Source of the DNA: Okamejei kenojei
Lineage: Eukaryota
Reading direction: 5' to 3'
Length of the DNA: 64,000 bases
NCBI GenBank assembly: GCA_035221665.1
Contig: CM069135.1
Location: forward strand, 39,122,001-39,186,000
The first letter of the stretch is position 1, and the number at the start of each line of letters is the position of its first letter. The notes under the pieces were generated by a model. It did not search any database, was not told the origin of the DNA, and saw only the letters and a list, made by a program, of their open reading frames with translations. The position numbers and the translations under genes are program-made. Of the stretch, positions 1-64,000 are shown one piece after another.

Positions 1-1771
1 CAGATGAATAAGATGCAGGAACTCTCTGCCACTGATATATGTGACATAATTTGTTATAATATCAACATAAGTTAATGTCAATTTGAAATGTAGGAATGCA
101 GATTTAAATATCAGTTGAAGATAAAAACAAGAAGATTCAATTGCTAATCTTTGAATTTTAGCAACTGTAAGTGATTCCCCACAGTCTTCACATTGCTGTG
201 TCTGTGTGCATCATTTTCTCTCATCAATCCATGTCTACGGTTCAAATTCTTGGCACACATGTAACAACTCCAAACTTGTTTTCCTCCCAGAATTTGCAAA
301 CAAGTTTCCATAATCATTGGAAACCATCTAGATCAAGGACAAGCAGTTATCACTTATTAGTGAGCATGGACAGTAGAAGTTTGCACGGTCTTTAACTGAT
401 GCTTCACTTCCGTGTCAGTTATACAGATGTGAATATTCAGTTCACTAGAAATTACGCTATCTCCTCAATACCTCTCCTCATCTTTCTCATGGTCATCAAT
501 CTCCTAATCCTGTTACATCCACTCCCAATCAAGACCCCCAATATCCTTCCCAAATTCCTAGCTCCAGGTTTGGACTTGTCCTCTGGTCCCAATTCAAACC
601 TCATTGCCAAGAACCTCCCCCCACTAATGACACCCTCCCCCCCCCCTCCACTTCTTCAAAACCCTAATCTTGGCTTCAAAACCCCAGGACTCAATTGTTG
701 ACATATAACACCAACTCCTAACCCGTTGCTGGAACCAGCCATCAATCCAATCCTTGATCATTGGTCCAGACCCCAATCTCCAGCTCAACTTCCACACTCA
801 AAATCATTTCCCCAACAACTTCAATACAATAATATCAGACTTGATGCTGTTAGCTGTTGCAGTCTCTGGTTGTGATTTTAGGAATCCTTGGTTTGAGAAG
901 TACAGCAATGTAATAATAGCCCGAAACAGCACTTCACTGCATCACCCCCTCCAACCCCGCCCCCCCCCCCCCCCCCCCCCCCCCCCCGCCCCCCCCCCAC
1001 CCCCCCCCCCCCCCCCGCTTCACTTCAACCGCAAGCTTTAATTTTAATTAGATTGTGTCCAATAATGGGGAAACATCAGTCCTCACTCTTGTAAGTTATT
1101 CTGAGCAAATCACATTGTGTGCCCACCCCAGCCTCAACACCACCATCATCAATACATACCCAAATCTTTTCATTTTTCTTCAATTGTATTACTTCAAAAC
1201 ATTATTTTTATTATTCTATTGTAGCAAATTTAAATAGCCATTTAACTATATCAATTCATGGGAAATTATCTTTTAGTGAAGTTCCAGTACACTCTTTTCC
1301 TCCCGGACAATATTTGGATTTCGGATGGGGGAAAATGTATTATATTTTATTTAGCATGGCTTAAGGTTAACTCCAACCAACTTAGCAGAAGAATCATTGC
1401 TACTAACAAGAGTATTGGATCTGTGCTGCAGAGCAGCTTGTGAGACGGCTCAAATAATGAGCTTCTAACTAAATGTTTGGTTTGATCTTTGCTTGGCCCA
1501 TGGCTGCAAATAATTTAATGCAGCAATTTAATTTAGCAAAGTACGCTGATTGAATAAACAGACAACCAAGTATGGAAAAATTACAAGCAACACTCATTAA
1601 TAGTACAGTAGCATTGTCAGTCCAATGTGACTTTTGGCAGTATGTGGATGATATTGTTAACAAACCGTGACTAATTAACCAACATTATATCAATAAACAT
1701 CATTAGCTGGCTGAGGATATTAGATTGCAGTTGCAATCTACAAAAACTTATCACACTACAACTTATATTGC

Positions 1772-1945
1772 TTTCCAAGAGAGAGTTAGATATAGCTCTT
1801 AGAGCTAACGGAATCAAGGGATATGGGGAAAAAGCAGGAACGGGGTACTGATTTTGGATGATCATCCATGATCATATTGAATGACAGTGCCGGCTCGAAG
1901 GGCCGAATGGCCTACTCCTGCATCTATTTTCTATGTTTCTATGTT
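1772..1945 (+). mobile_element. CR1 LINE 3' fragment
   Basis: Matches the 3' end of the longer CR1 copy at about 30190-30365 (gaatggcctactcctgca...) and ends in a (ttctatgt)n tail. Confidence 0.85.
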
Positions 1946-2214
1946 TATTTCCTAAAACTTGGCCCAGAATTAACAGCCAACTAATCATGCAGTAACAAAT
2001 CATAATTACATTGTGCAGGATTCCTGCCAAAATGTATGGCGAGAACCAGGGGCCAACAATTGTGACATTTGCTTGGTGATGAGGCCTCCTGTGGTACAAA
2101 GGTCATGGTGTTGAGGTAAAGGGTAGGTAGTTTCAGAGTGAGGTTTGCCAAAGAAATATTTTAAAGCTGGTCAGTCTAACTCTCTGGCTGGGCCAGCTGT
2201 CAACTATTGAAATT

Positions 2215-2405
2215 AAAGAAATGTGCTGGAGGAACTCAGAGGGTCGAGCAGCATCTCTTGGGGAAAAGGAATTGTCAGCAATTCAGGTTGAAACCCTATA
2301 TCAGGACTGATACAATTTGTAGCCCCCCCACAGATGTTTCTCAACCCACTGGTATCTCCAGTAGTTTATTTTTTGCTCTAGACTCCAGCATCTGCAGTTT
2401 TTGGT
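2215..2405. mobile_element. Penelope-like element (PLE) terminal-repeat fragment in inverted arrangement
   Basis: tgctggaggaactcag...gcagcatct at the left end and ccagcatctgcagtt at the right end; same family as 11415, 27860, 31770 and 37085. Confidence 0.65.
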
Positions 2406-2519
2406 ATATATGTGTAAAATGCAATATGTTTCTGAATATTTTTATCCAAACTATTATTTAAAATATCTCAAACATTTCTGGACTTTCAAAAAGTATTCTA
2501 ATGCATAGGAACAAGAGAG

Positions 2520-2730
2520 GATGGTGGACTCAACAGGCACTGTCCTCCTTCTATCAAAAGCATCCCTATGAGATGCTGCCTCAAGAAAGTGGCATCTATC
2601 ATCAGGTATCTCTACCATCTGGCCATCCCCTCTTCTCACTGCTACTATCAGGCAGGAGGAACGGAAGTCTGAAGTTACAGGTTCAAGAACAGCTACTCTT
2701 CTACAACTGTCAGGTTATTGAACCATCCCA
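2520..2730 (+). mobile_element. Rex1/Babar-type LINE 3' fragment, degenerate
   Basis: Remnant peptide SGHPLFSLLLSGRR...; homologous to the C-terminus of ORF 10490-11158 (HPSHRLFTLLPSGRR). Confidence 0.65.
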
Positions 2731-2749
2731 CACAAGCCTAATCCCACCT

Positions 2750-4030
2750 GATAACATGGGGGAAGATGCTATTACTGAGTCTGGTGGTGTGCTCTTTTAA
2801 GCTTCTGTATATTCTGCCCATCGGGAGCGCGGAGAAGAAGGAATGACTGGAGTTTGTAAGAGGACAAAGGATATTTATTGTCACGTACACCATTTCTGGT
2901 GTAGTGAAATATGAGCTGCCATTTGCAGCACACCAATAAAAATAAGACACAACATTAAAGAAGAATTTAACATAAAACATAAAAGCATCCCCCCCACAAT
3001 GGTTCCCACTGTGAGGGAAGGCAGCAAAGTCCAGTCCTTTTCCTCTTGGTCACCCCGTAGTCGGGGCCTATTTGAGGCCTCCGCATTCGCCGCAACGGCG
3101 GCCTGATGTTACAGGCCCACTCTCCGGATGATGGAGCTCCAGCATTGGGAGATCACTCTTCAGCAGCTTGGAGTACCTGGAACAGCCGCCTCCTCCCCGG
3201 AGACCACAGGCCGCACTGGTCGGAGCTCCGACACTGGCGATCTCAGCGAGAGATCCTAGGCTCCGTGGTGTTCAAAGACAGCACCGCCCGCAGCTGGACG
3301 ATCCTCAACGACAGCTCCGCAATGTTGGAGATGGCGGTCACAGCACTCCGGAGCTTACCACACGGCGACCCGGGTAAGGCATCGCCCACTCATTAGAGTT
3401 ATGCCAAATTTCCTCAGTCTCCACAGGAAGTATAGACATTGAGGTGCCTTATGGTCTATTGCTTCAATATGATTGGCCTACGACAGATTGTTGGTAACAT
3501 TGACTCCAAGGAACTTGAAGCTCTCAGCCATTTCCACTCTGGTACCATTGATGCTAATTGGGGCATGTGGCCCACCATGCTTCCTGATGTCGATAACTAG
3601 CTCTTTTGTTTTGCTGACATTGAGATAAAGGCTGTTGTCCTTAACCATGTAACTAAGTCCTCTATAATCTTACTGTACTCAATCTCGTCATTGCTTGTTA
3701 TCCAGCCCAACGCAGTGGTGTCATCTGCAAACTTGTAGATGGAGTCAGTGCTAAATTAGGCTGTTACGTGGTGAGTGTATAGGGAGTATAGTGAGGGAAT
3801 GTATCCTTATGGGGCACAAGTGTTGAGAATTATTGTGGAAGATGCGTTGTCTCCTATCCTCATTGATTGTGGTTTGTGGGTCAGAAAGTCGAGGATGCAG
3901 TGGCAGAGGAGGGTGCTGCCTCCTAAATCCAGGAGTTTGGAGTTGAGTTAGGATGGGATTATGATGCTGAAGGTGGAGCTGTAGTCAATAGATAGGAGTC
4001 TGACAGAGGTGTTCTTGACGTGCAGGCACT
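2750..4030 (-). mobile_element. Rex1/Babar-type LINE RT fragment, interrupted by 2858-3392
   Basis: gtcatctgcaaactt (KFADD on minus) near 3720 and gctgtagtcaat (IDYS) near 3980; similar to 30365-31770. Confidence 0.75.
2858..3392 (-). mobile_element. Non-autonomous GC-rich retroposon, 5'-truncated copy of the 9035-9903 family
   Basis: Shares the aaggacaaagga..tttatt tail, aaaacatccccccacaa-ggttcccactgtg block and GC-rich body with 9035-9903. Confidence 0.7.
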
Positions 4031-6915
4031 TATCTGGTACTTCTACACCTCAGGCAAAAGTACCGGGGGATCTCAGAGGGTAATCCACCTCATCTCCACT
4101 CCATCAACATTGAGCAGGTGCTGATCCCTGCTAGCTCTTACCTTGATCCATGCTTCCAAAAGAAGTTCCAGTCAGCACATTTTTGTTTCTGAATGTAAGG
4201 TCATAAGTAATAGGAGCAGAATGAGGCCATTCGGCCCATCAAGTCTACTTTGCCATTCAATCATGGCTGATCTATCTCTATCTCCCCCTTCTAACCCCAT
4301 TCTGCTGTCTTCTCACTGACACCATATGACCAATAGTCTGCCCTATTGCATGTGACTGAGAGCCAAGTTACATTTTCAGCAGGAGGTTAATGATGGAAAT
4401 GGTCATTGGTGTCCCCTGTTCCAAACGACTCCACAGCCCTTAAGGTGTAACAACTTTTAGTCATTAAATGTTTAAAATACAAAACTGCCATTCCTCGGTC
4501 TTGTACACGCTTCACTGATAAATAGCATTTTGTGCCATTTCAGATTATAATTATTTCAACCTAACTATTCATCTTTTAAAGATGATTTTATTTTATTGCA
4601 GTAATATAATCCTTAATGGCTTTTCTGCTAAATCGGTCCCAATATCTAGGCAGCGTTGACTGTTAGATTTTGAATGCATGAAATTGAACTTAAACTGGAA
4701 GATTGTTGGAAGAGATATATCTAACATCAATGAATGACATTGAGAAATGTCCATCGAAATAATGGATTATTTGAAATGGGACTGAAATGAAATGAACCAT
4801 TATGATTGGACAGTGACAGCAGTGCTCAATTACAAACATGAGTTGACGATTTCAGAATTCATATTTGCTTTTTGCAGTTTAATATACTTTCAGTCAGCAG
4901 AGAACCAGTGAAACCCTGCAGCTAAGTTGATCAGAATTGAACATTTAGAACAGATGGATGTAGATTCTTATTATGAGTCATATCATTTTCTCTTCTACAG
5001 GAATTTCACAGAACAAAACAGCTACCGGTTTCAAAGAATATTCAATTTGCTGCTTTGATATTCAGTCAGTTATGAAGTTCATTTCATATTATCAATTTAA
5101 CTGTTCCTCCAATATTTGCAGGAAATAATATATAGTTAGAAATGCATGGCACAAATACGCTGAAATACGCTCTGATTTGCTCAGGAAATAGTTGGGAAAT
5201 AAGTTCGTTAGTAATGGGAGCAGAATTTGGCCATTTGGCCCTTCGAGTCTACTCCATCATACAATCATGGCTGATCAATCTTTCCTTCTCAACCCTATTC
5301 TCCCCATAACCTTTGACATCCTTACAAATCAAGATCCTATCAATCTACACTTTACAAATACCTAAGAATTTGGCCTCCACAGCTGTCTGTGGCAATGAAT
5401 TCCACAGATTTACCACCCTCAGGTTAAAGAAATTCTTCCTCATCTCCGTTATCAAGGTATGTCCTTTTATGAATTACATGGCTCAGGCTCTCTGGTCCTA
5501 GACTCTCCCTCTACTGGAAACACCCTCCCTACATCCACTCTATCCAGGCCTTTCAATATTCAGTAAGTTTCAAAGAGGTCTCCCCTTATCCTTCTAAACT
5601 CCAGTGAGTACAGGCCCAGAACCATAAAACACTCATCATACATTAGCCCATTCACCCCCAGGAACTCGTAAACCTCCTCTGGACCCTCACCAACACCAGC
5701 ACATCTCTCCTCAGATATGGGGCTCAAAGCTGCTCACAGTACTCCAAATGTAGTCTGACCAGTGCCTTATAAAACCTCAACATTACATCCCTGCTTTTAT
5801 ATTCTAGCCCTCTCAAAATGAATACAAACATAGCATTTGCCTTCCGGTCATATCACTAACAGTCCGGCTTGCAAATTAATCTTTTGGGAATCCTGCACCA
5901 GCACCCACAAGTACCTTTGCAGATCCGATTTCTGAATCCTCTCTATAGTCTATGCCTTTATTCCTACTACCAAAGTGCATGACTGCACATTTTGCTATGC
6001 TGTATTCCATTTGACACTTCTTGCCAAATCTTCCAACCTGTCCAAGTCCTTCTAGAGACTCACTGCTTCCTGTGCACTACCTGCCCTCCACCTATCGCTG
6101 TATCATCCGTCAACTTGGCCACAAAGCCATTAATTCCACCATCCAATCACTAATTTGCAACGTGAAAAGTAGCAGACCCAACATCGACCCCTGCAGAACA
6201 CTAGTCACTGGCAGCCAACCAGAGAAAGCCCCCTTTATTCCCATTCTTTGCCTTCTGCCATTCAATCAACCTGTTATCCATGCTAATATCTTCCCTCCAA
6301 TACCAAGGGCTGTTCTTGTTTAGCAGCCTCACGTATGGCACTTTATCGAAGCTCTTCTGAAAATCCAAGTAAACAAAATCCACTGACTCTCCTTTGTCTA
6401 TCCTGCTATTTATTTCCTTAAACAATTCCAACAGATTCATCAAGCAAGGTTTCTCCATTCAGAAAGCATGCTGACTTTAGCTTATTTAATCATGTGCATC
6501 TAAGTACTCGGAAACCTCATCCATGATAATCTATATATTACTAAAACACTTTGTCTCGTTTGTTTGTGTGTGTGCGTGTGTGTGTGTGCGTGTGTGTGAA
6601 TCTGATTAATTTTCCTATTTTCCTATGTTCTTCCAAATGCTAGACCACAGCCTTCCCATTTTCATACATCCTACTCACATTTTTCCTGTCGAGGTGATAA
6701 ACATCTTCCCGTCGCCTTCCCACCTATATTTCCGAACTTTTTAATCGTTTAAAGTTTTAAAAACAGCCCGAAAACCCATCCATTTTGGAAAAGAAAACTC
6801 GAGTGATGTCACAATGCACTCATAGGGCAGAACAGGACACTCCGGGCGGGAGGGGCACTCCAGCGCTCGCGGTGAACAAGGAGTGGTGGCGGGTGGTGGC
6901 GGCTGCTGGCGCCCG

Positions 6916-7183
6916 ATGCCTGATGGGGAGGGTGGTGCTGGAGCTGGAGTGAAGGCCGAGCCCAGGGCTTGGGAAGGGGCCGTGACCGGGGCCAAAAAAG
7001 AAGCCGACGCTGGAACCAAGGATGAGCCTGGGTCTGGGATCAGGGACGAGCCCGGAGATGAAGTCGGGCCCTGCACTGGAGCCCAGGCGGCTGCTGAGCT
7101 GATGGCTGGAGTCCACATCCAGGGCCGGGCCGAGCATGAGAACCAGGCCGAGTTCCAGGCCATGGCGACGCTCTACGACCTGG
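6916..7183 (+). pseudogene. Putative captured first coding exon of an unidentified host gene
   Basis: CpG-rich open frame MPDGEGGAGAGVKAEP...AEHENQAEFQAMATLYDL ending at the donor-like CTGG|GTAGGT (GT at 7184); GC box upstream. Identity not recognised. Confidence 0.45.
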
Positions 7184-7199
7184 GTAGGTTCTGGGGCAG

Positions 7200-7655
7200 G
7201 GAATGGGAGTGAGGGGAGGAGGATGAGGGAAATGAGGGGGAGGGAGATGGGGAGGGGCGGAGGAGGGAGATGCACCCTCCCTATCTACCCTCACTCCCAC
7301 CCTCTCTGCCCCCCTCTCTCTCTACCACCCTCCCTCTCTACCCCCTCCCTCTCCATCCCATGCCCTCTCGCTCTCTACCCTCCCACCCCCCCCCCCCCCC
7401 CCACTCTACCCCCCTCCCTCTCCCTCTACCCCCTCCCTCTCTCTCTCTACCCCCCCTCCCACTCTGCCCCTCTCCCTCTCTAACCCCGTCACCTTTCCTC
7501 TACCCTCCCTCTCTACTCCCCTCCCCTCCCTCTCCCTCTCTAACCCTCTCCCCTCCCTCTCTACCTACATCCCCCTCCCCCTCTCTATCTACCCCTTCAC
7601 TCTCTGCCCCCCTCCCTCTCTACCACCCCTCCCTCTCTACCCCTCTCCCTCCCTA
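7200..7655 (+). repeat. G-rich then C/T-rich low-complexity tract
   Basis: ggggag runs followed by (ccctctctac)-like degenerate repeats. Confidence 0.9.
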
Positions 7656-8559
7656 TGGATTGGAGGAGGAGGAGGGAGTGCTGGGGGATGAGGAGAATGA
7701 GCCGCGCCTGTGCAGTTGGGGGCTATGCGTGAGTGGTACAATATTGAGTTGGGGTAACGGCTTGCGTTGGGGGAACGGGTTAGTGGTGGAATCTTGCGTT
7801 GGGGGAACAGGTCTACACTTGGTCTACTGGATTTCAATATTTTACCAACCACTGAATTTCAGGCTAACCTGCTTCTCCCCTTTTGCCTCACCCCTTTCAT
7901 TACTGCCTATAGTGATTCTTGAAAGATCACTACTTATGTCCCTCAATCTATAAAGCTACCTCTTTCAAAACCCTGCAGTGTAATCCATCTGGTCCAGGTG
8001 ACATCCATCTTCAGACCTTTTAGCTCCCCAAGCACCTTCTCCTTGGTAATAGCAACTCCTGCCTAATAACTAACTTCTGCCCCCTAACGCTCTTGAATTT
8101 CTGGCATATTACTTGTGTCTCCCGCTGTGAAGACTGAAATAAAAAAACGTATGCAATTCAACCAACATTTCTTTATTCCCCAGTACAATTTCTCCAGCTC
8201 GATTTTCCAGTGGTCCAACGTACACTATTGCCTATCTTTTAATCTTTATATATCTGAAGAAACTATTGCCTATCTTTTAATCTTTATATATCTGAAGCAC
8301 GTCTTCTGAATTACTCCCAGAAACTTCTGCCATTGCTGTTCCATCATCATTCCTGCTAGGGTCCCTTTCCAATCAACTTTAGCCAGCTCCTTCCACATGC
8401 CTTTGTAGTTACTTTGACGCAACAGTAATACCAAAACATCTAATTTCATCTTCACCCTCTCCAACTGTAGGTTGTATTTTATCATATTATAGTCACTGGT
8501 TAGAGTTCGGAGTCGGTCACCAACCAAGTCAGCTCCCGATGTTATCGTTCACAGTGTCC

Positions 8560-8807
8560 NNNNNNNNNNNNNNNNNNNNNNNNNNNNNNNNNNNNNNNNN
8601 NNNNNNNNNNNNNNNNNNNNNNNNNNNNNNNNNNNNNNNNNNNNNNNNNNNNNNNNNNNNNNNNNNNNNNNNNNNNNNNNNNNNNNNNNNNNNNNNNNNN
8701 NNNNNNNNNNNNNNNNNNNNNNNNNNNNNNNNNNNNNNNNNNNNNNNNNNNNNNNNNNNNNNNNNNNNNNNNNNNNNNNNNNNNNNNNNNNNNNNNNNNN
8801 NNNNNNN
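8560..8807. other. Assembly gap
   Basis: Run of N. Confidence 1.
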
Positions 8808-9034
8808 CCCCCATGTGTTGATAGTGATTTCCGCCCCCGAGCTATGCTGTAGCTAATTTGCACGGAGAAAGGTGATGATGTCCACACGCAGAATTTATTT
8901 TACCACCGGAATGAAAATTAATACAAGGAAGCATGTGGAAAAACTAACAAGGTACACCCGGTTGCCCTGAGATCTGGTCATGTAAGGAGCTAGATACAAG
9001 GATCTGCAAATGCTGATTTACAATAAGAAATACG

Positions 9035-9903
9035 ACAAAGGACAAAGGACATTTATTATCACATACACCAATTGATGCAGTGAAATTTGACTTGCCAATG
9101 CAGCACACGAGTAAAGATAATACACAACATTAAAGAATTTAATAGTAAACGTAAAAACATCCCCCCACAAAGGTTCCCACTGTGGGGTAAGGCAACAAAG
9201 TCCAGTCCCATCCCCAGTTCACCTATAGTCGGGCCTATTGAGGCCTCTGCAGTCGCCGCTAAGGCAGCGTGATGCTTCAGGCCCTCTCGCCGGATGATGA
9301 AGCTCTGGCGTCGGGTGAACATTCCTCAGCGACCCGGAATGTCTAGAGCAGCCACTTCCTCCCCGAAGACCACGGCTCACAAAGTCCACAAGCCGCGCTG
9401 GTCAGAGCTCCGACTCTGGCCACCTCCATGATATTCCAGGCTCCGCAGTTTTTAAAGCTCAGCGCTGCCCACGGCTGGAAGCTCCACAGACCGCAGACCG
9501 CAGACCGCAGATCGCAGACCGCAGCTCTGCGATGTTGGAGTCGGCGGTCCCAGCCCCCCGGAGCCACCGCACGGCGACCCTGGCAAGGCATCGCCTGCTC
9601 CACGATGGCGCTCCAGCGCTGAGCTGCCGCCGAAGCTGAAGTCCCGGTTGGTCCCAGCAGGAAAACGCTGCTCCAGACTGCCGGTAGGCCGCGAGGAAGG
9701 GACGAAAACACAGCACGGAGAAAAGCCGCATCTAACCAGGTAGGTACTGGGAAAAATAGTTTCCCCCTTTTCCCACCCCACCCCCCACATAAAAAGACTA
9801 AAAGACCTCCAAAACAAACACTTTTAACTAACTAATAATTTTAAAAAAAGGTGAAAACACTAACAGCTGCTGGCAGGGCAGCCATACTCGACGGCGCCCC
9901 CTA
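9035..9903 (-). mobile_element. Non-autonomous retroposon (about 870 bp) nested in a PLE fragment spanning about 8995-10315
   Basis: On minus: 5' ggggcgccgtcgagtatggctgcc, a GC-rich body with (ctgcggt)n, AATAAA and a (ttgtcct)n tail. The flanks continue the PLE motif (tgctgatttac...|...taacacagcgggttaggc). Confidence 0.7.
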
Positions 9904-10406
9904 AAGCTATAACACAGCGGGTTAGGCATGGATATGAAACGTTTTGGGTCGGGACCTTTTTAATGCACACCCTCTCCTTTTGTACCCATCTCTTCCCTGT
10001 GCTCCACATGGGCGCGCATCAATTTCTTCCTTACCCCTTCCCTTTGTCCCCTTTCACCTGGCTTCACATTTCACAACTGATCCATCATTATCTCCTTAGC
10101 TCACACTTTTTGTCTTTTCATGGCTGACCTTTGTATGTCCAACCATCGTCAATTAATCTCCCCGCCCCCCATCTGTGTCCAGCTATCAATTGTCAAGATT
10201 TTTCTCACCCCCCCTCTTTCAGCTTTCTTCTCCCCCTACTACAATCAGTCTGAAGAAGGGTTCTGGCCCAAAACATTGCCAATCCATATACACCAGAGAT
10301 GCTGCCAGACCCAATGTAAGGTGCTACCCTGCTATATTGATGAAATATGGCAACCATCACAGTGGAAGAATGTAAATATAAGGACAGAGAGAGCAACCCA
10401 CAACAT

Positions 10407-11383
10407 AATCCCGCTACTCCCTCTTCACCTATGACTGCACACCTGTACATGGTTCTAACACTATCATCAAGTATGCAGATGATACAACGGTGATTGGCCT
10501 CATCAGCGACAATGATGAGTCGGCCTATAGGGAGGAGGTTCAGCTCGAAGCAGCATGGTGCGCCGACAACAACCTGGCCCTTAACTCCAAGAAGACCAAG
10601 GAGCTCATTGTGGACTACAGAAGATCTAGGGGCTGCACGCACACCCCCATCCATATTAACGGGACGGAGGTGGAATGTGTTTCCAGCAGGTTTCTGGGGG
10701 TCAACATCTCTGATGACCTCTCATGGACCCACAATACCTCAACACTGGTCAAGAGGGCTCACCAGCGTCTCTTCTTTCTGAGGAGACTAAAGAAGGTCCA
10801 TCTGTCTCCTCAGATTCTGGTGAACGTCTACCGCTGCACCATCGAGAGCATCCTTACCAACTGTATCACAGTATGGTATGGCAACTGCTCTGTCTCCGAC
10901 CGGAAAGCACTGCAGAGGGTGGTGAAAACCGCCCAACGCTTCACCGGTTCCTCACTCCCCTCCATTGAGTCTGTCCAAAGCAAGCGATGTCTGCGAAGGG
11001 CACGCAGCATCAGCAAGGACTGCTCTCACCCCAGCCACAGACTGTTTACCCTCCTCCCATCCGGGAGGCGCTGCAGGTCTCACCATTGCCGGACCAGCAG
11101 GTTCAGGAACAGCTTCTTCCCTGCAGCTGTTACACTACTTAACTCTGCACCTCGGTGATTGCCAATCACCCCCCCCCCCCCCCCCCCCCCCCCACCGGAC
11201 ACTCCTTCCCCCAATAAAATTGCACTACTGATACTGTTTGTACATATATATATATTACTGTTCATTATTCTATGTTCGCTCTTCTGGGTGAGATGCTAAC
11301 TGCATTTCGTTGTCTCTGTACTGTACACTGCACAATGACAATTAAAAATTGAATTGATTGAATTGAATTGAATTGAATTGAAT
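10407..11383 (+). mobile_element. Rex1/Babar-type LINE, 5'-truncated; RT C-terminal ORF 10490-11158
   Basis: YADDTTVIGLI..., RLFFLRRLKK...YRCTIESILTNCITVWYGNC; 3'UTR and (aattg)n tail at 11345-11383. Confidence 0.9.
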
Positions 11384-11414
11384 AATACTGTCCATAACCA
11401 TGTTATTGTGTACG

Positions 11415-11577
11415 AATGAACTGCAGATGTTGGTTTAAACCGAAGATAGACACAAAATCCTTGAGTAAATCAACGGGACAGGCACCATCTCTGGAGAAAA
11501 GGATGGGTTTCGACCCATTCCTTCTGTCCAGAGATGTTGCCTGTCCCGCTGAGTTTCTCCAGCACTTTGTGTCTAAC
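11415..11577. mobile_element. PLE-derived inverted-repeat (hairpin) fragment
   Basis: agacacaaaat...cgggacaggcaccatctctggag is answered by its reverse complement ccagagatgttgcctgtcccgctgag...ttgtgtct. Confidence 0.8.
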
Positions 11578-12449
11578 CATGTTACTGACAGTTTACACAT
11601 TGCTCTCTGTCTTTTTATACTGAGTACTAATAATAAAGGCCATGTTTATTTATTTTTTTAGCAGCCAATGCCAAGATGGATTTCTGTTTCCGTGTGGTAC
11701 TATTGCTGCTCAAAACAGACACAATCTACAGACACTCCAATATAAATTAAGTGGCACACTTTGTGCTTGTTCTGATCCATGTAACTTTTTGACTGCAGAG
11801 AAAATATGACTCGATTTCTCTCAACATTTTCAACTGATTTCTGTGCAAAACAAGTGCTTATCAATGGATTTGTTAAACTGTCAGTAACTCTAGTTTTTCA
11901 ACTGTCACCAATTTTCCATTCAATGGTTTCTGAAGGATCACTCAGTACTTTTCATATATACCCAAGAATATCCAGCAGGATTACATCATGTGTGTCATTA
12001 TTCATTTACCCTTCCCTTTCAATAATTGACTGGTAAATGATTGAGTTGCAAATTTAAGAAACATGATCGGAGTTGTTGCACAATATCAGCCCAGGACCTG
12101 GTGAAAGTGGCTCACTGCCCACACCACCGCCGTCGTCAATAAATTGACAAATCTTGTTGGACAATGAAAATTTTCACTGGAAAGCTGCCGACGTTGAGTT
12201 TATTGCCCCTGTCGATACAAGCAAAGTTGGAACTTTGACTGCAGAACTGCCAACTTTAGAACTCACAAACCTGCTAACAGATGCCGGTCAGCAAACCTAT
12301 CTGATCTCCCCGTTGCTGGACTGTCCTTGAAGTGGAGGGCGGTGGGGGGGAGGGTGTATGTAGAAGTTACCTAATGTCTAGTTAACTTTCACTTAACCAG
12401 TTCCACAATTCACAATGATGTATTTCTCTTTGGATCACACCTTTCTGAG

Positions 12450-12675
12450 CCAACAATTGGCATATCAGGAAACCATCCTGCCTAAGATCATCAAATACTC
12501 ACTCTGGTTTGTCCTGGACTTTTCTTGTTACCAGCTTCCACCCCCACCCCATAATCAGTCTGAAGAAGGGTCCCATCCCTTCGCCCATTTATTTTCTCCA
12601 GAGATGCTGCATGACCCACGAAGTTACTCCAGTATTTTGTGTCTATCTTTGGTATAGGCCAGCATCTGCAGTTCC
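12450..12675 (+). mobile_element. PLE terminal-repeat fragment
   Basis: cagtctgaagaagggtc...ccagagatgctgc...ctccagtattttgtgtcta...ccagcatctgcagttc. Confidence 0.75.
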
Positions 12676-13464
12676 TTTTTTTATTTTTATTCAGGTTTGC
12701 AATTTGCACTTAACCTTCCTGGTCTAGTTTCAGACATCTTGAGGGTAAATAACATGAAAACTCTTGGGAAAAAATTGCTGGACAGCAAAATGATCCTACT
12801 GCGCTAAAAAAATCCACCACTTTCCTAACAATGCTTCAAGAAATGAGAGTTGTAAAAAATAAAAATATAAAAAGTTTGTTGTTATTGCAGTTTGTCTTTA
12901 TTTATTTTCCCCGTTATAGAATACTGAATTCTGTTAGGGCAATTATCTGCAACCGAAACAGCCATATCACGGGGATTGCTTGTAAGTGTTCTATTTTAAT
13001 TGTATGAGTTTGCTGCAATCATTATAATGTGATTTAATTATTTTTGAGTTATTCTAACTTTTCATTTATTTTATTTAAAATAATTTGAAAGCTTCTGAAT
13101 ATCAGGGACTTAGCTAGCATCTCATAAAGTTTGAAGCTTTGAGTAGTGCCAGTGCCTGGGTCATGTCTTTGCAATCTGTTTGAGGGATTTTGAGGCTGAG
13201 CCTACTCTGTCTTTTCACATGACCTTATTCTCATGAGGCCCTGCCACTACATCAATCAAGGATGTTTCTGGTCAATATGTTTGGCTCGAGGATCAGATCC
13301 AGATCAGTACAGGGCTATGGGAGATCTAAGGGGCAAGCATAGGTGGCAGGGTATGCTCAGCAGAATCCAGCCCACAAATCTGGCATAGAAACTTCAAGTC
13401 TCCTGAGTTTCTTTGAATATTGGATTGGAATCATTTACATCCATCCGCAAGATTATTAAAAGTT

Positions 13465-13698
13465 TTTTAGAGATACAGTACAGCACGGAAACAGGCTCTT
13501 CGGCCTACCGAGTCCGCCCGACCAGAGATCTCCACACATTAACATTATCCTAGACACACTAGAGACAATTTACATTTATACCAAGGCAATTAACCTACAA
13601 ACCTGTACTCCCAACAGACAAGCACCCGTAGTCAGGATCGAACCAGGGTCTCTCGCGCTGTAAGTTAGCAACTCTACCGCTGCACCACCGTGCCACCC
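13465..13698 (-). mobile_element. tRNA-derived SINE (HE1/V-SINE-like) with CR1-type tail
   Basis: Minus-strand head gggtggcacggTGGTGCAGCGGtag... (A box) and GGTTCGATCC (B box); 3' ggccgaag..cctgtttccgtgctgta tail shared with CR1 3' ends. Confidence 0.85.
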
Positions 13699-14049
13699 AG
13701 GATCATGTAAGAACTTTTCTAAGAGATGACACCTCTAAAGGGTGGAGCCACCCAGTTATGCAGAGGAATTATAACTCATGAGAGATTCTTAAATATCTGT
13801 TGTAAGGCACAAACCAACAACGATGTGACTCAAAGACTGGAATGTGAGCAGTGAGCCGAGCAAAGGAATTGCAACGTAAACCAGATGATTGATTATTGTC
13901 CGATTTGCCGCATCCTTAGAGGGACAAAATTTAAACTTAGCACTTTCTAAGATGTACTGATCTAATCACTAAATCAAGACTTTTGAAATGTGGTCATTGT
14001 TGCAATAGCACAGTGGCCAATTAACACACAGGCACACACAATCAGTCTA

Positions 14050-16775
14050 ACAATTTCAGGATTACTGCCTGTGCCGCGTGACAGTGATAGTAGGAATGAA
14101 ATGAGGTGGAGGATAAATGCGTGGCTGAGGGACTGGTGCAGTGGGCAGGGATTCAAGTTTCTTGATCACTGGGACCTCTTTTGGGGAAGGCATGATCTGT
14201 ACACAAAGGACGGGTTGCACTTGAGCCCGAGGGGGACCAATATCCTGGCAGGGAGATTTGCAAAGGCTACTGGGGAGACTTTAAACTAGAAAGGCTGGGG
14301 GGAGACACTCGGGTAGAGGGGGCTAGGGGTCAGGGTGTCGGGCAAGAGGCAGAGAAGGGAAGCACTCGGATCCAAAATGTAGGCGAGAAAGATGAAAAAG
14401 ATAATAGACAGAGAATAAGGGATGGTGGGTTTCTAAAATGTGTATATTTTAATGCTAGGAGCATTGTAAGTAAGGTGGACGAACTTAGAGCCTGGATTGA
14501 CACCTGGAAATATGATGTTGTGGCAATCAGTGAAACATGGTTGCAGGAGGGCTGTGATTGGAAACTAAATATTCCAGGATTTCGCTGCTTCAGGTGTGAT
14601 AGAATTGGAGGGACCAGAGGGGGAGGTGTTGCATTGCTTGTCAGAGAAGATATTACAGCAGTGCTTTGGCAGGATAGATTAGAGGGCTCGTCTAGGGAGG
14701 CTATTTGGGTGGAACTGAATGTTTATGTCCCTGTTAGGTTGAAAGGAAATAGTAAAAATTGGAAAGAGCCATGGTTTTCAAGGGAAATTGGACACTTGTT
14801 TCGAAAAAAGAGAGATATCTACAATAATTATAGGAGGCATGGAGTAAATGAGGTGCTAGAGGAGTATAAAGAATGTAAAAAGAATCTTAAGAAAGAAATT
14901 AGGAAGGCTAAAAGAAGATATGAGGTTGCTTTGGCAAGAAAGGTGAAAGTAAACCCAAAGGGTTTCTACAGCTATATTAATAGCAAAAGGATAACGAGGG
15001 ATAAAATTGGACCATTAGAGAACCAGAATGGACAGCTATCTGCAGAGCCAAAAGAGATGGGAGAGATATTGAACAATTTCTTTTCTTCGGTATTCACCAA
15101 GGAGAAGGACATTGAACTCTGTGAGTTAAGGGGAAAAAGTAGAGTAGCTATGGAAACTATGAGATTCAAAGAGGAGGAAGTACTGACACTTTTGAAAAAT
15201 ATAAAAGTGGATAAGTCTCCAGGTCCTGACAGGATATTCCCTAGGACATTGAGGGAAGTTAGTGTAGAAATAGCAGGAGCTATGACAGAAATATTTCAAA
15301 TGTCATTAGAAACGGGAATAGTGCCGGAGGATTGGCGTACTGCGCATGTTGTTCCATTGTTTAAAAAAGGTTCAAAGAATAAACCTAGCAATTATAGACC
15401 TATTAGTTTGACGTCAGTGGTGGGCAAATTAATGGAAAGGATACTTAGAGATAATATATATAAGCATCTGGATAAACAGGGTCTGATCAGGAACAGTCAA
15501 CATGGATTTGTGCCTGGAAGGTCATGTTTGACAAACCTTCTTGAATTTTTTGAAGTGGTAACTAGGGAAATTGATGAGGGTAAAGCAGTGGATGTTGTCT
15601 ATATGGATTTCAGTAAGGCCTTTGATAAGGTTCCCCATGGAAGGTTGGTTAAGAAGGTTCAATCTTTGGGTGTTAATGGCGGAGTAGCAAGATGGATTCA
15701 ACAGTGGCTGAATGGGAGATGTCAGAAAGTAATGGTGGATGGCTGTTTGTCAGGTTGGAAGCCGGTGACCAGTGGGGTGCCTCAGGGATCTGTGTTGGGT
15801 CCACTGTTGTTTGTCATGTACATCAATGATCTGGATGATGGGGTGGAAAATTGGATAAGTAAGTATGCAGATGATACTAAGATAGGTGGTGTTGTGGATA
15901 ATGAAGTAGATTTTCAAAGTCTACAGAGAGATTTGGGCCATTTGGAAAAGTGGGCTGAAAGATGGCAGATGGAGTTTAATGCTGATAAGTGTGAAGTGCT
16001 ACATCTTGGCAGGACAAATCAAAATAGGACGTACATGGTAAATGGTAGGGAATTGAGGAATGCTGTGGAACAGAGGGATCTAGGAATAACTGTGCATAGT
16101 TCCCTGAAGGTGGAATCGCATGTAGATAGGGTGGTAAAGAAAGCCTTTGGTGTGCTGGCCTTTATAAATCAGAGCATTGAATATAGGAGTAGGGAAAGTA
16201 ATGTTAAAAATTGTACAAGGCATTGGTAAGACCAATTCTGGAGTATGGTGTACAATTTTGGTCGCCTAGTTATAGGAAGGATGTCAACAAAATAGAGAGA
16301 GTACAGAGGAGATTTACTAGAATGTTGCCAGGGTTCCAGCAACTATGTTACAGAGAAAAGTTGAACAAGTTAGGTCTTTATTCTTTGGAGCGCAGAAGGT
16401 TAAGGGGGGACTTGATTGAGGTCTTTAAAATGATGAAAGGGATAGACAGAGTTGACGTGGATACGTTTTTCCCATTGAGGGTAGGGAAGATTCAAACAAG
16501 AGGGCATGACATGAGAATTAAGGGACAGAAGTTTCGGGGTAACGTGAGGGGGAACTTCTTTACTCAGAGGGTGGTGGCTGTGTGGAATGTGCTTCCAGCA
16601 GAAGTGGTGGAGGCAGGATCGATTTTAACATTTAAGAGTAAAGTGGATAGGTATATGGACGTGAAGGGAATGGAGGGGTATGGTCTGAGTGCAGGTAGAT
16701 GGGACTAGGGGAAAACAAATGGTCGGCACGGACTGGAAGGGCCGAGAGGGCCTGTTTCCGTGCTGTAATTGTTAC
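14050..16775 (+). mobile_element. Young CR1 LINE: 3' part of esterase ORF1 plus ORF2 with an internal endonuclease deletion
   Basis: ORF1 C-terminus ...LYTKDGLHL (SGNH DxxH); ORF2 with [33 protein letters not shown] and YADD; intact 3'UTR. Confidence 0.95.
14475..16708 (+). pseudogene. CR1 ORF2 (APE endonuclease partly deleted, RT domain open, one frameshift near 16205)
   Basis: ORFs 14475-16229 and 16211-16708 overlap in different frames; the GDFN and SDH endonuclease motifs present in the twin copy (57140-57650) are absent here. Confidence 0.9.
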
Positions 16776-16789
16776 ATGTTATAAGCACG

Positions 16790-17942
16790 AATTGTTCCAT
16801 GTTCTCCAGGAATCTTGGTGGGTGGCAAGGTGGTGCAGCAGTAGCATTGCTGATGGAGAGAAATGTTGGTAACCGTGGAGTGCAGGAGACCCAGGTAGCT
16901 GTGCCTAATGAAAACAGGTACGCCTTCTTGGGAGCTGTCGGGGAGACAACGCTTCCAGTCCGAGCGAGGAGGCAGATGTTGGGCAGAGCCATAGTGGTGG
17001 GTGACTCCATGGTCTGAGGTGCGGACTGGAGATTCTGTGGGAGACATGAGGATGGTCTGTTGCCTTCCTGGTGCTAGGGTTCAAGATGTCACGAACGGAA
17101 TTCAGATCATCCTCGAGAGGGAAGATGAACTGTAGGCAGTAGTTGTGCACGTAGGCACAAACAACATCAGGAACAAGAGAAAGGAGGTTCTGCAATGTGA
17201 GTTCAGAGAGTTAGGATGAAGACTGAAAAGCAGGACTTCTAGGGTGGTTATCTATGGATTGCTTCCAGTACCTCATGCTAGTGAGGGCAGGAACAGGGAG
17301 ATAGGGGATCTGAATGTGTGGCTGAGGGGCTGGTGCAGGGAGCAAGGATTTAGCTTTGTAGACCACTAGGATCTCTTATGGGGGAAGGATGACCTGTACA
17401 AAAGGGACGGGTTACACCTGGAGGGGGACCGACGCTCTGGCAGGCAGGTTTGCTAGGGCCACCAGTGTGGGTTTAAACTAAATAGTGGGGGGGAGGGATT
17501 GACAAATTGGGAGTATAAAGATGGAGTTGAAGTGGAAGTGAGTACAGGAAAAGTTACAAAAGACTCCCGAATTAATGGGAAGGAAAGTTCGAGAAGGGAT
17601 AAAAGAGTACGGTCAGGGCCAATTGCGAGCGGTGCGAGAGGGGAGGTGAATACAGAGGTCAAAGTGTTGGATATGAATGCGCAAAGTATAATAAATAAAG
17701 TGGACGAGCTTGAGGCTCAGTTAGAAATTAGCAAGTATGAAGTTGTGGGAATGACAGAGACATGGCTGCAAGAGGGCCAGGGCTGGGAACTGAATATTCA
17801 AGGGTATACCTCCAATCGAAAAGACAGACAGGTGGGCAGAGGGGGTGGGGTAGCTCTGTTGGTGAGGAATGAAATTCAGTCCCTTGCAAAGGGTGACATT
17901 GAAACAGGAGATGTGGAGTCAGTATGGATAGAACTAAGGAAT
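16790..17942 (+). mobile_element. CR1 LINE 5' part: esterase ORF1 relic and start of ORF2 endonuclease
   Basis: AIVVGDSMV (GDS motif), a DGLHL remnant, then NAQSIINK...TETWL...GGGVALLV. Confidence 0.85.
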
Positions 17943-18390
17943 GGTAACTGCTTTGAAATGCTGCACTGCAAATGGTTGTCGGTGGTGGTAACTGCTTTGA
18001 AATGCTGCACTGCAAATGGTTGTCCGTGGTGGTAACTGCTTTGAAATGCTGCACTGCAAATGGTTGTCAGTGGTGGTAACTGCTTTGAAATGCTGCACTG
18101 CAAATGGTTGTCAGTTGTTGTTAACTGCTTTGAAATGCTGTACTGCAAATAGTTGTCGGTGGTGGTAACTCTTTGAAATGCTGCACTGCAAATGGTTGTC
18201 GGTGGTGGTAACTGCTTTGAAATGCTGCACTGCAAATGGTTGTCAGTGGTGGTAACTGCTTTGAAATGCTGCACTGCAAATGGTTGTCAGTCGTGGTAAC
18301 TGCTTTGAAATGCTGCACTGCAAATGGTTGTTGGTGGTGGTAACTGCTTGGAAATGCTGCACTGCAAATGGTTGTTTGTGGTTGTAACTG
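17943..18390 (+). repeat. 44-bp minisatellite, about 10 copies
   Basis: Unit ggtaactgctttgaaatgctgcactgcaaatggttgtcggtggt repeated head to tail. Confidence 0.95.
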
Positions 18391-19531
18391 GAAAACTTCC
18401 TGTTTGCACTGTATATTGATTTTAGATAAAACGCTACCACTTAACTTATGGCTGTGATTTTTCGCCATCTTCCTCAGTCCCTCTCCGCTCATCAGGTGCA
18501 GAGGATTCTTCCCATCAATGAAAAACAAAAGCGTTATTAATGTTTAAAAAAAGGTTGAGAATCTCTCTTCTGTCAATCACGCCATGAAAGCCACACCCCT
18601 TCCGGTGGGAGGGGGAGGGATTATAAAACCTGGAAGTGTGGGTGCAGCTCAGTCTCTGCAAGATGGGGGAGGGAGAGGTCACGACTCTGTCTGAGCTGTG
18701 AATCAACTGAACACACTGAATGTCTACTGAACTGTGAGTGTGGTGTTTATGTAGTGTTTTGTGTGGTTTTATGGTGGTTTTATGGTGGTTTTACCCTGCT
18801 TAAAATGGTATGAAACTGCATTTGAATGTAGTGGCCCTGCACCCTGCGTGGAATGGTATGAAACTGCACTTGAATTTGGTGGCCTTGTATCCTGCTTGAA
18901 ATGGCATTAAACAGCACTAGCATTTGGTGGCCTTGCACCCTGTTTGAAATGGCATTAAACGGCACTAGCATTTGGTGGCCATGCACCCTGCTTGAAATGG
19001 CATGAAACTGCATGAGTTTGGTGGCCCTGAACCCTGCTTGAAGTGGTAGGAACCTGCACTTGAGTTTGGTGGCCTTGCACCCTGCTTGAAGTGGTAGGAA
19101 ACTGCACTTGAGTTTGATGGCCCTGCACCCTGCTTGAAGTGTAAGAAACTGCAATTGAATTTGGTGGCCTTGCACCCTGTTTGAAATGGTAGGAAACTGC
19201 ATTTGAATTTGGTGGCCTTGCACCCTGCTTGAAATGGAATTTCAAGGAATAGCCGTGAGTCAACTGCTCGCCCACCAGCAGTGAGTGAGCTGCCAGCACA
19301 TCAGGCTTGAGTGACTGAGCTGTCACCCCAAGAATACAGTTAGCCCACAATGTCCATACTAGCCCTCTGTAAACCAGTCCTTTCAGCCCACAATACCCAT
19401 ACTAGCGCTCCAGAAAGCCCCCCCCCCTCCACTGGCCACCAATATTGGAATTGGTGGAGAGGTGGAATATTGCGTTGGGGGACCAGCCCTCCCGTGTCAA
19501 CATGGGAGCCAACGGGTCCCACTTAGTCTAG
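18391..19531 (+). mobile_element. Non-autonomous Helitron lacking its 5' tip
   Basis: 3' hairpin tgggagcc-aac-gggtccca followed by cttagtCTAG|T; 18395-18570 is homologous to 63800-63970, whose copy starts with TC after an A. Confidence 0.8.
18790..19235 (+). repeat. 48-bp minisatellite inside the Helitron, about 9 copies
   Basis: Unit ctgcttgaaatggtaggaaactgcacttgaatttggtggccttgcacc; explains the 16-aa periodicity of the minus-strand ORFs. Confidence 0.95.
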
Positions 19532-19639
19532 TTACTTTATAAAAGTCGACTGACAGCTTATAGAGAGAACAATCTGCGCATGCGCAGTTTAAGATTTTTT
19601 TAAAGCCGACTGACTGCCTACCCTGACTAATTACTCATG

Positions 19640-20672
19640 GCACGTGCCTGGTAAGGGGCGACCGTGGCTGACAAGGGACGTCAGGGACAGTATAAAAATA
19701 AAAGAGAAGTACAATGTAGCAAAGATGACTGGGTAGCAAGAGGATTGGTTAATGTTTAAAGAGCAACAGAAGATAACTAAAAAGGCAATACGGGGAGAAA
19801 AGATGAAATTCGAAGGTAAGCTTCTTTATGTATGTGAAGAGGAAAACATTAGTTAAGACCAAAGTTGGACCCTTGAAGACTGAAAAAGGGGAATTTATTA
19901 TGGGGAACAAGGAAATGGCAGATAAGTTGAACAGGTACTTTGGATCCATCTTCACAAAGGAGGATACAAACAATCTTCCGGATGTACTAGTGGCCAGAGG
20001 ATCTGGGGTGACGGACGAACTGAAAGAAATCAACGTTAGGCAGGAAATGGTGTTGGGTAGACTGATGGGACTGAAGGCAGATAAATCCCCAGGGCCTGAT
20101 GGTCTGCATCCCAGGGTGCTTAAGGAAGTGGCTCTAGAAATCGTGGACGCATTGGTGATAATTATTTCTCCAATGTTCTATAGATTCAGGATCAGTTCCT
20201 GTGGATTGGAGGGTAGCTAATGTCATTCCACATTTTCAGAAAGACAGGTGAGAGAAAACAGGGAATTATAGACAGTTAGCCAGACATCGGCGGTGGGGAA
20301 GATGCTGGAGTCAATGATAAAAGATGAAATAGCGACACATTTGGATAGCAGTAACAGGATCGGTCTGAGTCAGCATGGATTTACGAAGGGGAAATTATGC
20401 TTGACTAATCTTCTGGAATTTTTTGAGGATGTAACTAGGGGAGGTAGTGTACCTGGATTTTCAGAAAGCATTGGATAAGGCCCCACATAGGAGATTAGTT
20501 GGCAAAATTAGGATTCATGGTATTGGGGGTAGAGAGCTGAAATGGATAGAAAATTGGTTGGCAGACATAAAACAAAGAGTAGGGATTAACGGGTCCCTTT
20601 CAGAATGGCAGGCAGTGACTAGTGGGGTACCACAAGGCTTTGTGCTGGGACCGCAGCTATTTACAATATATT
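19640..20672 (+). mobile_element. CR1 ORF2 fragment
   Basis: KSPGPDGLHPRVLKE, QHGF.KGK.CLTNL, GVPQG.VLGPQLF. Confidence 0.9.
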
Positions 20673-21091
20673 AGGCCCAGGCTAATTTCAATTTTAAAGG
20701 CCCCCAAACCAAGATCAAGCAAATATAGAGAGTGAATGTTTTACATTCACAAATTAGAAGACGAATTATTGTTTTTTTGCCCATTCTTATGTAATTGGAA
20801 TATTTAATATGTAGATAGTTAAAATATTTAAAAATTATTTAGTTTTTTCTCTCGTTTCAATTTTTGACAAATTTAACACTTTTTCTTCATAATATGAAAA
20901 CAATTATGATTAATACAAAAACTTTTTTTTATTGCAAGTTTTCGTTTTACATATTATTTTACAAGTGCGTTACGATCTTTTAGCGATGCAAAATCATTGA
21001 TTAGAGATGTAAAGTTTAGTTGCCGTGCAATATCACAATTAATATTCAACATGGCAAGTCCATTCAAACGTTCTCGTCCCATAGTTGAACG
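20673..21091 (-). mobile_element. hAT (Tip100/ZMYM1-like) transposon 3' relic with transposase C-terminus at 20954-21091
   Basis: Manual minus-strand translation RSTMGRERLNGLAMLNINCDIARQLNFTSLINDFASLKDRNALVK* resembles the tail of the hAT dimerisation domain; followed by AT-rich DNA and aggccc motifs. Confidence 0.75.
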
Positions 21092-21172
21092 ATGGTGATT
21101 CCCCGATTCCCCGATGGTGATTCCCTGATTTCCCCGAGCTCTTCAGTTGCCTCCCACACTCCAAAGACATAC

Positions 21173-23222
21173 ATAGAAACATAGAAATTAGGTGCAGGAG
21201 CAGGCCATTCGGCCCTTCGAGCCTCCACCGCCATTCAATATGATCATGGCTGATCATTCAACTCAAAATCCTGTTCCTGCCTTCTTTCCATACCCTCTGA
21301 TCTCTTCAGCCACAAGGACCACATCCAACTCCCTCTTAAATATGGCCAACGAACTGGCCTCAATTACCTTCTGTGGCAGAGAATTCCACAGATTCACCAC
21401 TCTCTGTGTGAAAAACGATTTTCTCATCTCGGTCCTAAAAGACTTCCCCCTTATCCTTAAACTGTGACCCCTTGTCATGGACTTCCCCAACATTGGGAAC
21501 AATCTTCCTGCATCTAGCCTGTCCAACCCCTTAAGAATTTTGTAAGTCTCTATGAGATCACCCCTCAATCTTCTAAATTCCAGTGAGTACAAGCCGAGTC
21601 TATCCAGTCTTTCTTCATATGGAAGTCGTGCCATCCCAGGAATCAGTCTGGTGAACCTTCTCTGTACTCCCTCTATGGCAAGAATGTCTTTCCTCAGATT
21701 AGCAGACCAAAACTGTACGCAATACTCCAGGTGTGGCCTCACCAAGACCTGTACAACTGCAGTAGAACCTCCCTGCTCTTGTACTCAAATCCTTTTGCTA
21801 TGAATGCCAACATACCATTCGCTTTCTTCACAGCCTGCTGCACCTTCATGCCTACTTTCAATGACTGGTGTATCATGACACCCAGGTCTCGCTGCATCTC
21901 CCCTTTTCCTAATCGGTCACCATTCAAATAATAGTCTACCTTCCTGTTTTTGCCACTAAAGTGGATAACCTCACATTTATCCACATTATACTGCATCTGC
22001 CATGCATTTGCCCACTCACCCAGTCTATCCAATCACCCTGCAGCCTCCTAGCATCCTCCTCACAGCTAACACTGCCCCCCAGCTTCGTGTCATCCGCAAA
22101 CTTCGAGATGTTGCATTTAATTCCCTCGTCCAAATCATTAATGTATATTGTAAATAGCTGGGGTCCCAGCACTGAGCCTTGCGGCACCTCACTAGTCACT
22201 GTCTGCCATCCTGAAAAGGACCCGTTCACTCCTACTCTTTGCTTCCTGTCTGCCAGCCAGTTCTCTATCCACATCAATACTGAACCACCAATACCGTGTG
22301 CTTTAAGTTTGTATACCAATCTCTTGTGTGGGATCTTGTCGAAAGCCTTCTGAATGTCCAGATATAACACATCCACTGCTTCTCCCTTATCCACTCTACT
22401 AGTTACATCCTCAAAAAATTCAATAAGATTCGTCAGACATGATTTACCCTTGGTAAATCCATGCTGACTTTGTCCAATGATTTCACCACTTTCCAAATGC
22501 GCTGCTTTTGATAATCTTTGATAATTGACTATAGCAGTTTCCCCACTACCGATGTTAGACTAACTGGTCTGTAATTCCCCGTCTTCTCTCTCCCTCCCTT
22601 TTTAAAAAGTGGGGTTACATTAGCTACCCTCCAATCCTCAGGAACTACTCCAGAATCCAAAGTGTTTTGAAAAATTATCACTAAGGCATCTGCTATTTCT
22701 GGGGCTACTTCCTTAAGTACCCTGGGATGCAGCCTATCTGGCCCTGGGGATTTATCAGCCTTTAATCCATTCAATTTACCCAACACCACTTTCCGGCTAA
22801 CCTGGATTTCACTCATTTCCTCCATCTCATTTGACCCGTGATCCCCTGCTATTTCCGGCAAATTATTTATGTCTTCCTTAGTGAAGACAGAACCAAAGTA
22901 GTTATTCAATTGGTCTGCCATGTCCTTGTTCCCCATGATCAATTCACCCATTTCTGACTGCAAGGGACCTACATTTGTTTTAACTAATCTTTTGCGCTTC
23001 ACATATCAATAAAGACTTTTGCAGTCAGTTTTTATGTTTCCTGCCAGTTTTCTTTCACACTCCATTTTCCCTTTCCTAATTAAGCCCTTTGTCCTCCTCT
23101 GTTGGTCTCTGAATTTCTCCCAGTCCTCTGGTAGGCTGCTTTTTCTGGCTAATTTGTACGCTTCATCTTTTTCTTTGATACTATCCCCGATTTCCCTCGT
23201 TATCCACGGATGCGCCACCTTC
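21173..23222 (-). mobile_element. CR1 LINE, 5'-truncated ORF2 with frameshifts
   Basis: Successive minus ORFs 23006-23218, 22529-23002, 21936-22496 (FADD), 21739-22032 and 21263-21745; catagaaa repeat tail at about 21173. Confidence 0.95.
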
Positions 23223-23229
23223 CCTTCAC

Positions 23230-23381
23230 CATGCAGGTTTGTAGGTTAATTGGCTTATGTTTGCATACTTAGTATAAGTGTAAATGGTCCCTAGTGTGTG
23301 TGTAGGCTTGTGATAATATGCGGGGATCGCTGGTCGGTGCAGAATCGGTGGGCCGAAGGGCCATCTCTAAACTAAACTAAA
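23230..23381 (+). mobile_element. 3' part of HE1-like SINE (upstream part at about 21100-21172)
   Basis: caggtttgtaggttaattggc...ggtgggccgaagggcc...(ctaaa)n continues cctcccacactccaaagac at about 21150. Confidence 0.75.
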
Positions 23382-24109
23382 TACAGGCAGTTCTCTCAAG
23401 GTGCTCTATGATGTAGGCAAAATATAGCATTTTAATTATGCTTTAAACACAACAATGAGGACATATTTTCTGTTCAAACCAGTAGGTAGAGCTACTAGGT
23501 ATAAATGTAACATTATCTCTAGTGTGCATAGGTTAGTGTTAGTGTGCCAGAGTCCGGCGTATACAGCTATACAGCGAAGTTTATTACAGCCAGGCTTACA
23601 TTTGTCCTTTATTATTGGAATAGATGTTAGCAGGTTTACTCTGATGCCAACCACAATGAACGAAAGAAATCGCCCCACTAACACACTCACCAATGTAGTA
23701 GCTAGGTGAAATCTTCAGGCAGTGATATAGTGAAGAAAGGGATTTCACATGCAGATTATGCTGCAAGCATCCAAGCAGATTTACGGAACGGCAAATGAAT
23801 AAATCAATGGGAATACTTGGGTTGATCTTCATTCAGAGATGGGCGTCAGGGGTTGCAAAGATCAAAGCATGCAATGAGTGGTCTGGACAGCTGGATTATG
23901 AGTCTCCGAGAATAGATCTCCCAGGCCCCATGTAAATACCAGGGAATTGGCTCCCATCCAGAGCCAGGGAGAATAACGCAAATGGAAATTTGCAAGAAAT
24001 CAGAGTGCCACCTGTGACCCTCAGAATTGGCCATGGGCAAGCAAATAGAATGTATGCACTTGGGGGATGTGTCTAATTCAGGGAAAGGAGAAGCCTAGAT
24101 TTTTATGCA

Positions 24110-24375
24110 TTTAGTTTAGAGATACAATGTGGAAACAAGCCCTTTGACCCACTAAGTCCACGCCAACAAACGATCGCCCATACACCAGTTCTAAACCAGA
24201 CACTAGGGACAATCTACAGAAGCCAATTAACCTGCAAAGCTGCACGTCTTTAGAATGTGGGAGGAAACGGGAGCACACACAGAGAAAAACCACACATTCA
24301 CAGGGAGATCATATCCTGAAACTCCATACAGACAGCATCTGTAGTCCGGATCGAACCAGGATCTCTGGCACTGAA
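24110..24375 (-). mobile_element. HE1-like tRNA SINE
   Basis: Same body as 13465-13698; B box seen as ggatcgaacc near 24350. Confidence 0.8.
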
Positions 24376-25099
24376 GGCATCCTGAAGTTATTTGCAGGCA
24401 GTGACATCGGCATTAACAATGATTGCTGTTGAAAATCTGCTCCTGCATACCCAAAATAATTCTGCCTAAAAATTAGTTCCTAACATACCTTGGAAGCTTC
24501 TGACTCTTATGCTCAATGGAGGGTAACATGAACCAATCAGTAGGTAGTAAGTAGGGTAAGCTGTACAAGCTGTACAAGAAAGGGGTTGAGGTATTCAACA
24601 GTTGTCTTTGTTTGGGTCAGTTCTATTCCATTATCTATGAAACATATTTAATCCTGCTCCACAGTTTGAATCTAGATCTGCAGTTGGAGGCCTGTATACA
24701 TCACATTACACAAGTGTTCATGCCAAAAAGTGTCCATTGCATGAAACATGCAGGTGCTTTGAAATGCGGCGGGAGGCAGGATCCTTTCAAAATGGAGCAG
24801 CATGGTATCGGAGCCGCCGTAGTCAAAATCAACCTCCAAAAACAAAATCAAAAACATACTTGCCCATAAAATATTATTCAATCTGCACATATGCAGACAC
24901 AATTTACTCAGCATCAGCAGGAAGACACCTGAGAAGGATGAATCAGCATTTTATTTGAGTACCCATAATCATGGATCGTACAAAGGAACCGCAGTAAGTC
25001 CTGAGAGAGAGAGAGAGCCTTGGGAATGGAGGTGAGGGTTGGCTTTTCTAAAGGGATAGTGATGGGAAGGTGTGGGTCTGCGTCATCTGTGGGCAATTA

Positions 25100-25600
25100 A
25101 GGAGAGCTGGCAATATTGAGTTTGTCCCGGAACCTCACTCTAACCTCGAGAGGAGGCACTGGCGGTCTCAGGCTTGACCTGGCAGCTCCGTCTTGGCCTC
25201 GAAAAGGGGCTGGCTGTCGTGGGCATGTTCCAGCAGTTTAGTCTTTGCCTCGATGGAGGAGGCTCAATGATGTCAGGCTTGTCCCTGCATCTTCAAAGAT
25301 TGTTTACGGCTTGTACTAGCAACTCAGTCTTGGCCTCAGAAAGGAGGCACTGGCAGTCTTGGGTCTGCCCTGGCAGCTCAATCTTGGCCTTGAACAGGAT
25401 GCGCTGGCAGTCATGGGCTTGTCTTGGCAGCTCAGTTTTTGCCTTGAAGATAAGGTACTGGTAGTCTTAGGCTTCTTCTGGTGCTTCTGTCTTTGCATTC
25501 CATGTACCATGGCCTCAAAGGAGATACTGGCTGTCTAGGGCTTGTCCTGGCAGCTCTGTCTTGACCTTAAAAGAGGCGTTGGCAGACCTGGCCTAGTCCC
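25100..25600 (+). repeat. Degenerate tandem repeat of about 54 bp
   Basis: Recurring aggaggcactggc.gtc..gggcttg.cctggcagctc.gtcttggcct unit, roughly 8 copies. Confidence 0.75.
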
Positions 25601-27859
25601 GATGGCTCTGTACTCCTCCGGGCCTGCTAAAGGGAAACATGGCTAACAAGGAGGCACCCACTTTGGCTCCGTTCTCACTTCTCCTGCTTGCTTCCTCTTC
25701 CTCTCCTGCTTCCTGCCTCTTCCTCTCCTGCTTCCTTTCTCTCATTCTTCCACTTCCTCTCCTTCTTCCTCTTCCTCTTCCACTCCTCCTTCCTCTCTCT
25801 CTCTCCTTCCTCTCTCTCTCTCTCTCCTTCCCTGGCTGCAAATGCCTTGGTTTTTAAGGGAGAGGGTGATGAGGTGCAGGTTGGCCAATCCTATAACCGT
25901 TAATTGGACACAGCGGCTGCTCCTTTGGCTTCTCCTATGTGCCAGGTGTTCTCTGGCAGGCGGGTGCTTCAGCTCCTCCTTGGCTGTCTGCCGTTAACAG
26001 GGATCAGAGTGACCAACAAGGAACAAGGCACGGTCACAATGGATATTCTCTTTTGTAAGTAGATTGCAATCCAGCACTTGTAATTCTCAAATATAATCTG
26101 CCACTTGTCACTAGTGCCAAGATGCTGTACAGGTCTAGCTTTAACTGTCAAGGTTGCTCATATTAAACTCCATCTTGATTACCACATTTGCCACAATAAT
26201 AATTTGTATCCTGATGCTGTCAGAGTTACAATCCATATAGGGATATTACTAATGGAACAAGCCTGACACAGATTTTATTCTGTGCTAAACTTTATGGTGC
26301 TAAACCTTTTGGTGCAAATTTATCAAATCCAAAGTCCAAGCTACACAAAAACAGAAGACTTTGCGAGGGCATGGATCTTAAGTCAATGTATTGTAGTGTA
26401 AACATTCAGGAGTGATTCAAACCAGTAAATGACTGCACTCTATAAACCAGAGGGCTCAACCTATTGCAAAATCAATGTAATATATATGAATAACTGGGAA
26501 AACAGACAGCAAAGCTAATATTAAAATAATTTTGAAGAACTGGAAAATAAGATATGCCATGAATATAAGATTATAATGAATGGTAGCGTTTGAACAAATG
26601 TAATGAGCAGTCTCCACAGTCTATCCTATCACTTGCAAAACTCGTGGGAAAATACATGAAATCCACATCTCACTCCGGAGATTTGTCTTTGACAGAGATA
26701 TGTTGAAATGATTATGTTTGTATTTTTCATATTTGCATTTAAGCCATAACTATTTAAATTATTTTTTACCTTTCATGCAAAATTAACTTTTCATATATGT
26801 TTATTTATATATTATTCACACTGTCTCTAAAAATATTTTACACTTGAAGATGATTAAAAAAAAACTGCATTTTAGGTCTCTGTTGCCATACAGTAAAGTT
26901 AAGTTAATTACCGGTAATTTATTTTCAACAAAATAGCTATTAAGTTGCTAGGAAATGCAAGACGTTTTCTGTTCGTTAGAATCTATGAGCTGTTAATCCT
27001 TTTGCTTTTTTCCTATTATACAAGAGATATCATTTTAATTAAATTTGTATTTCATTTAATGCTTACCTTCCTAGACAAATATATTTTATGTTGGGCAATG
27101 GGGCTCTTTTGAGAAGGAAATGAACTCAATCAGTATATTGGATTATACTCTGTATTGTCAGAAAACCTGCCTGCCCTTCCGGGATTATTAATTAGATGTG
27201 GAAGCTTGAACTCTCCTTAGAATAGAAAGATGCAACTGTCCTGTCATTTACATCAGATTTTTTTCCTTTCATATAAACCTAAGATGTCAGTTCAGAGCCA
27301 AGAGTATTCTTTTCCCATAAATATTTCGTTAGAAATATTTTAATATTTCATCATTCATAACACCCTAAATACTATCCAATAAACAAAGTACATTTTCAAA
27401 TGATATTTAGCCTTTTCATGCCATGATATTTAGCCATTTCAAAGGATGATTAAATACAGAAATTAACTTTTTGCTGTTGGCAAGAGATTGTTTGTGCCTG
27501 TTTATAAATATCTAGGTCCTTAATGAAATATACTGAGCAGTGTGAGATGTTTGTATATCCGCAAAACACAAAGTAAACACTCTTCCAAGTTCTTTTGATA
27601 AATTATTTCAAGTACCTTTTCAAAGAAGTAATAAGTGTTATTAACTGCCATTGAAGTTCTAACTCTTCTGGCAAAGAATATTAATTACAAATCTCGTAGA
27701 ATTTATTCATATTTTAATGGAGGTCATTGTTTTAAGTTGTGCATGAACGGGGGGAATGTGATCATTGCCACAGTGAGTCATCCAAGCCTCACCTGATAAT
27801 TTGGCAGGTCACAATTCACCAGAAGTCAACAATCTGCTCCTTTCAACATTATTACTATC

Positions 27860-28331
27860 AGCGATAGACACAAAATGCTGGAATAACCCAGCGGGACAGG
27901 CAGCATCTTTGGAAAGAAGGAATGGGTGACGTTTCGGGTCGAGACCCTTCCTCAGACTGAGAGTCAAGGGGGATGGACACAGATAAGGAAGGGCAAGGTG
28001 TGAAAACAAGACATCAAAAGAGATGCACATCAAGAAAAATGTAGAATATATCATTGTTAGCTAAGAGAAGGTGACAAACCGAACAGAGATAAACTGTAAT
28101 TGGAGAAGCCAGGCTGGTTGGAGAACTGGGAAGGGGGAGGGATGGAGAGAGAGGAAAAGCATGGGTTACTTGGCAAGGGTTACCCAGAGAAGTCAATGTT
28201 CATACTGCTGGGGTGTAAGCTACCCAAGCGAAATATGAGGTGCTGTTCCTCCAATTTGCACTGGGCCTCACTCTGACAATGGAGGCATCCCAGGACAGAA
28301 AGGTCAGTGTGGGAATGGGAGGGGAGTTAAA
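27860..28331 (-). mobile_element. Penelope-like element 3' end: GIY-YIG C-terminal coding remnant (28180-28331) plus pLTR
   Basis: Manual translation SHSHTDLSVLGCLHCQSEAQCKLEEQHLIFRLGSLHPSSMNIDFSG* resembles the PLE endonuclease C-terminus. Confidence 0.8.
27924..27957 (-). ncRNA. Minimal type I hammerhead-ribozyme-like motif in PLE pLTR
   Basis: Minus strand gu-CUGAGGA-a-GGGU-cucg-ACCC-GAAAC-GUC-accc: conserved core, 4-bp stem II and palindromic ACGU helix III; helix I is weak. Confidence 0.6.
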
Positions 28332-29067
28332 TCAGGCTGCTGATTTAAACCAGCATTCAACTGCTTGGTTAGATTTAATGCCCAGCATTTGGAGATGAGA
28401 TTGACAGAATTAATCCATCAGCCAGCAGAGACTTGCTGGATCGAAATACCTCTACTTATTTCTTAAAAATATGAAATATGATAAATACAAAATGATAACA
28501 CTGAAAATGCATTAAATTGCATTCTTATTAAACATTTACTTTAAAAACAATTAATTGACAGCCCCCTTGCGATAAAAAAGATAGTAAAATCCAATCATGA
28601 CGGACAAAGCTAAGTCTGAGAACATGTTATTCTTAAACCAGTTGTCGCAAATTATGCACCATTGTGTTTGATGGACACAGAAATCCTTTAAGTTGATTAA
28701 TTTTCTTTCCCATGGATTATACACAGCCCTTGAATCTTTTGCCTAGTTCTGAGCTGTGTGTTAATCCTTATTAACTTTCAGAAACATCAGTTATATTCAG
28801 TTATCAAAATAAACTTTAGTTACGTTTCCATCCATGGAATAGAGAACTAAATCAAAATCACTAACATCAATAATTAACATGCTCAGATTTCACTGTAACT
28901 ATTGCATTTTTTTTCATGCAATCACACATTCTTTACTCTATTTCAACCTGTGCTTTTTTTAAAACGTTTTTTTCCCCATTTGATCAGCACTGAGATACCA
29001 CAGTCTAGCACAACAGAAAAATACATGGAAGATAGACATAAAATGTAAGTTAAGTAAGTAAGTAAGT

Positions 29068-30363
29068 CAGCATGGATTTACGAAAGGTAAATTATGTCTG
29101 ACGAATCTTATAGAATTTTTCGAGGATGTAACTAGTAGAGTGGATAAGGGAGAACCAGTGGATGTGTTATATCTGGACATTCAGAAGGCTTTCGACAAGG
29201 TCCCACATAAGATATTAGTATGCAAACTTAAAGCACACAGTATTGGGGGTTCAGTAGTGATGTGGATAGAGAACTGGCTGGCAGACAGGAAGCAAAGAGT
29301 AGGGGTAAACGGGTCCTTTTCAGAATGGCAGGCAGTGACTAGTGGGGTACCGCAAGATTCAGTGCTGGGACCCCAGCTATTTACAATATATATTAATGAT
29401 CTGGATGAGGGAATTGAATGCAACATCTCCTGGTTTGCGGATGACATAAAGCTGGGGGGCAGTGTTAGCTGTGAGGAGGCTGCTAGGAGGCTGCAAGGTG
29501 ACTTGAATAGGTTGGGTGAGTGGGCAAATGCATAGCAGATGCAGTATAATGTGGATAAATGTGAGGTTATCCACTTTGGTGGCAAAAACAGGAAAGTAGA
29601 CTATTATCTGAATGGTGGCTGATTAGGAAAAGGGGAGATGCAACGAGACCTGGGTGTCATGGTACACCAGTCATTGAAAGTAGGCATGCAGGTGCAGCAG
29701 GCAGTGAAGAAAGCAAATGGTATGTTAGCATTCATAGCAAAAGGATTTGAGTATAAGAGCAGGGAGGTTCTACTGCAGTTTTCCAGGGTCTTGGTGAGAC
29801 CACACCTGGAGTATTGCATAGAGTTTTGGTCTCCTAATCTGAGGAAAGACATTCTTGCCATAGAGGTAGTACAAAGAAGGTTCACCAAACTGATTCCTGG
29901 GATGGCAGGACTTTCATATGAAGAAAGACTGGATAGACTCGGCTTGTACTCGCTAGAATTTAGAAGATTGAGGGGGGATCTTATAGAAATTTACAAAATT
30001 CTTAAGGGGTTGGACAGGCTAGATGCAGGAAGATTGTTCCCGATGTTGGGGAAGTCCAGAACAAGGGGTCACAGTTTAAGGATAAGGGGGAAGTCTTTTA
30101 GGACCGAGATGAGAAAAGCATTTTTCACACAGAGAGTGGTGAATCTGTGGAATTCTCTGCCACAGAAGGTAGTTGAGGCCAGTTCATTGGCTATATTTAA
30201 GAGGGAGTTAGATGTGGCCCTTGTGGCTAAAGGGATCAGGGGGTATGGAGAGAAGGCAGGTACAGGATACTGAGTTGGATGATCAACCATGATCATATTG
30301 AATGGCGGTGCAGGCTCAAAGGGCTGAATGGCCTACTCCTGCACCTATTTTCTATGTTTCTAT
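29068..30363 (+). mobile_element. CR1 LINE, 5'-truncated, inserted in the tail of a Rex1 element
   Basis: ORFs 29140-29535 (FADD) and 29638-30273; (ttctatgt)n tail. Confidence 0.95.
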
Positions 30364-31771
30364 GTAAGTTTATTGGCCAAGTATTCACATACAAGGAATT
30401 TGTCTTGGTGCTCCGCCCACAAGTAACAACATGACATACAGTGACAGTTATGAATGACTCAGAAAACACTAAACATTAATAATAATAAAACATTAATGAT
30501 AAAACACCATTGATCAAGCATGTGAACCAACAAAATACCAGATCAAAGGGAGGCTACAGATTTTTGGCTGTTGAGTAGAGCAACTGCTCGTGGATAAAAA
30601 CTGTTTTTATGTCTGGCTGTGGCAGCTTTGACAGTCCAGATTTGCCTTCCAGAGGGAAGTGATTCAAAGAGTTTGTTGCCAGGGTGAGAGGGGTCAGAGA
30701 TGATCTTGCCCGCTCGCTTCCTGGCCCTTGCAGTGTACAGTTCATCAATGGAGGGATGGTTGCAGCCAATAATCTTCTCTGCTGATCGGACGATTCACTG
30801 CAGCCTCCAGGTGTTGTGCTTGGTGGCTGAGCCAAACCAGACCATGATGGAGAAGGTGAGAACAGACTCTACGATGGCCGTATAGAATTGGACCATCATT
30901 GCCTGTGGCAGATTGTGCTCCCTCAGCTGCCGCAGGAAGTACATCCTCTGTTGTGCCTTTTTGACTGTGGAGCGATGGTAGCACCCCACTTAAGGTCCTT
31001 TGAGATGATGGTTCCCAGGAACTTAAAAGACTCCAGAGATGTGACTGTGGTGTTGTTGATGGTGAGTGGGGTGAGGGGAGGGGGAGCTCTCCTAAAGTCT
31101 ACAATCAATTCCACTATTGTTGCTACGGCACCAGGACGCCAGCTGTGACACTTCCTGTCTGTAGGCAGATTCCTCCCCATCGTGGATCAGTCCAATCAGG
31201 GTTGTGTCATCCGCAAACTTGACTAGCTTGACAGAGATGTCTGTGGAGGTGCAGTTGTTGGTGTAGAGAGAGTAGAGGAGAAGAGAGAATACGCAGCCTT
31301 GTGGTGCTCCTATGCTGAGTGTTTGCGGGTCCGAGATGTGCTTTCCCAGCCTCACATGCTGCTTCCTGATTGTCAGGAAGTTGGTGATCCACTGACAAAG
31401 GGGTTCAGGCACAGTCAACTCAGAAAGTTTGGAGTGTAGTAGCTCTGGCACAATGGTGTTGAATGCAGACCTAAAATCAACAAACAGGATCCTCGCATAG
31501 GTCCCCTGGCTGTCTAGGTGCTGAAGGATGAAGTGCAGGCCCAGGTTGACTGCATCATCCACAGATCTATGGGCCCGATATGCAAACTGCAGAGGGTTCA
31601 GCAGGGAGTTTGTGATATTTTTCAGCTCGGCCAGCACAAGCCTTTCGAATGTCTTCATGACTACAAAGGTCAGTGCGACATGCCTGTAGTCATTAAGACA
31701 AGTAATCCTTGACTTTTTGGGTACAGGGACAATAGTGGAGACTTTGAAGCAGGCAGGGACAGTACATGTTC
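30364..31771 (-). mobile_element. Rex1/Babar-type LINE, 5'-truncated; (ACTT)n tail split off to 29045-29067
   Basis: PLQFAYR..RSVDDA, GAPQGCV and [12 protein letters not shown] in ORF 31092-31658. Confidence 0.9.
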
Positions 31772-32380
31772 CTGGAGTAACTTAGCTGGTCAGACAGCAT
31801 CTCTGTAGAAAAATAATTGGTGGTTCAGGTGAGAGAGAAACAAGTGGTATGAAAAGGTACAAAGAACAAGTCATGAAAAGAACAGAGAACTTCTTCAAAG
31901 TAGCCATACCTAGAGTTGATTTTGCAGTAGAGCAGACAACATGTGTGGAAAGGAACTACAGATGCTGGTTTACACCGAAGATAAACACAAAATGCTGGGG
32001 AAACTCAGCGGGTCTGGCAACATTTCTGGAGAAAGGGAATAGGTGATGCTTTGGATCGAGATCCTTCTTCAGACTGAGGGTCAGAGGAGAAGAAAACTCG
32101 AGGTACGAAAAGGTACAAAGAAAAAATGAATGAGAGGTATGAAAAGAACAAAGAACTTTTTCCAAGTCGCCATACCTTGAGATTTCACAGTGGAGTCGAC
32201 AAAATGAGCAGGAAGGAACTTCAGATACTGGCTTACACCGAAGATAGACACCAAATGCTGGAGTTATTCAGTGGGTCAGGCAGCATCTCTGGAGAAAAAG
32301 AATAGGTGGCGTTTCGGGTCAAAACCCTTCTTTAGACTGAGGGTCATGAGAGAGGGAAACTAGAGGTATGAAAACATGGA
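31772..32380 (-). mobile_element. Tandem array of three PLE pLTR fragments
   Basis: Repeated ggaact.cagat.ctgg.ttacaccgaagata...cagcatctct units with degenerate hammerhead motifs near 32050 and 32310. Confidence 0.75.
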
Positions 32381-33799
32381 ATTGGTTAATAGTCTATGAG
32401 TATTTTGAAAGTCACAGGCAGAATCCTTGAGTAAAATGAATGAAATGTAAGTTTTGTATGGTTGAAATTTATTGTAAATGATGGTGAGGACGATTTTCCA
32501 GAAAGGCCCTCTGGATTATTTTCTTTCAGTTTTTAGTCAGTCCATACCCTTTAATGCAGCCCAGCCGGTTTGAACTGGAAAGGGCTGACTGTTCAACATC
32601 ATCAGTACGACAAAGCTCAACATAATGAACAGCACATTGTCTATCCTTCCTGCTAAACTATGTCTGCTGCCCTTAAAAAAGATTCGCACCATTCTGCCAG
32701 GATTATATTACAGTAAAAGTAGAAAATGGATCTGTCATTTTGTATGAAAATTAATGTGGTTATCATCTGGAGAGACGGCTTACAGAGAATGAAACAGCAT
32801 CCGAGATGGGCAGGCACAGCTGAACATTAAACACAATCATTTTCTATTTTTGAGGCAAACAGAATCACACCAAACTTGTTAAACCAAGCACGGAAAGCTC
32901 TTTTGATTTCTGTGTCTCTGGTTCGAATATGCAGACTATTACATTTGCTAATATAGCACCAGCTTTAGAAATGAAAGCATGACACAATGTAAGAGCTACC
33001 TGAAGAGGAGAAGAGAAGAATATTACTTGGAATGCACTGCCTGAAAAGGTGTTGGAAGCAGATTTAGTAGTAATTTTCAAACGGGAATGAATAAATAACT
33101 AGAAAGGGAAAAAAAAAGGCATTGTTGAAAAACTGGGCTTTTGAGACAAATCTGAATGCTCTTTCAAAATGCTGTTATAGACATGACAGGCTGAATGGGC
33201 TTCTATACAATGCCATAATCATCCAAGATAACATTTAAATAAGTATCAGAGAGGGTTTTTTTTAATTATTTTTTTGATTACTGTTAAAATAAGGCTGGAT
33301 TAAATGATTAGAAATTAAAGTAGAGTTTAAAAATGCTCATTATAAGGAGATGGGTCAAAATGTTAAGATTGGCAAATTGGTCAGTGTAATCAAATATTTG
33401 GGAATTTTCCCAACTGAAAACAATTTCTACAACTGAAAACAATTTGAATTTTGATTGTAACGTTGGGATAGGTAAACATCCCAATGAGGCTAGCAGAAGT
33501 GCAATCGGTTCAACATTCAGACTGAACCAAGAATGTTAGTGGGTGCACAAAGCTCACCTTAATCTTCTTTCCAATAAATCATATTATTCTTAGTTAGTAT
33601 TCTCAGCATAACACAATGAACTAAAGTCTCTGCGACCTTTCCTTAAATCTTTCCGTGATTGTCTTCTACCTAGTATCTATAGTTAGGTTCAGTGATTCAG
33701 GCATTGTCTCTTCAGTGCTTTAAATAGTGCCACTTCTCATCTCTTGGATCCTTTTAATATAGAACTATTTACCTAAAATACCCCATTTGCGTCAGCAGC

Positions 33800-34380
33800 C
33801 ACAGTTATGGAGAATATGTGGAATTTGTTGCCGCAATTGGCTGTGGTGGCCAAGTCAATGGATATTTTTAAGGCGGAGATTCTTGATTAGTAAGGGTGTC
33901 AGGGGTTTTGGGGCGAAGGCAGGCATTGAGAGGGAAAGATAGATCAGCCATAATTGAATGGAAGTGTAGACTTAATGGGCTGAATGAACTAATTCTGCTC
34001 CTAGAACTTATGAACATAAATTTCTGCAAGATTTTTCCTTGTTCTTCCATTGTAATTTTAGCAGGAGATCCCCAACCCCCCCCCCCCCCCCCAAACAATG
34101 CAAAGTTAATCTAAAATTTCGAAGACAATTCTGTTTAAATTATAGCAGGCAGCAAGCGTTATAAATTCATAAGTTCAAATCACCTATTCATAAATGATAG
34201 GAGCAGTATTAGGCCATTTGGCCCATCAAGCCTACTCTGCCATTCAATCATGGTTGATCTATCTTTCCCTCTCAACCCCATTTTCCTGCCATCTCCCCAT
34301 AACCCCTGACACCCTTTCTAATCAAGAATCTATCTATCTCTGCCTTAATAATAGCCATTGACTTAGTCCACAGCCGTCTG
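33800..34380. mobile_element. Two short CR1 3' fragments in opposite orientations
   Basis: 33800-34020 (+) and 34180-34380 (-) match CR1 3'UTR sequence. Confidence 0.7.
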
Positions 34381-36290
34381 ATCCGTTATGATCTCTGATG
34401 TTTACAAAACTTGACCAAATATAAGTGAGCAATCTGGAGCCCTGTATGATAGTTCAGCTGAATGGCACGGAGACATTGATACTGGATTAATCCCAATCCA
34501 TTGCTCCTACTCCAGGCTGCATGCCAACTAAATGTTGCGTGCTAATTAACACAATGACATCCTGCAGTGTGCTAAGTGGAGTCTGGGCTAACTGCACTGT
34601 TTTGTGTAGCTGGATACCGAAGAAGAGAGCTAATGTCATGATTATCGACCATTGTTTAAAATCATTCTGCACCTCTTAAAGGGGAAGTACTGTACATGCT
34701 AGCTGCAACAGAGCTCATGTTTCAGTGAGGGAGTTCTTGGTAAGATGAGGATGATTCACACATTGTTCCTCACTGAACTTCCTGGATAGAAATGGGAATA
34801 TCCTTAGTTAAAATGATTTCTCCTCTTTATTCTCCTCTCTTTCCCTTCATCTTGTCCATTTGGCATGGCTCTGCAGATTCTCTGAGACATTTATTCCTCG
34901 GAGATTTGCTACCTTCTCACCCGTGTATAGGAGGAACCAATTTATGCAGAGGTCTTGAACTTTTTCACCAGATGGGCCTCTTCATAGACTTTGACACTGA
35001 ACAGAACTCAGAAAGCACCAATCATTTGTACAATCACTGCAACCAGGGCCGGCCTTAGGAGGTGCGGGGCCTAATTGGGAACAATTTTGGTGAGCCCCTG
35101 GTTCCCAGCCAAGGTCTGTAGAATCATAGAAATACAAATAAAGTCTATTATAGACTTCATATCTCTATGGTAGAATGGAAAGTAATCAAAATGTGCGCTT
35201 AAAAAGTGCCTGCGAGTTAATGGACCAAATAGATCTAAGCTACATTTCAATATAAAGTTGCATACATGTAAGCCTACAAGTAACCATCAAAATGTGTAGA
35301 TCACCTCTGAAAAGTACATAGTTACAATACCACTTGTTTTAGTGACTGTGAAATGAAAAAAAAAAATAACTAGATCCTGGAAAACCAATAACTATTGGTG
35401 AAAAAGCAGTCCAGGCATTACATTTTGGGCTTCAGTCCCATCCTACCCTTTGGGCTTCTACCCCATCTAAACTTAGATGTCAGTGTCTGTGTCTTAGTTG
35501 TGTGTATGTTAGCTGTCTGTGTGTGATGTGTGCGTTAGTTGTGAAGGGAAGGAGAGAAGGGAGGGAGGGAAGAAGGGAAGGGAGGAGGGAAGAAGGGAAG
35601 GGAGGGAGGGAAGAGAAAGAGAGAAGGGAGTGAGGGGGCCGGCAGCGGGAACAGATGCCGGGGTCCAGGCGGATGGGTGTGAGCTGAGGCCGAGGTTTGT
35701 AAACACTGCTCCAACCCCCGGCCCGGCCATCCCTGTATTGTTCACTGCGTCTCCCCATGGAGATAGAGGGGTGGAACCGGGGCTGTGTGTGTGAAGCACG
35801 GCGACTGGAGGAGTGGGAGCGCTGCCCCGGGACCGTGAGGGAACGACCTACCTCCTCCTTCTCCATTCCCCCTCACACCCCTTCCCCGTCTACCCCTTTC
35901 TTCCCCCTCCACCCCCCTAATCTCTCTCCACCCCTCTCCACCCCCCTCCACCTGGGGTAGATCTACCTGAGCTGAGAGTACATTACTCGAAAGCAAAGCT
36001 GAGAGATTGAAGGATAGACACAAAATGCAGCGGGTCAAGCGGCATTTCTGGACAAAAGGAATAGGTGACATTTCGGGTCGAGACCCGTCTTCAGACTGAG
36101 TCAGGGGAAAGAGGAACTCAAGCCACCACCACCCACCCCCACCCCCCCCCCCCCCCCCTCCCTCCGACACAGACATGGAGTGATCGCCGGCGCCCCCCTT
36201 TCTTTTGGTAACCATCGGGGGTTTTTTCCTTCGGAAAAATCCTTCAGGTTTTCAGGAAATTCTTTGGGTTTTTTTTTATTTCCCCCTTAC

Positions 36291-36395
36291 CATTTCCGTA
36301 CTTTTTCCATAGCTGCCATGACCCGTTTGATGTCATCCTTCGCCCTGCTCCTCAAAGCTGCTCCTGGTCTCGGCCCGCACCGATCTGCCGGACAT
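36291..36395 (-). pseudogene. BCL7A: Captured, frameshifted exon 1 of BCL7A (BAF/SWI-SNF subunit)
   Basis: ACC-ATG then [12 protein letters not shown][13-bp insertion][19 protein letters not shown]|gtaag. Removing the insertion gives 92 coding nt before the donor, as in BCL7A exon 1. KRVM favours BCL7A over BCL7B/C. Confidence 0.9.
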
Positions 36396-36402
36396 GGTGT
36401 GT

Positions 36403-36433
<31 letters not shown>
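36396..36433 (+). repeat. (TG)n microsatellite in the captured 5'UTR
   Basis: Direct reading. Confidence 0.95.
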
Positions 36434-36434
<1 letters not shown>

Positions 36435-37084
36435 TTGGCGGAGACTGAGGGGAGAAGCGCCAGCAGCAAGAGCGAGCGATCGTGCGGTCAGACGGTCGAA
36501 AGCAATGATGGTTAAGTTATGCCTCTCGCAGCATTGCGGGAGAACAGTTGCGGAGATCTAGGATCTTTTGATAACTCTAGCACGGGGCTCCCTTAGGCGC
36601 GGGGCCCAATTGGTAGCAATCGGTCCAATCGGCTTAAAGCCGGCCCTGACTGCAACAGTCAACAAAAATAAACTGGTCAACTATACTTAAACAATTGTGA
36701 CTCTCAGTTTCTGCCTGGATCTAACCTGATGCAGTATCTGAAGTCTCAAGGAGGGACCATGCTCTGGAGGGACGCTTCATTCTTGCTTTCAAATTCACAT
36801 CTTCATTGGTAAAGTCCACGAGAATAATAGCTGGGAAGTTGCCTGCAGCGAGAGACAATTTCAGAATTGCATTCGAGGAAATCCTGAGCTTGGTGGCATC
36901 AGTACAGAGGCATATTGGCCAGATTAGCTCTGTCTTTCTCAGCACTGTTGCTTTTTGACCCGCTAAATATTTATAGCATTCTCTGTTCTTACTTTGATGC
37001 TTCACCTGGAATACAAGAGAATACAAATTGGTTTTCTGTGTTTCATCAACATGGTGGGCACCAAGAAGTCCTTAAGGAACAAAA

Positions 37085-37330
37085 AAAAGACACAAAATGC
37101 TGGAGTAACTCAGCGGGTCAGCCAGCATGTCTGGAGAAGATGGATAGGCACATTTTTGGTCAGGAACCTTCTCAGACTGAAGAAGGGTCCCGGTCCAAAA
37201 TGTCAGTCTGAAGAAGAGTCCCAACCCGAAACATCTCTATCCATTTTCTCTGAGATGCTGCCTGACCCGCTGAGTTACTGCAGCATTTTGTGACTGTCTT
37301 TGGTATAAACAAGCAGCTCCAGCTCATTTT
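37085..37330. mobile_element. PLE-derived inverted repeat with two tandem hammerhead-like units
   Basis: cacaaaatgctggagtaactcagcgggtcag is answered by ctgacccgctgagttactgcagcattttgtg; the centre has ctgaagaag...aaaatgtc and ctgaagaag...cccgaaacatc. Confidence 0.8.
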
Positions 37331-38809
37331 TTATTACTCAAGGAAGACGGATTGTTCATCAGTGTACAGGTTAATGATGAATGTGTCACTTTATACCACT
37401 GCATTTGATACCCTCCACCTCGTTCCTGAGCTTGAAATTAGGTTGATAAAGTTGCAACTGGCCACTTTACATTTGTTCTCCTCTGATCCAGACAGATGGC
37501 AAATATATAATTTTCCACATTTTCAATAATTTGCCGTGCCACAGCAATGTTGGACCCACTGGGCTGGAGGTGCAACAAATCCTGGAGCATGTAATCCTTG
37601 AGTCCCACAATCTTTGAGTTCTCAGTACTTTTTGGGGTATCATCTGAATCAAATTCTGGGAAACGATGCTGCGAATTTGAGGAAGCGGACTGAGAAACCC
37701 AAATTTCAGCCATTAGAATTGTCCTTGGAATTCATTTGTGTGTAATCCTGTATTCATCCTAGTTGCATTATTTTAAAAAAAATCACATTTGAGTGTCAAC
37801 AGTAACAGCATGCTAGAGAGGGAATCTTCAACTTTTCTCACAAGGTACAGATTGTGATTTGATTTCCAACAGTTTAAAGTTGGATAGAATAACCCAAGCT
37901 TTGCTCTGGCTCCATGTTTATGTCACTAACCTTGGCTATCTTTGTGTAACATTCATTAATTGATTGAGTTTTAATAATTTAAACACATCAATATGAACTG
38001 ATTCATATGCAGAGTCAGCAGATTGATTGCAGATACCAGAAGAACAATTCACCATAAAGCAACATCATTTTTTTTCTTGTACAAGTTCATGAAAAGGGTG
38101 CAGAAGTTGTTCACAAAATTAATTTCCAGTAACCCAACTAAATTCAAAGTATATACTTTTTAGAAAACTACTTATTCTGAGGCAAAATAAACCAGATTTA
38201 TAAGATTACCTATATGTACCAATTATATATTTTTACTAAGTTGCTTGGGTAGCACTGGGAACGATACATAAACATTTATGCAAGAGCAGATCCTGGTTAG
38301 ATGTTATCCCTTTTCTTCACAGAGAATAGCAGACCTTTGCAAATGGTTGCTGGATTTTTCGGTGAATATTGATTTGCTGTATTCTCTCAAGTGAGATACT
38401 GTGTGTTGCTGGCCGGGACAGAGATCATCTTATATCAAAGGGATCCATCTGTTTCAAAATCAGAACCAATGCAATCTCCTGGACTGACTCCAAATACTTA
38501 AAAGGATTAACGTGGAAAAATCTATTCGTTTTTTTGCACCTAATGGGACTTTTTCTTAAATAAAAACTCTCTTTTTATCCAAAATGTGAAAATACACCAG
38601 GTGGGGGAGAGTCTATGGCTTTTGATCAAACCTTTATAAGATAGGTTGACTGAATCTTTATCTCACTCTCATCCTCAGCTTCCTTGGGTTAGTTTGCCAA
38701 TTTAACATTAATACATACTGGAAACCATTTTGAGTCATAGAGCTGCAAACAGGCCCTTCAGTCCAACTGGTCCATGCTGACCAAGTTGACTAACTAAGCT
38801 AGTCCCACT

Positions 38810-41800
38810 AGAGGTGTATAAAATCACGGGAGGAATAGATTGGGTGAATGCACAGAGTTTTATTTTGCCTAGGATTGGGGAATCAAGAACTAGAAGTCCT
38901 CCAAAATGAACATAGGGCGTTAGGCAAAATGGTAAAAGGCAGGACCTCCAGGATGGTACTCCTGGTGTCTTGTACTAGTGAGGGAAGGGTCAGGAATATA
39001 GGACAGATTAATTGGGCAGAGGCGACTTGTACAAGAGGGATGGTTTGCACCTGAACTGGAGGGGGAATCAATATCCTTGCAGACAGATTTGTTAGTGCTA
39101 CACGGATGGGTTTAAACTAGATTGGATAAACTAGATTAGAAACCTGCCCAAGAGAGGTACAGGACTGGCTGTTAAATGTTCCAGGGTACAGGTACTATAG
39201 GAGTGATAGAGGTGGGGGTAAAAAAGGAGGGGATGTTGCTAATTGATTAAGGAGAATGTTACCACAGCAGTTTGAGACAACATTATAAACTGGGGCTGTC
39301 ATGGTGCCAAGGGCTCAGACGGGGTGGAATTTGTCAAATGTGTTCAGGAAAGTTTCCTCGGGCAATAGGCCAATGGCCCTACAAGGGAGAGGGCAAAGCT
39401 TGATCTACTCTTAGGAAATTGGGATAGGCAAGTGACTGAAGTGTCTATGAGCATACCTTTGGGGACCTGAAACCACTGTATCACTAGCTTTAAAATAGTT
39501 ATGGATAAAGATAGGGTAGAGACACAAGTTAACATTCTGAACTCGGGCAAGGCCAGCTTTGATGGTATTTGACATCAGCTTGCTAAAGTTGATTGGAGTA
39601 GGTTGTTTGTGGGCAAAGGAACGTCCAGAAAGTTTGATGACAAAAGTTCAGGGCATGCATGTTCCTGTTAGAGTGAAGGGCAAGGCAGGTGGAAATAAGG
39701 AAGCTTAGATGAAGAGAGAAATTAAGGCTCCAGTCAGGATAAAGGAGGAGGCATGGTACAGGTATAGGTAGCTGGAATCAAGTGAATCACAGGAGGAGTT
39801 TTGGAAACCCAGGAGCATAATTAAGAAGGAAGTCAGGAGGGCAAAAACAGGGGCAGAACATACTGTAGCTCTTGGTAGATAATATTAAGGCAAATACAAA
39901 TAGATTTTTAATGTACATTAAGGGAAAGAGGGTAATTAGAGCATAAATGGGGCCGCTCAGAAACCAAAGCTGTCATTTCTGTGTGGAGCTGCAGGAGATG
40001 GACCTCAATTAATATTTCTCCTCTGTTTTTATCATGGAGAAATACACGAAGACTGGAGAACTTGGGACAATTAATGGAGATGCTGTGAGGATAGTCCGTC
40101 GAAGAGCTGGTGGACGTCCTAAGGCATATGAAAGTAAATAAACCTCCTGGGCCTGATCAGATATATCCAAAGACACTGTGGGAAGCTGGAAAAGAAATTA
40201 CAGGAGCCCGTGCTGAATTATATTAGACACTAGACACGGGTAAGATGCAGGAAAACTGGAGGGTGGCTAATGTTGTACCTCTATTTAAGAAGGGCTGCAA
40301 GAAAAAGCCTGCGAACTATAGACCAGTGAGCCTAACATCTGTCGGAAGCAAGTTACTGGAAAGGATTCTGAGGGAGACGATATATGCATTTTTTTTTTTG
40401 TTTGTTTATTTTTGTTAGAAGTAAGTACAGTAGTCTGGTACTTAAGTACCTAATACATAAATACATATTCTCATTCTTGTACAACTTCATACTTTTAGTT
40501 CAATAATAAAAGAACAGTGAGAGAAAAAAGAAATAAAGAGTGTCGGAATAGATAGACAAGCGAGTAGAAACAGAAAACAAAAACAAAAAAAAATAAAGGA
40601 CAGAGGTGAGAAGTTAAAAGATTGAAAGAGAAGGAAAAAGTAAAAAGAAAAGAGAGATTAGGAGAGATCTACCTATCTCATATTTTTGCCCATCCGTCAC
40701 CCAGTTCTAAACATTTAATTTCTAAGGTTATGTTATGTTGCACCATATGCTTGTATAAAGTTGATAAACGGAGACCAAATCTTTAAGAATTGGTCTACTT
40801 TGCCTAGTAAAAGGAATCTCATTTCTTCAAGATGTAGCGTTTCAGACATGTTTGAGATCCACATTTTGAATGTTGGCGTAGGTGCGTTTTTCCAAAATTT
40901 AAGTATAAGTTTTTTCGCTGTTATTAGACCATAATTAAGAAAAGCTTCTTGGAATATAGTTAGTTTACTTCCCTCTTCCATTTATCCAAAGATAATCAAT
41001 TCAGTATTGGGGTTCAATTTTGTGTTAAATAGTTTTGTAAAAATTCCAAAAATTTCATTCCAAAATGTATACAGTTTTGTACAAGAGACAAAGGAATGTG
41101 CTATAGTGCCATTTTGAGTTAGACATTTGTCGCAGATGGGGGAAACAATTGAAAATATTTTATTCAGTCTCGTTTTCGAATAATATAATCTATGTAAAAT
41201 TTTAAATTGAATAAGGTTATGTCTTACATTCATTGAACATTTGTTTACATATAATAAATTTTTATCCCATCTATCGTTCGGAATTTTTATCAATAACTCT
41301 TGTTCCCAGTCTCTTCTAATTGCTTCTGTCGTTGGTGTTTCTATATTTAGAATTATATTATATGTAAGATATTAAATTGCTTGATTCTGCCTTTCTATTC
41401 ATTCCTTCCTCCAATAAATCTGGGGTTAAAGTTTGATATCCTTGTATATACTTTTTCAAATAATCTTGAATTTGAAGGTATTTGAAATATTGATTACTTT
41501 TCAAATTATATTTTAGTTGTAATTGTTGGAATGATAAAAGTTTTCCCATTTCATACATATCTCCCATCATTTTAATTCCTATTCTTTCCCAATGGGTAAA
41601 CGTTTTATCAATAATGGATGGTTTGAATGAGGGATTATTAGCTATTGGAGAAAGAAGCAATAATTTTCTTAATTTTAAAGTTAATTTTATTTGTTTCCAA
41701 ATTCGTATTATACTATGAATAATTGGATTCTTCTTGTATATTACATTGTTCAGTTTTATCGGATATAGCTCCTATATTATAAGGGGAACAATCCTCTTTC

Positions 41801-44800
41801 TCCATTCTTATCCAATCTACCTGTTGGGCAGAACTGTCCAACCAGTAGATTATATTTTTAATATTCACTGCCCAAAATATTTAAATTTTTCTGTTGTAAT
41901 TCTAAAAGGGAATTTCAACAAACGTGTCGACTCATGATTGACACATGAGGTTTTATCGTCATGATTTCGCTTTTGTTCCAATTTATTCTATATCCTGAAA
42001 AAGAACCAAATTCTTCTATTAAATTTAGTATATTTGGTATGCTAGTTTGCGAATTTGTAATATATAATAATATGTCGTCTGCATATAATGAAATTTTATT
42101 ATTTGAGTGTTTGGTAATATACCCATGAATGTTCGGATGGCTTCTTATACTTTCAGCTAAAGGCTCTATCACTAGTGCAAAAAGCAGGGGCGATAATGCG
42201 CACCCCTGCCTATTGCCCCTTGCTAAATAGAATTTCGGGGATAATATATTATTAGTCAGTATTCTAGCCGTCGGCTTATCATATAGTAGTTTTACCCATG
42301 AAATAAAATTATCTCCCATATTAAAGTTTTCCAATACTTTGAATAAATATTGCCAATCTACTTGATTTCTGCATCCAATGAAATAATTGCTAGTTCTTCT
42401 TCAGTATTATGTGAGTACATTATATTAGACAACCGTCTCAAATTGTTAAATGAGTATCTCTTTGGTATGAACCCTGTTTGGTCCGGATTTATTAGTTTAC
42501 TAACATATTTACTCAATCTTCTCGCTAGGGTCTTCGTTAATATTTTTGGTCTGTATTTAGGAGTGCAATAGCTCTATATGAGCCTGGGTCTTCTAGATCT
42601 TTATCCTTTTTTGGTATAAGTGTAATAGTTCAGTTAGTGTTTCTGGTAGTTTATTTTCTTTAAAAATGTATATATATAAATCTTGCAACCGTGGAGAAAT
42701 TATTTCGTAGAATCTTTTATAGAATTCATTACTAAAGCCATCTGGTCCTGGGGTTTTGCCATTCTTCAACGAACTAATTGTTTCTTCTATTTCCTGTAGT
42801 GTAATCTGAGCTCTTAATGCCTCTTGTTCCACCATATTTAATTTTGGAAGATTACAGTTATCTAAGAAATTTGCAATTTGAGTATTATTTGCAGAAGTTT
42901 TCGATGTATATAAATTTTGATAAAATTGAGCAAATCTTTTATTAATATCTTTAGGTAGTGTTAGTAATTCCCCTTTGTCTGATTTAAGTTTAGTAATTGT
43001 ATTTTCTGCGTCCCTTTTTTCAGTTGGCGTGCTAGGAGTTTATGAGGTTTATCACCAAATTCAAAAGTTTCTTGTTTTGTAATTTGAAATAATCTCATTA
43101 TTCTGGCCGATAAAATTTTATTTAATTTATATTTTAGTATTATTATCTTATTATGTTTATCTATAGTTGGTTCTTTGGCATTTTCTAAATCTAATTGTCT
43201 AATTTCTTGTTCTAACTGCAATTGTTCAGTATTATTATTTTTATTTTGGAAAGCTTGGTATGAGATTATAATTCCTCTAATAAATGCCTTAAAAGTTTCC
43301 CATAATAAGGAGGGTGAAATATCTGGTGTATCATTTGTCTCAAAGAAGAATCTCATCTGCTCTTTTAAATATGTGCAACCTTGTGAGTTATTTAAAATTT
43401 GGGGGTTAAACCTCCAAAACGAATTTTTATCGGGCATTCCTTCTAATTTTAAAGAAAAAATTAACGGTGAATGATCAGAAATGACACTATTATGATATTT
43501 AGAATTATATGTATATGGAATTAGTTTTGTGTCCACTAAGAAATAATCAATACGTGAATATGTTTTATGTACTGTTGAATAAAATGAATATTCCCTACTT
43601 ACTGGGTTAGCGATTCTCCATACATCTGTTATATTAGTATTTTTCATGTATGTATTTAGGAGTTCACTCGTTTTAGATTTTATGTTAGTCCTTTTTTGTT
43701 TTGCTGATTTATCCAAATATGGATCTAAAACACAATTCAAATCTCCCCCTATTATCTCATTTTGATGATTAAGTTCTGAAATTATATCCAAAATTTTACT
43801 AAAATATTGGGGGTTGTCAAAATTAGGAGCATAAATATTTATCAAAGTAAGTGGAGTAGAATAAATGTCTCCCGTAACTATGACGTACCTCCCCTCTTTA
43901 TCTGCTATAGTATTCTTTAATTTAAATGGTATACCTTTACGAATGATAATAGCCGTGCCTCTAGATTTAGAAGTAAATGAAGAGTAGTATGTTTGCCCAA
44001 TCCAATTTGCCTTCAGTCTTATCTGTGTTTGATATTTCAGATGTGTCTCTTGTAAGAAAATAATGTCACTTTTTAAGGCTTTTAATTGGGCAAAGATCTT
44101 ACCCCTTTTAATTGGTTCATTAGCGCCCCTTATATTCCAACTACAGAACGTGATTCCTCCAGTTTTCTTTTGTTTATCATCTTGCATTATGAATCATGTT
44201 AATACCTTTACTTCATATGGTGCAACCAAGAACCTTATAACTCAAGATGAAGGATGATCATCCCCAGTTGTTAAGTTTTGTTGGCATCTCCCCTTCAGAA
44301 TAAACCTTAAGAAAGACCAGAAAGTGTAGAGTCGTGAAAAGATAATTAACAAACAAAAAGTGATATTATAATATCCAAAAATAAAGATATTATAATTAAA
44401 AACAAGCCACCAACAGGTGGTAGAAAAATTCTTATTGACTTCCGTAGATGTTCTTATATGTTTCGCTCTGCCCCCTTGACCAATTATTGTTAATTGGAAG
44501 AGAGAGCGATACAAAGTTCAAAATATTTTATATATTTGTTGAAATGAAACTTAAAATCCGACCTTGAATTAACATTCCAAAGATAAAATGCCTAGACAGT
44601 GCCTCGAGGATGGAATGCCATTTTAACAAGAGCAGTCTTTTTTATATGTTAAAAAAAAGAGACACAATCCTTTCTTTGTCGTTTCTCCTCGATGTTATCG
44701 TAGGAGACCAACTCCTAATGATCAGTAGTCCTCCTTTGTGATACTTTGTGCATATTTAAATGCCTCTTCTGGATCTGTGAATGCACGTTCAACATGGTTA

Positions 44801-45260
44801 TAAGAAATTCTCAATTTAGCGGGGTACACTATCCCATATCTTACTCCCGAGACCTCTTTCAGTAGCCTTCTCGTGTTTGTAAACTTATTCCTCTTTTCCA
44901 CGACTTCAGCTGGAAAATCACGGAAGAATCTTAGTTTGTCTTCTCCAAACATCAAATTCACACCATGTGGAATCTTTTTCATAATTCCTTCCAGGGTTGG
45001 AATGTCATGGAATTTCAGAATAATCTGTCTTGGGGGGGCAGTTAAGCTTGCTTGAGCCTTACGTCGGACCCGGTGAGCCATATCTATTCTCGGGGCTTCA
45101 GGCAGCTTAAGCACTTGTTTGAGTAAATTGGCAGCAAACTCCTGAAAGTTTTGTCCACTATGCATTTTGATAGACAGGGACTGATTAGGAATAATCAGCA
45201 TAGTTTTGTGTGTGGGAGATCATGTTTTATGAATCTGATTGAGATTTTTTGAATGATGTC
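38810..45260 (+). mobile_element. Old CR1 LINE (38810-40388 and 45159-45260) split by an L1 insertion
   Basis: Degenerate ORF1 (gatggtttgcacctgaac), EN and RT remnants (aactatagaccagtgagcctaac); resumes after the L1 with gatagacagggactgattagg...cagcatagtttt. Confidence 0.8.
40393..45158 (-). mobile_element. L1-clade LINE, 5'-truncated within ORF1, degraded
   Basis: ORF1 (MAHRV...RYGIVYPAKL) at 44722-45158; ORF2 EN (SWNIRG, LQETHL, GGDLN, YSRIDY, SDH) at 42961-44187; RT (RQGCALSP, YADD); CxxC near 41130; AATAAA and poly(A); TSD tatgcatttt. Confidence 0.95.
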
Positions 45261-46468
45261 AGTAATTTTCAGATAGAAAAGCAAAACAAAATGGGAGTTA
45301 TTGATTATATATCACTCCCAATTTTAACTTCCATTGTTTCATTGTTTATATTTTTTAAATCTAATTTTGAAGCTGGATGGCTGTGATCTGTTTATTCCAA
45401 TCAAAATACAAATTGGAGAAATGCACATAAAGAAGGCAACTACGTGGATGTCACATATTACTCTAAATCAATATTCAATAAGTATCCCACTGAGGGAGAG
45501 CAGCTCGGATTTTAACTGAATGTTATAATCTACTATTTATGAGATTGACCTCAGAAATATTGAAGCTGTTAAACCTGAAGAAAGCACTAAGATCTGCATA
45601 TCTTTCAATTCGTTCAAAGTATTTTCCTGAACCACAGGGGCATTATGATCTATTCAATAATGTCAATATAGACTCAAGTTTTGCAATAATTTTTATCTCG
45701 TATTATAGCGGCAGCTTTGATTAAACATTTTGTTGACACTCCCAAATCTTTTTTTAGCCCTTTTTATAGTTTTGTTTTGTGCTCTGTGATTATTTTGATA
45801 TATTTAGCAAAGACAAGTATTATTTTCTGTTTATTGTAATTTACCAAGCATATGTTCAGCTGATTCCTTTGAATAAACATTTGCTTTTCATAATATATTT
45901 CAGCATCCAAAATCAGTTTGCATCCTGTAGGCATGGAAAATTCCCTTTTGTTTATTCAATTAATTAATGTTGTGGAAAGGAACGTTGGTCATTGAAGCAC
46001 TCTTGTTTCATTCTGCATCAGAAAAATAAAAATCCATTCATATCATGTGAAGATGTCCCTGTCAAAATTGCAATTCACTGTAATTGCATGAGCATTAACC
46101 TTTCCTTTTGAAGAGGAAATGAAAATGCAAGATAGAACTAAAGGAGCAAATGATGAGTTGCCTCCTGCATGTGGCAGATTGTGTCTGGCAATGGTCAAAT
46201 AAAGATTTTTTTTTCAAGTTATATAATAAATGTGGTTGCTTATCTCTAAAGAACAAATGCAGCCTATAGTGTGAATCTTTTTGATTCAGGACAGTGGAAT
46301 CGATGCCACCCATGCCATTGAATCCAATGCAGGCAACACAGGAAACGTATGATCCCTGTGCATTTCAGCAATACTAACTACAATGTAAATTGCCTTTGCA
46401 GATCACCGCAGACACCAATTTTTGAATGGCTAGTTTGTGGCGTCAGCTGATAGACAGACCACCTACGT

Positions 46469-48440
46469 TCGAACCCTCACCAGTGGTTACGAGGGCTGTC
46501 ACGTGTCGTCATGGGTTAAGGGGAGTGTCCTGCTGCATAAGCATATCTCACATTGAGATCAACCCAGTCGACAGGTAGCTGAGCTTGAGACAACACCCTA
46601 GTTCAGCTACAGCAGCAATGACAATTATGTTAGTGGACCAAACTTGCATGTGACACCTGAATAAAGCAACTGTTTATTCACCACGTTTGGTGCTGCTACA
46701 TTGGTGACCCCGACGATCCAAGTTGGGATTTTGGATTTCTCCAGACACGCAGCCGCGGGAGACCTGATGTCTGCAGCCGGCAGCCTAGCCCAGCTCAACG
46801 ACGCTGCCGCCAACCCGGCCCTACCATAAGGTATGCTGAAAGCCGTTTGGGTCGATGTGCGAGGTCCGGGTCTTGTGTGACGGCTGCCAATCTCTCCCAC
46901 ATGACCCGCCCGGAGCCAACCACCGGGGCTGAGAGACCACGACTGCCACCGCTCCCCCACCAGCTGCTGCTCACCGGAGCTGAGAGGCCGCGGCTGCCGT
47001 CACTCCCGCACCAGCCATCGCTCCCCTGCCAGCCACCGCTCCCCCACCAGCTGCTGCAGGAGCTGTGAGTTTAGCAGCCCCCCCACCCCCAGCAACACTG
47101 TCGCCCGCCCACCAACCCTGGGAGCGGGAAAAGAGCGGACCCGACCATTACCCCACCGGCCGCAGCTCAAAGCCTAGCCACCCGATAGGGCGAGCCTACC
47201 TGGGGAGGCTGCCCGAAGACATCCTTCTGCTCCTCACCTTCGCGGACCCCGAAGATCCCTGGACGCTGGCTGCCTGTCCGGCCCAGCAGCGGGGTGGAGC
47301 TTCGGCCAGTCGTGAGTCGCCGGTCCCGTGACAGATTCCCCATCAGCTTCCAGCCTCCGCTGTGGGCGCAGCAGCGCTGCTGGTCTCCATCGACTCCGGT
47401 GACAGTGAGTGGAGACCCTACCTGCAGCAGTGGGGTGAGGCCTGTTGATGCAGGCCGCCACACACGCATCTTGAGTCGTCTTTAAAGGCCACCTCAGCCG
47501 GCAGCAAAAATGGCCGCCACAGCCTACTGCCACATGGCCGCCACCCCGACTGCAAAATGGCCGCCGCGGCCGACCGGCAGCGACACTCGACATTCTCGGA
47601 CCGACTTCAACAACGCCACCTTCCGGCCGGACGCCGTCACTGCAGTCCAACTGCCGTCCACAGCGCCACCTTCTGGCTGAATGCCGTCCCTGCAGCCTGA
47701 CCGCCGGCAACAGCGCCACTTCAGGTGGGATGCTGTCACTGCAACCTCCAGTTTTCCAGCACATCTTCCCATCCTGCACCATGGACACTGGGCAATTTGA
47801 ACTGTCCTACCACTTTGCACTTGTTTGCTCACTGCACTTTTTTACACTGTATCACCACGCCGGGTTTGTTTATTCTTTATTTATTTATTCTTACTTCTTT
47901 GTTTGCATCGTTGCCGACATTTCCCAGCCGTTGCTGGGAACCGTATTTCTCAGTACACGATCCCCTAGCTGGTCGAGGAGATGTGACTGTGTCTCGTCCA
48001 TCCAGCGGCTTTTGGCTCCTTGCCCCCCTCGGCATACAGCCGGGATGGCCCACAGCCGAAGCGTCGACTACGCCCGTGGGCCATACCATCCTGACGCACG
48101 GCCGGGGTGCCTCCGATCCACAGCAGGAGCCGCCCTCGATCATGCCTGCACAGCTTCTTGTAGAAGGTTAGCGCTTTCTATTCCTTCCTCCGGTTCTGGG
48201 GGGGGTCGAACCCTCGTCAGTGGTTATAGGGCTGTCATGTGACGTCATGGGTTAAGGGGAGTGTCTTGCTATATAAGCATATCTCAAGCATTGCGATCAA
48301 CCCAGTTGACCGGTCACTGAGCTCGAGACAACACCCTCGCTCAGCTACAGCAGCAATGACGATTATGTTAGTGGCCCAAACTTACATGTAACACCTGCAT
48401 AAAGCAACTGTTTATTCACCTTGTTTATTCACCATGTTCA
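46469..48440 (+). mobile_element. Internally deleted non-autonomous Gypsy LTR element
   Basis: LTRs 46469-46700 and 48206 to about 48435; PBS tggtgaccccgacg (46702-46715, complementary to the tRNA-Trp 3' end); G-run PPT at 48198-48205; gag relic LPEDILLLL..ADPEDP. Confidence 0.85.
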
Positions 48441-49689
48441 AATTTTCCTGCACTAATTAAAGTTCTTAAGACATAGGCTATTCACCCAATTGAGTCTACT
48501 TCGCCATTCAATCAATTCAATTCAAAGATCGATTTTTTCAGTCTCAACCCCATTTTCTTGCCTTCTCCCGTAACCTTGACATCCTTACTAATCAAGAACC
48601 TGTCAATCTCCGCTTTAAAAATATCCAATGCTTTTTTATCCTCATCTTGTTCCACCTGTCATCTATTAGTCCCTGTCTCCCCACCCCACCCCACCTCCCC
48701 CCAACACAGAATTTTTTGATATTGGCTGGCTTTCGTCTACGTTCTCAGTCTTGACCCAAAACATCAAACATCCGTCTGCCTGCACCGATGCTGCACAGTT
48801 TACTGAGTTCCTCCAACAATTAATTTTTGCCTCTGATTCCAGCAAGCCCCTGATTCTGAGGCATTCCTTCCTGCCTGCCCCTCAGGATTTGTCCTTCACA
48901 CAACTGTCTCATATTCTCTCATGTCCTTTCCATACATATAGCTATTTGGCACACCTCCGTGAATGCTAGGTCCAACGTGGCTTGAATATGCTCGTTGGCC
49001 ACCCCACAGTGCTCCACCTAAAAAAATCTGAACATTGCACCTTTCAGATCAAGTTTTTAATTTGACAACATGTTCCTCTGGTCCAAGGCTGCACTTACCA
49101 AAAGTGTAATGCACAAACATCTTTGAAGGTGCTCGATTAAAGTATCCTTCTAAAGTTCTTACAATATCCTCATAAGAAATCTTAAATTAAATGGTCGGTA
49201 GTACTAATAAGCTTTATTGTGCTTCAAATGTATCCAGCCCTACAACTGTTAATACTGTTTTGGATTTTAAAAATAGTAGTTTGTGTGAAATTGGCCTCTA
49301 ATTTTAATTTTACTGGGAGTAATGTTTTGAAAACAGAAAAGCATTTGCAGCAAACGTTCAGTGTAAAACAAATTGTCAATTTGTTATTCCCCATTCTGCA
49401 CCCCTGTTAAAACTTAATGTTACCTCTAGCAATTTCAAGTCTAGGTGATAGCATTCCATTAACTAATAAGTCAACATGAGCCAATGATTCTTTTTAATTT
49501 TCTCCTTTAGTGTTACAGCTTTTCCCATGATATTATTATTTACTCTTGGCCTCAGGCAAAATTTGAAAAAGTAATTCCATTGGGGTCAATTGAATTCACC
49601 ATGTTTATTTTGTAATTAAGCAATTCCAAGAATGAACATTGCATATGATTTAAAACAAGGTCCAATCAAGACTGAAACCAAGACATAAC

Positions 49690-50280
49690 AAACTTCAGAT
49701 GCTGGAACTTGGAACGACCTGCTAGAGGAACTCAGCGGATCAGGCAGCATCTGTGGAGGGAAACAGACCGTCGATGTTTCAGGTTGGTCCAGATGGAGGG
49801 TCCCGAACCGAAATTTTGACTAATTATTTCCCTCCACAGAGAAACTACAGAAAGAGAAAAACAATGTATATTTAATTTGATGAATCGGAAGATGTAACAG
49901 GTTGCTGGAGAGCACAGGACTGAGAAATGTGGAAAAGATAAATATGAATGTGGAAGGCAGGAGAGGTGATGGTGCAAGGCAAAGGGAAAATGTGAAAACA
50001 TGAATAGTGGATTGAAATCATTCAACTCAATTTCGAGTCAAAAGGGCTAAGCTTCATCAAGAGACAGAGATGAACCTCCATTACCTTTCAATGGAATGGT
50101 GTAGGAAACCCAGCAAGGGAGGGCATGCAGCAGAGATTTAAAGTAACAGGCATAGGGTCACAAAAATATTCTGTAAGCAGTTTTCCCAATCTGCATTTGG
50201 TCTTCCCATTGAAAAGAAGACTGCATTACAAACAGCAACTATACCAGGCTGGAAGAAGTACAAGCAAATCACTTGTTTTA
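49690..50280 (-). mobile_element. Degenerate PLE fragment
   Basis: cagatgctggaa...gaggaactcagcggatcaggcagcatctg motif of the PLE family. Confidence 0.55.
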
Positions 50281-53200
50281 ACAACTAAAATAGTTCATGG
50301 GACCTTTGCCAAAAGAAAGTGATGATGGTTGAGGACTTGGGAAAGAGAGAGAAACAGGTGACAGAATGGAGTGCTTTCATTTTACCTTCCTCGATGTGCA
50401 CTTTCATTTTACCTTCTTCGATGTGCTGCTAGAAACTGTGAGGAGTCAGGTCAAACTAAACATGAGGCTTAACACGAGGATGAAGTAGCAGTTTCTATTG
50501 AACCTGTGGAAGCATGGTTGAAGGTTGTGGTGGAGATCAACAATAAACATGTGATATCTCCTCCTGGATTCAGCATGTGAAGCCACTCAATGAGACAGGG
50601 TTGTCAAGAAATATGGGCTGAGTGGCGCATTATCCAACATTCACCATATGATCACTTTAACCCTTTCATTTTACCTTGTCCAGCTAACTCACCGTTCATC
50701 ACATTCATTCTGCAGCAGCACCCATCCTTCTTCTTCTATGAACCCCCTCTCATCCAAAATTAATATCTCTACCAGTTCTAACATCATAACTCTCCCACAA
50801 TAACCCTTGCATATCAGTTGGCCTAAAATTGTACCCAGAATTTCCAGAAACACTGCAGAAAATGGCATAATTTCATGTTCATCAAGTTAGAAATAACTTA
50901 AAACCAGGAGGAAAACATCTGACAAGAGAGGAGACTCCCAAATCTCCCCCTCCCAGGCTTCACAGAGAGCCATCCTCTGATCAACACTTCTGTGTGAATC
51001 AAGTGAAGTTTATTATTATGTGCACAAGTACCGTGAGGTACATGCACAATGAAAATCTTGCTTGAAGCTGAATCACATGCCCAGACAATACACAGAATAT
51101 AATGATGTATGAATTAGACAAGAACATAAATTGTACAGTAATGTGTACATAACACTTCATTTTGTTATCCTCACTCATATATGGCCCCTAACTATCTCAA
51201 GTATAAGCTCTCATGGTGCATGCTCATTTGTCCTCACCATGCATAGCTCTTGCACTTTCAGAAACCTTGCCTCAGGATCAATACAGGCTTTGTCTGGAAA
51301 TTTCTGCCTGCCATATATTACACTTTGCTGCTTCTAGTATATTATAAAATCAAGACAGGGTCTATTGGCTTTGGGATTATGCAGTGCACATACAGCCTGC
51401 TGCAGTTGCACACTCAACAATGCCTTTTCAAGATCAAACTAATTAACTGTATAGCATTTAGGGATAGCTGTGAGATTAGATATGGTAAATGCACTCACAG
51501 ATCTATAGAGTGGTACAGCACTGAAACAAACCCTTCTTTTCACCACATCCAAGATGACCATTTTGCCCATCCACGCTAATCCCATTTGCTAGCATTAGGA
51601 CCGTAATCTTCTATGCCTTGCCTGATCAAGCGTCGGTCTAAATGCCTTTAATACACAGTAATTGTATCTGATCCCATCATCACTTCTGGCAGCTCATTCT
51701 GCAAAACAATCACTTTGTGTGTAACATACCCTCATAACCCCATTAAAACCCCTTCCTGTCGCCTTAAAACTATGCCCTCCTGTTTCTGTTACTCCCCTAC
51801 CATGAGAAAATAAGATACTAACGACTTACTCTAAGTATGCCACATAATCTATCAGGTCACCAGAAGAAGGAATCTCTGGAAATTATGAGAAATTTGGGAA
51901 AGTTTGTAATATTGTCAATCTGCGTGTGATACACAATGGGAAAGGTTTGTGGGAAATTCTCCTAGTTTAGAAAAGTTAACATAAAAGACATGGTACTTAC
52001 TTACTTACTTATGTTAGAAGAAACAGTAATTAGACTAGGGAAGTGTTTAGATTGCAAGGCACAGGTAGGTGGATCAAGAATAAACAGTGTGTTTGTAAAC
52101 CCTGTTGAGTGCAAGTGAATTGACCATAAAAAGCATAATTACAGAAAGATTTGGCCATCATTTATAGCACCTATTCACCAAGGAAATGGGGAAAATCGCT
52201 GCGATGCAGATAGAGGCAACTCCTGCAGAGATAAAATAAGGATCAAAGATTGCAAAGTAAAGTAGGTTACTGATGAATTATTGTAAAAGTGTAAAATCTG
52301 CAAGTGCAAACATTTAATAACTCAAATATTATAAATTGCTGGATGTTTTTTGAGCCAGTACAGTATTTTTGAACCCTCTTACGAAGTACTTCCCCAGTGT
52401 ATATTCCAATGCCTAAATATACGGACTTCTTCGAGAAACTCACCACTATTGTATTAGATTTTTTTTGGTGGGATGTCCCAATCTGAACCATAATTAAGTG
52501 GGTGTCTGGGCCCCATTTGAAAGCCAGAGTCCCTATTTTCAAGTTTTGACCTCTCCCTAGTAGCGCCCTCTACATATTGCCTGAGGGAACTTTCTTAAAC
52601 ACAATCAAAAGCCATTGACACTTGGCAATCCTAGACAGGAAAGTTAAAATCTGATACCATGACAACCCTATTATCTTCTCACCTATTTGCATCTCTCGGT
52701 ATATTTGTTCCTCTAATTCTCATGGATGAATTGGGGCCTATAGTACAATGCCACAAAGGTGATTATCCCCTTTTTATTTCTCAGCTGTCCACATCACCCA
52801 TCAGTCTCCTTCACTCCAGAGGAAAACAAGGCCAACCTATCCAAAGTCTTCCCATAACTAAATGTCTACATCCAGAAAACTCTCTATAATTCCACACGTT
52901 CTTCCTAATGTGTGGCAACCAGAACTGCCCACAATATTCCAAGTGTGGTTTAACCAGGTTTGTAAAGTTGCAACATTACATCACAACTATTCTATTTTAT
53001 GTGCCCTTTTCACCACCCTGTCCATCTGTGTGGCCACTTTCAGGTTACTATAGATTTGGATGTTTAGATCTCTCTATTCAATAACATTCCTTAGATCCTT
53101 ATTCTAAAATGGTGATAATTAGCTAGGCATATGTGGTAACCCAGAATTTAGATGCTGCAGAGTCACTCAGTGCTGGAGTTTTGGCCTAATATAATGTGCA

Positions 53201-54614
53201 TGACTCATGATTCAGCGTTTATGTTCTGACTCAGAAACAATGTTTTCTGACTCAGAAACAATTAACTGCAGCAAAACAGCAGTTTTAAGACAGAGGTAGA
53301 TAGATTCTTGATTAGTACAGGTGACAGGGATTATGGGGAGAAAGCAGGAGAATGGGGTTAGGAGAGAAAGATATTTTAACCATGATGGAATGGCGGAGTA
53401 GACTTGATGGACCAAATGGCCTAATTCTGCTCCTATCACTTATGAACTTATGAACAATGAACGTAATGAACACCAAGTTGGGAATCAGGACATTATTTTA
53501 GTAGCTCAACAAAGTGTGATTAAGACACAAAAGTATGATACGCAAATTAATACAATACCGCACTGTCTTAACTCAGTCTTCCCACAGCTGAAAGTCACCA
53601 ATTCACAAAAATGAACCAGATCTCAACAAAATAGTGAATGATCAGTTTGGATCATGCAGAATCTCTACTGTGGATAAAAGACTACAACTATTTAATGTAG
53701 CATTTTACAAATTTGTATTTTCCCTCTTCCAATTTTCATTAACATTGAGTATCAAATATTTATGTTAAATATTTTTATTAGATGTAAAAGTATCAAATAT
53801 TTAAAAAGTAGAAAAGACATTCTACTCACTGAGAGGAAAAATTAGCGCGAGACGCCCCCAGATGTCTAGAGCAGGTCTCGGTGCACTGATGGAGGCTAGA
53901 CTGCAGATCATCCATCAGCTGAAGATAATGGCCTGGGTAGCTAAACATGAACTCTTTAAAAGATCTACAGTGTCAGGTTCTCAGGGATCCTTCAGCAATT
54001 GATCAGTTGCATCATTTCTTTTTCAAGTTATCTGGAAAAGATTTTCAGAATTTAAAATGGTAGAATCCAAGCTGGAATTCCATGCAGTCATGCCTAAAAA
54101 AAATAATGTCACTACTTTTAGAGGGACTCTTTGAACACACACATGTTAAAGTCTTATTCTCATTGAGCAGTACAGCATAGCTCACTGGATCTATAATAGC
54201 CATTGCACCTCTCCGCATTAATCTCACTTGCCTGCATTACTTCAATATCCCTCATGTCCTGCTCTTTCAAGGATGTCCAGATACCTCTTAAATGTTGCTT
54301 CTGTTCCTGCCTCTGCCAGGACCTCTGGGGAGTTCATTCCAGACACCAACTACTCTTTCTGTGGAAAAACACACATCTCAGAGCCCCTTTAAACTTCCTC
54401 CCTCACTGTAAACCTATGTCTTGCAGTTTTAGACACCGCTACCACGAGAAACCGATAGTAGCTATCTTCACTATATATGCCTCTCATAATTTTTTATACC
54501 TCTATCTTGTCACTTCTCAGTCTCCTTTGGTCATGGGAGAACAAACCTAGCCTATCCAATCTCTCCAATACCAGAGATCATCGTATTACAAAGTACTCTA
54601 ACTTGTTCAACAGA

Positions 54615-57600
54615 GAAACATAGAAAATAGGTGCAGGAGTAGGCCATTCAAGCCAGCAATGCCATTCCATATGATCATGGCTGATCATCCAAAATTAGTA
54701 CCCCGTTCCGGCTTTTTCCCCATACCTTTGATTCCCTTAGCCCTAAGAGCTAAATTTAACTCTCTCCTGAACACATCCAGTGAATTGGCATCCACTGCCT
54801 TCTGTGGCAGTGAATTCCACAGATTCACAACTCTCTGGGTGAACATTTTTTTCCTCATCTCAGTCCTAAATGGTCTATCCCTTATTCTTAAACTGTGACC
54901 CCCTGGTTCTGGACTCCCCCGACATTGGGAATTTTTTTCCTGCATCTACCCTGTCCATTCCACTAAGAATGTTATGTTTCTATAAGATCCCCTCTCATCC
55001 AGCGAATACACCATATAACCATATAACAATTACAGCACGGAGACAGGCCCTCTCGGCCCTTCCAGTCCGTGCCGACCATTTGTTTTCCCCTAGTCCCATC
55101 TACCTGCACTCAGACCATACCCCTCCATTCCCTTCACGTCCATATACCTATCCACTTTACTTTTAAATGTTAACAAAAAAAAAAAAAAAAAAAAAATCGA
55201 TCCTGCCTCCACCACCTCTGCTGGAAGCTCATTCCACACAGCCACCACCCTCTGAGTAAAGAAGTTCCCCCTCACGTTACCCCTAAACTTCTGTCCCTTA
55301 ATTCTCATGTCATGCCCTCTTGTTTGAATCTTCCCTACCCTCAATGGGAAAAGCTTATCCACGTCAACTCTGTCTATCCTTTTCATCATTTTAAAGACCT
55401 CAATCAAGGTCACCCCTTAACCTTCTGCGCTCCAAACAATAAAGACCTAACTTGTTCAACCTTTCTCTGTAACATAGTTGCTGGAACCCTGGCAACATTC
55501 TAGTAAATCTCCTCTGTAACTCTCTCTATTTTGTTGACATCCTTCCTATAACTAGGCGACCAAAATTGTACACCATACTCCAGAATTGGTCTTACAATGC
55601 CTTGTACATTTAACATTACTTCCCTACTCCTATATTCAATGCTCTGATTTATAAAGGCCAGCACACCAAAGGCTTTTTTTACCACCCCTATCTACATGCG
55701 ATTCCACCTTCAGGGAACTATGCACAGTTATTCCTAGATCCCTCAGTTCCACAGCATTCCTCAATTCCCTACCATTTACCATGTACGTCCTATTTTGATT
55801 CGTCCTGCCAAGATGTAGCACTTCACACTTATCAGCATTAAACTCCATCTGCCATCTTTCAGCCCACTTTTCCAAATGGCCCAAATCTCTCTGTAGACTT
55901 TGAGAATCTACTTCATTATCCACAATACCACCTATCTTAGTATCATCTGCATACTTACTTGAATCCAATTTTCCACCCCATCATCCAGATCATTGATGTA
56001 CATGACAAACAACAGTGGACCCACACAGATCCTGAGGCACCCCACTGTCACCGCTTCCAACCTGACAAACAGCCATCCCCCATTACTCTCTGACATCTCC
56101 CATTCAGCCACTGTTGAATCCATCTTGCTACTCCGCCATTAACACCCAAAGATTGAACCTTCTTAACCAACCTTCCATGGGAACCTTGTCAAAGGCCTTA
56201 CTGAAATCCATATAGACAACATCCACTGCTTTACCCTCATCAATTTCCCTAGTTACCGCTTCCAAAAATTCAAGAAGGTTTGTCAAACATGACCTCCCAG
56301 GCACAAATCCATGTTGACTGTTCCTGATCAGACCCTGTTTATCCAGATGCTTATATATATTATCTCTAAGTATCCTTTCCATTAATTTGCCCACCACTGA
56401 CGTCAAACTAATAGGTCTATAATTGCTAGGTTTATTCTTTGAACCCTTTTTAAACAATGGAACAACATGCGCAGTACGCCAATCCTCCGGCACTATTCCC
56501 GTTTCTAATGACATTTGAAATATTTCTGTCATAGCTCCTGCTATTTCTACACTAACTTCCCTCAATGTCCTAGGGAATATCCTGTCAGGACCTGGAGACT
56601 TATCCACCTTTATATTTTTCAAAAGTGTCAGTACTACCTCCTCTTTGAATCTCATAGTTTCCATAGCTACTCTACTTTTTTCCCTTAACTCACAGAGTTC
56701 AATATCCTTCTCCTTGGTGAAATACCGAAGAAAAGAAATTGTTCAATATCTTCCCCATCTCTCTTTTGGCTCTGCAGATAGCTGTCCATTCTGGTTCTCT
56801 AATGGTCCAATTTTATCCCACGTTATCCTTTTGCTATTAATATAGCTGTAGAAACCCTTTGGATTTACTTTCACCTTTCTTGCCAAAGCAACCCCATATC
56901 TTCTTTTAGCCTTCCTAATTTCTTTCTTAAGATTCTTTTTACATTCTTTATACTCCTCTAGCACCTCCATGCCTCCTATAATAGTTACTCCATGCCTCCT
57001 ATAATTATTGTAGATATCTCTCTTTTTTCGAAACAAGTGTCTAATTTCCCTTGAAAACCATGGCTCTTTCCAATTTTTACTATTTCCTTTCAACCTAACA
57101 GGGACATAAAGATTCTGTACTCTTACAATTTCCCCTTTAAATGTCCTCCATTTTCTCTTCTACATCCTTCCCATGAAACAAAGTGTCCCAATTCACTCCT
57201 TTAAAATCCTCACGCATTCCCTCAAAGTTAGCCTTTCTCCAATCAAAAATCTCCACTCTAGGTCCTGTTCTGACTCGCTCCATAATTATATTGAAACTAA
57301 TGGTATTGTGATCACTGGTCCCGAAGTGCTCACCAACGCATACCTCCGTCACCTGTCCTGCCTCATTTCCTAACAGGAGGTCCAGCACTGCCCCTTCTCT
57401 GGTCTGGTACCTCTATGTACTGCTGCAAAAAACTATCCTGCACACATTTTACAAACTCCAAACCATCCAGCCCATTTACAGAATGTGTTTCCCAGTCTAT
57501 TTTTGGGAAATTGAAATCTCCCACAATCACTACCTTGTGCTTACTACTAATATCTGCTATCTCCTTACATATTTGCTCTTCCAATTCTCGCTCCCCATTT

Positions 57601-58130
57601 GGCGGTCTATAGTACACCCCTAAAAGTGTTGCTACACCGTTCCCACTTCTCAGTTCCACCCAAATAGCCTCCCTAGACGAACCCTCTAATCTATCCTGCC
57701 AAAGCACTGCTGTAATATCCTCTCTGACAAGCAATGCAACACCTCCACCTCTGGTCCCTCCAATTCTATCACCCCGGAAGCAACAAAATCCTGGAATATT
57801 TAGTTTCCAATCACAGCCCTCCTGCAACCATGTTTCACTGAATACAACCCCAGTCGACCAATTCTTTCATCATACGTCAGTCGCGCCATCCTGTGAATTA
57901 ACCTGGTGAACCTTCGCTGCACTCCCTCAATAGCAATAATGTCCTTCCTCAAATTAGGTGACCAAAATTGCACACAACACTCCAGGTGTGGTCTCACTAG
58001 AGCCCTGTAGGACCTCTGCAGTAGGACCTCCTTACTCCTAAACTCAAATGCTCTCGCAATGACGGCCAATGTGCTATTGGCTTTCTTCATTGCCTGCTGT
58101 ACCTGCATGCTTACTTTCAGTAATGGATGT
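54615..58130 (-). mobile_element. CR1 fragment (54615-55010 and 57840-58130) split by a younger CR1
   Basis: 3' tail agaaacatagaaa at about 54615; ORF 57800-58177 continues ORF2; gaataca is duplicated at 55004-55010 and 57840-57846. Confidence 0.85.
55011..57839 (-). mobile_element. Young CR1 LINE, same subfamily as 14050-16775, with many small indels
   Basis: ORF fragments nearly identical to 14475-16708, plus the EN segment (YYRPP, GDFN, SDH); (ccatataa)n tail. Confidence 0.95.
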
Positions 58131-58728
58131 AGGCGTCTAATTTGGTGTTTGGGAATGTTTGTAATGTGTAGTTGCACTGTTTTATTTAACTTCCATTAAC
58201 TTAATTCAACTTTTAAATACATGGTTGTAAACTACTTTACTTTATGTAAAGAACAAATCTACAGCACTTGAAATGTTTATTTCATTCTATGACTTAATCC
58301 TGTTGAGTAAGAAGCCATTGTATCACAAAGGCATCTAAGCTGGTGTAATCAAGTTGAGGCTGCAACGTTTCATTTAATCTGCATTAATTTAATTCAACTG
58401 TTAAATAAATTATTGCAAATTTTATGTCAAGCATTTGGAAACATTTATTTTATTCTAAGTTTTAAATGCTGTTTAGTTAAACTCACAAAGTACTCGGTAA
58501 CTTGTTCAAATGCGTGTTCAGTAATGTTTATAATGTGAGGTTGCGATGTTTAAGTTAACTTCCATTAACATAATTCATATTGTACACATACATGTATTAA
58601 TTCCCACCTTTATATTCTGATTGACAACTGCGGTCGGGTGTGGGGGGTGGGGGTGGAGGGGATATTTACACCTATTGGGGGAAGCTCTCTCCATTTCCTC
58701 AACTTCATTGGTCCATTCTAGATTCAAA

Positions 58729-58858
58729 NNNNNNNNNNNNNNNNNNNNNNNNNNNNNNNNNNNNNNNNNNNNNNNNNNNNNNNNNNNNNNNNNNNNNNNN
58801 NNNNNNNNNNNNNNNNNNNNNNNNNNNNNNNNNNNNNNNNNNNNNNNNNNNNNNNNNN
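58729..58858. other. Assembly gap
   Basis: Run of N. Confidence 1.
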
Positions 58859-60469
58859 AGCACCTAGTGTTTCCTCCGTAGAGTTGCTAAAAAAAGACTA
58901 TGGATTCTAATCACTATTTGTGAGTCTGATCATTTCAACATGGTGTCAGAAATTTCGGACGCTCTCCTCGCCTAGTTGCTTTACGTTTATTTTATTTTGA
59001 TTTTTTTGTTCAGTTTGTGGTTTTATAATGGCTGCTTCTCTTCGCAAGCCTGAGCCTTTAGTGTTTGATGGTGACCTCGATGAGCGTTGGCGCATCTTTG
59101 AAGAGGATTTCACTGTGTATGTTCATGCGATGCACGCTGCCGCCGCTCCAGGTATTCGTGCCTCTATTCTCCTCAACCTGGCCGGTACAGAGGCCACTCG
59201 ACGTGCTAGGAGATTTCATTATACCCCAAACAGTTCAATGCTGCGAGTGTCCAGATTGTTCGGCTGAATCTATTCAAGACCCTTCAACAACTATGTGAGT
59301 TACGCATTAATCTTGTGATGGAGCGCCAAAAATTTGTTTGGCGCAGTCAAAGACAGGGTGAACCTGTTAAAGCGTACATCAGATCTTTGAAGCACATCGC
59401 CAGTCGATGCGAGTTTGACATTTTGTGCGATAGTCTGATACGAGATAGACTGGTTTGTGGAATTCTCAATGATAAGGTACGTGATGAACTTCTACGTGAT
59501 GCAGACTTCACTCTGGAGAGTGCTGAAAATCGCTGTCGTATTGCAGAAATGACAGATTCTCATACCAAATCTTTGGGGCAGGATCCCCATTCTGCCTATA
59601 ATGTTAATGTTGCCGGCACGGTTTACCAGGCCCAACCCCAGTTTTCACAGGTCCCCGGTAGATCTGGTGTTAATTTTATTAATAATTGTGTGAACTGTGG
59701 AGGTTCGCATGCAGGCATTCATGAACATTGCCCGGCTTATGGAAAACTTTGCCACTTCTGTAAACGGAGAAATCACTTAATTCATTGTTGCCATTCGCTT
59801 GGAAACAGTATACAGACAAAGCAATCTGTTCACCTGCTCCAAATTGAGAGCTTCGATCCAGAGCCTTCCCATGCAGCTCCCACGCAAGCTTCTCTGACTA
59901 ACAAGGACATACTGCTGCTAACGAGAGACTGGATATCAACATATATTCCTTGTCGGATTTGTCTCGTAAACATCAAGAGGTCACTCTCCTCAGTAACAAA
60001 ATGAATGTTATTGTTAAACTCGACACTGGAGCTCGTTGCAACATTTTATCCTTATCTGAACTCAATAGGATTTGAAAAAACAAGGTGATCAGTCACACAT
60101 CTGCCACTATACTTCCATTTGCAGGTGGCACAGTCCTCCCTGTCAGTCAAGTCAAGCTACGATGCTATCTTGATTCACGTGTCCACAGCCTGAGCTTCTT
60201 TATTGTCCGAGAAAAAGTACCTTCTCTGCTAGGCATTGATGCTTGTAACAACCTGGGTCTGGTCACCTTCAGTACATCCGTCTATCAACTGTCTGCTACA
60301 TGTGGCTTCACTCAACAAATCCTGACACAATACAAAAGTCTGTTTGACGACAAACTAGGCAGGTTACCTGTCAAGTACACAATCACGACTGACCCCGAGG
60401 TACTCACAGTTGTCCGTCTAGCACACCGGATTCCCCATGCTATGCAGGACCGTGTACAAGGTGTCACAG

Positions 60470-60712
60470 AACCTCCGAGATGAGGAAAGACTTTCTTCAC
60501 ACAGAGAGTGGTGACTCTGGATCTCTGCCACAGAGGGTGTTGAGGCCAGTTCATTGGCTATATTTAAGAGTGAGTTGGATGTGGCCCTTGTGGCTAAGGG
60601 GATCAGAGGGTACCCTGAGTTGGATGATCAGCCCATGATCATATTGGGCGGTGCAGGCCGAAGGCTGAATGGCCTACTCCTGCACCTAATTTCTATGTTT
60701 CTATGTTTCTAT
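60470..60712 (+). mobile_element. CR1 3' fragment inserted in Gypsy pol
   Basis: AIFKSELDVALVAKGIRGY and (ttctatgt)n tail. Confidence 0.8.
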
Positions 60713-61113
60713 GAACTCGACAGAATGTATGGGTGTCTCGTCACTGGCCCATCGGATTGTGTCTCGACCACGGTCATAGCAACGAAAAAGAACAAGGAAG
60801 AAATACAGATTTGCATCAATCCTAAAGATTTAAACACTGACATTAAATTACCATAATATCCCACGTGCACAGTGGAAGAGAATGCAGCGCAGCTGGGCAA
60901 GGTGACAGTATTCACAGTGCTAGATGCCAAGAGTTTATTCTGGCAGATTACCCTGGATCACAACTCCTCCAAGTTAACCACCTTCAGCACACCCTTTGGA
61001 CGTTACAAATTTCTTCGTATGCCATTTGGCATAAACTCTGCAAGTGAAGTATTTCAACGTGCTATGGAACAATTGTTTGCAGGTTACCCATGCTCCATTG
61101 TAGTTGATGAGAT

Positions 61114-61571
61114 TTAAAGCCAGAATTTTGCCATAAATGCCATGTGCCTTTTCATGCCTTTTTTGATGATTTCACCAGGATAATGCCCTTTTCACGATCG
61201 AGTGTCTAAATCAGCCTTTTTTTGCCGTTTTGCCAAAAGGTCGTGCTGTTTTCTCCAGTTGTACCATGATCGCAATGACGTTTTCTATGTTAACACATTA
61301 ATATTAATGTTATTATTAACGTGTTAACATAGTATAACTTACAAGAAAATTTCCACCACTGGGGACGAAACCAGCGGCGCCACTGTCGGTCATTCCATTC
61401 ATTCGTGCCGCTGCCCACTAGTTCCGTTTTCTCCAAGATCTATTTAAGAAAGAACTGCAGATGCTGGAAAAATCGAAGGTAGACAAAAGATGCTGGAGAA
61501 ACTCACCGCATGAGGCAGACAGGGAAGGAATAGGTGACATTTTGGGTCGAGACCCTTTTTCAGACTGATGT

Positions 61572-61604
<33 letters not shown>

Positions 61605-62625
61605 AAAAGAAAGGAAGAGGCGGAGACAGTAGGACTAGAAAGAGAGCTGGGAAGGGGAGGGGGAGGAGGGAGAAGACAAGGGCTATGTAAAATAGAGAAG
61701 TCAGTGTTGATACTGCTGTGGTGTCGACTACCCAAGCGAAATACCCAAGCTTGTCTCCTCATTACATTTACTGCTGGCTCCAGGCGCAAATCTGCATTTG
61801 AAGTGATTTGTGTAAGGCTTTGATTGTGATAAAAACTGATTTTTTATAGTGTAAGAGAAAGAGCTGTTCATTGATGATGGAATTGGCCCAATTGAATAAC
61901 TTTGTTCCGTCTTCACTAAATAAAAGCAGGGGACTAAAATTGATGAAATCTCAGTCAAGAGGTTTGCATTTGAATAGAGGCCGAAACACAGAGTACTTAG
62001 AAGTAATATATTATAATCTTTCAAAAACTGGATTCTGGAGTCATCCGGCAACATTATGTTCATGTAGCAACTTCAACTGGAATTGTTTGCAGAAGAATTA
62101 GAGATGAAGTATGGCATGCAAAAAGATAATGGATCTCAATATACTGTGGGGTAACTAGCACTATTTACAAGATGGCATTATCGTAAAGCTGGCATACACA
62201 AAGTTATAGTTTGCCACTTTGGTGCAAAAACTCTCTACACAACAAGTAGAGTTTTGATGCTGTCCATGTGGGGAGACATCCAGGCGCAGAAGAGCAGTAA
62301 CTATCCTGTGGAGCAAAAAACATGTTTTGCTTGGCCCTCTATACAGTTTTTACTATGATGTTTCTATGTTTCATGTTTCGAAAATTGAGAGGTTTTTTAG
62401 AGAAAACACAACAGAGTAGTGGAAACATCATAGCATTGTTGTGCAGAAAATTAGAGATGAAGTTGCATGCAACAAAATATGGATCTCAATAGATGAACTA
62501 GTTACAGTTTGTAAAGGGCACAAAGTTATAAGTTTCACACAACAAGTATTTTGTGCAACAACTAATTGCCCTCTCCTATTTGGCCGACATTCACGAGAAG
62601 TGGAATCCTTGGGTTTACCACCACA
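61114..62625 (+). mobile_element. DNA-transposon relic (hAT/CGGBP1-like) replacing part of Gypsy pol; contains a PLE fragment at about 61450-61750
   Basis: tgcc-rich terminal region at 61118-61240; peptide remnants KLRGFLEK and KIRDEVACNKIWISIDE. Confidence 0.5.
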
Positions 62626-63770
62626 TGGTTCCTGCCCTCCCGTGGTCCACATTTGCAACTGACATTTTGAGTGGCATGGCAAACAATACCTGGTTCTTCT
62701 CAACTGTATTTTGGTTGGTTTGACATCAATCTTCTTAGTAGCCCCACTTCTCATGGGGTAGTTCAGAAGCTGGCACGCCATTTCTCTGACCACAGAGCTC
62801 CATATCAACTACTATCTGACAATGGCAGTCAATTTACCAGCCAGCACTTCAAAGACTTTGCTACACACTGGGGTTTTCGTCACATCACCAGCAGCCCTGA
62901 GTACCCTCAGTCAAATGGACTAGCTGAACGTGCCATCAGGAGTGCCAAACAATTAATGGAATGGTTCCACAGAGCAAAATCAGATATGTACCTGGACCTG
63001 CTTAACTTGCGCAACATCTCCCGCGACCCGACATTGGGTTCACCCGCTCAACGTCTGATGTCAAGGCAGACCCGAGCCGCATTGCCTGTAGCGAAATAGG
63101 CATTGGTACCGTATGTGTTCCCACCATGAGAAGTCCAGTCCAGACTACAACAAAAGCGCGACGTTCAGAAAGGGTGGTATGATAGGACGAGCAGACCGCT
63201 TCCACCGCCAGCCGAGGGACAGGTAGTGCGTCTGCAAATCGACGAAGGTCACGACCGCCTCGGTGTCATTTCTGGAACTGCCTCTGAGCCACGTTCATAC
63301 TTGGTCAATTCCGATGGCGGCACCAACAAACGTAATAAGCAACATATCCTGCCTGTGAATGAGCCAGCACCACCTCCATACTATCCAGACCACACAAGTG
63401 TACTTCCATCCACATCCAGCAGCATTGCCCCAACTGCACCAGCCCGACAACCTGTTTCTGATCTGGTTACTTTCCCTATGGCCACGCTGCCTCCACCTGT
63501 GCCAAAGTCTCCTGTTTCGTCACCGGGAATGCCGTTTCAATCTCCAATACCTACATCACCACCGATCGTGTCCCCAGTGATGGGAGGAGATGCAGGACTG
63601 TACTGTACGTGCACAGGGCGTGTTTGAAGCCCACCGTAAAGTACCCGGGCTATGTTTGACCTTCCTCCAGTTTATTGACACATACGATATGTACTCTGTA
63701 TAATCAGTAGTTTTACATTTACATTTAATTCTTTAAGAGGGAGGATGTAGATTTGTGTGTTAGTACTATA

Positions 63771-64000
63771 TCTATATTACTAAAAGTCTGATCTTGACCA
63801 CTTCCTGTTGTTCTGTATATTGATTTTAGAAAACACGCTACCACTTGCGGCTGTGATTTTTGGCCATCTTACTCAGAGTCCCCCTCTGCTGTGCAGGACA
63901 AAAGGATTTTTCCTATGATGAAAAATAAAAGAGTTATTAGTGTTTAAAAAAATGTTGAGATCTCTCTCCTCAAGGCCACGTGTGTTGAGTGTCTCAGTCA
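63771..64000 (+). mobile_element. Helitron 5' end inserted in the Gypsy 3' LTR; runs off the window
   Basis: A|TCTATATTACTAAAAG; homologous to 18395-18570, and its 5' tip is shared with 6530. Confidence 0.75.

Follow-up and report, generated by a model that had tools for sequence, protein, structure and literature searches.

The window, a 64,000-nucleotide stretch of the Okamejei kenojei genome, contains a 1,605-bp non-autonomous hAT element (35044–36648; family A) that carries positions −81 to +222 of BCL7A, counted from the start codon. On the evidence set out below, we consider it probable that this cargo sits inside an insert of a second, hAT-like family, B; that B likely captured it first, at the DNA level; that the composite was copied to ~60 sites, likely by the transposase of family A; and that the captured exon is likely decaying neutrally.

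Structure of the window element

A perfect 8-bp target-site duplication (TSD) flanks the element, and its terminal inverted repeats (TIRs), which agree at 14 of 16 bases, are those of family A (Table 1). The exact TIR 10-mer CAGGGCCGGC occurs in the window solely at the two element ends; with up to one mismatch there are 5 matches, against 1.58 expected. A Pfam scan of 25 frames recognized no transposase family in any of them, the element's own scanned frame included, and no host gene in the window. The 11 frames with matches comprised nine window frames of RT/endonuclease type, one integrase core and the parent exon (BCL_N). These results bear out the initial annotation where it described a hAT-type element with 16-bp TIRs, an 8-bp TSD and no transposase. 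The left flank of the insertion is single-copy in the genome, and a paralogous empty site was not found. A LINE-remnant origin of the flanks was also considered and was unsupported (best E 0.035).

Read on the minus strand, the element presents a presumed 5′UTR that contains a (CA)n tract, then the ATG (36395) and, past the exon, a GT donor. Within the MITE body, the portion at ~35044–35470 is common to the right end of transposase-bearing A copies, and 35641–35980 is a GC-rich filler present in MITE copies only. The source of this filler was not found, 27 of the 30 best loci showing either the A end motif or the empty-site motif. Two filler loci, L228 and L239, are without the A end motif. 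The palindromic repeat at 35998–36115 may be of Penelope-like origin.

Table 1 Coordinates of the window element, its cargo and its flanking duplications.
Feature	Position	Strand	Remark
TSD ACTGCAAC, left copy	35036..35043	.	Flank single-copy genome-wide
Family A TIR	35044..35059	+	TIR comparison
Family A MITE body	35044..35980	-	Comparison with other A copies
Insert-flanking 8-bp duplication, second copy	35981..35988	-	GAGTAATG here, GAGTAATC at the empty site
Family B insert right end, decayed	35989..35997	-	Most copies end CTTTG
Piece of abundant palindromic repeat with hammerhead-like core (CTGAAGA, short stem, GAAATGTC)	35998..36115	-	
BCL7A intron 1 start (parent +93..+222)	36116..36290	-	GT donor 36290-36289; subfamily-specific small duplications
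BCL7A coding exon 1 copy	36291..36395	-	105 nt against 92 nt in parent; frameshifted, stop after 20 codons
13-bp insertion: 8-bp duplication AGGAGCAG around CTTTG	36345..36365	-	Read as likely family B footprint
BCL7A upstream of ATG (parent -81..-1, presumed 5′UTR)	36396..36502	-	(CA)n tract expanded
Family B left end, rearranged	36503..36569	-	
Insert-flanking 8-bp duplication, first copy	36570..36577	-	GAGTTATC here
Family A left end, 79 nt, including TIR 36633-36648	36570..36648	-	86-87% identity to left end of transposase-bearing A copies
TSD ACTGCAAC, right copy	36649..36656	.	TSD comparison

The parent gene and the limits of the captured piece

Mapping of shark BCL7A proteins placed the parent gene, with six exons, on the minus strand of contig C25 (17504359–17484592). 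An exon-2 motif has two genome matches, on contigs C25 and C26, and the insertion-free exon-1 pattern has 68 exact matches, one of which sits 6.4 kb upstream of the C25 exon 2. Exon 1 of this parent matches Pfam BCL_N and encodes 31 residues, all 31 identical to BCL7A in PDB; the protein encoded by exons 3–6 is closest to those of batoids, being 90.9% identical to that of Rhinoraja, 90.3% to that of Pristis and 83–85% to those of two sharks. The paralogue exon on C26 is 77% identical to the C25 parent exon.

Homology between element and parent spans −81/−82 to about +222, and in B, C and long-A copies all matches to the parent exon-1 region fall within −82 to +221. The comparison with the multi-exon parent, which the initial annotation had proposed, gave these limits. 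Its claim that the 5′UTR, exon 1 and donor of BCL7A were captured holds for the cargo, but the captor was likely family B and not this hAT, as we argue below. The description of a promoter cassette is unsupported: the parent's GC boxes (−108 and −101) and its CpG-rich upstream stretch lie outside the captured piece, which, judged by its limits, may include an initiator and would lack the upstream promoter. Nor does the copy encode the peptide that had been read from it, as the 13-bp insertion shifts the frame to give 20 residues and then a stop. The ACC-ATG context and the 'AAMEK' string are indeed present, but as changes specific to this copy; the parent reads AGC-ATG at the start codon and has Ile at the position of the Met. 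A further diagnostic base is exon position 21, which is G in the copies and A in the parent.

Within 40 kb around the parent, the A-type TIR 10-mer (up to one mismatch) is absent, and no B element stands today at parent −82, where a clear footprint was likewise not seen. The exon and donor in the window closely resemble those of the parent, as they would if the window held the real BCL7A gene flanked by chance TIR remnants, or an assembly artefact. We regard either as next to impossible: the complete gene is on C25, and no exon-2-like peptide, which the real gene would have shown, was found in the window or in 10 kb on each side. Against an artefact, three independent runs from the same species repeat the −82 junction, their loose ends at that base running into the B repeat, and depth is high over the cargo. 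In these runs, which consist of contigs that are probably DNA, summed contig depth (not a measure of copy number) was 4–5 on single-copy parent DNA in the two runs covering it, from which it rose to ~400 over the cargo, where the values were 300–570. The contigs showed no joints and, as probable DNA, do not bear on expression.

Loaded, empty and transposase-bearing copies of family A

Altogether 41 A elements have 8-bp TSDs whose two copies differ by at most one mismatch: 15 loaded with cargo, each with a different TSD, and 26 cargo-free, with TSDs of their own. The window element therefore moved after it was loaded, as had been proposed from the single copy. At the same threshold, for which a chance match is expected at ~5 × 10−4 per pair, the TSDs around exon cargo are all distinct in every family (15 of 15 in A, 9 of 9 in B and 3 of 3 in C, a third family described below). 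A DNA search yielded 58 matches, 40 of its 1903 candidates having been scored. A pattern for the loading site had 169 matches; among the 100 listed, 74 were empty, 20 filled and 6 variant, the empty junction reading CTACTC and the filled one AAAAG. Capture-recapture (28 and 20 sites, 16 shared) gave a rough ~35 loaded copies on contigs C1–C13, which extrapolates to a similarly rough ~60 genome-wide. The dispersal of the cassette that had been anticipated is supported.

At three loci, L205 (3,636 bp), L206 and L170, a Dimer_Tnp_hAT match lies in an element with both A ends and a TSD, and L208, whose TSD has two mismatches, matches both Dimer_Tnp_hAT and DUF4371. All the A transposase copies found are broken, with frames of up to 338 aa in related copies. 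In L205 and L206 the sequence runs on across the empty loading site without cargo. Because transposase-bearing A copies exist, and because these two are continuous across the empty site, we conclude that A is a hAT family and that the cargo is an insertion into it. Family A is a non-autonomous hAT that shares its ends with elements coding for hAT transposase; it may belong to the hAT-Tip100 group, with which the DUF4371 and dimerization-domain layout and the CAGGGCCGG ends agree. The window element fits the definition of a Pack-TIR, having a host piece between TIRs and an identifiable TE-free parent and having moved after capture. It departs from that definition in that the outer element is not the capturer, the cargo having come within a B insert.

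The B insert and family C

The cargo in A is a B insert with its own 8-bp duplication. An intact B start, CAAAGATCC, is retained in L026, and in most copies the insert ends in CTTTG. The exon also occurs in free-standing B elements of 0.8–2.2 kb, enclosed by the TIRs of B and with nine different TSDs. The 15 TSD-bounded B elements with TIRs indicate a target of nTnnnnAn, the preference for T at position 2 and A at position 7 holding in 27 of 30 half-sites. At locus L238, a cargo-free mini-B with an 8-bp TSD occupies exactly the A loading site (GAGTAATC).

In B copies the cargo forms two inverted arms (−82 to +82 and −82 to +222) around a palindromic spacer with hammerhead-like cores. The spacer has 167 exact matches, and BCL7A sequence adjoins it in 29 of 30 loci examined. 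Both arms are kept, the left one shortened, in the long A copies (L029, L030, L089, L098 and L131); the inverted arm is missing from the short form, to which the window copy belongs and which probably arose from the two-armed long form through inversion and deletion.

The exon piece is also carried by a third family, C, in three TSD-bounded copies; its TIRs and 8-bp TSDs, like those of B, are of hAT type. At 10 sites (14 rows, minus one duplicate and three false matches), an empty A element has inserted into the G-run of C-copy cargo. At the 5′ junction, with a B repeat called at up to 4 mismatches of 17, the B terminal repeat adjoins parent −82/−81 in 81 of 116 cases; 23 show a short-A remnant and 12 other forms. 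A tree of the cargo (50 rows, left-arm and incomplete copies excluded) is star-like, with 6 of 47 inner branches starred and bootstrap unsettled; within it the short form is a supported clade (97/92), and it gives no order among B, C and long A. No cognate transposase for B or C was seen in the 30 best DUF4371 and 30 best Dimer_Tnp_hAT loci and wider stretches around them, from searches that scored 150 of 219 and 150 of 1801 candidates, respectively.

These observations bear on whether family A itself took up exon 1 and the promoter with it. Its TIRs and TSD are the outermost ones, and A moved the cargo many times, as such a captor would. Nevertheless, B ends and a separate 8-bp duplication bound the cargo, and most A copies have the corresponding site empty; B and C elements that lie outside A share the breakpoints; and the upstream GC boxes are missing. 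We judge direct capture by A to be highly improbable. The window hAT was not the captor, since its cargo is another family's insert and the site is empty in most A copies and in the transposase-bearing ones.

A model for capture and hand-off

We propose the following order of events. A B element would once have stood at BCL7A −82, because A, B and C cargo alike has the B terminal repeat directly against this base. In a second step, template switching during repair synthesis may have carried the B repeat, along with ~300 bp of flank, over into a different B element, and fold-back during copying would have produced the second, inverted arm. Gap filling and template switching have been proposed for the origin of Pack-TIRs in the available text of one survey (PMC8277862), and the repair-synthesis step agrees with those models. 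Cargo-bearing B elements moved, each with its own 8-bp TSD. One of them presumably entered an A MITE at GAGTAATC, cargo entered family C, and empty A elements entered the cargo G-run within C copies; these structures are all present, and their order is the probable one. A later B insertion in the exon would have left the frame-breaking 13-bp footprint, and internal rearrangement would have removed the inverted arm, founding the window's subfamily; here it is the causes that we suppose. In the sampled copies coding constraint is now absent, and the A transposases found are all broken.

Several observations sit uneasily with this model. Parent −82 bears neither a B element nor a clear footprint today, and the 8 bases at −81 meet only half of the B target preference. 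The loading site fits neither B target position, yet L238 shows that B has used it. The transposase loci examined yielded no autonomous partner of B or C, and the cargo tree leaves B, C and long A unordered. Finally, the cargo of B copies has hammerhead-like repeats on either side, making an RNA route conceivable: a Penelope-like (PLE) or retrozyme element would have reverse-transcribed unspliced BCL7A 5′ RNA, template switching would have made the inverted arm, and hAT MITEs would have been carriers only afterwards. The B-copy cargo does lie, with its inverted arm, between two direct repeats with a hammerhead-like core ~400 nt apart, and its 5′ limit could be a transcription start. In the portions of the sources available to us, the stem III loop of PLE hammerheads is palindromic and very short (PMC6765202) and animal retrozyme monomers measure 150–450 bp (PMC7229834). 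However, it is a DNA-transposon terminal repeat, not the hammerhead repeat, that adjoins −82, and every delimited carrier has TIRs and an 8-bp TSD. The annotated loci showed no tandem monomer arrays, with at most two same-strand cores around the cargo; a search of 8 loci against Rfam (E ≤ 1) recognized no hammerhead; and most copies have lost the intact palindromic loop (TGTC 87, CGTC 37). The definition of non-LTR retrozymes, tandem monomers each with a type I hammerhead, does not apply, the cores lying within TIR elements. The B-type repeats and 8-bp TSDs speak against a Penelope or retrozyme origin; a GIY-YIG search gave mostly another family, with the cargo-linked hammerhead-like repeat in only 2 of the 30 best loci. 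Capture through RNA is in our view unlikely. The junctions fit capture at the DNA level, and in this respect, too, the initial annotation, which argued against retrocopying, is supported.

Probable footprints and fate of the exon copies

The 13-bp insertion in the window exon is made up of CTTTG, the five bases with which B ends, within an 8-bp duplication. L106 has an insertion of this 8 + 5 form at an unrelated position, which in L060 is occupied by a 30-bp mini-B; L029, L030, L035, L082, L156 and L238 hold longer mini-B forms. Given that it contains the five terminal bases of B, and that 8 + 5 and mini-B forms occur elsewhere, the insertion is likely a B footprint. It is found in 31 of 97 sampled copies, and so is no base-calling error, contrary to one explanation that had been entertained; these amount to 31 of the 36 sampled A-carried copies. 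Five A-carried copies are free of it, and the four that are in the tree sit within the short-form clade.

A 16-mer of the exon has 243 exact matches in the genome and none in the control. In three samples picked by other patterns it was exact in 11 of 27, 27 of 72 and 8 of 27 copies, and the count combined with these fractions gives an estimate of ~600–820 exon copies genome-wide. Synonymous changes numbered 77 among 282, against 81.2 ± 7.5 expected, and 28 against 31.7 ± 4.7 in insertion-bearing copies alone. No coding constraint is seen in the sampled copies, and this family-wide test is compatible with a few useful ones. Divergence from the commonest letter over 97 copies was 2.8–4.8% at non-CpG and 9.5–15% at CpG positions, low values in part, as loci were chosen by exact patterns or best scores and are biased to conservation. 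The same bias raises the fractions of intact exons, which were 0 of 31 for insertion-bearing copies, 2 of 5 for insertion-free A, 9 of 15 for B and 11 of 27 for C. Copies of the window's kind thus do not provide the usable first coding exon that had been envisaged. The GT donor is kept in 72 of 78 full-length copies. The exon copies are likely decaying neutrally, without function.

Some copies might nevertheless be in use: they could give rise to hairpin small RNAs that target BCL7A, supply splice donors to host genes or encode a 31-residue nucleosome-binding micropeptide. Exon 1 is followed by an in-frame TAA past the donor, so that intact copies hold a 31-codon ORF, and ATG, frame and GT are kept in 22 of the 47 sampled B, C and insertion-free A copies. 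A two-armed B copy is predicted to fold as one long hairpin (−506.8 kcal/mol, z = −31.6). In human BCL7A, according to the accessible part of one report, R11, R13 and K15 form an arginine-anchor helix that binds the nucleosome acidic patch (PMC13161475); exon 1 codes for this helix. On the other side, an excess of synonymous change is absent across copies, the upstream GC boxes lie outside the captured piece, and no batoid chimeric protein appeared among the 120 best of 879 matches. The window copy has one arm only, and its frameshift removes R13 and K15. That any copies are in use strikes us as unlikely; neutral decay is the reading we retain.

Relation to known systems

In plants, Pack-MULE and Pack-TYPE elements carry GC-rich gene 5′ fragments, often rearranged, in non-autonomous TIR elements of another superfamily, and small-RNA crosstalk has been described for them. 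The publications covered by our search gave no account of this BCL7A-carrying transposon family. Closest among animals are the Pack-TIRs of Tan et al. (2021, PMC8277862), in particular Pack-hAT-N8_XT with the CAPSL 5′UTR, which resembles our element in being a non-autonomous hAT with a host 5′ fragment, a TE-free parent and several TSDs. As far as the available text of that survey goes, it lists 370 Pack-TIRs in 100 genomes, with four multicopy cases, Pack-hAT-N8_XT having three copies; the elephant shark has none, and BCL7 is absent from its supplements. Here, by contrast, we estimate ~60 copies in one family and 600–800 over three, with hand-off between families and reciprocal nesting. We therefore describe a variant of the Pack-TIR in which copy number is unusually high, the cargo has passed from one family to another and the outer element is a second-hand carrier.

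Amplification on a similar scale has been described elsewhere. HelibatN3 of Myotis lucifugus, as described in the part of the report available to us (PMC4224331), spread the NUBPL 5′UTR, exon 1 and intron 1 start at about a thousand copies, with serial captures in one element lineage. It is a rolling-circle Helitron that took the promoter and splices into a host transcript, whereas the present carriers are cut-and-paste hAT MITEs, lack the upstream GC boxes and are known to us as DNA sequence. A hAT of the fungus Pseudocercospora fijiensis, in the accessible account (PMC6710886), amplified a housekeeping-gene sequence, histone H3, to hundreds of copies, all dead save the original; it differs in having one complete hAT as its carrier and in inactivation by RIP. 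Non-LTR retrozymes and PLE pseudo-LTRs, so far as their available descriptions extend (PMC7229834; bioRxiv 10.64898/2026.07.22.740005), share with the B copies hammerhead-like cores ~400 nt apart around the cargo. The B copies differ from them in having no noted tandem arrays, in moving with TIRs and 8-bp TSDs and in their altered core loop, and the window copy has a single core.

Implications

Multicopy gene capture by cut-and-paste transposons is reported to be rare in animals, and here a single 300-bp piece has reached an estimated ~600–800 copies. A regulatory role for some of these is conceivable. If small RNAs arise, two-armed B copies would be a better source than the one-armed window copy, and if transcribed they are predicted to form long BCL7A hairpins. 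We further speculate, with little confidence, that an exon of this BAF subunit has been relayed through three cooperating hAT families, that two-armed copies may be ready hairpin genes and intact one-armed copies ready genes for a 31-residue anchor peptide or splice-on N-terminal tags, and that some might be expressed, regulating or mimicking BCL7A in batoids. Regardless, work on BCL7A in these fishes, whether annotation, probes or guide design, will be confounded by the exon copies. One genome retains the intermediates of the process: carriers that are empty or bear a transposase, a mini-insert without cargo at the loading site, both the long and the short forms, and families nested in each other; and since these survive, the suggested mechanism, in which a repeat and its flank are captured by template switching and then piggy-back on other families, would be testable across skate genomes.

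Coding remnants and filler in the window

No host gene was recognised within the 64-kb window, which also contains frames of LINE-type reverse transcriptase and endonuclease, plus an integrase-core fragment. The non-autonomous family A hAT elements (MITEs), including the window copy, hold a GC-rich filler that A copies with a transposase lack. This filler may represent another, older capture of host sequence; its source was not found among 40 scored of 1194 candidates.

Fate and multiplication of the BCL7A cargo

Four short-form A copies lacking the frame-breaking 13-bp insertion in the captured BCL7A exon (sampled loci L018, L023, L024 and L025) fall, with weak support, at separate positions within the insertion-bearing clade. 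These scattered placements suggest either that the 13 bp were lost exactly and repeatedly between their 8-bp repeats, or that intact copies converted insertion-bearing ones. Tiny palindromic relics of the hAT-like family B, 5–40 bp long and with 8-bp duplications, occur at L035, L055, L060, L082, L140, L155, L156 and L238, the first of them within an intron of the parental BCL7A gene. Local segmental or tandem duplication also multiplied cargo elements (L072; L009 and L013; L048 and L049), leaving near-identical neighbours with the same flanks.

Other transposase-like and ribozyme-like features

GIY-YIG matches are arrayed in tandem at ~6 kb spacing near the ends of three contigs; two of the matches lie in open frames of 759 aa, and the series look like young telomere-near Penelope-like arrays. 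hAT domains lie in long open frames at L214 (667 aa), L215 (709 aa), L196 (706 aa) and L204 (1217 aa), with no family A, B or C ends nearby; these are candidate hAT transposases, either domesticated or otherwise active. The flank of one locus contains an HDV-type ribozyme-like Rfam match (34.7 bits, E 0.0053, under the gathering score).

Coordinates of features in the window and at sampled loci (L) and contigs (C)
Feature	Location	Position
LINE-type and integrase-core frames	window	14196-16229, 40982-44193, 62671-63099
GC-rich filler	window	35641-35980
Duplicated cargo locus L072	C28	4.633-4.643 Mb
GIY-YIG tandem L265-L268	C43	8-31 kb
GIY-YIG tandem L248 + L269-L271	C111	
GIY-YIG tandem L259-L260	C17	
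HDV-type ribozyme-like match	L016	394-460
Family C end in A-type transposase copy (example)	L208	3525-3597
A element inside C copy	L063	2196-2589

Nesting among repeat families

In a subset of A-type transposase copies, all without BCL7A cargo (L193, L207, L208, L209 and L211), a family C end lies a short way upstream of the transposase frame, at a position common to these copies; this is another instance of nesting between A and C. At L063 an A element with an internal inverted duplication sits inside a C copy; this A element also holds a young insertion of a palindromic hammerhead-like repeat (97% arm identity). Several A elements without cargo (L221, L227, L229, L232, L241 and L245) have the left flank GGTGAGGC in common and right duplications that differ or are missing, so that family A itself seems to ride within a further repeat family.
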